NCBI RefSeq assembly: GCF_002105155.1
Contig: NW_019029003.1
Coordinates: 434,001-498,000, forward strand
DNA: 64,000 nucleotides
DNA from: Lobosporangium transversale
Taxonomy: Eukaryota
Direction of reading: 5' to 3'
Position 1 is the first letter of the stretch. Each line of letters starts with the position of its first letter. Positions 1 through 64,000 of the stretch are shown here, piece by piece. Under the pieces are notes generated by a model that was given only the letters and a program-made list of their open reading frames with translations, did not search any database and was not told where the DNA came from. The translations under genes were made by a program, and so were the position numbers.

Positions 1-518
1 TACCACCCCTACTTCTGGATATCAGCCTAATCGTCGTTCAGTCATCATTCGCCCAGAAGAAGTTGCAGCATTGCAGGAGGGTCGCACCTATGTTTCACCT
101 GCCGCAAAGAACTCAGGACGAGGCAGCTATTCTAGCGATGAAGAGGCGGATGCCATTGCAGACACTCTTTCAGCCCTCGAGGGTAAGGCTAGTATGGGAC
201 ATGGTGTGAGTTATTCATCCAAAGCCCCTCACCGCCGGTCTATCTCCAGCGTCGATCCAAACTCTCTTGCTGAGTTTGCCGCTAAGCTTCCCAACCATAT
301 GCAGCCTGGCACCGGCTCTGCGGCCTTCCAGAATTTCGGACAAAGTCTTGTCAATAATGATGACGCTCGTGACCGCAGACGATACTCAACTTCGTTCAAT
401 TCTACGGTTGCGAGTCGATCAGCTATGACTGGACCAATTAGTCGACGTCTCTCAGCTGCGCCGGCTGTCAGGGAAGCTGATCGTAAAGAATGGCGTATAT
501 GTAAGTTCTCCCTCTCTC

Positions 519-549
<31 letters not shown>

Positions 550-3500
550 GTATTGTTCTTAATTTAAACAGAAGAGGTATCAAGAAGAAAAGTGGAAAGG
601 AAGAGCGATTTTATCTAAACGATAGTTTCTCTGCATGACTTCTTGGGCATCATATCATTTAGCTACATCACTGGCCTCTAATACAGGTCTGTCCAATAGG
701 GATAGTGTTAGTCTCAAGGAGAATGCGAATGGTCGTCGCCCGCTCTTCCAAGCTCATTTGACTTATTCAGATTTTCATTCACTTCTGACAAAACAGAAGC
801 ACAAATATGTTCAAGGCGTCCTCAGAATCAACAAACGTAACCGTTCAGATGCTTATGTCACAGTTGATTCTCTGCCAGAAGGCGATGTTTACATTTGTGG
901 AAGTAAGGACAGGAACCGTGCATTGGAAGGAGATGTTGTTGGTATTGAGCTTATCGATTTTGAGGACGTGCCTATCCAAAAACTAGAAGGCGGAAAGGAC
1001 AAAAAGAAGAACAAGCGTGCAGAGGATGTAGAGGAAGCTGGTGAAGCCGACGTTGAAGATATCAAACCCAAATATTGCGGCCGTGTCGTTTCTATTGTTG
1101 AGCGCTCATTAGTCCAAATGTTTTCAGGGACTTTAACTTTACAACGACCAAGTGGATCAGCAAAGAAAAATGAACGTCGCCGTCTAGATGATGATGATTC
1201 GAAGGGCCAACCCCGAATTGTCTGGTTCAAACCTGTATGATTATATCTTTTACGAATAAGATATTTATTATTTATTTTGCTGTTATTTACTCTTTTTTAG
1301 TTTCAGATAATTGATGGATATCTTCTTTCGATTTTCTATATCTGATTTCTCTAGACCGATAAGCGCGTGCCCTTAATTGCTATTCCTATTGATCAAGCCC
1401 CCAGGGATTTTGTAGAGAATCATATGGCATATGCCCATAAGCTCTTTTTAGCTACAATCAAACGTTGGCCTCTTAGCTCACTTCATCCTTTTGGGCATCT
1501 TGAACGTGAGCTTGGCGATATTGGTAATATTGAGATCGAGACAGAAGCTTTGTTAGCGGATAACAACGTCACTACTACTGCATTTGGCGAAAAGGTTGAA
1601 AAATGTCTCCCTGAACTTCCATGGGTTATTCCGGAGAAGGAACTGAGTAACCGCCGTGACCTTCGGAAGAGTTGTACCTTCACAATTGACCCCGCCACCG
1701 CCAAGGATCTGGATGATGCAGTGTCCTGCATTCGCCTCGAGGATGGCACATTTGAAATTGGTGTCCACATTGCTGATGTTTCCCATTTCATCAAAGTTGG
1801 TTCTGCTTTAGACAGAGAAGCTAAAGCAAGAGCTACTACTGTTTACTTGGTTCAAAAGGCGATCCCAATGTTGCCGACCGTACTCTCGGAGGATCTTTGT
1901 AGTCTGACAGTAAATGTCGACAGGCTTACATTTTCAGTGTTCTGGATCATGACTGAGAGCGGTGAGATTCTCAAGACCTCATTTGCAAAGTCTGTCATTC
2001 GGTCTTGCGCACAGTTATCATATGATGATGCTCAGCGTGTGATCACAACCGGTGCTCTCGACTCGAAGGTCGAAGTCTATAACCATCCACGGGAAGTTGT
2101 AGAAGAGAACATCAAAACATTTTTCGTAAGTATTTATTTATATTTTATAGCTTGTAATGGTGCGTGAATATGCTTTACAACACCATCGCCTTTCGCTCAC
2201 AATTTGCCAATATGATATCATATCGCTTTCGATAGAAATTGTCCATGATCTTGCGTCAAAAGAGGTTTGACAATGGCGCACTTTCCATCAATTCCATCAA
2301 GTTGGCATTCGAAACTGATGGACAGGACTCGCCTTTGGACGTGACTGTGCTTGAACTTAAAGAGAGTAATCGACTGATTGAAGAATTTATGCTCCTCGCC
2401 AACATGAGCGTTGCCAAGCAAATTTTTGACTTTTTCCCAGAACAGGCTCTTTTACGTCGCCATGAAGGACCCCTTGAGAGACGTATGGGTGACTTTATTC
2501 AGCACATGAACAAGATTGGACTGGAACTAGACGCATCCAGTGCAGGAGCACTACAGGCGTCCATGGACGCAATTCAAGATCCAGATGTGCGCAAAGTTGT
2601 TCACTTGTTGGCGAACAAGCCAATGCACCGTGGCAAGTACATTTGTAGCGGCATGCTCCCTCCTAGTAAATATCACCACTACGCATTGAATGCACCACTC
2701 TACACGCACTTTACCTCGCCCATCCGACGCTACGCCGATATTATCGTCCACCGGCTACTGGAGGCATCTTTGACTGGAGGTGAGTTGCCAGCTGACGTCA
2801 TGACCAGTCGATTAGGAGACTTGGAGCCATAGAAAGGACGGGTTGCTTGCAAATATCGTGGGGTTAGGGGGGAGAGGCCTTGATCTCACCAAATTTAGGG
2901 GACGAATGGAGGCGAATGGCATGTGCCTATGTGTTTCTTGCTTTCATTGATTTGCTCGTTCTTGAGAGGAAGGGGAGGCAAGGGGAGTAGAACCTGAAAA
3001 GAACATGCTTGATGAATATGAAGACTATGTTCACAAGTGGGTGGTTAGTGGATGTGGAACCGAGTGGTCGGTTCTAAAGAGGGAAAGAGAATGAACCATA
3101 AAGTTTTTCCAAGACGAGACGATGGACGCTAGAAGAGATGAGGACAGTGGCGGCAATTGTTTGCAGCGGGCTGCAGCATTTTGACAAGAGAAAAGAAAAA
3201 AGGATACACCTCTCAACCGCCATTGCTCCTTTTATTTTTTTGCTCCTCGCCTTGCCCTTTTTTTTTTATTTTTATTTTTATTTTTATTATTATTATTTTT
3301 TTTTTTTTGCCTTTCATATACCCCTTTTGTCCAACAGCAAAGTTTTGCAAAAAAGAAAAAAAGTTTTTTGATAAATCTTTCCATCGCTCTGACTCTTCTC
3401 TCCCTCCCTATTCCTTTCTTCTCTCTTTTACTACTATTACTATTATTGTTATTCCCATCTTTGTGTGTATGTGTCTGTGATTGTGTCATTAATTGATGCA

Positions 3501-4226
3501 ACAATATCTATTATAGATTCAAAGGTTTATCTAAACAAGGAAGCTTGCCAGAAGTGCGCCAACCATTGCAACCTGAAAAAAGATGCCGCCAAGCTCGCGG
3601 AGGAGCAGAGTAGCCACCTGTATCTAAGTGTTTTACTCCGAAAGATGACCGAGCAGAAAGGCATGGTGATCCGTGAAGGCATTGTGGTGCAGATTCTCGA
3701 TACGGCTTTTGATGTGATGGTGACAGAGTTTGGACTAGAGAAACGTGTACATCTGGATCAATTACCACTTGAGCGCTATTCTTGGAATGAGTCGACAGAG
3801 ACACTCAAGCTGTATTGGAGCACGCAGCCTTTCAAGACTCATGATGACATTATTGCCAAGGGTGGCGATAGCCAAGTAAACAATAGAAGATTATCTATGA
3901 CTTTTGCGCCATCTGGTTCACTACAAAGTGTTCGTCCTAGCGGCTTTGATGCGATGGGTGGACATCCTGACGATGCAACCAACGCATACGATGATGAGCG
4001 CGGATTGTTTGATGACGATAGCTTTTCAGAGGATGATAATGAGTCGCTGGCAAGGCAGCCTAGACAGATGGATATTGATGATGATGCGAATGATGAGCTA
4101 GCTAATAATCTACAAAAGATCAAGATGTTTGGACGCATTCAAGTTTTGATCACCCCGGATACAAGCGTGTCTCCTCCAGCGATTAAGGTAGTGGCTATAA
4201 ATCCTTTTGCTGCTGGCGCACTGTAA
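1..4226 (+). CDS. DIS3L2: Dis3L2/Ssd1-family RNB (RNase II/R) exoribonuclease, 5' end outside window; exons ~<1-500, 663-1234, 1355-2125, 2236-2779, 3517-4226
   Basis: CSD motifs (GVLRINKRNRSDAYV, DRNRALEGDVV), RNB catalytic motif FTIDPATAKDLDDA with all acidic residues, LIEEFMLLAN, HYALNAPLYTHFTSPIRRYADIIVHRLL and a C-terminal S1-like region. GT-AG junctions link the ORF fragments. Confidence 0.9.
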
Positions 4227-4494
4227 ATAATTGAACATGAGGGACAATGTTGCTCATTTTTATTCACAAAAAGAAAAGACCGGAAAAAACAATAAGTTTA
4301 CGCCTGTAAATAAATAAATTGAAATATAAAACATTTTTAATACACATGTAATAGATCATTACATTCTCGCGTGGCACGGGTAAGCAATTAGGAAAGATGT
4401 ATCCAATCACTGTTTATAAATTGAACCTTATTTATCAGTTTCAGTTGTGCACCTCGATGGTGTACCTGAAATGATATTTTTCTTTCATCATCAT

Positions 4495-4600
4495 TCTTAT
4501 TCTCATTCTCATTCTTCTCAATCTCACTCTCATTCTCCTCATTCTCCTCATTCTCATCCTCATTCTCCTCATTCTCCTCATTCTCATTCCCATTCTCCCC
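4495..4600. repeat. Degenerate (CTCATTCTC)n/(ATTCTC)n microsatellite
   Basis: Direct 9-/6-nt periodicity in intergenic DNA; it explains spurious ORFs 4388-4633 and 4447-4686. Confidence 0.85.
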
Positions 4601-4980
4601 CTCCTTCTTATCATTCTCTCTTCCCATCATCATCTTTCACTTATCTTTTTTCCCCTTCACAGCTTATTTTTTTTATCTGTGACTGAAGCACTGGTTTTCA
4701 ACATTAATAGCTAACAAAGTCGACATAATATTCTTTCTTTCACACATATTCATCGACCCTTCATCTCGAGGGCATTGAAGGTATCAAGCACCTTTTAATG
4801 TTGCTTGCCAATGAGCCCCTTTTTCGTACATTATTATCCTTTTCATTCTCATCTGTAATACCTTAATTTTTTTAATGTTTCATTAGCCCTTCTGTAACGG
4901 TATCTGGAAAATTACAGTTGAAATATACTCGCCGCCAACGTCCCTTTAATTAAAACACACACAGTAGTTAATACTACAAA

Positions 4981-7900
4981 ATGTCATCACGTTACAATGG
5001 CCCAGGAGCGGGCCTCCGTGGACAACCTCGTGCGCCAAGGCAGCGTTCCAGGCCACGCGATCATACGGACAATACCTCAGTAGGTTATTATTATTATTAA
5101 TATCTCTTTGTTGAATAAGAGTGCAATGGATCGATGGCACGAGGAAAAAAAGTGAGATAGATTCTCAAAAGGATGCTGTGTGTTTAATACTCAACTGCTA
5201 TTATCAATTCCATTAGTACTCTAACACCGATAGACAACAAGCATACATAGACAAAGATATTCCTGATGTACCTAGCCCGCGCTCTTACCAGTCGTCCCAC
5301 CAGCGGCAATGGAGTGATGCTTCGTCTCTGCAAGGTGGCACATTGCCACCAACACATTATCAGCAACAACAACCTTACCAAGGTGCGCAAAATTACCCAT
5401 ACAGTAATAACCATCAGTCCCCTTACATGGGTCCATCGTCTGGATCGCCAGCATCTCCACCTCCCTTGTCCTCATCGCCATCCTCATCCTCTTCATATTT
5501 TTATTCCCCAGACCAGCGTTCGCATTCTAATGCATATCCACCATCACAGCGACATCAACAATATCAGCATCAGGGCTCATCTCAAAGTAAATCAGCTTCA
5601 CGCGCTGGTGGTCATGCTTACAGTCCAGGAGGTCGTCACGACCAAAGTCCTATGATGTCGCCCACTACCCCTGACAGCTGGAGATCTCCACCTGGACCAC
5701 GTGGATATGGATCTCAGGCTCCACAATACTCCTCCATAAATCAGCATCGCCAACATCCGCATCAAAAGCCTTATCCAACTGCATCTTCCGTCTCGAATGA
5801 TGATCATCTTGGTTTTCAGCATCGACCAAGCAACCGTGGTCATGAATATGATTCAGACGATTATTACAATCGATCTGGTGGCCGCAATGGAGCCCCTAGC
5901 TATGGCTCCAGTCAGGATCAGGGACAGAACTGGTATAATGATGATCGAGACCGAGGAAGGAGTGAGAGAAATGAACGAAAGGAACCAACTCTACGGCCCA
6001 AGCCCCATACTTCAGATGAGTGGTCCAGATCACCTACGGGAACAGAGAATGAGACCGAGATTCTTCCCTGGAGCGATGATGAAGCTATTGTAACGAAAGC
6101 GATTCGATCTCCGCCTACAGAATACTTGAACGAAAAGACGTTACCTCCGATCCCTAGTAAAGGAGCAGTGACAAATGTTGATGCCAGAGTTAATGTTAAT
6201 TATAACGCTAGTGGAAGGAGCATGGATTCTGATATGATCAAGGTCGAAGTCGGAGAAACAACCACGGTCATCCCAACAACAAGTGAAAGCTTCGGCGTCA
6301 ACTTTGTTAAGAACATACCCAGTTCACCCTCTATGGCTTTGCGATACAATAATAGCAACATCAACAACGTTAATACCTCATATCACCAGGCACCTACTGG
6401 CGCGATCCAAAGTATGGCAGGAGCGGCCTCCGCCTTGAGAGCAGCAGCTGCGTTAGGCAATCAAAAAACTCTTCAAGATGAAGCACCAGTTCGGCTCCCT
6501 CGCTCCACAGAAAAACCAATGTCGTCAGAATGGGATGGCCAACGGATTAGTCTTGACGACATGCTCTCAAGCCCCCCAACAGTCATCCAAGACAGTCGTC
6601 AACAAGCCATTAACAGTTGGCGCACCTATCCTCCCCTCCATCCTCGCGAAGATAATAGTGAGAAATCCTTTGTGGATTTGAAGGGCAAGCGACGAAGTAG
6701 TTTACCAGACAAGTTTGTACCCAATTGGAATGAGCACACAGAGAATTGGAGGAATAGCATCGGTCAAAGGCGGCCCTCCTGGATGGCAGACAGCAAAGGT
6801 GGCTTCTATGAAGCTGCAGATAACGCCATTAACACTGAGATTGATCCCTTGGCGCGAAAACCATCATGGGCCAAGGATAGACAGGTGCCTGAACAAACGT
6901 CTGTCTCTACCAATGCGATGAAAGATCACCAAGACAACTATAGAGACACAGAGACTGGCAAATTCAAGCGTTTATCAGATCAAGGTACAGATCGCCTTCA
7001 TCGTCGATCGCGTTCTTGGTCTCCACCTCCTGGCCTGATCCGTAATGACGCCGTTAAGGAATCAGGCCATTTGCAAAGTGATCAGGCTGAATATGAGACG
7101 AGCACCGTTCCTTCAAATGTTTGGCGACACGATTCATATGCGTCGACCATCTCTCAATCTCGTTCCCGATCGCGATCTGCTTCTTCCCAAAGGCGGTCAC
7201 GCGATTTGAAATCCCGAGGCTCGTATTCTAGGTCAAGATCTCCATCGTTGAATTCACGAGACAGTTCAAGCTCACGCTCGCGGTACAGATCCCGATCCTG
7301 TTCGCGATCAAGATCTCTCTCTCGTTCCCGTTCCCGTTGCCGTTCCCGTTCTCCGCGGCCCCATAGCCGTGGCTCTGACGAATTCGACGGTATCGAGGGC
7401 TCAGTAGATACAGGGCTACGAAAACACGGCTCTACTCGTTTCTCTTGGCGTTCTATAGACGATGCATCTCCAAACCCTAGACGTTCTTGGGAAACAACGG
7501 CATCCTTAGCTATTAATACAGATGTCAAAGGTTATGGATTTGAAACCCACAACATGTCAAATTCAACTTTAGAGGGTAGAGAACCGGTGTCGCGGTCAAG
7601 CAAGGGTACACTGATCAGCTCAGATTCGGACAGTCAAGATTCACCTCCACTTAAAGTGCAATACGGACGCAGAGCCCTTCAAGATGATGATGACGATGAT
7701 AACCAGACTGTTTCATCCAAATATCCGGTATCAATTATCTCTACACTTAATCTACCCCCTGCTACTTCGCCCACGTCACCTCCGATACCGCCTATACCAA
7801 GCACCTATCCATCAACTGCGGCCTCTAGCCCGTATTCAAGCTTTGCACCACCACCGATACCGGACTCTCCGGCGCTTACCGGGACCCAGAGCCAATCTTT

Positions 7901-10900
7901 GATGACATCGGTGACAAATGTATCAATCGAGGCTACCATTGCCACGATTCAAAGCTCCAGGGTTTCTGTAGAAAGTTTCAGGACCGTTCCTGGCCAAGAT
8001 CAGGATGTAGAATTGGATTTTGAAGCAGATACGATATATGATCGTGGTTTGCCTCCTATCTCATCGTCTTTTGTTTCCATGACGACAGTTCGGGGCGATG
8101 ACGACAGTAGCAGTAGTAGCAACAGAAGTAGCACTACTAGTAGCACTGTTCAGGCGTCCACTGCTCCTACATCTGCACCTCGCTCCAATCCTCTTAGTGT
8201 TACTACCAAGGAATTGAGAAGGAACGGATCGTCCACAAATTCTGCAAGCCCTCTCTCTGCTCGCTCTGCTCGCTCCTTTATGTCACCATTATCTGCACAT
8301 TCAGTCACGTCAATATTGTCTGCATCGCCGCCCCCTCAGAGAGCCCCACCTCCCATTCCAGTCATAGACTCGAACTTTGACTCGGCCTCGCCCACTGTTG
8401 GTTCTGGGCTCTTTAATAATACAACTAAGCGCTCGGGCAGTGGTGGAGGCGCGCGTGGGATGCGTTCTGGCTTGAGCAAGCAAGTTCTGCCTGCGAATAT
8501 CCCGCCACCGTCTGATACTCCAGTTGGTGGCGCTCAAAAACCATCTTATGGAATCATTCCTCCACCAATTCCATCTTCCTTCAACAACCCCTCTATGAAT
8601 GGTGACTCGGCTGGTCCGTTATTCGCAAGGATGGGAGCTGTCGTAACTCCAGCTGTAGCAGCAACAACATCTGCAGTTCAGATTCAAATGTTAGCGGACG
8701 AAGATCAGAGTAAATCTCAGATAGGCGCTATTACAATTGAGGGTGATGAGCGCCTGTTGACACGTCTCAATAACCGGATTGCTCAACTGGAGAAGGAGCT
8801 CGAATTTGCTCAACAAGATCTGGAAGCTAGCCAAGATGATGCACAGGAGCTACAGAGCAAGGTGAATGAGCTAGAAAACGAGATTCAAGAACTGAAAATG
8901 CAGAATCCGCTTTCCAGAGTTAAATTAACTGATGACCACCAGAAGGCCCTTGCCCTGGAAAAGGGAGAAGAATCAAAATCTGCACGCGAGACTTGGGAAC
9001 AAGAGCGTGCTCAGCTTCTCAAAGATATGAACCGCCTTCGCGAGGAGCACAAGGAAGAACTAGAAGAGAGCGCACAGCAAGCGAGATCCAAACATGAACA
9101 AGAATTGGAGCGTCTGACATTAGATCATGCAGCTGCCTTGAAAGATCAACTGATCAGAGTTACAGAAGAGCATTCCAAAGCCTTGGAGATGCAAAGAGAA
9201 TATTTGCAAGCAGATCACCAACAGGCTATCGATAACCTAACGAATGAGTTGAACTTGCTCGGAATAAAGCATACTCAGGACTTGGAGACTCTACGATCTG
9301 AACATGAGACTTCCCTTACATTAGTTCAAACCGAGATTAATGAGCTTGGAATTCGATTTGAAGTAGCAGAGAAATCACTGTCGACTGTGACTTTAGAACG
9401 TGATCAGGCTGTTAAGGACCTTCAGCATCATAAAAAGGAGACCGAGTTGGCCTTAGATCGCCTCGAAATTGTCCTTGCGGAAGATAAGCGGGCTCATGCG
9501 CAGCTCGTCCAGGGCCTTGAGGGGAAATCCAAGCGACTTCAGATTCGAGTCACGGAGCGAGAGTCACAGCTGCGAGAATTAATGCAAGACAATGTTCAAA
9601 TTGTGGAGGAGATGCAGAGACGTGAAGAATCGTGGGAGCAGGAGCGGATACTACTTCGATCATCTGCAAATGAAGATGAAAGTGCTCGTGAGACGAGATT
9701 ACAGGAGATGCATGAACAGCTCGTGACCATGACTGAATCCAAACGACAAGCCGACATGCAGTTCCAAGGCATTGTCAAGGGCTTACTTAGGGAAGCATCT
9801 GTCCATAAGAAAGAGCTCGCAGAACGCCAGATGTTGCTGGATCAAGAGCGAGAGAGCCATGAACAACTTCAACAGCAGTTGGGAACCATTCAACAGGAGG
9901 TAGAGACACTTAAGAAGGCAAAGCTGACGCTTGAACAAGAGGCATTGGCCTCTCAAAACAAAACAGAAGCTCTTTTGCACGATAAAGAAGCACTTGAAAG
10001 AGAGAAACAAGCTCTAGAGCAAGAGAAGAAAGCACTTTTGCAAGAGAGGGATTCTACAAAGGAGCAATGGGCTGCGCTAGAAAATAACCAGAAAGCTATA
10101 GAATCTCAGCTGGAAGCTCAGAAGCGAAGTGATAGCGAGGCAATGCAGAATATTCATGATGAACTCTCAGAGCGTTTGCATCATCAGGAGAAGCTGCTGG
10201 AGGCTGAGCGTGCAAAGATTCAAGAGCTCGAGCGTGCTCTAGAAGAGAAATCCGCGACAGCTAAAAACGATCTACAGCAAGACGAGTTTATGTGGAAGAA
10301 CCGTTTGGATCAAGTCGAGGCAGCTTTGAAGACTAAAGAGGCCCAAGTGCGCAAGCTGGAACAGGAAGCGGACGCGACAATGAAGATTCAGACAGATTTG
10401 ATTCAGAGCATGGAGCGTGATGCTGCTAATACGCAAAAGAAACTGGAGGCAAGTCTGGCTGCCAAGATGCACGAGATGGAACAGGCGTTTGAGGAGGAGA
10501 AGAGGCGTATAAAGCAGCAGACGCATGATGAGCTGACACACCAGTACGAACAAGACTCTGTACAGAAAGAACAGCAGCTCGAGTCCATCCATCAGCAGGA
10601 ATTGGAGACAGTGAAGCAAGAGTTAACAATCATCTTTGAGCAGCAGCTCCAAGAATTCAGAGATCAACATGACTCTGCTCTCGAAGAATCTAACATGTTG
10701 ATGAAACAACAACAAAGATTGATCCAGGAACAACTTGAGAGGCTGCAGCAACAACTCGAGAAAGAAAGATCGGAGAAGGAAGCTGCAATTAACCAATCGA
10801 GAACCAAGTTTGGACAAGATCTGCAAGAAGTTGAGCGGTCAAAGATGAGCCTCGAACGTAAATTAAACATGACAAGGGAAGATCTAGAGGAGCTGAATAA

Positions 10901-11126
10901 GATCAGAGACGAGCTTGAGGACGATCGTGAAAAGTTGCGTATGGAGGTGGAACGATTGAAGAACGTGGCCAGCCGCTCGAGTAGAGGGGGTCAATCACCG
11001 TCTGGAGGAGGAGCATGGGAGACAGAGCGCCGGAGTTTGCAAGAGCGGATACACAAGTTGGAGGGTGAGATGCAGATCATACTTGAGAAGAATATGCATT
11101 TGACCATCGAGCTCAGTATGCGTTGA
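4981..11126 (+). CDS. Large hypothetical protein (~1,950-2,000 aa): disordered Ser/Pro/RS-rich N-half plus long C-terminal coiled coil
   Basis: 1927-aa uninterrupted ORF 5343-11126, open back to ~5235. A probable short first exon starts near 4981/4997 with a donor near 5080 (start uncertain). RS-dipeptide block ~7150-7370; E/Q/L heptad-rich region from ~8750. Confidence 0.75.
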
Positions 11127-11585
11127 GAGTCATAATGAAGACTCTATTCTTCCTCTTTCTGTTCCCGCATGTGTAGCATGGAGTAAAAAAAAAAAAAAAA
11201 AAAAAAAACACACACAGACACACCAACTAAATAAGATGTATTTGATGTATTTGTGAATGTTGAAAATGTCCAAACAAACAGGTGTTTGTATGTAAAAATG
11301 TCCTTGTTTAGTATATTTATATAATATACCTTTGACAGAGTACCTGATTCACATCTTCTCCACGTGAAGATGGATGGACAGGGATCCATGTGAGTAATAC
11401 ATTACAGCAGTGAGACAGGATCTTGAATATGTCCTTTTCTCCACATTCGATATTTGCTCTTCTTTCTCTTTTTCTTTTCTATCTGCTTGTTTGCTTGCAG
11501 CTGAATCAACTTCTTATTGTTCATCGTTCATTACTCATTCTCATCTTCCATTCCTTCACATTCTCACTTTACTTTACTTTCTCAT

Positions 11586-11616
<31 letters not shown>

Positions 11617-11667
11617 CTCTCTTATCCCTTGAATTCAGTTGAATTTGCAGATCATATTACATTTCTC

Positions 11668-14025
11668 ATGTTGGGACATATTGCTGGTAGACCCTCGCCC
11701 TCGTGGGACAAGATCCAAGCGGTCGTCGTGCTCTTCATGAGGTTAGTACCCTTTTAGTGTCATATCTGTCAATCCTCATTTGTATGGCGAACGTTTTTGT
11801 CTGATCTAATTACTATTCTTTCTCTCTCGACATTATACTCTTTATCGCACGTACCTATTCCTAATGCAATAGCTACATCGCTTTAAGGAAATGCCCTCCA
11901 AATGGCCCACGCCTATTCCAACGGTTGCACCATCTACTTAAAAGGTTCACGCCCTGGCAGATCCTCATTGGGGCCCTGACCACTGTCTATGCCACTCATC
12001 ACGCAGATATTCTTCTCGGGTTGACACCTGCAGAGCCCGAAAAAAAGATGGTACACAAACACTCTAGCTGTATTACAAATATTCCTAAAAAAAAAGTAAG
12101 ACCGAAAGGGAATTTTATTTACAGGAACGAATTTCGATCTGTGCCCTCTTTTTTTTATTATTATTATTCTGAATAATATAGTTCTCGCGTCGATACACTC
12201 GTGGATACACACGTGGGTTATGGATCTTTTCAGCTCTTGATGCCGGGTTTTTCATGGCACAGAACATCCGTCCTAAAATCCTTCGGGATACTATGTCGGC
12301 TATCTTTTCTGTTTATTACCTGTTCTTCCCCAAGCGTGCACTTGAAAAGAATAATTTAATGATCAGAACCATCACGGCCAAACATATGCGTCTCTCTTGG
12401 GAAAAAATGCTACATCCTCTTATTCGTCTCATGACATGGGTGAATGCACCTCGATTGGGTATTAGCAAAACCATCACAGTCAAGCTCTCGAAGGATGCAG
12501 GATACCATCAGGATGCACTCGTTACATTGACCTTGTTCTTCAGAGGCACTGAAGAAGAGCTCAAGACCCAGGAAGCCTTTATTTATAACATCCCAGGTGG
12601 AGGGTATGTTATTTCAAAAAAATTCATTTATCTAGTTTATTAATCTTGAAATGGAGAGGAGACCTTGATTTTTTTTTTTTTTTTTTTTTTTTACTTGCTA
12701 TGAATGCACTCTAATAGCTATGTAGCCATGAACCCTCGTTGTCATGCCGATTACCTCATGGCTTGGGCAGGACAAACCGGAATACCAATTATCAGTATTG
12801 AATATAAGAAAGCCCCTGAATATCCCTTCCCTCAAGGCGTTTACGAATGCTTTGACGTATATAAATTGCTTACTGCCACCAACGGCACTTGTATTGGCCT
12901 TAATGGATCTGGTATCCCACGTATCGTCCTATCAGGAGACTCTGCGTAAGTAATATATGTCTGCCGGTCGGTTTCACCTCTTTAAGTTGATAAAGTCCTT
13001 CATTCAACACACATTCAATCACATCCTAATAGAAAAATATATTTTTCGTCCTCTAGAGGTGGAACATTTGTCGCATCGGTGATGAATATGATTATTGAGC
13101 ACACTCCAGCGTTGCCTCGACCTGTTGGTTTGCTGATGATATATCCATGCATGCTGGTTGGGTTAGATTTTTGGATTAGCAATAATGATTTGGCTGTCGT
13201 GGAAGAGGAGATTGCACGTGGACCTATTCCTTCTGACCATTTGACGTCCAGACCAGGCCGTGGCGATGGCATGACTTTGAACAGCAAGGCAGCATTCATG
13301 GATGATCAGATCCTTGGCTCTACATTCGTAAGTTTGGCTGGGTTATTGAGCCATTAGGTTAAAATGATGTTGTCACTTTGGTATTCGTTATACAGGCTGT
13401 CTCGATAGTTCTTCTGATTTTTTTTCTTTCTTTCTTTCAGCTTCGAGCGCTAATGGTCATGTATATTGGAGGAGATCCTACACTTGACCATAAATCAAAC
13501 TACTTTCTTTCGCCTATTCATACACCTGACCATATCTTGGCGCAGTATCCACGAACATATATTCTTTGTGGCGAGAAAGACCCATTGGTAGACGACTCCA
13601 TCATTTTCATGGCAAAACTGCGTCGTGCTAAGCGTGGTGCCGCAGTTGATCTACAGAGTGATACCTTGCGTATTGTCAGCGGCATCTCGCATGCATTTTT
13701 GCAGATGACCGGCATTGTTCCAGAGATGAGAGATTTAGTCAGAGTACTTGGAGAAGAGTTATTAGATATGGTCAAGACCCCAGTGGTTCCTCAAAAACAA
13801 GCGTGGGGAGAGGCTAGTATAGCATCTTTGTCAGAGGAAGAAAGTATAGGAAGCTCAGGCTTGGTGCAAGTCAAGACCCCTCCAAAACCCATTCCAAATC
13901 CAAGAAATATCAATCCTTTTGTTGCCGAGTGGGAGCAAAGGAATACTAGGGATGCTGTAACTATTTTTGAACATCGCCGTGTGGCCTACTTGGATCAGCT
14001 AGGCATCGACACACACGAGGATTAG
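11668..14025 (+). CDS. Hormone-sensitive lipase-like alpha/beta hydrolase (multi-exon)
   Basis: N-terminus MLGHIAGRPSPSW, oxyanion-loop motif IPGGG|YVAM, IEYKKAPEYPFP, nucleophile elbow VLSGDSA|GG, CGEKDPLVDD and SGISHAFLQM (Ser-Asp-His triad). Confidence 0.85.
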
Positions 14026-14113
14026 TTTTTTTTTTTTTTTTTTTGCTTTCTTTAGATCTACATACAATGGCTAATAATATGCTATGATACATCGACGACG
14101 CGCAATATCCCAT

Positions 14114-17100
14114 CTATTTCTTTTTGGACATAAAGTCGTAGAATGCTTCCTGACTGACTTCAACACCCCCAATGGCTTTCATGCGTTTCTTGCCCTCTTT
14201 CTATAATGATAGAATATATAGCAATATAAATACAGTCAGATTTCTCTCTCTCTTTTTTTTTTTTTTTTTTTTTTTTAAGCGATGTAGTAAAGTACCTGTT
14301 TGTTCAAGAGCTTCATCTTGCGAGAGACGTCCCCTCCATAACATTTGGCGGTAACGTTCTTGCGTAGTGCACTTAGGCCCTCTCGAGCAATGATCTTATT
14401 TCCAACGGAGGCTTGGATAACAATCTCAAAAAGCTGCCGTGACAATAACCCTTTCAGTCGTTTGACCCAATCGCGTCCAACGACTTCCGCTTGCGAGCGG
14501 TGAAGTATGATCGACAACGCATCAACAGGTTTGGAGTTGAGCACAATGTTCATCTTTTTTTTTTTTTTTTTTTTTTTTTTTGAAAGGTAATGTCAATATA
14601 CTTCAAGAAATATAATGCAGGAGCCATTTCCACGAACACACAAACTTATATATCTTTACCTTGACAAGGTCGGCGTCATCGTATCCATCTTCTTCATAGT
14701 CGAATGATGCGAAGCCACTAGATCGGCCCTTGAGCTCGTCGTGAAAATCTGTAACAACTTCAGCTAATGGTAACCTGTACTTTAAAAGAACTCTACTTTC
14801 ATCCAAATAAGTGTGTTCCAATTGGACTCCTCTTCTGGACTAGGGTAGTAGGAGAAGAGGAGAAGAAAGTACAAAGGTCAGCCGGAGTATCGAGTAAATG
14901 AAAGATAAAGACACTCAGAAGACCTTACTAGTAAATTAAAATAGAAAAAGAAGAAAGGTTTACCCCACATAGGACCATGATGTCTCCTAGATACTCTTGT
15001 GGGAAAATAATAGTGGACCTAACCATAGGTTCTTGCACAGTCTTCACTCTGGCGTTGATTTCATCCATATCGGGAAACTCTGTCGGATTACGAATGAGCT
15101 TGCTTGTGCCATCTCGATACTCAATCTTGTATGGTACTGTGGGAGCAGTGATGATGATGTTGGCATCATACTCCTAAAAAAGGAGAGGGAGCATAGAACC
15201 CATTCTTCCGTTAGAAACCGTCTGATAGAATACAGACAAAGAGGAAAGGAGCGTGATAGCTTTCCAATGTTAATATACCTGTTCTAAGCGCTGTCGAAAC
15301 ACATCCATGTGGAGGGTTCCAAGGAATCCTAGTCTCCAACCTTGGCCCAGAGCTGTACTTGTTTCTTTTTGGACCGCGACAGACGAGTCATTGAGCGTCA
15401 GTTTAGCAATGCTATGATCAAGTTTCTCAAAATCAGCCGTATCTATTGGAAAAATGCCTGCCCAAACCATTGGCTTGGCTGGGATAAAGCCAGGCATTGG
15501 TAAGCCAATGTGCTTATGATCAAAGAACGTGTCCCCTACATGAGATTCGCTCAATGTCTTCATGTTTAGCACAAAGTAGCCAACCTGGCCAGCTTGTCTA
15601 TAATAAACAAGAATGGTAATGGTAATAATAGTTTACTTTAGCAACATTTACGAGCTTGAAAATTAAAAAAAAGACCAGTAACCTTTGGTATGTTTGCATT
15701 ACACGACAGAAGAATGAAATGAAATTTACAGAGAGCTTGTTGGTGTCTGTTCTGGGTACATGATACCGGTTTCTGAGACTTCGTATCGTCTCTCCGAATG
15801 TGCCGACACTATCTTATCGCCTATCGACAGCCGAGCAAGAAATGCATTAATAGCCAGTATATAAATACGAACTATTCATTTTTAGCAGACATACGAAAAT
15901 AACACCAGGGCTTTTTTTTTTTTTTTTTTTTTCCTCACCCTTTTTAACAGTTCCATCAATTACTGCCATCAAACAGATGACACCGACGTATGTATCGTGC
16001 CAAGAGTCGAAAAGAAGCGCTTTGAAAGGCTTGTTGATATCTCCTGATGGTCTTGAAAGCAAAATAAAAATAAAATAAAATGAAAAAACAAACAAAAAGA
16101 GAAATGAGTACATCATCCATCCAATGTCATATTTGACATCCAAAAAAACATATGAAAATGGAAAATGACATACGGTGGAACGTTTTCAATAATCGTAGGC
16201 AAAATTTGATCTACATTCATATTCGACTTTGCAGATATTTGAAGGCAATCGCTGGCAGGCATTTCGAAAGCCACTTCAATCTGTGCGGCCACACGATCCG
16301 GCTCTGCTGCTGGAAGATCAATCTTGAATATCAATTAACAGTAGAGATAGTAGAAGTTAAGAGTTAGGAGCGTTTTTTTTTTTTTTTCTTGATTGGACAA
16401 AAAACAGCATTGCAATAGAATGTTAATAAATACAATATGACTGAGATCTTTGACATACTTTGTTGATTACAGGGATAATCGTGATGTCTTGACCATATGC
16501 GAGGTAAAAATTGGCCACAGTTTGGGCTTGAATACCTTGCGCCGCATCCACGAGAAGGAGTGTGCCTTGACATGCAGCAAGGGAGCGTGACACCTCAAAG
16601 TTGAAGTCCATATGACCCTGATAGTGTATTGTAATATTAAGAGGGTTATTAGCCGACTCAATGGTATTAAAAAAAATGCTTTGCTTGATCCTCTTTTCCA
16701 GGATGTACGTACGGGTGTATCAATAAGATTCAAGAGATACTTCTTGCCTTTGTATTCGTAAAACATTGAGGCGCTCTATCCAAAGGTTGTAAAAAGAGAA
16801 CAGATGAATGTCAATAATTAGGGCACCGTATTGTCGAGCCATTTCCTCTAATTTCCTTTTGGAATATAAAGCCTCCTTTAGGATGTAGGATGAAGTCAAT
16901 ACCTGTGCCTTGACAGTGATACCTCGTTCACGTTCAACCTTCAGCTTATCAAGCACCTGCTTATTATCTTTTCTTTTATTGATAGTGTGAGCCAGCTCTA
17001 ATAGCCTATCGTGTTAGAGCAGGGATGTCAGAGCCTAAAGACGATACGATAGTGTTCCGACACAATGCTATAGTTCAACCTGATTAACTATACCTGTCAG

Positions 17101-17614
17101 CTAATGTGCTCTTGCCATGATCTATGCCATGAGATATGAGATACTATAAGTATCTGGAATGACAAATGCCTCACACCTTCTCTTTTTCATATTGCTATTA
17201 TTGATTTGAAGTCTTTTCGGGGGGCATTTTCATATATAGTTGTGTTGCAGCATACCAACGTGGGCAATGATACTAAAGTTCCTAATCTGATCGACACTAA
17301 AGGACTCCAGCTCCACGGCTCCCGACGACGAGGGCTTCATCTAAATAATTATCAAAGATATCGCTTGTCAAGCTTCAGCCAAGAGATTGTATGCACGCAA
17401 TTGGTTCAAATAAAGTACAAAGTAGGATCCCTACTCTATATCCCACTCCAGGTTCCAGTTTTTGTGAGCCTGCGACACTATCTGTTGATGACGAGAAAGT
17501 TTGTCTATGCCAAATACTTTTAGCCCCTTGAGTCCACCTGTGTAAGTTCCTCGATCCTGAAATAAATCCCGAACTGACATTCCGACAGACATGCTGTCTC
17601 CAAATGGTCAACAT
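14114..17614 (-). CDS. GUF1: Mitochondrial translation factor GUF1 (LepA/EF4), many exons
   Basis: [87 protein letters not shown]. The Arg/Ser-rich N-terminus is consistent with a presequence. Confidence 0.95.
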
Positions 17615-18035
17615 GCTGAGTGATCTCTTTCCGATCGCAACAATATACATGGCAAACAAGGGCTCTATTTTACTATTTAGCCGTTGGAGTCACGTGCTCA
17701 AGCCTTCATTCAGCCATCTTACAAAGAAATGTCATATCTTTATACATATCAAGTATTGAACACTGTTGACTCCTCTAAATGAAAATAATACTAATCAATC
17801 GAAAGTGTTTGAAAATGAAAATGAGACGACATGAAGAGCGGCGCAATTCTATATAGCTGTAAAAACACATTAAAAGTCTCCTATCTCCCGTACTTCAACC
17901 TTTCAGAGCGATTTAATGAAAGTATAAAATAATGATAGTCGATGTTCACGGACAAATGTTCCAAGAAAAAGGAAAAACAAATTAAAAGCGAGCTCATAAA
18001 TGCTTTATGCATTGTCTAGAGAAAAATCCACCAAT

Positions 18036-18816
18036 TTAGATGTCGATATCGCGCACGAAAACATGAAGATGATGTACAGTTGCTACGCTTCGCAACTCTA
18101 TAGGGTTGACAAACCACATCCACTGCTTCCGTTTGCCAGGAGCAGGGGGCAATAGCTCTGGCGCGAGGCCACGTCTTGGTTCTTTTGGCTCCGTTTCTGT
18201 GGATGTAGATGGGTCATGGTACCAGCTATCTAATTGCTCCTCTAGAAACTTGTCCAAACGCTGTCTCTCTGACGGCAAGCTCATATCTCGGGTAGCCCAC
18301 AGGACAAAGTATTGGATTGACTCTTGAACTGGGAAAGGGTAATGATTAATACGAAGAGTCAGTCGCGGTTCAATTGCTTTATACCTATCTTCTATAGTCC
18401 AATGATCTTCTACGTTGGGTACGTTCAATGCTTCAGCTGGGTCTTGCAGATCGGGCCATTTGAGGATGGTGAAGGCGATGTATTCGCCTACATTCTTATA
18501 TTTCGTGCGATCAATCAGTCCCTGCCACTGCTCATACTCGTACTGTCCTTTGTCTGTCCTTCTGAGATCGCTTAATGAATTGGTATCTGTTACAAGAAAA
18601 TCACATGTTAAATACATAAGGAAGATCAGTATCAAGGGAAGTAGTTGATTTACTCATTAAAGTATCTAAGAAATAGCAGAACACTTTTCAGCTTTTCTTA
18701 CCCATGGCACGCTTGATTTGCTCCCAGCTGTATCCTCCCTCTGGGGGCGGGGGTCTATTTGTAAAGTCAACTGAATGAGGGTAATGTTCCTCATCGGCGT
18801 TTGACTCTCGCGTCAT
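18036..18816 (-). CDS. DUF3605-family (HIT-like) protein, 2 exons (18816-18702, 18586-18036)
   Basis: Motifs YSWEQIK, LSDLRR, NHYPF..YFVLW and WFVNPIELRSVATVHHLHVFVR match my recollection of DUF3605; GT-AG intron 18587-18701. Confidence 0.7.
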
Positions 18817-19437
18817 GATTTTTTCTTTTATTGATGGACAGCAACAACCCAGGGCAAACAATCTCATAAAATTATTTAGAGGACAGTCACTTAATGACAT
18901 TTAAGGAAACTTTTATTTCTCTTTTCTTTTTCCATCATTCTCCTTTCCCTGATCTCGTTTGTACGCGAGAAATGAAGAACTTTAGCCAAAGATGATCCGC
19001 CTTTGATGGATTTGATATTAGTTTGACATGAATTGGAGATGCTAGCGAGTAAAAAAATCGGGTTATGATGACCTTCACCTGTGGTATAATGCACAATATC
19101 CGTTTTGTTGCCTCTTTCCTCTAGGACTGCCCTAACTTAACCCTGTTCAGCAAGGCCAATGGGATGTATAGATCATGTCCATAATACAGAAAAAGAGAAT
19201 GTTCAGCATACGTGATTACACCATTATCCATGGGTATTCTTAACAGGTGCCTAGGTTTAGGACGATTTCATCCATGTCTCTAACCACATCTGTTAAAGAA
19301 TCCTGAACCCAACATTATTTTTCCTTTCTTCAAACTTCATATTCAATTACAAAGACACGAACACAGTATTAATGTAGGATACAATCTGTATTTAGACGAG
19401 AAAGAAGGGGGGGAGGGGGGAATGCATAATAGTCACT

Positions 19438-21045
19438 CTAATCAGCAATCTTGCCATCAGGATTGCTTTTATAGAGAGGAAGGCCTGCTGGCTTAATTGA
19501 AATGGCTGCAGGCGCCTTAAGCTCTGCTACTTCGACTATCCCTCCAGATATTGTTGTTGTTGCTGCATTTGAGATCATGTCAGATTTAGTCGAGAGTGAG
19601 GAATTATTTGCTAATGCGAAGTTCTGCTGGGCCTGTTTCGTTTTGCTATAACTGTACAAAAGTCCTGCAATAAAACCGAAGAAGATGCCAAAGACGTTTC
19701 CAGATGTAGCTGGATCGCCTAAGAATAGGATCCCACTGGCTGCGACAGGCAGCTTATTAAGTGCGCCCACCATAGAATATGTGGTGGAGGATGTGCATCG
19801 GACACACCACGCACTACCATATGAAATGAGGAAAGATGAAAGACCTGAAAGTAAAATAGCGGACATGAGGGCTGATCGCACTTCTGGATTGCTATTCATT
19901 CAAGAAAAATGAGAAAAAAAGAATCGTTTTTAGAATCCCAACCATCATTTTTTTATATATATATGAAAAGCTCTGCACTTACAATGTTCTCTCGAATTCG
20001 CCTGATGTCCAGCCTTCGAGACAAAAACTGAGAAGCAGCATTATTGGCATGCTTAATAAATTGTTATAATACACCGTGTCAAAGTCTTTAAAATCAAAGT
20101 ACTTAATTCTTTTGCGCATATAGAGCACATAGCCAGCAGACGAGAAACAGTTCAGTGCCATCCATGCATATCCCGCGTTTAACTCCATGAGATCTGAAGG
20201 ATTCTGAGGCACAAACGAGCTTATGTCAGACCAGCCTGCAATGACTGAGGAAAGGACCTTTTTATATGAGGCACACCAAAATAGAAAATGAGAGACATTA
20301 ATGAATGTTACACATATTTGTGATGTCTCCACAATTATTTGACATGACCTGCCAACTTACTATAAATACAAAACTCAACAGCATCAACGGAGTAACTTTG
20401 CTCCCGAACCAAAGAACCTCACCGTAGGCAATGAGGATAATTGTCAGGTTCTTGAACAAGGTATAAACTGTGATTCGGAGGTACTGGAGACTATTATCGA
20501 CAAAATTATCGAATTATCGTCAAGACATGTCAGTGTGACAAAAATTCAAATCGAACCGATGCTTGACCATCTTAATCATCGTGATTTTATGTGATGAGCG
20601 TCCCGAGCGCGATAAGCAAAGTAATTAGCCTAATTACCTCTTACTACCTGTATAGATCATACACACAAGCCCAAAAGAGATAGGAAACCACTTTTTGGCC
20701 TCATTAGTATCAAACTTTCGATAGGTAATCAGGTCCAATCTCTTGAAGATCAAGAGCATAACCACAGCAGAAAACGCCTATCGATAATCAAAAACAGGTG
20801 ATAGTTGCATATTCAGGTACAGATGTCAGGACATATCATCTTGCATAGCTACACGTATTTCAGAATCTCAAATATTAGGATTGTTGCCTTGCCTGAATTG
20901 CAAGCAGGAAAAAATTCATATTGAAGTTGAATTGAGAAAGGACAGTCTTGTTGGTAACTGTCATGATGATGCTGGACGAGCAATATGCTAAGATACTCAG
21001 CGTTGCCGAGTTGGCAATTATACTTTGGGGAGGTGTTCCTGTCAT
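19438..21045 (-). CDS. VRG4: Golgi GDP-mannose transporter
   Basis: [44 protein letters not shown], signature [16 protein letters not shown]; multi-exon. Confidence 0.93.
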
Positions 21046-21337
21046 GGATGTCTATTTTTTTTTGGCCAAGCTGTAAATGTCTTTATTACAATCTTCACCA
21101 CCGCAATTATATTGAGGGACAGCTATTGCAGAATATTAGGCGAGGATGCAACCAGCAATGAAAGATAGCGAGGGAGTATGTGTGTGTGTGTGTGTGTGTG
21201 AATGAGAATGCCGATGTACGAATGATGTGCTTCAAAGACTAGATTGCATAAGAATAATTGCTTTAATAGTGTTTGAGGACGACAATGGCGAGATGGATGA
21301 GAAAAGATGCAGGAAGGGATCAATAAAAAAGCCTTGC

Positions 21338-24300
21338 TTAATACGGTCGCCAATGATCATGTCCATTATTGCCGCCACTACGACGCTTTGTCTCTTTTAC
21401 TCTCTGCTCTTCCCAACGAGCTATGAGATATTTCAAACAAGCATTTTGGTTGGCCCAGATTAGAATCAAGTATTCCCTCATCAGACAACACTTCAAGAAT
21501 AATAAGAATAGCAAAATAGTAGGAATCCCTCACCTAATTGGCGCCGTCTGGATGCAGATCGTGCTTGATTTCTTAAGAGTTCCTCATCACTTTCACTCAA
21601 GCTATCACTGTCCGTACTGCTCTCAGTTTCACTTCCTGAGCTACCCTCGCTGCTATCACTAGTATTGTCACTCCTGCTGCCACTAACACTAGTTTCGGTA
21701 CCTTCGTCATCTCCTCTCTCACTACTGCTGCTTTCTGTACGGCTGTCTTCGTCAGAGTTACTCCCACTACTGTCGTAGCCGCTAGTGCTACTGTAGTCGT
21801 TATATTCATTGTGATACATGTGCTTATCAGTTGGTGAACCCCTGTTTCTATATCGCATTCGCTTTCTAGGATGGCGTCTATTCAAGCCAGCCTTTTGCAA
21901 TCGCGTCTTGCCATTACTCCTTGAATCCCTAACTGGACGATCATCTCGGCGCTTCCTAATCCCGATCGAGCACTCACTGTCCGATGATATGACAAACGAC
22001 ATCCGCGTCAACGAATTCCTTCGACGATTTCGGTGAAGAGCAATGATTTCGTCATTCTCAACGTCACTGATATGGTTATCTCGCATTATTGAACCTTGCC
22101 TTGGTCCTGCACTCACCGTCTCCATCTGTGAAGGAATAGTACGAATTCCATGATCTAGCAAGGTTACTTCAATGTCCAAGTCGCTTTCAAACATCGCCTC
22201 GGTACTTTTTTTCTCTTCGCCTTTGCCTTCTCCCTTTGGGTGATCAACCTCAGTGCTAGCTTTGAGATCTTCGGAAATAGGGCTGGTAACGGATGTAGGG
22301 CCGGCAACGGATGTAAGGTTGGTAACAAGTGTAGAATTGGTAATGGATGTAGAGCTGGTAATGGATGTAGAGCTGGTAATGGATGTAGGGTTGGCAATGG
22401 GTGTAAGATTGGTAACGGATGTAAGATTGGTAACGGGTATAGGGCTGGCAATGGGTGTAGGGCTGACAACAGGTGTAGGACTAGTAAGGGACCTAGGGGT
22501 TTGCATGAGCTGATCAGGCATAGCTGTTGTTTGCGGTAGAATTGCATTTCTAACATCGGATGAACTGGATAAACCTTCAAGATTTCAAAGTTAGTAACTT
22601 GACGCTCTCTGATGTAAGAGACAATGCTTTTCAAACATCTGTCATAGTGTTTAAGCATACTTGCTTGTGCAACATTTCTTGTCGACTTTCGTTTATTTGA
22701 TGTCTTATTGACAACACTAGGCCTGAACATTCTAGACCTTGTATTGATCGTAGATCCCAAGATTGACGTGTCCTGTAATTGAAATGCTCCTGACTTCAGA
22801 CTCCAATAAAGTTGCACATTAAGCGTTCGTCCCAAGTCTAAATTGATTCAAGAGGTTATTATAAGATATTCGAAGCACGATGAATGGCAATAAAGACGAA
22901 ATCTTTAGTAATAACATAGCTATAAAGTACCAGAGGTTTTCTTCTTTCTTGATGGCCTTTGCACTAGATATTCTCTCAGACGGTTCTATAGAGGAAGTTG
23001 AGACAAAGCACGGTTAATAAAACAGCATTATGTAATCAATTCGTTAGGTCGGTTGAAGAGCATCACATTGATTTATTACTCCAGAGAATCACCTGCCTCA
23101 TTGTCGTTCACTGACAGATCGTGCTTACTCAAATGCTGTATAATTTCGCCTACAAATTCATCAGAAGAGGCACACAAAGAATTGCATATAACTGCCAGGC
23201 ACAGTGGGATTGGACATTGAAATTGATTTGGTTCTGACCAAGCAGAATGTCCAGTAGAAAACTTTCATATACACAAAAGAGAAGATGGATGTTAGTAAGT
23301 ACATTACTGTAGTAAAAGATCAGATCTAGGTAGTTCCATACTTTTGATATAATAAGCCTCTCAAGCTCGCGTTTGAGACCATCGCTTGTTGGTAAAGAGT
23401 TAGAAAAGTGAAGTGGGCAGAAATCAGCTGTACAGGGAGCAGGCAAACGATCGTACACCTCTTGAGTGTGTTCCTAATCGTTATATCATAAATTATGAAC
23501 AGTGAGGTTGGCTATTAGCACATAATTCCTCGTATTTGGGGGGACAAATAGACACGAAGTCTAGACATACGCATGAAGTGTCTGTATCTTCATATTCGTA
23601 GCCTTCTGGAATTTGAGCGATATTTGGTTGGAGTTGGACTGGTATGTTGGTCGAGACATGAGTAGGTTGTGTGCGGAAAAGCGCGAGTTGAGTCTTATAG
23701 GCTGGCTGAAGAAAACGAGCAGCATTTTGTTCCCGAGGCCCATTCCATGACTTGATGACTTCTTGCCATGTAGTTGGTTGAGATTTAGCCTTTTGTTCAG
23801 CCCACTGCCGGTAGAAACCAGTCTTTTTCAGCGTAGGGTCTGCAGAACATAAATCGATCAAACGCTCTCTGTATAAAGTTAGCATCTGACTGACAATTGA
23901 TTGTGGTTGAGATAGAATGAGTGAGATCTACACAGAGGATATAGGGTTAATAACAGGTCAAGCCGAAATATTTTCCGTTACCAAATGCCTAAATCAATTA
24001 CCTCAGGAAGTAAAGTAGATAAGTCGTCGGCAACACGCCTTTCAAAGACCGCATGGATGATCGCGTCTAATGGTTGCCATTAGGATTCATTAATGACATG
24101 GCATAGCTTTTAAAAAAATATTCGTTTTTAGAAGCTTCAATCATATTATTTGTCTTACCTAGATAAGCACATACATTTACTAGTGGTAAAAAATATGGTT
24201 TATATGTTTCATGGATACTCTTCAAGCGAACATTTATTTTAGTTTTTGGTTCATGAAATGTTGTTGCTAGAGATGTAACAAAACAGTAGCGAAAATTTTA

Positions 24301-24945
24301 CCTGGATCTGATACCAACAGACATTTTGAGAAAGAACCCAAAAGACTGGCTTCATAACGTCCATTGGATTATACTCATGTGTCCACTCCACAATATTTTC
24401 AGCTTTGACATAGACTAACTCTGACTTCGAGGGTTCCAGGACTTCCTGACTGCTAATTCCTAACATCCACGTCCCAAGTATCCAGTTTCAATTGTAGATT
24501 TGTCCAAAGCAAATTATAGCACATGGGGTTAGATAATGTGTTGGTCCATAATAACATCGTATAGGCCAGTATTTCAAGTGAGTGTGCATTGCAAATTACC
24601 CTGGGATAGGATTGTCTCTTCAATAGGAACCCAACCTCTCACTTGGAAAGGCCCATTTGTTTTGAGCTTGTCAAGCTCTTGGGGAATTGTGCCGGTTGCA
24701 TGGTCTAAAATCTGGACATTGTATAGCCTGCGATGTGGTAAATCATCCGAATTACTGATTCGTTTCTTGATAGGTTTGTAGACTATTGTATCTTTGACGG
24801 GTGTATCTTTGTCATCCTTGACAGGGTCACTAATGTTCAATCCTATTGATTCCCATTGCTCTGTTGAATCCATGTGCATGACCAGGTCTTGATGAAAGTT
24901 CGCCGCCAATCCAGTCTCTACCTTCCTGACCTGGCTGCTACTCAT
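21338..24945 (-). CDS. Multi-exon hypothetical protein with DNMT1-RFD-like N-terminal domain, Cys/His-containing middle and Ser/acidic tail
   Basis: Consecutive minus-strand ORFs with GT-AG boundaries. ENIVEWTHEY..PVFWVLSQNVCWYQI..YKPYF resembles the replication-foci-targeting (RFD/RFTS) domain. The final exon ends HDHWRPY* at 21338. Confidence 0.55.
22280..22485. repeat. Coding 18-nt tandem repeat (~11 units, consensus like GGTAATGGATGTAGAGCT)
   Basis: Visible period-18 repeat encoding TSITSS/TPIANP-type hexapeptides on the minus strand. Confidence 0.85.
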
Positions 24946-25566
24946 TAGTGCTCCCTGTTTGTACCAGGCTTCCCTGAAAGGAATATAAATAAAAAATAAT
25001 ATTTGGCCTGGGCCGCAAAAAGGATGTACACCATTGTATAGCCCGTTCCATTTGGTCGCGATCCCTTATATTTTTTGAATACTTTTAAATGTATTGGCAG
25101 CCAATTGACTCGCTTGTTATTGCAAGTGGTGTGACTGGTCATTAAAATTAATTTCAGTTTATTTTGTAGTCATAGGCGGGTCCGCCTCACCTAGAAACTA
25201 CCGAGTATAAAAGCCAAAGAAACTTCCTTCTTAATAAAGTCTTCAGTTTTCCCCATATGTCTTATTCTTCACCTGCAGTTCATCTTGCCATTTATCTTTT
25301 TCCCCTTTTCACAACAAGCATTTGTCTTCCGGTAACTCAGTTTGTGAGCTCACCTATAAAGCTCCCATCTTTTGACATTCTATGGTGCTGTTTGTAGTCA
25401 AGGTTATTTGACTCTATTTTCTCTTGTTAATCTTGTTGACACCCTTTGTCCTGCCTTTTCCTGATTGTGTCTATCTTTCTGTCCCTTAAGCAAAGATATT
25501 TTTTACAACAATGCCACCAAACCAATTTATTATGATTAAGATATGTGGGGTCTATATGTTGTCTAA

Positions 25567-25702
25567 ATAGTCCTCCCCATAAAAAAACACCATCTAGACC
25601 AAGCATAGAAATAAAGAGATTAGTCAAGAAAGCACTGTCAAGCTAATACTTGCAACTTTTTCAAGACGAAGGCCTTTCCCGACCTAGTCATGTTTGTAGT
25701 AG
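25567..25702 (-). ncRNA. Candidate omegaRNA scaffold / 3' end of the decayed Fanzor paralog
   Basis: Reverse complement of 25641-25702 is 56/62 identical to 31217-31278. A GC-AG intron-like segment (25653-25594) follows, then a shared block ending GGACTAT (25573-25567). Confidence 0.55.
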
Positions 25703-25879
25703 CTCATGAAAAATTTTAGACAGACAAATAGTAACAAGGGAGCAGAAGTGAGAATAGGATGTGGGTTCACACATCACATCCATGGGGCATTTATCCAAAT
25801 TTGTATCAAAATAAAACTGCAAGTTTGTCTCGGGCACCACACCATGGGCCATAGAGCTGTTAGTATGTCTGTATTATAA

Positions 25880-26615
25880 ATTTTCATGTAGCACGTGTAC
25901 TGTGAAATATGCAACTGATCATATCCTATTGTTGTTGCCGGCTTGGTGTCTTTCCTCCCAACCTATCAGTGAGCATTGGTGCAACGCATATAAGGCACAC
26001 AGGCTGTTGACGAGCCTACTTCTCACCTTCACCGTTTGACGCAGGTCAGGGTTGTGACGGTCTAGCGAAGAAAACGTAAGGGCATTAACAATACCAGGAT
26101 CGCATTAGACGGTAGTTGTGGTATTTGCAAATGAGCATCGCCCTGGCTCATGGAATATGAGTCCAACGTTTTCAAGAAGTTTGGGGCCCCTCTTCCAGCT
26201 TATGTTTGCGTAGTCTTCATCTATCAGGCCTTCACCGGCTGCCTTTAAAACACGCCGTGTTAAGGAATCCTTGAGAAAGTTTCAATTCCTGGCTGAGATC
26301 TTCTTCATCTACGTCAGACTGCTGCTGTCTCTTCGTCTGGACTGTGTCATAGGCAAGTGGATTCAGAACAAGGCCATTGGCAATATCGTTCCTTTGAGTT
26401 TGAACCGAGTTATACCTTTGTCTTGTGCCTGTAGGGGTACCTTGTCTTGATAGCCATGAAACATGCGATCTCCTTCAATGTCACAAAGAGAGCCTGTATC
26501 TAGACCTCTTTTGTTCCCTGTACACATTCAAACACTGCAGCCTTGGAAGGATTGTCGAGAGGATGTCAGTTAGGACGTGTTCAGACAGATACACATACCG
26601 AGGGGGGACGTAAGG
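25880..26615 (-). pseudogene. Decayed Fanzor-like paralog (frameshifts, stops, missing PIN and C-terminal RuvC/ZnF)
   Basis: Minus-strand translation gives PPRYVYLSEHVLTDIL, HGYQDKVPLQ..RFKLKGTI, ANGLVLNPLAYDT and ISWKRGPKLLENV..TTTV*CDPGIVNALTFSSLDRHNPDLRQTVKV. These are colinear with SPRSLCLTEACLLDIL, KGYKDVGLQ..RKLRTSF, TNGLTLTLLAYDT and INWKQRSRLLENV..TIIIGIDPGERYSMTIAKLDPRKPNEREILRI of the neighbouring gene. Confidence 0.85.
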
Positions 26616-26801
26616 AAGTCTGTTTTTTTTTATTTCTTGTTGATTATCATGGCGAAGGCTTGATTTGGTAAATGTTGATGATTGGAGAAGAGCTGTAAAC
26701 AATACTCGAAATCCAAAAAGTTAAAACTTGTCGCTGAGAAACTTATTGTTTCGAGTTGTTCCAAATTCATCAGCCTTTTGTTTCGTTCTCTTTCATACAC
26801 C

Positions 26802-26808
26802 TATAAAT
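26802..26808 (+). promoter_or_regulatory. Possible TATA box of the PIN-Fanzor gene
   Basis: TATAAAT followed by a CT-rich tract ~220 nt upstream of ATG 27029; possible 5'UTR intron 26938-27028 (GTAAAC...TTCTCTAG|ATG). Confidence 0.35.
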
Positions 26809-27028
26809 ACGTCCTGCCTCCTTCTCTTTTTCCCTCTCTCTCTCTCTCTCATTTTACAACGACATTGCTTTCGCGCTCTCACCCGTACTCTTACACCCTC
26901 ATCCCCTCACAGATCATAACTTTTTGCTTTCTTAAAGGTAAACTATCTCTACTCTAACAACTTCAGCTTCAATCTTTAGCCGCTTAAACCAACATTGCTT
27001 GCACTGTTTTACACTATACTTTCTCTAG

Positions 27029-30000
27029 ATGGGTATTAAAGGACTCTATTCATACCTTTCAAGGAGAGACCTGCCACCAAAGGAGATTGATGTACATGAG
27101 CTTGCTGCTGAACCCCATTCATCTTTTGAGCTGGATCTGCTTGGCACTTTCCACAGCGATATACATAATATCATCCTAAGGAGATTCAGCTGGCAGAGTT
27201 CTTTCACTGCCTGCGGCCATGCTATGGCTAGTATCATTCGAAAGATCTTTGGTCCTCTTGCCACAGTGACGATACACATTGATGGGCCTCGCTGCGAAGA
27301 AAAAACGCGTGCCTATAGGGACCGAGATGCTAAGCGTACAGCAGCGGATGCAAAACTCGATACGCTCATAGCCAACATGGAAACCAAGTCCAATGAAGGC
27401 AAATGGGAATCTCGAAGCCATATGATTGCCATTAAAAAGAATCTTCGACAGCTCTTCACATTCAGTCATAACGAGAAGAGGGAGCTCGCGGCGCCATTCG
27501 GTCGATACAATAACTTTGTGATTTGCCATTGTAGAAATGAGGCTGATGTGTGTATTGCCGCCAAATGTACACCAACCAGTATCGCTGTGTCTGGGGACTC
27601 TGACCTTCTCATCTATCCTTCTATAAAAAGAGTTCTTCGTCCAATCCCTCGTCGCCATCACATGTTTGCACTCTATGAGAAACAAGAGGTCCTGCAAGCC
27701 CTTGGGTTTTCAAGGAACAGTCAACTCCTGGTCTATGGCATTATATCCGATAACGATTACACCCCAAATATCCCAACCTTTGGTCTTGCTACAAATGCTG
27801 AGATTATCTCCGCGCTCACTGACACTGATGCCGAAAAGTTGACGGTATCATATGTTCGTGAGGTCCATGCCCGTAGCCGTCGAACTCCTGCAGAAGGCCA
27901 GTTTGACCATTCAATTAATGTTTTCTTTGGTAGAATCCAAACCCAGGCTTCACAGCAACCAACCGCTGAAAGATTCCTTCATTACCATGATAGAATGAGG
28001 ACTGCGATATCTGCTAGGTACCAGAATAAAAATAATCAACCTCAACCCAGGTAAGCTCCTTCAAATGAACATTTTCCAAAGCATATACAAAAAAAAAAAA
28101 AAAAAAAAAAAAAAAGTCATCTAACCCTTGACATTGTTGTTCCTAATTAGATTCTATATCCCTAAACGCGCAAAGCCGGATGCTATCGGCCTGTTTTCCC
28201 TACCCAGAAAAAGGAACTTTCCCATAAGAAATATGACCTGACCAACTGCAAACAACACGACCGTCCCGTCAGCTCCAGCCATCAAAGAAAGTCCCCCAAA
28301 AAAAAGGAAAAGGGAAAAAAAGAGGATGAGAAAGAAGAGGAGGTTAAGGAGGAAAAGAAGAAAAAAAAGAATAACAAAGGGAAGGCCAAGTATATCAGAA
28401 AGACTGATAAGACCAGGAAAGTGAAGGAGGCTACTGCCGAGGACCGACGGTTGAAGAGGGCCCACCCCACTGTTGCATTAACTCTGGGCACGTTAAAGAC
28501 ATGTGTAGTTGCCAAGCTGGACTCTACTTCCGATCCCAATCTCAATCCCGAGCAACTTGCTGCAACAATTCAAGGGCTCATTCAATCATTTATTAAAATG
28601 TTGAATGAGGCACGGATTCGAGCTTTCTGGGCCTGCGCCTTGTGGATCGATAACCTGCTTACCACTGGGCCATCCAATCCAGCTGATCTCCCACAACTCC
28701 TAGATGAAGTTCTTGATAGCAGGGACTTTATTTACGGCCTTGCTGCGTTGTTGTATCACGGAGTGATGAGTCCATTATCTAGGTATAGCAGGGAAGTGAA
28801 GAAAAAAGGCGAAGGGAACGTAGCCAAGCCGTCCCAGCTCAAAGCATACGAAAACTTCTATGCAAAGACAGGGCTTGGTCCTTTAAACCAGATCTATCCC
28901 GATTTGGTGATCAGCAGGTCGTCTCGGATGGTCATGGTCCCTGTTCAAGCAGCGCTAAGGTCTCACTATCGGAATGCGCAGGTAAATATAATATTATAAT
29001 ATTTTGAGGTTATCTTATAATATGTTTATAGAAATGTTCCTAATCATTTCTTCAATATAATGTCTAGTTTGACATAGATATTCCAGACGATGGAAGAAGT
29101 TCCATCCAATTCTTTTTTGAGCAAAATGCAACTGCCAAAAAATATCTGGATTTCCCTACGTCTGCTTTCTCGCCTCGGTCTCTTTGCCTAACGGAAGCCT
29201 GTCTCCTGGATATATTATGGTCTAACCCAACAGTTCGAGAGGAAATAGCCCAATTGTTGGAACTAAACATGAGTACCAAGGGGGCTGCAGAGGACAAGAT
29301 CCTTAACCACAAGGGGATATTGTTGCAGGAGCTGTTTTCCTTGAAAGGATACAAGGACGTTGGACTGCAATCTGATGATGGCCCTAGAAGGAAACTACGG
29401 ACATCGTTCTTTACAAACGGCCTTACCCTAACACTTCTTGCCTATGACACATCGAAGCAAAAAAGAGGTAGAGGTTCGCAAGCTGCCCAACCTTCGGATA
29501 CTCAAAGATCTCAAGCAGTCCAGGCTTCTTCAAGTGCTCAGCAGGGATCCTCGTCTTCAGGCCATGGTGCAGGTGATGGTGGTGATGATGGAGACGACGA
29601 CGGAAATGAAGATGACGATATCTTGCTGGGCATCAGCGATATTGACTTGCTGGAAGTTGATGAACCATTCTTAGATGGCGAAGAGGAAGAAGAAGCAGCT
29701 GAAGAAGGTACATCGAGCACAAATCAGCTGTTCCCGGTGAGTCCCAGTCCCCGGCGTGAGATCAACTGGAAGCAGAGATCCCGTCTCCTCGAGAATGTAG
29801 AAGTTAAATATGACACCCAGGCAGCATGCCCTCCCCCCGAAAGTACCATTATCATCGGGATCGATCCAGGCGAGAGGTACTCGATGACAATTGCAAAGTT
29901 GGATCCAAGGAAACCTAACGAACGTGAGATCCTCCGGATTTCTAGAGCGTACCTTTACAAACCATCCAAGAAGTTTCAGGGCGAGCTAGAGAGGCGAAAG

Positions 30001-31208
30001 CTTAGAAGAGGAATTACAGAGATTGAAAGCAATATTCCGTCATTCTCAAGGCCTACTTTAACACAGTATTTCGCTTATATGAGCTTGCCGCTAAATCAAG
30101 CTCAATCAAGTACTGGAGGTAGTTTCTCTGGTAGTGGGGTTGGGGCCAGTAGTAGCAGTGGATCTGGGACCAGTGACGACAATAGGGAGACTATATATAG
30201 GGCGCTTGTCGATTTCTATAATGACGGGTGGTTTGTTCGGAATAGCTGGGATATTAGAAAAGCACAGAACGGATGCGTTGATTATGTGATCAAGGCAATT
30301 CTGAAGCTTGCGGGCGGAAGCAATGGAAGAAGAAGAGATGCCAATACGAATGCGGTGATCTGTATTGGACTAGGATCATTCAAGACAAACCGAGGACAAG
30401 TATCGAAGCATGGGATATTGATGAAGAAGCTTGTTGAAAAGGTAAAAAAAAAAAAAAAAAAAAAAATTCCCTTGATCAATGACATTTAATTTTTGAGTCT
30501 TTTTTTAACGAGTATTAAATCTGGCTCGAACAGGCAAAATCTCTAGACTACCCCATTGTAGGTTGTCATGAATACTACACATCTGCCAAGTGTCCACGGC
30601 CTCACTGTGACAGTATATTGGAGAATGTTCCTTTTCGATCCAAGTACTGTCGAAATTGTAAAGCATACATTGATCGAGATGCTGTTGGTGCTGAGAACAT
30701 CGCAAGGGTCTGTGAGTCGCAGATAAGAGAGCAAAAACGACCTGCAAAATATATGCCGCCGGACGGAGGAACTCAAGGCCAAGCTTCTAGCGGTAGTGGC
30801 GGCGGTGGAGGTAGTGGTGGCAGTGGTGGTGGTAGTAGCAGATCCACAAAAAGGAAATTTTCAGATGAAGGAGGAGGAGGAGTAGAGGGATCAAGACCAC
30901 CGAAAGGGCTTTTGTTGAGTCCAGGGGTAGGAGGTAGTGGTAGTGGTAGTGGTAGTGGCAGAACCACAAAAAGAAAATTCTCGGATGATGGAGGAGGGGA
31001 AGTTGAGGGTTCGAGACCATCGAAGGAACCTTTGTTAAGCCCGGGGGAAGGAGGAGGAGGAGAAGGAGGTAGTGGTGGAAGTGGCAGTGGAGGAATCAGA
31101 AAAAGGAAATTTTCAGATGAAGGAGGAGGAGTAGAGGGATCAAGACCACCGAAAGGATCTTTGCTGGGTCCAGGAGGAGGGGGAGAGACAAGCCGGCAAC
31201 AACAGTAG
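27029..31208 (+). CDS. XPG/FEN1-like PIN nuclease fused to Fanzor/TnpB-like RuvC-zinc finger endonuclease; exons 27029-28050, 28151(or 28273)-28981, 29068-30441, 30534-31208
   Basis: PIN/FEN motifs MGIKGL, ELD, HIDG..EK, NEADVCIA, VSGDSDLL, DNDYTPNIPTFG. RuvC-I IIGIDPG (D 29863), ICIGLG, rearranged Glu CHEYYTSAKC (E 30570), ZnF CPRPHC..CRNC and RuvC-III IDRDAVGAENI (D 30678). Introns 2 and 3 splice in frame; the intron 1 junction has a frame problem. Confidence 0.85.
30845..31180 (+). repeat. Three imperfect ~120-130-nt coding repeats (KRKFSDEGGG(G)VEGSRPPKG.LLSPG + GS linker)
   Basis: Copies begin near 30848, 30968 and 31100. Confidence 0.9.
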
Positions 31209-31216
31209 GACACAAT

Positions 31217-31390
31217 CTACTACAAACATGACTAGGTCCAGAAAGGCCTTCGTCTTAAAAAAATTGTAAGTATTGGCTCGATATACTTTTTTTTCTTGGT
31301 TAATTTATTTATTTATTTATTTCTGTGTTCTAATACATTTCTTCTTTTTACAATAGATGGAATGTCTCGTTTTTTAATGGGACGGACTAT
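31217..31390 (+). ncRNA. Candidate omegaRNA scaffold downstream of the PIN-Fanzor gene
   Basis: Begins 9 nt after the stop codon. 62-nt block 90% identical to the paralog's 3' element, with hairpin GAC-T-AGGTC-[CAGAAA]-GGCCT-TC-GTC. Intron-like segment 31266-31356; shared block ending GGACTAT at 31390. Confidence 0.6.
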
Positions 31391-32110
31391 ATGCAAAGCT
31401 ATCCTCTGATAACAGTATCTTCTGAAAATAACTGGACAACCACAGCCAGTTCATTTGTTATTCAGATGTATCTAAGCTATACTATTTAATCGGGGGCGAC
31501 TTTGGATTTCGTCTCCATAAAAGAATTATGAAAGTCACCCCACCCACCAGGCTGTAGATCGCATTCGAGATGATCAAATTCATTGTGTGGAGACTACTGT
31601 TTTTTTAGTGTATCAATCCAAGCAGGCGGCAGCTACACAAGATTTCCATCGGAAGCTTGGTACTCTCTCCATCAACCTTCGATGTGTCTCTTTTTGATGC
31701 TAGAAAATAGTGAGGGTCTAAATATGATCACCATACACATTTACAGTTGGTTAGTACCATAACGTATAGTCAAACACCCAGCCAATCTATTTACACAGCA
31801 GAAAACAGGATATTACCCCATTCATTCTTCTCTTGAGATTTTCGTCTGATGACTCTAGAAAAATGAAAGAGCGTGTTAATGGCAAGGATATTCACATTGT
31901 GCTCAAATCAAGGAATATATTGGTGTAAGAAGATGTAAACGCCAGTCAGTGGAGAGCTAGAGCATGTATGCGAAATAGGCTCAAGCAGAAAAAATAACAA
32001 ATTCATCAATGTAAACAAGTCAAATAAAAAATAAAAAATAAAAAATAAAAAATAAAAAATGTATCTTTAAGCAAAAAGGCTCGCGAGAGGACAAAAAAGC
32101 AACAGTGAAA

Positions 32111-34532
32111 GTCGGGGCATGGGCATAGACCATGGGTCCCTATACCATCCTAGGGCCAGATCCCAAAGGGTTTTAAAAGATTTAGCAAACTTAAGAAATT
32201 CAACCAACGTTCTGAATTCTCGCCACGGGCCAAATGCTTGAGCTTTGGAACGAGATGAAAGAGGAACAATCTTTCGAATACAGACGGATCCAATGGGTGT
32301 CGGTAAGAGCTTCTCTCCTATTTTTTGACAGCAAGAGCATATGCTAAAGATGGCATACCCTCTATATCGCAGATGCAGGAGAGTTGGTTCGGTCTGATGA
32401 AGATACTGAGTTTAAGTTGATTCAACGTTTCCTGGTGCTCGATGGCGAAATTTTGATTTCCGACGATTAGAAAAGGCGTGCTAATGCCCATCTTAGGTCC
32501 CGGGGCTCAGCCGCTAAAGCAATGTTTGAGAAAATCCTCATGCAGAGGTCACAAGGGCGTAGGGGCCTTACGGTTGTCGATGGACATGGCAGGCTTTTCC
32601 AACCCGCTCCCCCAATGCCAAAGAAATATACATATCTAAGCTATCCCTGGGAGGACTTGCCATTTGCTCTGATGACAAATCTGGATCTTGTTTGATCCTC
32701 ACGGCAAACCCGATGTATTTTTTATGCTCTTTCGATTTTACTGCGACATAGAAAAACAGAGAAAAATAAAGTTATTGTACAAATTTGTACAATAAACGGT
32801 TGGATAGTATATTTGTCGTCATCCTTGCATGGTCCGTGCGTGACATAGTCTGTGCAAGAGGTTCTTTAAAAAAAACTCATAAAATGAGCTAATTCCATGG
32901 TTTATTGATGATTCTTTTTTGACTAATGAATGTTTGGCAGATTAATATCGACTCAGTGGAGTTCTTTCACGCAGGCTGGCTCGTTGTAGGGCGGAGTAAA
33001 CTTCACTGCTCTGAAATCAAGAATGTGGAAAATATTCAATGGACTTAAGACTTTGTATTATCCCAGTTATTATCTCTGTTTTCTTTTTCTTAGTGGTGCT
33101 TCTTGGCGCTATGGGTTATCCTGACCCTACCGAAATGTTAAGGAAGGCATCTTAATACTGTATATGTTGTTGAAGGGCACCTCAATCTCTGAGATGAATG
33201 TATTTTGCCCAAGAGGTCATTTCATGACGTTATTACAGACTTTTTTGACAGGGAAACGCTTATTTTAGATTAAAAATTAACCTCATGTGTTAGCAACATG
33301 TTCTCAAGTATAACCTTTCGTCTGCTAATGTCGCGGTCCATTAATCCAGAGGAGTTTAAGTGTAATACACTTCACATAACCATGATAGCCGAGTGGCATA
33401 CCTTATTGCGGACGAAGCTATTATGTACTCATACAAACTCAAAAAGTCTGGGCTCCGCATTCAGGTGTGCTGTGGCATAAATAGTATGATATTGTTTATA
33501 TCTCAACCCGCGAATGCCACGATTTCAATGACGAAGTCATGCTCTTCAAGATGGCTATTGAGAAGAATATCCGTAACCTTGATTGCATTACTCTGGATGG
33601 AGGCTATGCACAATTTCTTCACGGCATCGTTGAAAAGAGCGGCTAATTAAATTGTCGAATTTCTGTTGTGCAATCTGGAAGCTGAGAGGAATAGTATTGA
33701 CAGACCAGAAAAAAAGCTCAACGAAATGATCGGAGGCTTTCATTCCGAGATAGAAAGTTGCTTTGGAGAGATGCGGAGTGCCTTCACAAAGTTTAGTCAT
33801 ACTGTGGTAAAGAGGATATCTGATATAAGCGCTTTCTTACTGCAATTCAAGCTATGCTGTTTACTCCTTAATATCAAACGCATGGTCGCCTTGTGGAATG
33901 TAACAGCAGAGCCGCATCAAAGCTTCTGGATGTAAGAGAGCTTCGACTATCCAGACGGCACTGATGCAAACGCTACTCAAAAACCTTTTTCTCCAAGTAA
34001 CTCTATCAAAATCAAAGACACTCATAGTATTCATAGCCCTCAGGATTATTCCTAGATCTCACTATCGCTACCACCACTACTATTGCTACTGTCCAAAGTG
34101 TCGGCAACGACCATGAGTTGAGCGATGATAGCACTGACGACATTTTCGAAATTAAAAAGATATTAGAATATTAGACCACCGAGGGAAAGGGGATGAAATA
34201 AAATATCATGCTCATTGGGAGAGATACAATAAACGTGAAGCTACAAGGGTACCGCTCAGAGACTTTAAACAAACTCGCACTATTAATGATTACTGGAACT
34301 CTAGGTGCACATTTTAACTAAAATATATATAATTTTAAATGTTTATACTTCTCTAGGTAGACTTCCGAAGTTGGAATTGATCCAGTCGCCCTGATAAATC
34401 CCCTTGGGACTTTACAACACTTTTAGAAAAGAAATGGTCAAACCGAAAAATGTGTAATATCAGCCTGGCATGGACTAAACCCTATGTTTTAATGGGGCTA
34501 TAGCATTTGTGCCCAATGCATGGCGTCCCGAC
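32111..34532 (+). mobile_element. Decayed DNA transposon (PIF/Harbinger-like DDE_Tnp_4 transposase with C-terminal chromodomain), boundaries tentative
   Basis: Contains the transposase relic; patchy inverted similarity between 32111-32205 (GTCGGG..GCATGGGCA..TCCCAAAGGGTTTTA) and the reverse complement of 34356-34532. Confidence 0.5.
33100..34317 (+). pseudogene. DDE-superfamily (Harbinger-like) transposase plus chromodomain pseudogene
   Basis: Across frames: HDSRVAY, YSYKLKKSGLRIQV, CHDFNDEVML, DCITLDGGYAQF, LNEMIGGFHSEIESCFGEM, FKLCCLLLNIKR. Then FEIKKILEY*..KYHAHWERYNKREATRVP..DF..INDYW (chromodomain). Multiple stops and frameshifts. Confidence 0.75.
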
Positions 34533-37136
34533 CTAAAGGCAGGTCTGGTGCCTGTTGGCCTACGTCATGAGTTGACCAACAATGCCTATCACAGGTGAAG
34601 TTTAGCTCTCCATTTGAATATGCAGCATTTCCGCGGATTAAAATGCAAGCGGCTCAACATGTCACCTCGCACCCTCAGCAGACCACTTCCACCGTTGCTG
34701 GAAAGTCTCGAGTCCTGCTTGATTAATCAGACACTGCTGAATTTATTGGATTTTGGATTGTTGCTTGTACTTGGAAGCCCACCTTTTGCAATGTCATCCT
34801 TGGCCACCTGAAGAAGCAGCAATGGCCACTCTATCTTCAGCCTTTGGGCGCGAAGGGACGGCCCCCCTGGATGCAGCAAAGATCGCTACCAACAGACATA
34901 GACACAAATACAGGCATAGCACAGCGCCGGCTCGTGGCCAGCGGCTCAAAGTGTGGAAAGGATATTGATACTTAGCGTTTGCGTGGCCGCAAGCACGCTA
35001 ACTATAGTCTAGAAGCAGTGCGGTTCCTTTCCGATTACTTCCTCAGCGGTGTATTTCAGGCGTTTTTTGTACTGTTCTCGCGCAGCCCGCAGTATGCATT
35101 GATGAAGCATTCCTTACAGTTCATATGGAGTTGTTCCTTGGCTTCTCTTCTTCTCTTCTATGTGCTTCTCGGCTCTTTTAGTAGATCCTCAACGAGTTTC
35201 AACATACAAACCCTCTATTTTCTGCCCGTTGTAGGCTGTGTTCTTTTCAATAACTTCATTGCTGCCCATGAATAAAAATGTGTTTGATTTCAAAGCCTAA
35301 TTTAGTTGCTTCTCCTACAATGTGGACGAAGACTGGCGTACACTCCCTGGGCGGCTGTAAAGAAGCAAGCCTGAATGTCTACGCGTACAAGGCGAAGCTA
35401 GAAGGCTATAAGCTTTCTTTCAAAGATGAGTCCAAAGATTGTGTTTTGCGAACGAAAGTGTTTAATGTTTTGACTGTTGAATAGCTGTACAGCAAACAGG
35501 AAGGATGCCATCCAGCCTTTTACGTGGTTCAATTTCAATTTTTTTTTTTTTTTTTTTTTTTTAGTCTGCTGCTATCGCTAGGCCTTGCTTCGGTAGCCAT
35601 GTTGTATGTGCAAGGCAGGCCTTGATGCCTTGAAACGGTTGGTAGGATGTCCCGATGGTCCATATCATGCTCTGCCGGGCATTTTTGTTTTTGAACTGGC
35701 GCTGCCAAGAAAATTCAGTTAGTCTATTTGTCTATAAGCATATTCGCGACCTATTTTGGGTTTTACTTGCTGCAAACCTCTCGTGAATCTACTTATATGC
35801 CGCATCCTCGGTCATACAATGGTTTTGTTTTCAAAAAGAATAATACAGAATATATGCCTATTTAACAAGCTTTTTTAATGAAATCTCAAGGTTTACACCT
35901 TCCATTAGATAACCCACAGTACATATTAGTATGAGTTTTCTACTTAATTTAAAATGACTCACAAACGGCTATTGTTGAAAGAAAATAAAAGAAAGAGGTA
36001 TTTTTCAAATAGTTGAAATGCATATGGCTCGACATAAACCGATCCAAACCGCCGAGTTAGCGCTTCATGTGTTGTAAAATAGAACACTCTAACTCTTTAC
36101 GTTCCAGGAAACAAGAGCCATTATAGATAGAACGAACTTTCGCCTCGTTTCATTTATGATGCCTTACCAAATACCTTATACTTCAGTTTGTCAACGATAC
36201 CATGGATTCCTTTAAAAAGTATTTCAATGAAGGGTGGTCGCCAATGTCTTTTGAATATTGTTGCTAACTATTATTACACTGGCTAAGGCATCCAAAGGTT
36301 ATCAATCTCTCTTCGCTCCATTTCATCGGGTCCATGGGCTTGACAACATGCTCACTGATGAAGCCCTCCAGATCACGCTTGATTAATGTTTTTTGTAGAG
36401 CTATGGCTGCTTCCATTCTTAGACCAAAAAAAAAAAAAAAAAAAAATAGACAGAAGCTGCCAAGAATAAAATACTCTCTTCGCTGACATTTGTTGCTGGA
36501 AACGCTGAAAAAGATTATAGCCTGGGACTAGTTATCGTTCGTGCCTCTTACAGAATTTGAAGCACAAAATGCATGAAGCTTTGACATGGATTATTGGCTA
36601 TGAATAAGTAATATCCTCCTACCTATCTTTGATCTAATAGAACTCTGTATGATCTTAATGAGTTTATTAAATGTATCTTGGTATTCATCATGCATCATGG
36701 CTTTAAAGGATTTCCATCCCTACCTTTCTGAGGCCAGAATTATCATCGTTACAGACAGTTTTATCGCGACGACTCAAGCTTAGAGTGAAGAATAACTTGT
36801 CAGGGATATGGTAAATTGGGGTCCACGTGATTTTTAGTCTTTTCTTCCTGTGAATAAAATTGCATTTTGCCCTTTTGTCTGAGTTGACACAAATTTTTCC
36901 ATTCGACCCTCATTCAGTTTTTCCATTCGACCCTCATTCAGCCTTTCACTTTCTCTTTGTATTATCTTTTTTCTTCCTGCTCTTTCTCCTCCTTTCATTT
37001 CTCTTCTTTCCCATCCTTCTCTGGCTTTGAAACCGTTTTTCAAACTTTTTTTATTATTTTTTATTTTTTCGGTTCTACTTCGACCTTTTTGTATCCTCAT
37101 TCCTGCCAGCACACTGATCCTCCAACAGATCGAGGC

Positions 37137-40100
37137 ATGGAGCCTCAGGATCAGGCCTTCTCACACCGACCAATGGGGGTGCATTTGGACCAAGATCCCA
37201 ACACTGTAAACAATGTTTCAGCATCATTATCCAATCACATTCATGACAGCAACCCATTGGTAACTACTCATTCACGGCACGGGAGCATTGTACGGGACGA
37301 CACTCGCGCTGCAAACGGCAATAGCAATAGTAATAGCAACATTCTTCCTTCTTCACGCACATCCTCATCCACTACGCTTATCAATCCATCATCTTCGTCT
37401 TCCTTATCTGCTCGTTTGCCTAGCGCTCCTCCTGCAAACCCACCGCCTCGTTTTTTTACTCGACCATATCGACGTACACAGGATCATCATCACTCACATC
37501 ATGGATCCATTCATAATCCAAGTGGCGGTCAGAGCAGTTCCAGTATCGGTGTTCGATCGGCTTTTCGAGACTTTGTATTACCCGCACAGATAATTCTCAT
37601 TTGTTCGATTCTCAATGCACTTTGGCCGACGATATCCAGGACCGTAACAACAGCACTGGAGTTCCTAGTTTTGGTTCTATCTTCCTATAGTGCCTGTGCA
37701 CGTCGCAGCGATGATTGCTACTTTTTGGAGCCGTTGATCCATGATGGGCAGGAGGCTGTCTATGTCGAGGCCATTCAGTGGACACTCCGAAGCGTTTTTT
37801 GCGTCTTACTGGTAGGTGGTACCTACTTTGTAAGCAAAAAAATTCAAAAGGTGTGTGGTAATGCTTTTATTCCAGTGAACCCCCTCAATCCGCCCTGAAT
37901 GTGCAAACAGATTATGTGCGCAAGATTATCCAATGGATTGTCTGTGTTAAGAAAGTAAAAGTGCAGGGGACGTAGTACAACACAAACCTGCAATCTTGAC
38001 ATGTATAATGTACGACGAGAGCTAAAAGCCTGCTGATGATCGTCACGTCATTAAACTAAATGGGAAGACCGACAACCAAGTCGGGCATAGAAGCAAAGTG
38101 GAAGAGTAAATCGGCATATTAATTGCTCATAAATATAAACACAGATCATGCAAGCGGACTTTGCATTATCGTAAAATTGCTGTTGTGTTTTTCATTGTGG
38201 TTGACATAAAACTTGCTTTCCTTTTTTTTATTTTTTTTATTTTTTTTATTTTTTTTTATTTTAGATTTGGATCGTTTTGGTCAGTAATAATTGGACGTGG
38301 CTCATGACATACCAGAAACGACTGTGGGTTTATGTGGTACGGATATTTCCTTGGAAAATCACTCGATCGAATAGCCAATCGACAGGGCAAAGTTTACGAC
38401 ACCAGCGAAAGCCATCATCTGCACCAGCTACAGACCAGTTCAAAGACACAGGAAGCCTTGTAGGATCGCCAACTCCAAGCCGTCATCATCCACGAAGGGC
38501 AGGGACCTCCAGCGCAATAGACACGGATGCTTTTTCAGCAGGTTCTGGATCAGAATCCAAAGCGCGGTTAAAAATAAAGGCTCGAAAAGGTAAAGCTTCT
38601 TCATCGGACAGCATCCATGATGCATCTATATCTTCCAACCGCTCGCCATCCTATAGTCACGCAAATAGCATAGTGGATAATGCAGGGAAAACAACATCTT
38701 TGGCATCTTCGGGAATATCCACGCAATCAAGGCAATTAAAAGCAAAATCAACCAAGACAAGAGTAGCTGATGCGGATACGCGTAATGGGTCTGAAATGGG
38801 GATAGAAACTACCACCGCCATGTATGAGACTGCAGATGATGGATATTTTATTTCAACAGATCGAAGGCGTCGGAGAAAAATGCGAGGGTTAAAGTCCAAT
38901 ACAGCCTCTAATTCTACAGAATCTCTTGTTAAGGTGTGTACAAGGAGCTTTAATCTTTTTTGCTATTTGAACAAGAGATATGTATCTCACCTATGAGATA
39001 TATCTATTCTAACGATTGCTATAGCCCATAGCCCCTTCTTCCCGAGAACAGGAATCTTCCTCCATCAACCCAAATACTACAATCCAGCCAACGTCCAATA
39101 CATTGCCTGAAGCCCAAGTTGCAAAAGCCTCAGACTCAAATCATGCGTCTTTAGTTTGCGAGCGAGAAAAAAAACACACCCATCATGAGCATTTGTCTCG
39201 GGATTCGAACACAACGACAGCACCTTCAAAGCCCAATATCTCAGTATCAAAGGCGGCGGACACATCAGAATCACAAGCCACCGAATTGAAGTTCATACAT
39301 CCATTGCATGCTCTCAACTCGACAAGCCCTATTGTGCGGTCAAAGTCATCGCACAAACGATCACAATCCGCTCATCTTCCCTCCGCTTCACGTTGGAGCA
39401 TTCCGCAAGCTTCAGCGCCAGGTGGTAAAAAGGCGGCTAAATCGTCTTTATGTCAAGTTTCATCTCCTGATACCTCGAGCGAGCCTAATGGATTGATGAA
39501 CCCGGCACAAACTAGCGAGGATAAATCAGAGAATGTGGCATCTAAGGATTATAGTCTTTTCAGTGATTCGTCTATATGGTATTCGCCTTTTCAGTCAGGG
39601 CTGGATATCTCTATTGAGAGCGACCAAGAGCATGGAAAACATAGATCTAGGTCGAACTCAGGGCCCAGGATACAGATTGATTCTTCTAATACCCAGAGCA
39701 ACCCCAATCTTAGTCAGTTGCTACCTCCCTCCTCATTTTTTGAATCATCGCCAAGAACACCAAGAATCATGCCCTTTAATCAGCATCATCAAGAAAACAC
39801 ACTGGACATCGAAAGATGGTCAACACGGAGATCGCCGCCACTATTAGCATCATCTACAGTTTCAATACAGGAGTCGGATTACGTGAACCCAAGGGATTAT
39901 TTTAGAGGTAGCCAGAGCGCCAGCAGTAGTAGGAGAGCATCGATTGAAAATAACTTGACGGAGTCATTGTTGTGCGGGAGATCAAGAATGTTTGCCTCGT
40001 CTCCTCCTAGTTCGTCAATTTCACGTCCATTGCCTCTATCAGAAGAAAATAATGGACTGATCTCAGGGTCGATATTTCTTCCACCTCAGTTTAACTCCTC

Positions 40101-41079
40101 AGCAACCCCTGCTGCTTCCACTGTTTTTGCATCCAATCCAGTTGCGTCGACTCCATCAGTCATAAATCACTCTATACGGACAGAAAACAGGTTCTCTGAT
40201 CCGATCGAGCCCCAATTTCCGGCGTTCATGAACCCTTGGGAAACAAACTACTCATACCAAACGGAACCGACTACATCAGAGGCTTTCCTCGCTTTCGGAT
40301 CCTCATCGACACTGAGTACTGTGGACCATGCTACTGATCGTGACCGGCACTCTAGTCTTCTCAGAGTTATGAATGCGGACAACAGGATTGGTTCAAACGG
40401 GAGTAGTGAGGGGTTACATCATATGCAAGACAAGGAAATCGAGAGAGAGGCTATCCGTCAAGGGTTTTTTTTCCCCAGCCTTGCTCATCATTCAAATGCT
40501 TCATTATCATCCGCCGATACAACAAGCTTTCATCCGTATGCTTCAATTGAAATGTCTTTAGCCGCAGCAGCAAATCAGCCACCGCCTCTCTTTAAGGAGC
40601 TGCAATACAATTTTGTGGAGTTGACAATACAAGATGTTATGAAAAATCAAGTTGCAACAGAGGAAAGCAATCAGATCCAATCATCTCCGATAGAAATCAA
40701 TGAAAAAAAGCCCAAGGACAGACATCGACATGGGAGATCTCGCTCAGGACACCACAAATCAGCCTCTCTAGGCTCATTTTTTTCATCCGGTCCGTCTGCC
40801 ACAGACGTACCAGACAGTGGAACCGTTGATGTTCAATCGAATACTAGAGGAACCTCTTCATCGAATCGTACCATACATAATGGCGGACTGACTATACATT
40901 CCAGGCAAGGGCGTTATCAAGGGCATGGAACTGGAAAGGATTTTGACGGAGCATCGACCATATCTGGGCGTCATCGTACTGTGACTGACCAAGAAACCCG
41001 ACATAAAAACGTTAGTAAACAACAGCACTTTGATTCTAACAGCTTAAAGCGATCATTAAAAAAGGATCATCACTTTTAG
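37137..41079 (+). CDS. Hypothetical protein with N-terminal hydrophobic segments and long Ser-rich disordered C-terminus (exons ~37137-37849, 38265-38932, ~39024-41079)
   Basis: Long ORFs 36957-37898, 38277-38996 and 39103-41079 with GT-AG boundaries; hydrophobic stretches such as IILICSILNALW and VFCVLLVGGTYFV. Confidence 0.65.
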
Positions 41080-41367
41080 AATAGATATGCTGTTACACTT
41101 TTTCATTCCCCTTTCTAGATTTATTAAAATAAAAGCGATGGCCTTTTTTATTTCTTCTTTTACATGGTACAAAGATATACAAATACAGTAGTATTATGAT
41201 TAATTGGCTTCCACAGATTGACGAAGTGCTCATGAACAAGCTTAGTTATCTGCAAACATATAGAATTCAAATGTGAGGTCAGAGCGTTACTCGTCTCAAA
41301 AGAATTGGCGACCTACAAGCTTCCGAAGGCCCATAAGTCTGTTCTGATCACGATAGACAATTAAATC

Positions 41368-41919
41368 CTATAACCGCCCTTGCTCCTTCAGTTGTTGTTT
41401 TTCTTCCTCGCTTAATGACCAGAATTCATCTACTTTACGCTTGTAGTATCTACGAATCTAAAGAGTGTTTTAAAATAGTAAAAAAAAGGACAACAAACAA
41501 GTTAATACGATGCAGGCAAGAGCGCATTCATAAACATGTAAAAAAATCACTTTGTTTTAATGAACAAAGCGTCAAATGATTCTCATACCGGTGTAAAGCA
41601 TGTCTCTTTGTCTCCAAAGTCCGCAAAGAGAGCAAAATAGCCACTCATTCCTAACCAAGCAAATGTTGTAAGAAGTAGTCAGATAGAGTCGAAGACTTGT
41701 TTAATAACTATGGGAGAAATAGAAAGACATGGTGCTATCGATTATAAACTTACCAATTGCAAGTGCAATGGTTGCAATGTGCAACTTTCGGAGACCTGGG
41801 CGAATGATGAGAGATTCTGGGGCAAGATTCCTACGTCTGTACTTTTCTTCTAGGAAGCGCCGCTTCTCCTCAGATATAGATGTATATTCATTTCGGGGAC
41901 TTTGATTAGGATTGTCCAT
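41368..41919 (-). CDS. Small 3-exon membrane protein (possibly mitochondrial)
   Basis: Spliced product ...LHIATIALAI|GMSGYFALFADFGDKETCFTP|IRRYYKRKVDEFWSLSEEEKQQLKEQGRL*; one hydrophobic segment, canonical introns. Confidence 0.7.
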
Positions 41920-42184
41920 TGTGTGCTAGTACCAGAAACAAATGGCAGAAGTGCTCATGTAAAATTTAAAAAATAAAGAGACTGCTTGGACACCCAAAGA
42001 TAAACAAATAATTTAGTGGCGTTTTTTTTTTTTTTTTTTTTTTTTTATGTTGTCTTTTTTGATAGAACCATGCCAAGGTTGCATCACCTCATCTCATCTT
42101 CTCTCTAGTCTTCTCATTACAACCAACTCATCGATTTAAATCTCAACTATCATCGACATCCTAATATTCAGAGAGCACACTATC

Positions 42185-45100
42185 ATGGTTCAAAAGAAGG
42201 GCAGCAAACCCGCACCCGTAAAAAAGGGGGCGAAATCGACCACACAAAAGAAAAAGGTATCATTGAAATCATAAAAGACAATTTTCTGCAACATTATCTT
42301 AAAAACAGAAATTCATCTAATCTCTCTCTTCTCTCTATCTTTTTCCTCTGAAGCCTGGGAACAGGAAAGATAAAAAAGATAAAACTGAGAAACAAATCAA
42401 AGTCCCTAATGTAGTTGTTCCCAACTTTGAGGTCTCTGACGATATCGAAATTGATGAAGAGGACATCGAGTTCTTTAAAGCGAATAGCCAGCTGTCTGGG
42501 TTTTTAAATAATATGGATGCCGTCAAATTAGCAAAGTATGCTCTCTGTATAGGAATCAGATTTTTGGTTGTTCCGCTTTGGTCATGACAACGGTTGAATA
42601 GCAGTAACAAATTTATTTTATCTGTTTTCTTTGTATCATTAAAAAAAAAAATATAAGAAATGAGATTATCAAGGCAAAGAAGAAAACAACAGTTGGGGCA
42701 TTGAAGAGAGGATCTGTTCAGGAAACAGTAGACGATATAGAATCAGAACCAGAATCAGTAGACTCTGCGGATAGTGACATAGAGGGCATGGACATTGATA
42801 TGGATGATGATAGCGATGGGGCTATGTCAGAGGATGATGAAATAGTAGAAATGGCAGATGGTCACTACGGAAGCTATGATGACGATAGTGAAGAAGGTGA
42901 GGATGAAAAAGAGCCTGGAGATCTGGACTCGGATGAAGAACAGGATTATGAGTTGGCACCTCGTAGGCCCGAAGGGTGGGCTGAAAAGAGCAGTATGCGT
43001 CTGCCTATTAAATTGGCGGATGGCCGCATTAAGGAGGTTAAAGATGATCGCATTCGACCAAGTGAAATAAAGACTAAGGAAAAGGAGGAGGCCGATGACA
43101 CAGAAGACGAAGAGGTAGAAATTGAAAGTAGTGACATTGCTGAAGATCAAATAGAGAAAGCGCAAGTAGATGAAGCCACGCCAGAGAAGAAGCTTCCCAA
43201 GAAGTTGATCTTGGCCCAAAAGAAGGAGGAAATGGCATCTATTGCTCAAACTATTATTGCTGATCCGGAATCAAATGTAGGTCGTTAAGCTGGGCTTCCT
43301 CCCGGAAATCACTACTTATTTTTTAGGTCTTATTTGAAAAACATCCGCTTATTTTGTTAATATTGATTTCGTTCATCACGTTCTTTTATGCACTTTATTA
43401 TTCACTCCGATAGCTTGGTGCACTCAAGAGGCTTAGAGCTTTGGCACAAGACCCCAGTGATGTGATAAAGAAGTTAGCCATGTTAACACAATTAGCCGTA
43501 TATAAAGATATTTTACCAGGATACAGGATTCGTCCACTGACAGAGAAAGAGCAGGGCGTCACCGTCTCCAAGGAAGTAGCCAAGCTACGAGACTACGAAC
43601 AATCACTTCTTCAGAATTATCAACATTATCTTCAAAGCCTTGAAAAAATTTTGTCGCAGGACAAGTCAGGGAAAGAAGACGAGGATGAACAGGAAACGAA
43701 CCATACAACAGCATCATTGACTGCCCCTGCTCCTACTGCCAGCTCGCTTACTAAGGATGAGTCTGCTAAAGAGGCAAAAGCTGATTTAGCTACGGTCGCG
43801 CTCCACTGCATGTGCAACTTACTGACAAGCTTGACACATTTCAATTTCCGTCTGAATTTGATGACTGCTCTGATCGTCAGGATGAGCCGGCGGCACTGGA
43901 GCGAACTTTCAGAGACTTGTAGCAAAGCGCTAAAAGATGTTTTTACAGAAGATGAATCTGGAGAGGCATCCTTGGATGCTGTCAAACTTATTACAAAAAT
44001 GATAAAATCCAAGTCGTATTTAATCCACCCCAATGTAATCAACGTCTTTTTATCGCTCCGACTCAAAGAGGAGCTGCCAACACGCCAAGGTGGCGAAGAA
44101 GATACCAATACTAGGAAGAGGAAGAAAAAGGAAAAGGTTCACATCAGCAAGAAAAACCGCAAATTGTTGAAGGCTAAGAAGGAAGTTGAGATTGAAATGA
44201 AGGAAGCAGAGGCCGTTGTGGACAAAGAGGAAAAGATGCGGGTGCAAACAGAAACATTGAAGTTGGTTTTCGTGACTTATTTTCGTATACTCAAGCATGC
44301 TCCGGGATCAACGCTCTTACCAGCCGTGCTTGAAGGTCTTGCTAAGTATGAAGTCATCATCATATACGACGCTATTAAGAATGACCTTTACTTTAATTTT
44401 ATTCCTATTCTACAGCTGACACAATTGATGTGGGTTCTCTTTTATTTTCATTTTCATTTGATAGGTTCGCTCATTTGATTAATGTAGAGTTTTTCACAGA
44501 TCTAGTTGAGGTACTCAAGAGAATCATGATCGGTGGTTCCGAAGTACAGCAGTTTGATCCATACAACCCCTCCAACCGCCGGACTCAATTGCTCTGTATT
44601 GTTACGGCTTTCCGATTGCTTCAAGATCAAGGAGAAGCTCTCAATATTGATTTGAAAGCATTTTATAATGAGTTCTATACTACTTTATTGACAGTGACTA
44701 TGAATCCCGATATTGAAGGAAATATCTTCGAGGCAGCAGAGGCATCGGCAAGGGAAAAGGAGAAACAAAAGCAGGCTTCTAAAGCTCAATGGAAAGGCAA
44801 AAATTCCAAGAAGACAGTAGAGGACGAAGTACTAGTGGTGTTTGACACGGACCGTGAGCTTATTTTGAAGGGATTTGAATTGCTATTCTTCTCTACAAAG
44901 GGTAAGATTCCAGTAATTCGATCGGCATCGTTCTTAAAGCGGATTGCGATTGCGTCCTTACAGTTCCCAAACAAATCAATGAAGGATTTTTTGAGCATCA
45001 TGAGGAGACTTATTCAGAAGCAGCCACAATTGGATCAGTTGTTAACGGGCTCGGATGAAGATCGGGCAGGAAACGGAGTGTATCATCCAGCGCTCAATGA

Positions 45101-45375
45101 TCCTGAGTTGTGCAACCCTATGGCTGCCAATCTATGGGAATTTGAGTTGATGAAGGTAAATAAGCAAAAAAAAAAAAAAAAAAAAAAAAGTATAACATAT
45201 TGTTGCAGTTTGAAAAGAAATGATTCTTACAGAACGCTTCATCTCTATTTACTCTCTTTAATACTCTGGACGGGAATAGTCGCATTTCGATCCAAAGGTG
45301 CGACAGATGGCACGCGAACTAGCTGCGTTTACGCCGAGTGCAGGCCAGCGCACGCACGATCGCACCATCAGATAG
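42185..45375 (+). CDS. NOC3: Nucleolar complex-associated protein 3
   Basis: RLPIKLADG, QLAVYKDILPGYRIRPLTEKE, EYEQSLLQNYQHYL-like segment, HFNFRLNL, QTETLKLVFVTYFRILK, VLEGLAK|FAHLINVEFF, DPELCNP..LWE (CBF/Mak21 domain). Confidence 0.93.
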
Positions 45376-45645
45376 AAGCTATCGCATTGGTCCATTGGCA
45401 TTTTCAATCCACTAACCCACTAACCATTTCAATGCAAAATTAAATTCATCGTAACATATTGGCATTTACAAAATTATATTTTTTTAAAACGAAAAATTCA
45501 GGGCAACGGTTAATTTGGTTCATCTGCCTGATTGTCTGTCTGAATGTCTGTTTGAATGTTTGTCTGATTCGATTCTTCCCTTCACATTATTAGTACTGAA
45601 CTACCTGACCACACTACATTTAGTACTACTGCTACTACATAAGAA

Positions 45646-47070
45646 ATGTCTTCACATCATCCTTCCCAACATTCAAAATACAGCTGTACTGGCTCATTAG
45701 ATGAGACATCTGTTTCATGTCAGAGGAAGCGTAGTGTTGAAGACCAGGAGCTAGACCAAGGTCAGAGTCAAAACTATGACCGGGAGCAGGGAGATAACGG
45801 AGCTATTACAACCACACCCGTCGTAAAGAAGGCTGCAACATCCCCTGAACTAAGAAAGGAACAGAACAGAGCTGCACAACGAGCATTTCGAGACAGGAAA
45901 GAAAGACATCTTCAACAGCTCGAAAACATGATCAGAGACCTTAAAGATCAACAAGTACATATGGTTACCCGCTTTCGACGCGAGGTCACAGAGCTCAACT
46001 CACGTCTTGAGACCACTATGCTTGAAAATCAATACTTGCGTGAAGTTGTTTTCGCATTCGAGACGGCACTTTGTAAAGGAGGGCATGTTGCGGTTTTACA
46101 AGATGTCAAACAGGAACTTTATCGCCATCATAATGAAAAGCATGCGCAAACACACCAAGCAAAGTCAGATATGGCTAGAAACATTGGATCAGATGCTACA
46201 GCTCAGCATGACGACTTTTCTGAAAAGTCAACAATACCATCCAAAGAAGCACCTCACCCTTTGACATTGCCTCTCACGGCTGTAGATCCTACGCATGACA
46301 TACTGTCCTATACTGTCAATCGGGAGATCCTTTATAGAGCGCCTCCGCTCTTTGTAACTGTTGCATCTGATGATGGAAAAATCACGACAATCAGATCACC
46401 TACAGAACCATTGTCAGCACCCCGCCCATCTTTTGTTGCACCGGGAACTCATCTACCCAAACATACAGACTACACAAAACATCCAACCGTATTTGATGAG
46501 CTTCAATCCTCATTATTCCCTCCAGGTACACTGGAGTCTCTGGTGCAGAGCGGCATGGCGACCCCACAGGAAGTTGTGAATGATAGTAATACTTTCTTTG
46601 AGCAGATTCCTTCGAATACCGCGGTCATGGGCGATGATCATGGATACTGCTCGGCAACAACTACTACGAACAGTCAACGGGTTCGAGGAGAAGGGGGTAT
46701 CAAAAACTATGCAACCAAAGTGGGACTTGTGAATGGTAACCATCGTCTGCAAAAGGAATTTTACATCATGGCGACATCTCCACCTGCAGTGGACCCGAAT
46801 ATTTCACCTCAGATCTATGAAATACCTCATGATTCAAGGATTGACTTGATTCCATGTCCCAAACTGCGGGCGCAGATGATTTTACACCAAAACAAATACA
46901 ATATCGACGAGTTGTTTCAGCTGCTGTTGGATAAAGCAATCTGCCATGGACCACCCATGGATGTACACAGCTGGGAATTGCCAGACGAGTTCTTTGATCG
47001 ATTTGGGTTCTTGATGGGTTTAGATATGGAGCGAATTCGACGCAAAGTGTGGCCACGGAAGGCGTTGTAA
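45646..47070 (+). CDS. bZIP (Yap/AP-1-like basic region) transcription factor with C-terminal DUF3425-like domain
   Basis: RKEQNRAAQRAFRDRKERHLQQLE plus zipper; C-terminal IDLIPCPKLRAQMI..CHGPPMDVHSWELPDEFFDRFGFL; single exon. Confidence 0.85.
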   Translation: MSSHHPSQHSKYSCTGSLDETSVSCQRKRSVEDQELDQGQSQNYDREQGDNGAITTTPVVKKAATSPELRKEQNRAAQRAFRDRKERHLQQLENMIRDLKDQQVHMVTRFRREVTELNSRLETTMLENQYLREVVFAFETALCKGGHVAVLQDVKQELYRHHNEKHAQTHQAKSDMARNIGSDATAQHDDFSEKSTIPSKEAPHPLTLPLTAVDPTHDILSYTVNREILYRAPPLFVTVASDDGKITTIRSPTEPLSAPRPSFVAPGTHLPKHTDYTKHPTVFDELQSSLFPPGTLESLVQSGMATPQEVVNDSNTFFEQIPSNTAVMGDDHGYCSATTTTNSQRVRGEGGIKNYATKVGLVNGNHRLQKEFYIMATSPPAVDPNISPQIYEIPHDSRIDLIPCPKLRAQMILHQNKYNIDELFQLLLDKAICHGPPMDVHSWELPDEFFDRFGFLMGLDMERIRRKVWPRKAL

Positions 47071-47866
47071 AAAGGATGCCAAAGCTAGGCGACACAAATT
47101 AGACTAGCCTAGGTCATACCGATTAAGACTAGACTAGGAACCGTTTCTTAGGGGGTAAAGTGATGTTACTGCAGACTACCATACAGCTGTTAGGTGCAAG
47201 TTTTTAAATCTGTGCTGGATTAATGTTGTCATTTTGCATCAGTCAGGGAATTTTGCCGTTTTTTTTTTTTTAAAATAAAAAAATTGCCGAGTGTACGTGA
47301 CAACAGTCGGAGTCAGAAAATTACTTTCTCACGGGTCTCCTCATTTTTATAAAAGGGACCTGTGTTGTTCGCTCTTTTTGGTTAGACCTTTTCAAATATA
47401 AATGATTTGCTTAACGAAATTCTTGTAATTGACGCACAGATCCTGTTTTTACGTTGACGCATCTAATCACATCATTTCTTTAGAAAGACACATTTTTATT
47501 TAGATAGATGGGGTGATCATAATAAAAGATATATATACCTTGATGAATGGGTTATCGGTATAGAAAGATGGGGTTGTAAACGTGAGGAGATAGGTATCCG
47601 AGACTCTTTGAGAAGAGGGAAAATAGAGAAATAGAGAAAAAGAGTGATAGTAAATTGGGTGGCTATAGTTATTGTCATAGCTTCTCGACAACCTTGATCT
47701 GTTTCTTCTGTTTGCTTGCGCGATATAAAAAAGGTTGGACATCTTCTACATCTTCTACTTTATTCCATCTCATTTTTTCTCTTATCTAATTCCATTCTTC
47801 CTTCTCTCTTGACGCACCCAATCTTTTTTTTTTTGCTTTCCTTCTCTCATCTCTTTCTTTTTACTA

Positions 47867-49373
47867 ATGTTTGCTCTTAGTCGTTCTCCCACAGTGGTAT
47901 CTATCGCCTCTGGTGCTGCTGCCGCTTCTCCCCTAAACCCCAGACTGCTTATCTCTGACGTACCCCATCTTTCCATCCGGTCTCGCTCCTATTTTTCTTT
48001 GCCTACCTCCCTCTATTCTTCTTTTTCTTCTCATTCATCCATCAAATCCTCTCCATTCATCCATCGTAACATTGTCAATCGTCCCGCCCCATCCTTTCTC
48101 TCTTCCTCATCCTCTCCTTCGAATCTCATTACAAAACGTACTAAAATGTCATCCGGTCCCACTAATTCCACCGAGCCGATACAGAAACCTTCTGGAGAAG
48201 CCTCTTCTGCTGCAGAGTCGCCCCGTATCAGCTCGCCAGTTCATCAACATGCGCGGTCGCACCCATTCTTCACCAAGTTTCAGCCGAGCACCGCTGGGTC
48301 CTCGGCTTTCTCCACTAGCAGTGCTGCTGGTTCGAGCAACAAGAGCATTGATGAAGCCATTGCGGCCGTTACATCTCAAAAAGTCGGTAGCAGTAGCCCT
48401 CGAGCCATGGCTGCTAATGCTACAGAAGCCATTATCAACAAACGCCTTAACGATTTTTGCCTCGACAGCGAGATCAAGCTGAGTGCGTCTACAGCTGACA
48501 CCAGCTGTTGCTCAGGTGTTCATGATCATCGCACAATTGACCAATCCGACTTCCCTCCTATCTCAGAGGAAGCACGAAACTTCTCTGAAAGGTTGCTAGG
48601 ACAGAATAAGGCATGGGCCCTTAAGACAGAAGAAGAGCGCCCCGGCTTCTTTGCAAAGCTGGAAAAGCAACAGAAGCCGCAGGTGCTGTGGATTGGTAAG
48701 TTCGAGTTCATGGTATTGTTTTAATATGAGATCAATCTTCTGACGGATCTTCTATCTGCATCAGATATAATACACGATACTGCTATCTTTATAATGAATC
48801 TCGGCCCTCATGCTCGTCTTTCACCATATTTTTGAACATGTAGGCTGTTCTGACTCGCGAGTACCCGCAAACCAGATTGTCAATCTCGACCCCGGAGAGA
48901 TTTTCGTGCATCGCAACATTGCCAATGTCGTGACTCATACAGACATGAACCTACTGTCGGTACTCGAGTATGCCGTCGATGTCCTTAAAGTACGCCACAT
49001 TATCGTCTGTGGACATTATGGCTGCGGTGGTGTTGCAGCTTCATTGACACAAAAGCAAATCGGTATAATCGACAACTGGTTGCGTAACATTAAGGATCTG
49101 TACACGATCCATCGAAAGAAATTTGAGGCCCTCCCAGAGGGCAGTAGAGAACAGCAGGATTTGTTGACTGAGCTTAATGTGATCCAGAGCGCGCTCAACG
49201 TCTGCCATACCTCGATTGTTCAGAAGGCTTGGAGCCGTGGTGCGGAGCTTAGCATCCATGGATGGTGCTACCGCTTGAGCGATGGAGTGATCCGCAATTT
49301 AGGTCTTTGCATTGAGGGGCCTGGCAATGTTGAAGATGTCTATCATCTTACTGAAGATGCTCGCGCTAAATGA
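47867..49373 (+). CDS. NCE103: Beta-class carbonic anhydrase (intron 48696-48843)
   Basis: QKPQVLWI|GCSDSRVP, GEIFVHRNIANVV, LEYAVDVLKVRHIIVCGHYGCGGV (Zn ligands Cys, His, Cys). Confidence 0.93.
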
Positions 49374-50064
49374 AATGGGGAAAATTAAACAAAATAAAAG
49401 ACTTTTAGGACAGTAAACATGCATTGGTCTAATTTTCGGTGCCATTACTCAAAGATAAATGCAGGGTTTATAGACGGTTTTGCTCTCATTCCACATCGGT
49501 GGTTGATGTGAAACCGATACAGTTTAATACTTTTTTTTTTTTTTTCTTCAGATAAACGGAACTTCTGTGCAAACAAATAGGATCCACAGGGCCCTCAATT
49601 GAAGAGGGTATCTTGGCATTGTACCTTGTACAGTATTATAGACTAATAGATATTCTCTACTGCTTGAATCAGCCCTTGAAGTCTTATGCATTTTTTATAG
49701 CAATCAACTCACTAATACGATCTTCAGTAAGTGGAGAGATACGAAAATAAATAAAGAAACATTTTTGCCGAATCATGGTATATCGTTACAATGGTGTGGC
49801 TAATAGAGCTGTGCAGGACCTTTTTTCTAATTTTTTTTAAAGTTTTTCGTACTCATTTTCTTCATTTAGTCCGAGCCATTTTGTTCCTGTCATGGCATTA
49901 GTAGATAAAACATAACCTTCCCCTTTGATCCACTCATTCTCTCTACTTTCATTACTTTTTTTTTTTATTTTTTTTTATTTTTTTTTTTTTATTTTCATCA
50001 GAGCTTAGACCTTGACAGAAAGCATTGGCTGTATAAATTATTATTGTAATAGTGTTGACGGGTC

Positions 50065-52672
50065 ATGACTGAGTCTTTTTCTGCCAATGTTTGCAATCAG
50101 GATGGTGACAACAACACAAGACTTGGTGGCGAGTCTCAGACTAAAGGCAATGCTGGGGGTATAACAAGATTCGAAGGGTTTGAGGGACTTAAAAATACCC
50201 TACTTCGTGTTGGTGAGCAACGACATGAACGTTTCACTCGTGAGATCGCAAATCTGTTTGACGGTACGGTTAATCGCACATGAATGAATTCTGATGCTTG
50301 TATTAAAAAATAAAAAAGCTCCGACAATTAGTAATAAACACTCTCTTTACATTCACGCAATTACTCAGGATATAAAAAATCAACACGAGAAGATGAGGCG
50401 TTTATTATTACCGAGTTTATCGAGGCTAGAAAGAAGTGCGTTTCAATGGAGCTTGAAATTGAGGATCTGAAAAAAGAGTACGCGCAAATGAAAGCTAGGC
50501 TAGAAGGCGCAAAGACTGAAGCAACATCAAGTAGATCACGAGAAGGCGGTAGTAACGATAATACCAATAGCACTGGCACAGAGGTAACTTCCGAGATGAT
50601 AATTGCAAACTTGGAACGGGAGCTTCAAAGGGCAACCCAAGACCTAGTTACAGCTCTTGAAGAAGCGGAGAAGAACCGAAAGGCCTTAGAGGAGCATCAA
50701 CTACGGCTCAAGAATACGGAAGCCACCATCGCTGGTTTGACAGAAGAGAACACCCGGAGAGGAGTGCTTAACGCGCAGTTACATGAAAATATGAGTGCTA
50801 AGACCCAGGAAATCATGCAACACACGTGGAAAGCTACAAATCTTCAAAATACGCTCCAAGCAAAAACGGTTGAAGCCGCACATTTACAATCGGCACTACA
50901 AGAAAAGACATCCTCAGAGTCAAGGCTCCAATTAAGACTGACTGCTGTAGAGAAAGAATTGAAGAATGCGATGGAAGCTTTACAAGAGTATCATGCAGCG
51001 ATGACAGAAAAAATAGGAACTGGTGCTGGCAATGATACACGTGTTACGCGACTTTTAGCCTCATGGACAAATAGTTCATCCCCGATTACGCCTATGTCCT
51101 CGTTAGGGCCTCAATATCAGCAGCAGCAGCAACAACAACAACACCAGCAGCAACAACAACAACAACAACAACACCAGCAGCAGCAGCAGCATCAGCAACA
51201 ACAACAGTATCAGCATCAACAACAACAACAACAACAACAACACCAACAGCAACAGGAACAACAGCAACACCAGCACAAACACCAGCAGCAGCAACAACAG
51301 CCATGCACCCACTCTCCTACCACTTCCATAGACCTGAGTTCACTGACGCAAGAGCAAAGAATTCAGATGAATGCTTTACTATCAAATCAGGGACAAGGAC
51401 TAGGTTCAACGGTTAGTGATCAGGCAAAGCTGCACCAATTCCTTCTGCATCAGCAACAGGTCACACAGCAGCAATTTCCTCACCCTCCACAGTTGCAGAA
51501 TCGGGCCCTAGGCCCACAGCAGCAACCTCAGCGACCGTCTCAAGTCCAGCCATCAACCCAGCTTACACCGCAAGCGCTCTCTGCCCAGCAGCTGCAACAA
51601 CAAAATCTAGCTCTATTATTTCAACATCAGCAAGCAGCCCAGCAGAATCGAGATACACAGTCGCAACATGTACATCAACCAACACAGCAGCAGCTTCATG
51701 CCTATCAAAACCAACAAAGAGCGCAGTTCTCATCGCAGCAGGCCATGCAAATACATCTTCAGCAGCTGTTAGCTCAGCAGTTACAGCACATGCAACAGAC
51801 AGAACATCGCTCTAGCAATCAACAGCAGACTCGTACACCTACCTCGCAACAAGTTAATAATCCCAATTCACTCAATACTCAACAATATCAAACATCGGTT
51901 CTGCAGCCGCAAGCACCCACTCAACAGCCGGCGCAATCACAATACTCAAATCATCCGCAGCAGAGACTATCGCAACAGGTGCGCCAGCACCAACAACAGC
52001 CACAGCAACAACCACAACCACAACAACAACAGCAACAACCACAACAACAACAGCAACAGCCGCAACAACCACCACAACAACGACCATCACAGCAACAGCA
52101 ACAGCAGCCGCAACAACAGCCGCAACAACAGCCACAACAACAGCCACAACAACAACAGCAACCACAGCAGCAACACCATCAGCAGCATCCACAACAACAA
52201 CAGCAGCAGCCACCACAGCAGCAACCACCACAGCAGCAACGGCAACAGAACGTATCTCAGCAGACTCAACCACAGAGGCAACGTCATCGAAATGAGCAAT
52301 TTACGCTCTATGCACTTCCAACGCAGGAGAATATTTCAAGACAAGCTTATGCAAAGGCGATCGACCTTCGAAACGAATGGAATAACATGCATAAGATCTT
52401 GGTGGGCATTAGCCATAGCATTCGCAACGTTGATATTAGCGGTTTGAGTATGACCCAGCAAATATTAATGAAGCAAGAGCTTCTTCAAAAAAGCCAGCTA
52501 CAGATCGAAAATATGAACAAGATTAGGGACGCGATTATCGAAATAGAGAGCGGAAGCACCACATCACCGATCACTACTCAAGTACCTGTATCAATATCCC
52601 AGGCGGCTATCCCTTCATTTAACGTCGTCAATAAGCATGGCGAAGCTAACACATCGGGGTCAAATGCTCAAA

Positions 52673-52705
<33 letters not shown>

Positions 52706-54410
52706 CGGCCACTACAGCAGACCTAACAGTAGTACATATACCAGACACCCCTCCAAAAACAACAGTTGAAAATTTGCCTCAAACCACTTCCCTTACAAGA
52801 CCTAATCAAGATGTCACACACGGTGTTGATACTTCAGGGAAGAATAGTGATACCTTTAAAGCAAAAATTCCGCTCCAGCGGTCATCTCCGCTATTAATGT
52901 CGGTACAGTCAGTACCGCCTCCTGTCAACATCAGTAGCCCTTCGGAGCCACCCACGCTCACACCCACGTCACCACGCTCTGCCAGCAACTTGCCTGAGAA
53001 ATTCGAGCGCCGTCGGGTCCTATCAGCCAGTACCGATCTTTCCATGACTTCGGATCCTGATTCCAGAAGAATGTCTATGTCGCCAGTAGCAGAAGGATGG
53101 AAAGCGATTAAAATGGAGCCAATTGATGTAGATTCTGTTCCAGCTAAGCCAACTAGTAAGGAAATTAGATCACGAGTCCGGTCAGACGACGTATCCATGA
53201 TGTCTTCTAGTTCATCAGTTGTATCAAATGCGCATTCGGGCAGGCTGGACTTGATAGCTAGATCAGGAGACAAGCAAATTGCCTCTGATAGCTCAACCCA
53301 CCACAAATCTACCATGGATATTGATACAAATCAGGAAAACACTCCAGGTGTGCAAGATCAAAGACCGTTGCAGAGCTCGACTTCACATACAGGTAATCCT
53401 TTTACCAACGGCGTCTCATCTATTTCAAATCTTAGCTTTCCACCTACAAGTATCAAAAAACGGAGATATCCTGAGGATTTAAACAATGAGTGCTCAAATT
53501 CTAACATACCGTCACCGCCGACAAGAATATCAGATTCTAAGCGAGGCCTCTCAACACAGAGCATGGATGTAGAAGACTATGGGCCAAATAACAGGATAAC
53601 CATATCCAGTCGCACAAAGCCCTCGCCATCTGTGGACGACAGCAACACTTCCCCCACGGTAGCAAAAAGGACAGCACTCTCCATCACAAGCACCAAATCG
53701 GCTGAGTCCAGCCCTTCTGTAAAGAGATCGGTCTTGAATACCATGTCAATGCTAAAGCAAAATGAGAACCCAGAACCTGAAAACCCAAAATCTGAAAACC
53801 CAAAATCAGCAGACGAGGCACTTAAAGCATGGAACGCCGCATTGCGTTCTGTTAGACTATCGTACAATTCAGCAAAAGGTTGGTGAATATTTATTATTGC
53901 TTAGATGTATGGAAATAATATTTTGTACATGTAAATATTCACTTCAAATATTCCCATGTTAATGCACTTATAGACCTAAAAAATCCTCAAATTAGCAGTA
54001 ACAATGTAGCTAATCAAAATCTTCCTGCTGCTTCGAGCGTTGGCTCCTTACCTGAGGGTAGAAATAAAGAAACAACAGTAGAGCAAGCTCAGGAAGCGTT
54101 GATATCGAAAGCATCGGCGATGGGCCAAGATCAGCAACCTATATCTGATGTAGAATCTGATTCTTTCACGGCGGATGAAGTTATGGAATCAGGATCTGCA
54201 CCAGTCTCTAGATTACGGACCGAGCCAAATATCAAAGTCGTTGTTCACGGAGAGGAAGTGACGACCGGCGAGCGTATGTCGTCCCCCAGAGCCCACATCC
54301 ACGCAGTGAAGATGCAATCGTCAGATGTTTCCGGTCTAACAGCGTCCTTAAAAGAAAATGTCCGCCGCCATGCGCTACCTGCTAAACCTCAGACAATCGT
54401 ATCGCCCTAA
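50065..54410 (+). CDS. Hypothetical coiled-coil, polyglutamine-rich protein (exons 50065-50263, 50369-53878, 53974-54410)
   Basis: 1146-aa core ORF plus in-frame GT-AG-linked flanking exons; N-terminal heptads; polyQ tracts ~51115-51300 and ~51985-52250. Confidence 0.75.
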
Positions 54411-55004
54411 GATGCCAATTTGTCTCTGGAGGAAGGACAAGTGCTTCGCAGGTGGAAAATCCAAACTGGTCAAAACCATAGTCCCCCTATATCGAAAGAC
54501 TGAAAGAGAAGTACCAAGAAAAAAACCCCGTCTAAACTATTTTAAATAAATACGGAAGGAGACAATTATTGGAAGGAGGAATGGTTTTTTGTCCAAATGG
54601 CATTAAAGTCTTCACGTTCTAGTCCTTCATACATTAAAGGGGTAAGGATCAAAGACCATGTAGCCTATTCTTATTAGTTGAACTTCAAGTCTATCACCTA
54701 CAAATGGGGGGAAAATGATCAGCATGTTCTAAGAGGGAGATTCCTTCTCAAAATACGTCGTAAGAGATTATGGAATCTCGCCACTGTGCAGATATAGTTC
54801 ACCTAAAGATCCAGAAGATTGGATGAGCCACGTTTTCTTCCTTCAAGTTAGTCATAGTTGTAATACTAAAGAAAGGATTGAATTTATTTTTTACTAATCT
54901 GTTTACCACCACATAGTAATTGGTTTTCACATCTAAGTGTACACTGTCTGAATGTACATTTAATTTAACCCATAGTTTTCGAAAACCAATTCTCAGCAAC
55001 ACCT

Positions 55005-58000
55005 TTACTTTTCTAGCTCGCTCCGGATCAACGTCGCTACTTCCGAGATGCTTGGGAGGGGATCATTCTTTACAATGGAGAGTACATCATGAAGCTTGGT
55101 CAAAACAACAGGAGTAAGAGCATGTGTACCTACCAAGGTTGAATAAAGCCATTCATCAGTCAATCACCCATGATAACTTTCAATATAATGAATTGTTATT
55201 AAAATAATAATACGCATTTACCTTTAAGTTTATCAACGAGAGCCTTCAGTAAATCCAGTCCTTGATTCCTTAAAGCAACATATTTGTAGTCTTGCAAACT
55301 ACCCTCCAGTAGTGAATCAAGAAGGGTCAAAAGTGATTCTTCAGATATCACTTTCCTCTCAGGCACATCAAGCCGCAGTCTCTCCAGGAACTTCTCTAAA
55401 CCCACAATCAGAGCACTGCGAACGTTCCAGACATTTCGCACAAGCGCCTTGCAAACACAAGATACAAATTCTTCCGAGTATTGCTCTAGAAATTTTGGTA
55501 TGATGAACAATGTCAATATTTTGGAGCATACATGCCAGGCTCTATTACTTTTAGTATCTCAAGAGCTTCGTATACCTTGTGAGTGAACATCCGTCGTCCA
55601 TGCCATTCCTAAAGTTTTGGCTGCATTGGCCATAATAATTAGTTGCAACGGCTTTCCTTGTTCTTCATCATCGCCATCGCTGTCTCCTTCGTTTTCAACA
55701 ATTGGAATAAGAATGGATTTGACTTCTGAATAAAAATCAAGCTCTGGAAAGTTATCCAACAATGTTCCAAGTGCACTGATAGCATGTCGACGGTACTGCT
55801 TGTTTATCTTCTTGGACTCCCTTAAGAGAACCTAAGCACGAAATATTTAAAGCTTGTTAGCATATATTTTTATCAAAGGTATTCATCCCAATACTAATCT
55901 GCAATGTTGAATACCTTGGCAATGTCTTGTAATTTAGTTGGGTTCATAACAAAAAACTCTTTAGCAGAGATGGCTATTGCAGGCAGTAGCTCTGCAATGT
56001 GCTCCTTGCCTTCCCAAGTCCTTCCAGAGAGCCCATCCAAAACCAAAGGTAAAAGGAGATCCATATTGCCAGTTAAATCTAAGTGGAATGTGAAGAAACA
56101 ATGTTCACCATTAGCCTGATCGCTAGGTTTGAGAAGGTGAATGTGCTCGCGTTGACTTACCAATTATTTCTGACATAGCTTTAAGCGCGGATGCAGATTG
56201 CTTCTTGGCATTCCAGGAACTTGAAGTAAGCTGCTTAGATAACAACTGGATGATTTCGAGCGCATAGAGCTTAACAGCTGAAGAGGAGCCACTGGTATTG
56301 TCTTCCCAAACTTCCTTCCAAATATCACTGATAGTCTTATTCGAGTCAAATGTCCCGTAATAAACAGTAGGAAGGATGGCCGACGCCACGCCTTTGAATT
56401 TGTCAGATGCGTTCTTCGAGATTTCACGCACCGTGATAGCAGAGATGGAGCGTAGTTCCTCCTCTATGTAATGCGAAAAAAGCCTTGTTAGAATAGGACA
56501 GGACACTATTGATCCATAAGATCATTGATAGCAGGTTATTTTTACCTTCTGTGTCGAGGTAGTAGCCAATCAGACGCTCAATAAACCTGACCAACTGGCT
56601 ATCTGTAGTCAATCTTGAGAGGTATCCTACTGCCACTGCATACGATTTCCGAACAGCTGGGGATTTATCCTTAATCGCTGATCCCAAGATTTTCAGGATG
56701 GCATCACTATACGGCGCAACAAGCGAAGGTTTCTTAATACAGATGGACACTAGGAGGTGGGCACACCCCGCCTATGAAGCATACAAGTTTAATGTACGAA
56801 CAAGTAAAACGTTAATCTTTCGATACCATGCTACATGATAGCGAAACTGTATTTGGCCTTATCATGACTTCGATTTACCTTCGTTGGAAGGCCGACCGCC
56901 TTTTTAATCACTACTATAACCTGCTCCGAAAGAGCTGGCATTGTAGACTCATCAACGTTCTCAAGGCAAGCTTCAACGCCCTCCATCTGTCATACATTTT
57001 TAATAAATATTTAGTAGTTGTCTCATCAATTCACGATTTGATTACAGAGAATAGTCGTACCATTGGTGATAGCTTTGCTGCATTTAGTCTTGTGCTCTCT
57101 AACTGTTCTTGAGATACTTGATATTTTTCAGTATGAAAGCTTAGGTAATCTAAAAGAAAAAAAAAAAAAAAAAGTAAATTCTTACTGCACAAATTAGACT
57201 TTACTATCAGATATTTGATTGCCTTCATACTCATCATTTGCGGCTCCATTGACGTCAATCCCTCCAACAGCGCCACAACGATTGATGGTATATGGGTTTG
57301 GAGGAGTGGGCCCGCTTGTTTGCAAATCTTGAGAATAGTGGACAAACTAAACTTGGAAACCTCTTCTGCACTCGACATCAATCCTTTTTGAAGCAAGAAG
57401 GGGACCATTATGTCCAATACTCTTTGACCCTGTGAAGCAGTGACATGCTTCGGGTCACAATATTTCACGGTCATCATTGTTAAAGCCTTGCATGTCTTGA
57501 AAGCTGCAGTGCGGACGCTTTCTTTAATATCATCCAATGTGCGGAAGGACATGGTCCAAATATCCTCAAGATATTTTTCAATTTCCTCGATAGATCGTCC
57601 TTGAAGGAGATCCGCCATGGCCAAACAGCTATATGTCCAGCAAATACATTTGATAAGCATTTTCATTAAGGTTAATGAGTTATCTCGGAGGCGCTACACA
57701 TCTCAAACCGATCTATTAACTATTCACCTTGATTCCCGTGTCCTCCAAGCCCTGGCGCCCATGCCTTCTAGCAGGTCCTTGACGATAACATCAAAATATT
57801 CTTGAACTGCCTTTTTAGGCTCTTTCACCAGCGCTCTCCAAATACTGGTCATTGCATCATGCACCTTTGGGTTAGGGTCATACTGGTAGCGGTAGAGTCG
57901 GGGGATCAATGTTGCTAAATATGGTTTTAATTCCGCTTCTGCCTGAGAAACAATGGTGGAAAATCCGAATGCAGCGCCTTTTCGTGACTGCCACATTGAG

Positions 58001-61000
58001 TTATGGCTAGCCAGATGCATGAACTTGTACACGAGCTCAGGTTGATTCATATCGCTTGCCAAAGAAAGAATAGACTGGTATGTTGAGAGCGACGATCCAT
58101 CTGGCGCTTGACCTAGAGCATTACCTTCAAACAATTCTGTATCTCCTGTGACCTTTGGTGCCGCCTTCCTTCCTTCCCCAAACATTCCCACAAGTGATTC
58201 GACAAGCTGGCTTCGGATCGACTGATCACCGAGCTCATACACCAAACCAATTCCTTTGGACGCTACTTCTTGCGTGAGCTCTAGTTACGAGGAGAAATAA
58301 ATATAGGAGAAGCTATTGTTAGGCAAAATGGTGGCTCGGCAACACATAGTATTAGAATTGTAGGCTGGAACATACCATCACGATCAGATAAAAGGCTGGA
58401 GAAAACAGCGTGGATCTTAGGAAGCTGAGTCTATATGATAGGTAAGGTACGTTTATAGTAAAGAGTAGAAAAATATAGCTCAGCTGAATTCGTCTGGCTT
58501 CGCGACAGGTTATTTAGCCACAAATATTACCTTGATACTTGCATGGCTGGCGCAGAACTTGACTAATGAAAGCAACCAGATACATGCAGCTTTTTTCAAT
58601 GCAGCTTTTGGACTATTGCTCATATCATTGAGAATAGAATTTAGAATGCCATCCATAACCGACGATGGAACTTCATCCGTTGACGGCTCTTTGTCCGCTA
58701 TATCAGCGAAAGTATCCATGAGAGTGCATTGCCAACCAGCTCCGATACAAGCAATAGCCTCACCAATAGTAAAGTTCAGTTCGGCCTGCTTAGTCTGTTT
58801 CGGGCCAAAGTCGTACAAAAATGATAATATGTCATGAGATTGGCTTGGATCGCCTACACTAATGTGGCCAAGTGCCGTGATTGCCTGCTCCTGCGTTTTG
58901 ACATCCGTAGTATTGTTGGCTACGCCAATGATTTTCTGTATAACCTTAGTAGTATCATCTGATGGTAGTATACCATATCTGCCAATCTCTCCTAGTGCGG
59001 CACATGCTCCTGAAACAAACATACTTTGCTTTCCATCGAGTAGCGCCACAATATCATTAACAATACTCTGCATTTCCAGTATAGGTATTATTTCAGAACT
59101 CTGGTTAGAATAGCGGTATTTGAGGCGCCCCAGTAGGAAACCAATAGTCAGAACGCTGCCATGCTGCTGCTCGCTAGATATCTGCGATAATAAAGCGTGA
59201 AAGGAAATTAGGATTGAAGCACACACCCGATCATCTGTATAACCATGTGCTACTCCACTTACCGACTTGGATGTATCTTTGATAGTAGAATGTAGACCAT
59301 GCATGAGCTGTAAAAACACTTCGCGCTGAGCGCTGAGGGCCCCGAGGTTATCTGTTCCTACGATCCCAATGATATGTGCAACAGCGACCCGAGATTCGAG
59401 CTTTGGGGAGCCAATGAAGGACTGAAAAGCCACGTTCATTAGATGACCTTATAAGTCAGAACAGAATGATAATGTAAGAAATGGTATACACGTACCTTAA
59501 ACCAACCCAATCGATGAGCGTATTGCTGGGAAAGACTGCTCGGAGCAAGAGACAAAAGCTCAAGTAGGCATGTCAATGCAGTTGAATGAAGAAATTTTTC
59601 TATATATTTTTATGACCGATTTAGTTAGTGGGGGAATTAAAGAGGAGGCCATTGTAAAAGACGTCATTACCCACCATGAGACCCTTGGTAATTCATAGCA
59701 GCTTCAAGAAAGAAGATATAACGTGACATTGTTTTTTGTTCATTGTCAATTTGGTTATCAAGGTCCCACATTTTCTTAAGAAAATCTTTGATCCGTGTAC
59801 GTGTCGATGGCGTAAATACAAATTGCTGCAGCTCGTATTCATTAGACGATTCCTCAATAATTACTTCTGGATCTGCAGTTGTGATTAAGAGGCGCCTGAA
59901 GAACTGGAGCATATGTGTATATACTTCCAATGAGTACCCCATTAGAGTAGATTTCCCAGAAGCCCATCTTCCCTGCATTCCAGTAGTATGCTCTTTTAGT
60001 GCTACCGACTTAGCTGTTATCAATTCCAATAGTTGGGTAAAATTTGGTAGTAGAGTGGCCTCATCAGAAGAAAGGTTTTGCTCAAGTAGGCGTGCAGTTG
60101 GGAAGGTTAGTCCACGTTTGGCTTCCTCTCGAATTTCAAGTTTTTCATCTGCTACAGTCATCAGACACACATATTTTGAAAAAATATCTGAAAAGGAGAA
60201 AAGGATATTGGCGTATTTAACAGCACAGTATCTTGCTTGATGCTCTTCCTATAAATGAAGAAGTTCCACGGGTCAGTGAATGTTTTAGAATTGGAGTAGA
60301 TTTAACTACGTTTCTAAAGTAAATGTTTACCCTATTCATATTATCTTCAATTAATGATCGAATTCGTGCGACATCAGCATCAGTAGCCCAATCCTTCAAT
60401 GGATGAAAAGCATCCAACATCGTGCAGATACTCTCTTGAATAGACATCTTTACGTTCGAAGATTGAGTGGCTAATTGGTCAAACAGACCGCCCAGAATAG
60501 TCAGATCATTTCTGAAAAGCTCGGGCACTATTATTGAAAAGGAAAATGAGTGAGCTTGATATTATGGGTTGCTGAATTAGCAAGCTCCCACGATGCACGC
60601 AGCTCAGAGATGACTTGCCTCGTTTAGAGATTAATGCCAGAGCCATATAAGCAAAGCCTTTGGATGTTTCGCTTTCTGGTTAAATAAGTAATTAAAGAAT
60701 GGCAATAGGATAATTTATCAATACTTTTTGACTACAACCGCTTCCTGGGGCTCAGGAGTAGGAATATTTGAACAGCAACACTACTGGGCCTACCTAAGCC
60801 ACGTGCATCTTCGCTTTCGCGGATGTACTTGAGCATCCCAGAGAGAAGAACTGGCGCCATCGGTTTCAGGGTTGATAAAGACGCCTTTAAACAAAATAGC
60901 GATGTGCATTAGCGAGACGCTATAGAAGGGCCTTTGCACAGACATCAAGCAAGCAAGAATATCAGAGCATTTATACCATCCTTGCAATCCATTGAACAAA

Positions 61001-62888
61001 AGCCATGCCTGCCATTATTAATTTTGCATTTGTTTTGGTACCTAAGGGTAGAAGCGCGTTACTAAATAATAGTACATCTTTATACTGCCAAGCTAACAAC
61101 TGCTGTTGCTTATAGCGTAAATAGTTGGCTTACCATACAGACAGTCAAATGAAACTTGAAGTGCAGATGGGAAGGAATCCGCTGCTACCTTTGACTTTGA
61201 AAGATAGCCCATGATCCTCAGCTTAATTGGATTCGAGCTTGGCTGACGGATGGTGTCCTCTTGGCCTATAAGACCATACATAAAGTTAGCGTGTTAATGA
61301 ACTTGTACAGTTAGGCTCCGTTCTAGTGTTTTTCTTCTTACCAGCAATGGGCTTTCCTTTATTGGACCCTTGATACATTTCATAAAGTCTATCGATGACC
61401 ATCTTGTTCTCAAAGTCAGGGGCTTTGATACGCTTCAGCCCATCCTCGCCCATGCTTGAAACCTCGTGGTAGGCATCGCCAGAAGCAGCGATTAGCGCTA
61501 TGAACCTTTCAAGGTGTATTTGCGCAGGTAACGAATCCGGGAAATTTACAGTCGAGTTAATAAATCTCAACACTCCAATCTAGCAGATGCAAATAATAAT
61601 ATAATTAGGCACAAGCACAAGTGCACAAAAGATTTAATTTTAAGTGAAATGAACCACTATTAAAGAAGGCTGACCTTAACGTTCTTGAGTTCGCTTGTAG
61701 AGGCCCAAGAAGCTTTTCCACTGTTTGTTACAAGCTGTACAGAATGTGGACTCATTCCTTCAGGAGGAGGATTCATGATAGGAAGTAATCCGGTTGCATT
61801 AGATTGGTTGTCTCCAGAGCTGTTAATAGAGGCGAAAATATTGATGGAGGTTAAAGATTAATAGCATTCGGAATGCTGCTGCAAAAAAAAAAAAAAAAAA
61901 AAAAAAAACGGACCTGGATGTAGCATTGTCTCTTTGCTGTCGCTGAGTATGTGATGATCCAATTAATGGTTGGCGATAGAGGAGGACATCTTGGAATCGT
62001 AAAAGTAAGCACATAGCATCCGATGGGGAGCCTGTAAAACCGTAAGGATCTGTCATAGTGCTATCCTCATTGATTTGTTTTATCGATGAAAGAGCCTGAA
62101 TAAAATCGAGGGTTACTTAGAGCTGGAGAAGCAAACGGATCCGATGCATGCATTCTAATTAAAGTTTTAGCAATCTAATAGCTTACAGCAATCGCCATGT
62201 GGAGCAGAGTGGTTTGCTGTGCTACTGGGCGACGGGAAATGCCTTTAATCAATTGAGGCAAGGCTTCCAACTTGTCCTACGTTCATTTCAGTTTACCAAA
62301 TCCCTTTCTACATTAGTATTGAGTGTTATAGGGAGCCCCTCTTTTTACGTTTGTGGATTGCGACCTCATTCACACAGATAATAAAGTCCTACCTGTAAGG
62401 AAATACGTTCGTACCCTAGTTCAATATATATTAGAGTGAAGTTTTTGACAAGAGGAGAGCTACTGTCTGAGAATTGCTTCAGTAGTGCAGGGACAGGTAG
62501 CTTGATCTCCGGTTTGGGTCTCACCCGTCTGTTGATGTGTGTCAGAATGCTCACCACCTTATAATATATTTAGCATTGATCAATAAGAATACCAAGTACC
62601 ACAAAATCTACAAACGCAATTTGCATTATCAAGGTCGATATCTGTCTTACTTTTGCGCGCACGTTCTCAGCAGGACTTGCAAGCTTCAAGAGCACAGGAC
62701 ATAAGAAAGTATTGAGAGTTTTTTCTAATTGAGCGTCACTCTCTGCTAAAGCAAACCGTAACTCGACATTGTCTAGGAGCTCTAATCAAAGGAAACAACC
62801 CCTCATGCTGCGTTAGTAACATAACATTATTGTTGTAGAAAGTCTTTTGCCATCCAAATTATCCCGAACCTAAGTCTTTTTCGACCAT
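55005..62888 (-). CDS. ECM29: Proteasome adaptor and scaffold ECM29 (HEAT repeats), many exons
   Basis: ELLDNVELRFALAESDAQLEKTLNTFLCPVLLKLASP, ILTHINRRV..IKLPV, ILSLASDMNQPELVYKFMHLASHNSMWQSRKGAAFGF, LIPRLYRYQYDPN, TLDDIKESVR. Confidence 0.93.
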
Positions 62889-63234
62889 GGTGTTATTGGT
62901 AAGCTGAATAGTTTTGAGTTGAAAGAATTTCAAATGCAGACTGAGTTTGTATAAACGTGAATGTGAATGTGAATGTAGATGAATAGAAGAAATGCAGAAA
63001 AAGATAGGAGTGTATCTCTTCTCCAATTGGATACACGTAACAGCGACGCGCGTCAGTTACAGTCATATAATTTCGCCAACATTGCTGTTCTAGCTAAATC
63101 AATAATACTATTTGGTCAAAATAAGTGTGAAAGACCCTATTTATTTTTAGTTTGTCCACCTGATGTAATGTCGCCTTTCTTGCATTATTACGCACACATT
63201 CATTCGTTTTATTGCTTCCAAACAACCCTCAACA

Positions 63235-64000
63235 ATGAACACAGAACGACTTACATTAGCCAACGACTCTACACCGCCACGCTTCGCTCAGAGCTTTTGG
63301 GTAAGAGGGAATTCCCTTACGTATACTTTCCTGAAGCAATTTATTTAATACTTAACGATTGCATTCATACTCCATCTGGGAACTTTCGTTGTAGCAATAA
63401 TTACAACAGTATTGACCTTGTTACATAAGCGCCTTTCTAGGGAAAGGATGATGCCGGATACTCTGCACTTGCAACACGCATGCGCCACGCCAAACTGACT
63501 TGTCAAGAGGTCTTAGGCATGTTTCAGGCTCGGTGAGTTTAATATCCATCCAATTATTTCTCTGAGGAGTCATCTGAGGATCTACAAAAAGACTGCGACT
63601 ACAGTCTCATAAAGAATTCACCAACCAGCCTTAATTCCTCTATTAACGGCTGTTTGCTTGTCATGGGCTTCTTTATCACTATTATTTTGTGTCTAGCGCT
63701 GCCCTTGAAGAGGAATATGGAAAGAAATTAATCAAATTGTCAAAGTCGCCGCTGGGTAAAGACGAGCTAGGGTATGCAATATTGGTTTTCTGAGAATGAT
63801 GTAATGGCGCTCTGGAGACAACAATAGATACATGATGCATCTAAAATGACCTAGCGCCGACCAATGGTTTGAAAATAACGGACCTTTCTAGATCACTTCG
63901 CGATTCTCTTAATGTCGTCCGATATGAAATTGAAGCCACCGGAAAATCCCATGTTGAGCTGGCAGGCAAAATGCGTGATCAGTTGGAGCTTGCCCTTGCA
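63235..64000 (+). CDS. F-BAR/FCH domain protein (Cdc15/Imp2/Hof1-like), runs off window; exons 63235-63300, 63441-63532, 63697-63771, 63892->64000
   Basis: Spliced translation FAQSFW|GKDDAGYSALATRMRHAKLTCQEVLGMFQAR|AALEEEYGKKLIKLSKSPLGKDELG|SLRDSLNVVRYEIEATGKSHVELAGKMRDQLE. Not represented in the ORF track. Confidence 0.85.

Follow-up and report, generated by a model that had tools for sequence, protein, structure and literature searches.

The 3' tail of a Fanzor1 gene in the soil fungus Lobosporangium transversale raises the question of whether a guide-RNA scaffold can be split by a spliceosomal intron. The gene lies on the + strand of the 64,000-nt stretch of contig NW_019029003.1 that was analysed here (hereafter the window), and a second copy is present on the minus strand. 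The initial annotation of this DNA had proposed that a candidate omegaRNA is interrupted by an intron in both copies and is matured by splicing. We examined this proposal using gene structure, assembled RNA contigs, predicted folds and comparison with published systems, the last as described in the accessible parts of the papers cited.

Fanzor1 copies in the window and their relatives

The XPG/FEN1-fused Fanzor1 gene of the + copy spans 27029..31208 (+), with coding exons at 27029-28050, 28151-28981, 29068-30441 and 30534-31208. Introns 28051-28150 and 28982-29067 were skipped in RNA contigs, whilst the intron at 30442-30533 (+) was inferred from frame and motifs. A 5' UTR intron at 26938..27028 (+), of the GT..AG type and with its AG directly before the start ATG, was also apparent as an RNA joint (26935->27027), and a TATA-like TATAAA lies upstream of it at 26802-26807 (+). 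This intron and the tail intron described below are each 91 nt long and share the same acceptor junction text, TAG|ATGG (26938-27031, +, for the 5' UTR intron). An intact reading frame is absent from the window's + copy: near 28150-28200 a frameshift leaves frame 0 with a stop at codon 370 and frame 2 open from 345 to 1299, and gene model P0004 reads through this region.

The + copy retains all three residues of the D-E-D triad. These are the RuvC-I aspartate in GIDPG (29863..29865, +), the DPG motif of which is a signature of Fanzors (PMC10711439), an alternative RuvC-II glutamate in HEYYTS (30570..30572, +) immediately ahead of the zinc finger, which corresponds to the rearranged glutamate site described for Fanzors (PMC10530073), and the RuvC-III aspartate in DRD..GA.NI (30678..30680, +; PF07282, E 7e-07). 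An XPG/FEN1-like nuclease domain (27029-28050, +) precedes the Fanzor1 portion and recurs in long Mortierellaceae homologs. From sequence alone, this N-terminal domain matched XPG at E 5e-04, and with a family profile it matched Rad2, FEN1 and Exo1 at E values down to 9e-13. We found no paper linking Fanzor with XPG or with Mortierella, and no transposase was seen in the Fanzor1 element. In the C-terminus (30798-31183, +), a Gly/Ser-rich unit of 120-130 bp occurs three times; it includes a KRK motif, a possible nuclear localisation signal, and is present once in the RNA contig and in most named relatives.

About 12 near-identical proteins in 4 clusters were identified in L. transversale, with 93-100% identity over matched pieces, and one of these may be the product of the window's own gene. 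Fold comparison utilized a model (pLDDT 75.6) of P0010 (XP_021884711.1), which is 93-99% identical over matched pieces and is labelled FZ1 in the supplement of PMC10432273. The best 7 PDB fold matches of this model were SpuFz1, PpFz1 and GtFz1 (E 9e-12 to 2e-07), with TM-scores of only 0.42-0.58 by target. Judged by sequence and modelled fold, the + copy gene encodes a Fanzor1, with RNA-guided, TAM-dependent DNA cleavage as its putative activity. There were 483 related protein clusters at E up to 0.001, and the 10 of these whose taxa were looked up belonged to Lobosporangium, Entomortierella, Mortierella, Benniella and Actinomortierella. Protein word searches returned 0/5822 candidates matching the RuvC-I part among long proteins and 0/21 for the open frame of the tail.

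On the opposite strand, tblastn identified a decayed remnant of a second Fanzor1 subfamily at 26024..26384 (-; RuvC-I region, 30% identity), which by eye resembles ORZ22893.1, a protein that the supplement of PMC10432273 likewise lists as FZ1. Damage is evident in both window copies. About 200 bp are inserted (25703-25920, -) between the stop-codon region and the leader of the minus copy's first stem-loop (SL1), and the last codons (SRQQQ-stop) are common to both subfamilies although their RuvC-I regions are 30% identical. Since the minus tail is much closer to the + copy than its protein is, an exchange of 3' ends between the two subfamilies is possible on these alignments.

A tail intron removed in RNA

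After the stop codon, the + copy carries GTAAGT at 31266, CTAAT at 31330 and an AG ending at 31356, followed by ATGG...GGACTAT. The minus copy carries GCAAGT at 25653, CTAAT and a CTAG ending at 25594, followed by the same ATGG...GGACTAT pattern. The initial annotation had placed these donor, branch and acceptor motifs at the same coordinates, with segments of 91 and 60 nt between the exons, and the sequence bore this out. Sets of donor, branch and acceptor motifs number 27 in the window over both strands, and motifs alone therefore prove little.

RNA evidence came from the assembled contigs of one public run from one study, whose RNA status was guessed by a tool; such contigs give neither strand, transcript ends nor small RNA. 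The run behaves as RNA, skipping three further GT..AG introns of the Fanzor1 gene, and leaves 32168-33000 without coverage. A single 519-nt contig of depth 241.5 joins 31265->31357 across GT..AG, with 34 nt on the short side of the joint, and ends at 31390. The junction anticipated for the + copy (31265|31357) was thus found in this single contig, and defines a GT-AG spliceosomal intron of 91 nt at 31266..31356 (+), situated in the linker between SL1 and a predicted second stem-loop (SL2), its junction 57 nt past the stop codon. The contig also carries the end of the Fanzor1 coding sequence. It differs slightly from the window and may derive from any near-identical copy. What was seen is a spliced mRNA 3' UTR, and its maturation into a guide RNA is what we infer; the + type tail intron itself is real and is precisely removed in RNA.

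Other forms of the tail were present in the same run. Among the 8 of 11 pieces listed, 1 was spliced, 1 was uninformative and 5 contained intron sequence (depths 433, 54.1, 25.6, 16.8 and 8.85), with small indels in exon 2 accompanying the contigs at depths 433 and 54.1. The one further piece (depth 102.8; window 31216-31261) runs from exon 1 straight into a branch- or pyrimidine-like stretch lacking the donor, and this paralog reflects either a genomic donor deletion or an alternative upstream acceptor.

In the minus copy, scaffold exon 1 lies at 25654..25702 (-; SL1 25689-25665), a GC-AG intron-like segment of 60 nt, recognized by its motifs, at 25594..25653 (-), and exon 2 at 25567..25593 (-). 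The contig across this tail (25490-26162, depth 16.8) is unspliced and has GT in place of GC at the minus donor (25652). It starts at 25490, the end of a + strand GT..AG intron across which the adjacent contig joins (25330->25490), and so probably belongs to a + strand (antisense) transcript. A spliced + strand transcript (25330-26162; intron about 25332-25490) thus probably runs antisense through the minus tail. Of the proposed spliceosomal introns in both copies, the one in the + copy was upheld by its RNA joint and the one in the minus copy was not seen spliced, the predicted junction 25654|25593 being covered only by this unspliced, probably antisense contig.

Alignment of the two tails revealed that exon 1 is identical at 45/49 positions, with loop and linker carrying 2 changes each. 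The introns match at 44/60 aligned columns, plus 31 gap columns, contrary to the earlier statement that similarity fades just after the donor. Exon 1 is more conserved than the intron (45/49 vs 44/60, Fisher p 0.014) and the SL1 pairs are unchanged. Because the introns can be aligned at 44/60 columns, they are to be regarded on sequence grounds as homologous, one intron inherited twice, and their shared motifs are therefore largely inherited rather than independent. Conservation of the donor, branch and acceptor positions, as originally claimed, holds for the branch by distance, CTAAT lying 24 nt (+) and 27 nt (minus) from the intron end by the same measure, and fails by homology, since the minus CTAAT aligns to a TTAAT near 31296 in the + copy, after a 3' deletion. 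The shortened minus intron nevertheless keeps donor, branch and acceptor at usable distances.

Predicted scaffold and putative right end of the element

Scaffold exon 1 of the + copy (31217..31265, +) comprises a conserved 5' leader, the predicted SL1 at 31230-31254 (8 bp) and an 11-nt A-rich linker at 31255-31265. Exon 2 (31357..31390, +) contains the predicted SL2 and the putative right end of the element, and is closed from AUGG, its first bases, to CUAU, its last. The 5' boundaries of the folded RNAs (31217 and 31227; 25702) were chosen by us. The spliced 73-nt RNA from 31227 was predicted to form SL1, the 11-nt linker and SL2 up to the element end, with the first four bases past the acceptor pairing with the last four of the element. 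The same two-stem structure was predicted for the spliced 66-nt minus form, with a shortened SL2 closed AUGG to CUAU, and SL1, a short linker and a terminal stem before the guide are thus predicted for the spliced form of both copies.

Compared with shuffled sequences, stability resided in the exons. In the + copy these gave z -2.38 (31227-31265) and z -4.12 (31357..31390; 0/200 shuffles), and in the minus copy z -2.07 for exon 1 and z -2.73 (3/200 shuffles) for exon 2. The introns fold no better than shuffles (z -0.07 plus, +0.51 minus), the antisense strand of the tail gave z -0.70, and folding of the whole spliced RNAs from 31217 and 25702 was only modest (z -2.18 for the plus form and -0.11 for the minus form). 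With intron retention, the linker grows by 91 nt, from 11 to 102 nt, the pairing probability of the four basal pairs of SL2 falls from about 0.95 to 0.03 and that of SL1 from about 0.9 to 0.6, and the upper 8 SL2 pairs stay at 0.8-0.98. Folding of spliced and unspliced forms, suggested at the outset as a check, thereby indicated that the intron would weaken SL1 and the basal part of SL2. By eye, an extended helix seemed to bridge the splice junction, an idea rejected on the prediction (0.1 expected pairs); with no helix spanning the junction, both stems can therefore form without splicing. Exon 2 was also considered as the start of a downstream protein gene and rejected, no frame staying open beyond 17 codons.

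The SL1 motif was found at 2 sites in the window, vs 0.00 expected (100 shuffles). Across 100 intron-like GT..AG candidates in the window, only 31266..31356 is followed by 34 nt that fold at or below -10.7 and close end to end, thresholds that were taken from the tail intron itself. Covariation could draw on two sequences only; the SL1 stems are invariant and no compensatory base change was seen. In Rfam no family matched the tail, with one chance lncRNA match at E 1.9. A metagenome scan with a 19-nt motif returned 2 loci, both motif-only matches with unrelated flanks and no Fanzor, which we took as chance; two prokaryote genome scans gave 0 and 0 matches, and viral scans with the SL1 pattern gave 0. 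Viral loci L003 and L004 had distant TnpB-like zinc-finger matches without the tail and were discarded. The metagenome, prokaryote and viral scans yielded no further loci, and no intronless relative was found.

A conserved non-coding region follows the stop codon, abuts the right end and gives way to a variable flank. Paralog contigs match as far as 31390 or 31392 and then continue into different flanks, and the minus copy diverges from the + copy at the same point (GGACTAT, 31390), beyond which the two flanks show 28 matches, 28 mismatches and 8 gap columns. The sequences thus diverge at 31390 as at a boundary between scaffold and guide; the same match-then-diverge pattern defined scaffold and guide for SpuFz1 (PMC10432273). 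By analogy with SpuFz1, the flanking DNA at 31391..31405 (+), which differs among copies, is a putative guide of corresponding length. No inverted match to the last 12-22 nt of the + copy was found upstream of the gene within 20-36 kb, and the left end may have been lost or may differ from the right one. Motifs of the form ATGG...CTAT, like the right end and without SL1, are present at 34462-34501 (+; motif 34492), where the motif comes after a GC-rich hairpin, and at 25040-25060 (-; motif 25051); these are possibly ends of other elements. Decayed open-frame pieces at 33400-34250 (+) resemble, by eye, a DDE transposase (LDGGY) and a chromodomain.

The tail may extend beyond the genus. The Entomortierella lignicola gene model P0022 runs past its matching C-terminus into a 10-residue stretch that ranks 1/65,493 windows (164 proteins) against the translated SL1-linker of either copy. 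Its ungapped scores were 29 and 25, the next best being 24 and 20, in a 10-residue test chosen after the match had been noticed. When the translated tails were aligned locally, with gaps, to the C-terminal 80 residues of the 164 proteins, P0022 fell outside the top 14. These results hint at SL1 in a second genus, with nothing firm on the intron there.

A proposed two-exon guide scaffold and alternative readings

The closest published parallels are the fungal Fanzor1 systems SpuFz1 and PpFz1, in which, as proposed for L. transversale, the RNA lies after the stop codon and before the right end and consists of an SL1-linker-SL2 scaffold of about 75 nt followed by a variable flank. The SpuFz1 scaffold has 75 nt, two stems and a 6-nt linker contacting RuvC (PMC10432273). 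SL1 has 7 bp in all three Fz1 structures, one further stem is present in SpuFz1 and PpFz1, the region beyond SL1 is variable, and the GtFz1 RNA measures 150 nt (PMC11423790). Fz1 RNAs terminate with a stem rather than a pseudoknot (PMC10711439), and by eye the SpuFz1 RNA (PMC11423790 Table S3) has ACTA at about its scaffold end, as does L. transversale. Unlike SpuFz1 and PpFz1, the L. transversale element has a spliceosomal intron in the predicted linker and an XPG/FEN1 domain at the N-terminus of its protein, and yielded no terminal inverted repeat; the word 'intron' occurs 0 times in the main texts of PMC10432273 and PMC11423790.

Other systems share individual features. The Chlamydomonas CrFNuc fRNA belongs to an intron-containing Fanzor1 gene and places its guide RNA in the mRNA 3' UTR, whereas the introns discussed in the accessible text concern Fanzor genes, with none described inside the guide scaffold (PMC10530073). 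IStron omegaRNAs combine splicing and guide-RNA function on one transposon transcript (PMC10690162); in L. transversale, by contrast, the intron is spliceosomal and lies inside the scaffold, such that its removal would build the guide. TnpB omegaRNAs are likewise cut from the mRNA of their own nuclease, although 5' processing is performed by TnpB itself, without a splicing step (PMC10278001). Fungal U3 snoRNAs are structured non-coding RNAs matured by GT-AG or GC-AG splicing, with introns of mean 92 nt and a branch 6-36 nt from the acceptor, yet they are host housekeeping RNAs, not transposon guides, and the part of the survey available to us reports that such introns were not found in early-branching fungi (PMC5832005). 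Spliceosomal introns in non-coding RNAs, as in fungal U3, and the status of P0010 as an Fz1 are known. No description of an intron inside a Fanzor guide RNA was found in the mostly open-access literature covered, and within that scope the combination of spliceosomal intron and Fanzor guide scaffold appears new.

We consider the tail to be probably a split Fanzor1 omegaRNA. With somewhat better than even confidence, and on the strength of fold models and analogy, we propose that it encodes a two-exon guide scaffold in which splicing at 31265|31357 would join SL1 to SL2 as an RNA of roughly 73-83 nt bound by the nuclease. Central to this proposal is that the modelled spliced RNA would fit the Fz1 RNA plan, whereas the unspliced RNA would have a 102-nt linker. 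The family's transcript, seen in RNA to carry the coding end with the spliced tail, would supply a precursor in which the copies match up to GGACTAT at 31390 and diverge thereafter. It is predicted to fold into SL1, the 11-nt linker and an SL2 reaching from the first post-acceptor base to the last base of the element. By analogy with SpuFz1 and PpFz1, the protein would bind SL1, linker and SL2 base, both RNA ends would be trimmed, and the guide would come from about 15 nt of flank. The nuclease might then cut DNA matching this flank, for example an empty insertion site. The unspliced RNA would load poorly, given its longer linker and weakened SL2 base. The earlier idea of a guide scaffold matured by splicing thus stands as regards splicing of the + tail and its place, size and predicted two-stem shape, with maturation into a guide as the probable next step.

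Three other readings merit consideration. It is possible, though we think it unlikely, that the tail is an omegaRNA in which the intron is a tolerated passenger, with both forms working or the unspliced form being loaded. A passenger would be tolerable given that each hairpin forms locally and the linker is free to loop out, and the absence of a cross-junction helix, the persistence of the upper 8 SL2 pairs, the frequency of intron-holding paralog contigs and the 75 to 150 nt range of described Fz1 RNAs all point this way. Against it, the SpuFz1 linker contacts RuvC and known differences in length are due to additional or lengthened stems, the SL2 base is lost in the unspliced model, and the minus intron, though shortened, has kept its splice motifs at usable distances. 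A rather improbable reading is that the tail is a DNA-level transposon end with subterminal hairpins, lying within a conventional mRNA 3' UTR that has a conventional intron, the guide being elsewhere or lost. Here the spliced contig would simply be a piece of mRNA with coding sequence, and contig 31361-31701, which extends 311 nt into the flank of the + copy, the hairpin-plus-CTAT motifs without SL1 at 34492 (+) and 25051 (-) and the lack of an Rfam match would fit; however, in the Fanzors described in PMC10530073 and PMC10432273 the RNA arises from just this place, after the stop codon and before the right end, the catalytic triad is intact, and it is the exons, not the intron, that are conserved and structured, on the sense strand.

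The least likely alternative, to which we assign little weight, is that the intron mainly controls the mRNA, with a junction past the stop triggering exon-junction-dependent decay and limiting nuclease output, whatever the consequence for the guide. Nonsense-mediated decay (NMD) follows from a junction more than 50-55 nt after the stop, and the tail junction lies 57 nt beyond it. NMD linked to the exon-junction complex is reported to work in Neurospora (PMC6173133). Yet coverage of the spliced mRNA contig is good (241.5, all copies together), and control of the mRNA would leave the position of the acceptor exactly at the base of SL2 without explanation.

Returning to the two-exon scaffold, an extended version is conceivable, albeit speculative and held at low confidence. 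In such a splice-gated OMEGA system, the spliceosome would assemble the scaffold from two 3' UTR exons and intron retention would act as an off-switch, whilst junction-linked decay would strip the message and leave the protein-protected guide. This arrangement may hold across Mortierellaceae XPG-Fanzor1 elements.

The making of eukaryotic Fanzor guide RNAs from their transcripts is little described in the literature accessible to us. If the two-exon reading is correct, building the scaffold by the spliceosome would add to an RNA-guided system of bacterial origin a step specific to eukaryotes, and would make the element subject to splicing control by its host. For such Fanzors, genomic DNA would predict the wrong guides, and expression of the native locus in E. 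coli, in cell-free systems or in budding yeast, which has strict branch-site needs, would give wrong guides. The spliced 73-83 nt design would offer a direct test for a large Mortierellaceae family (483 clusters, E up to 0.001).
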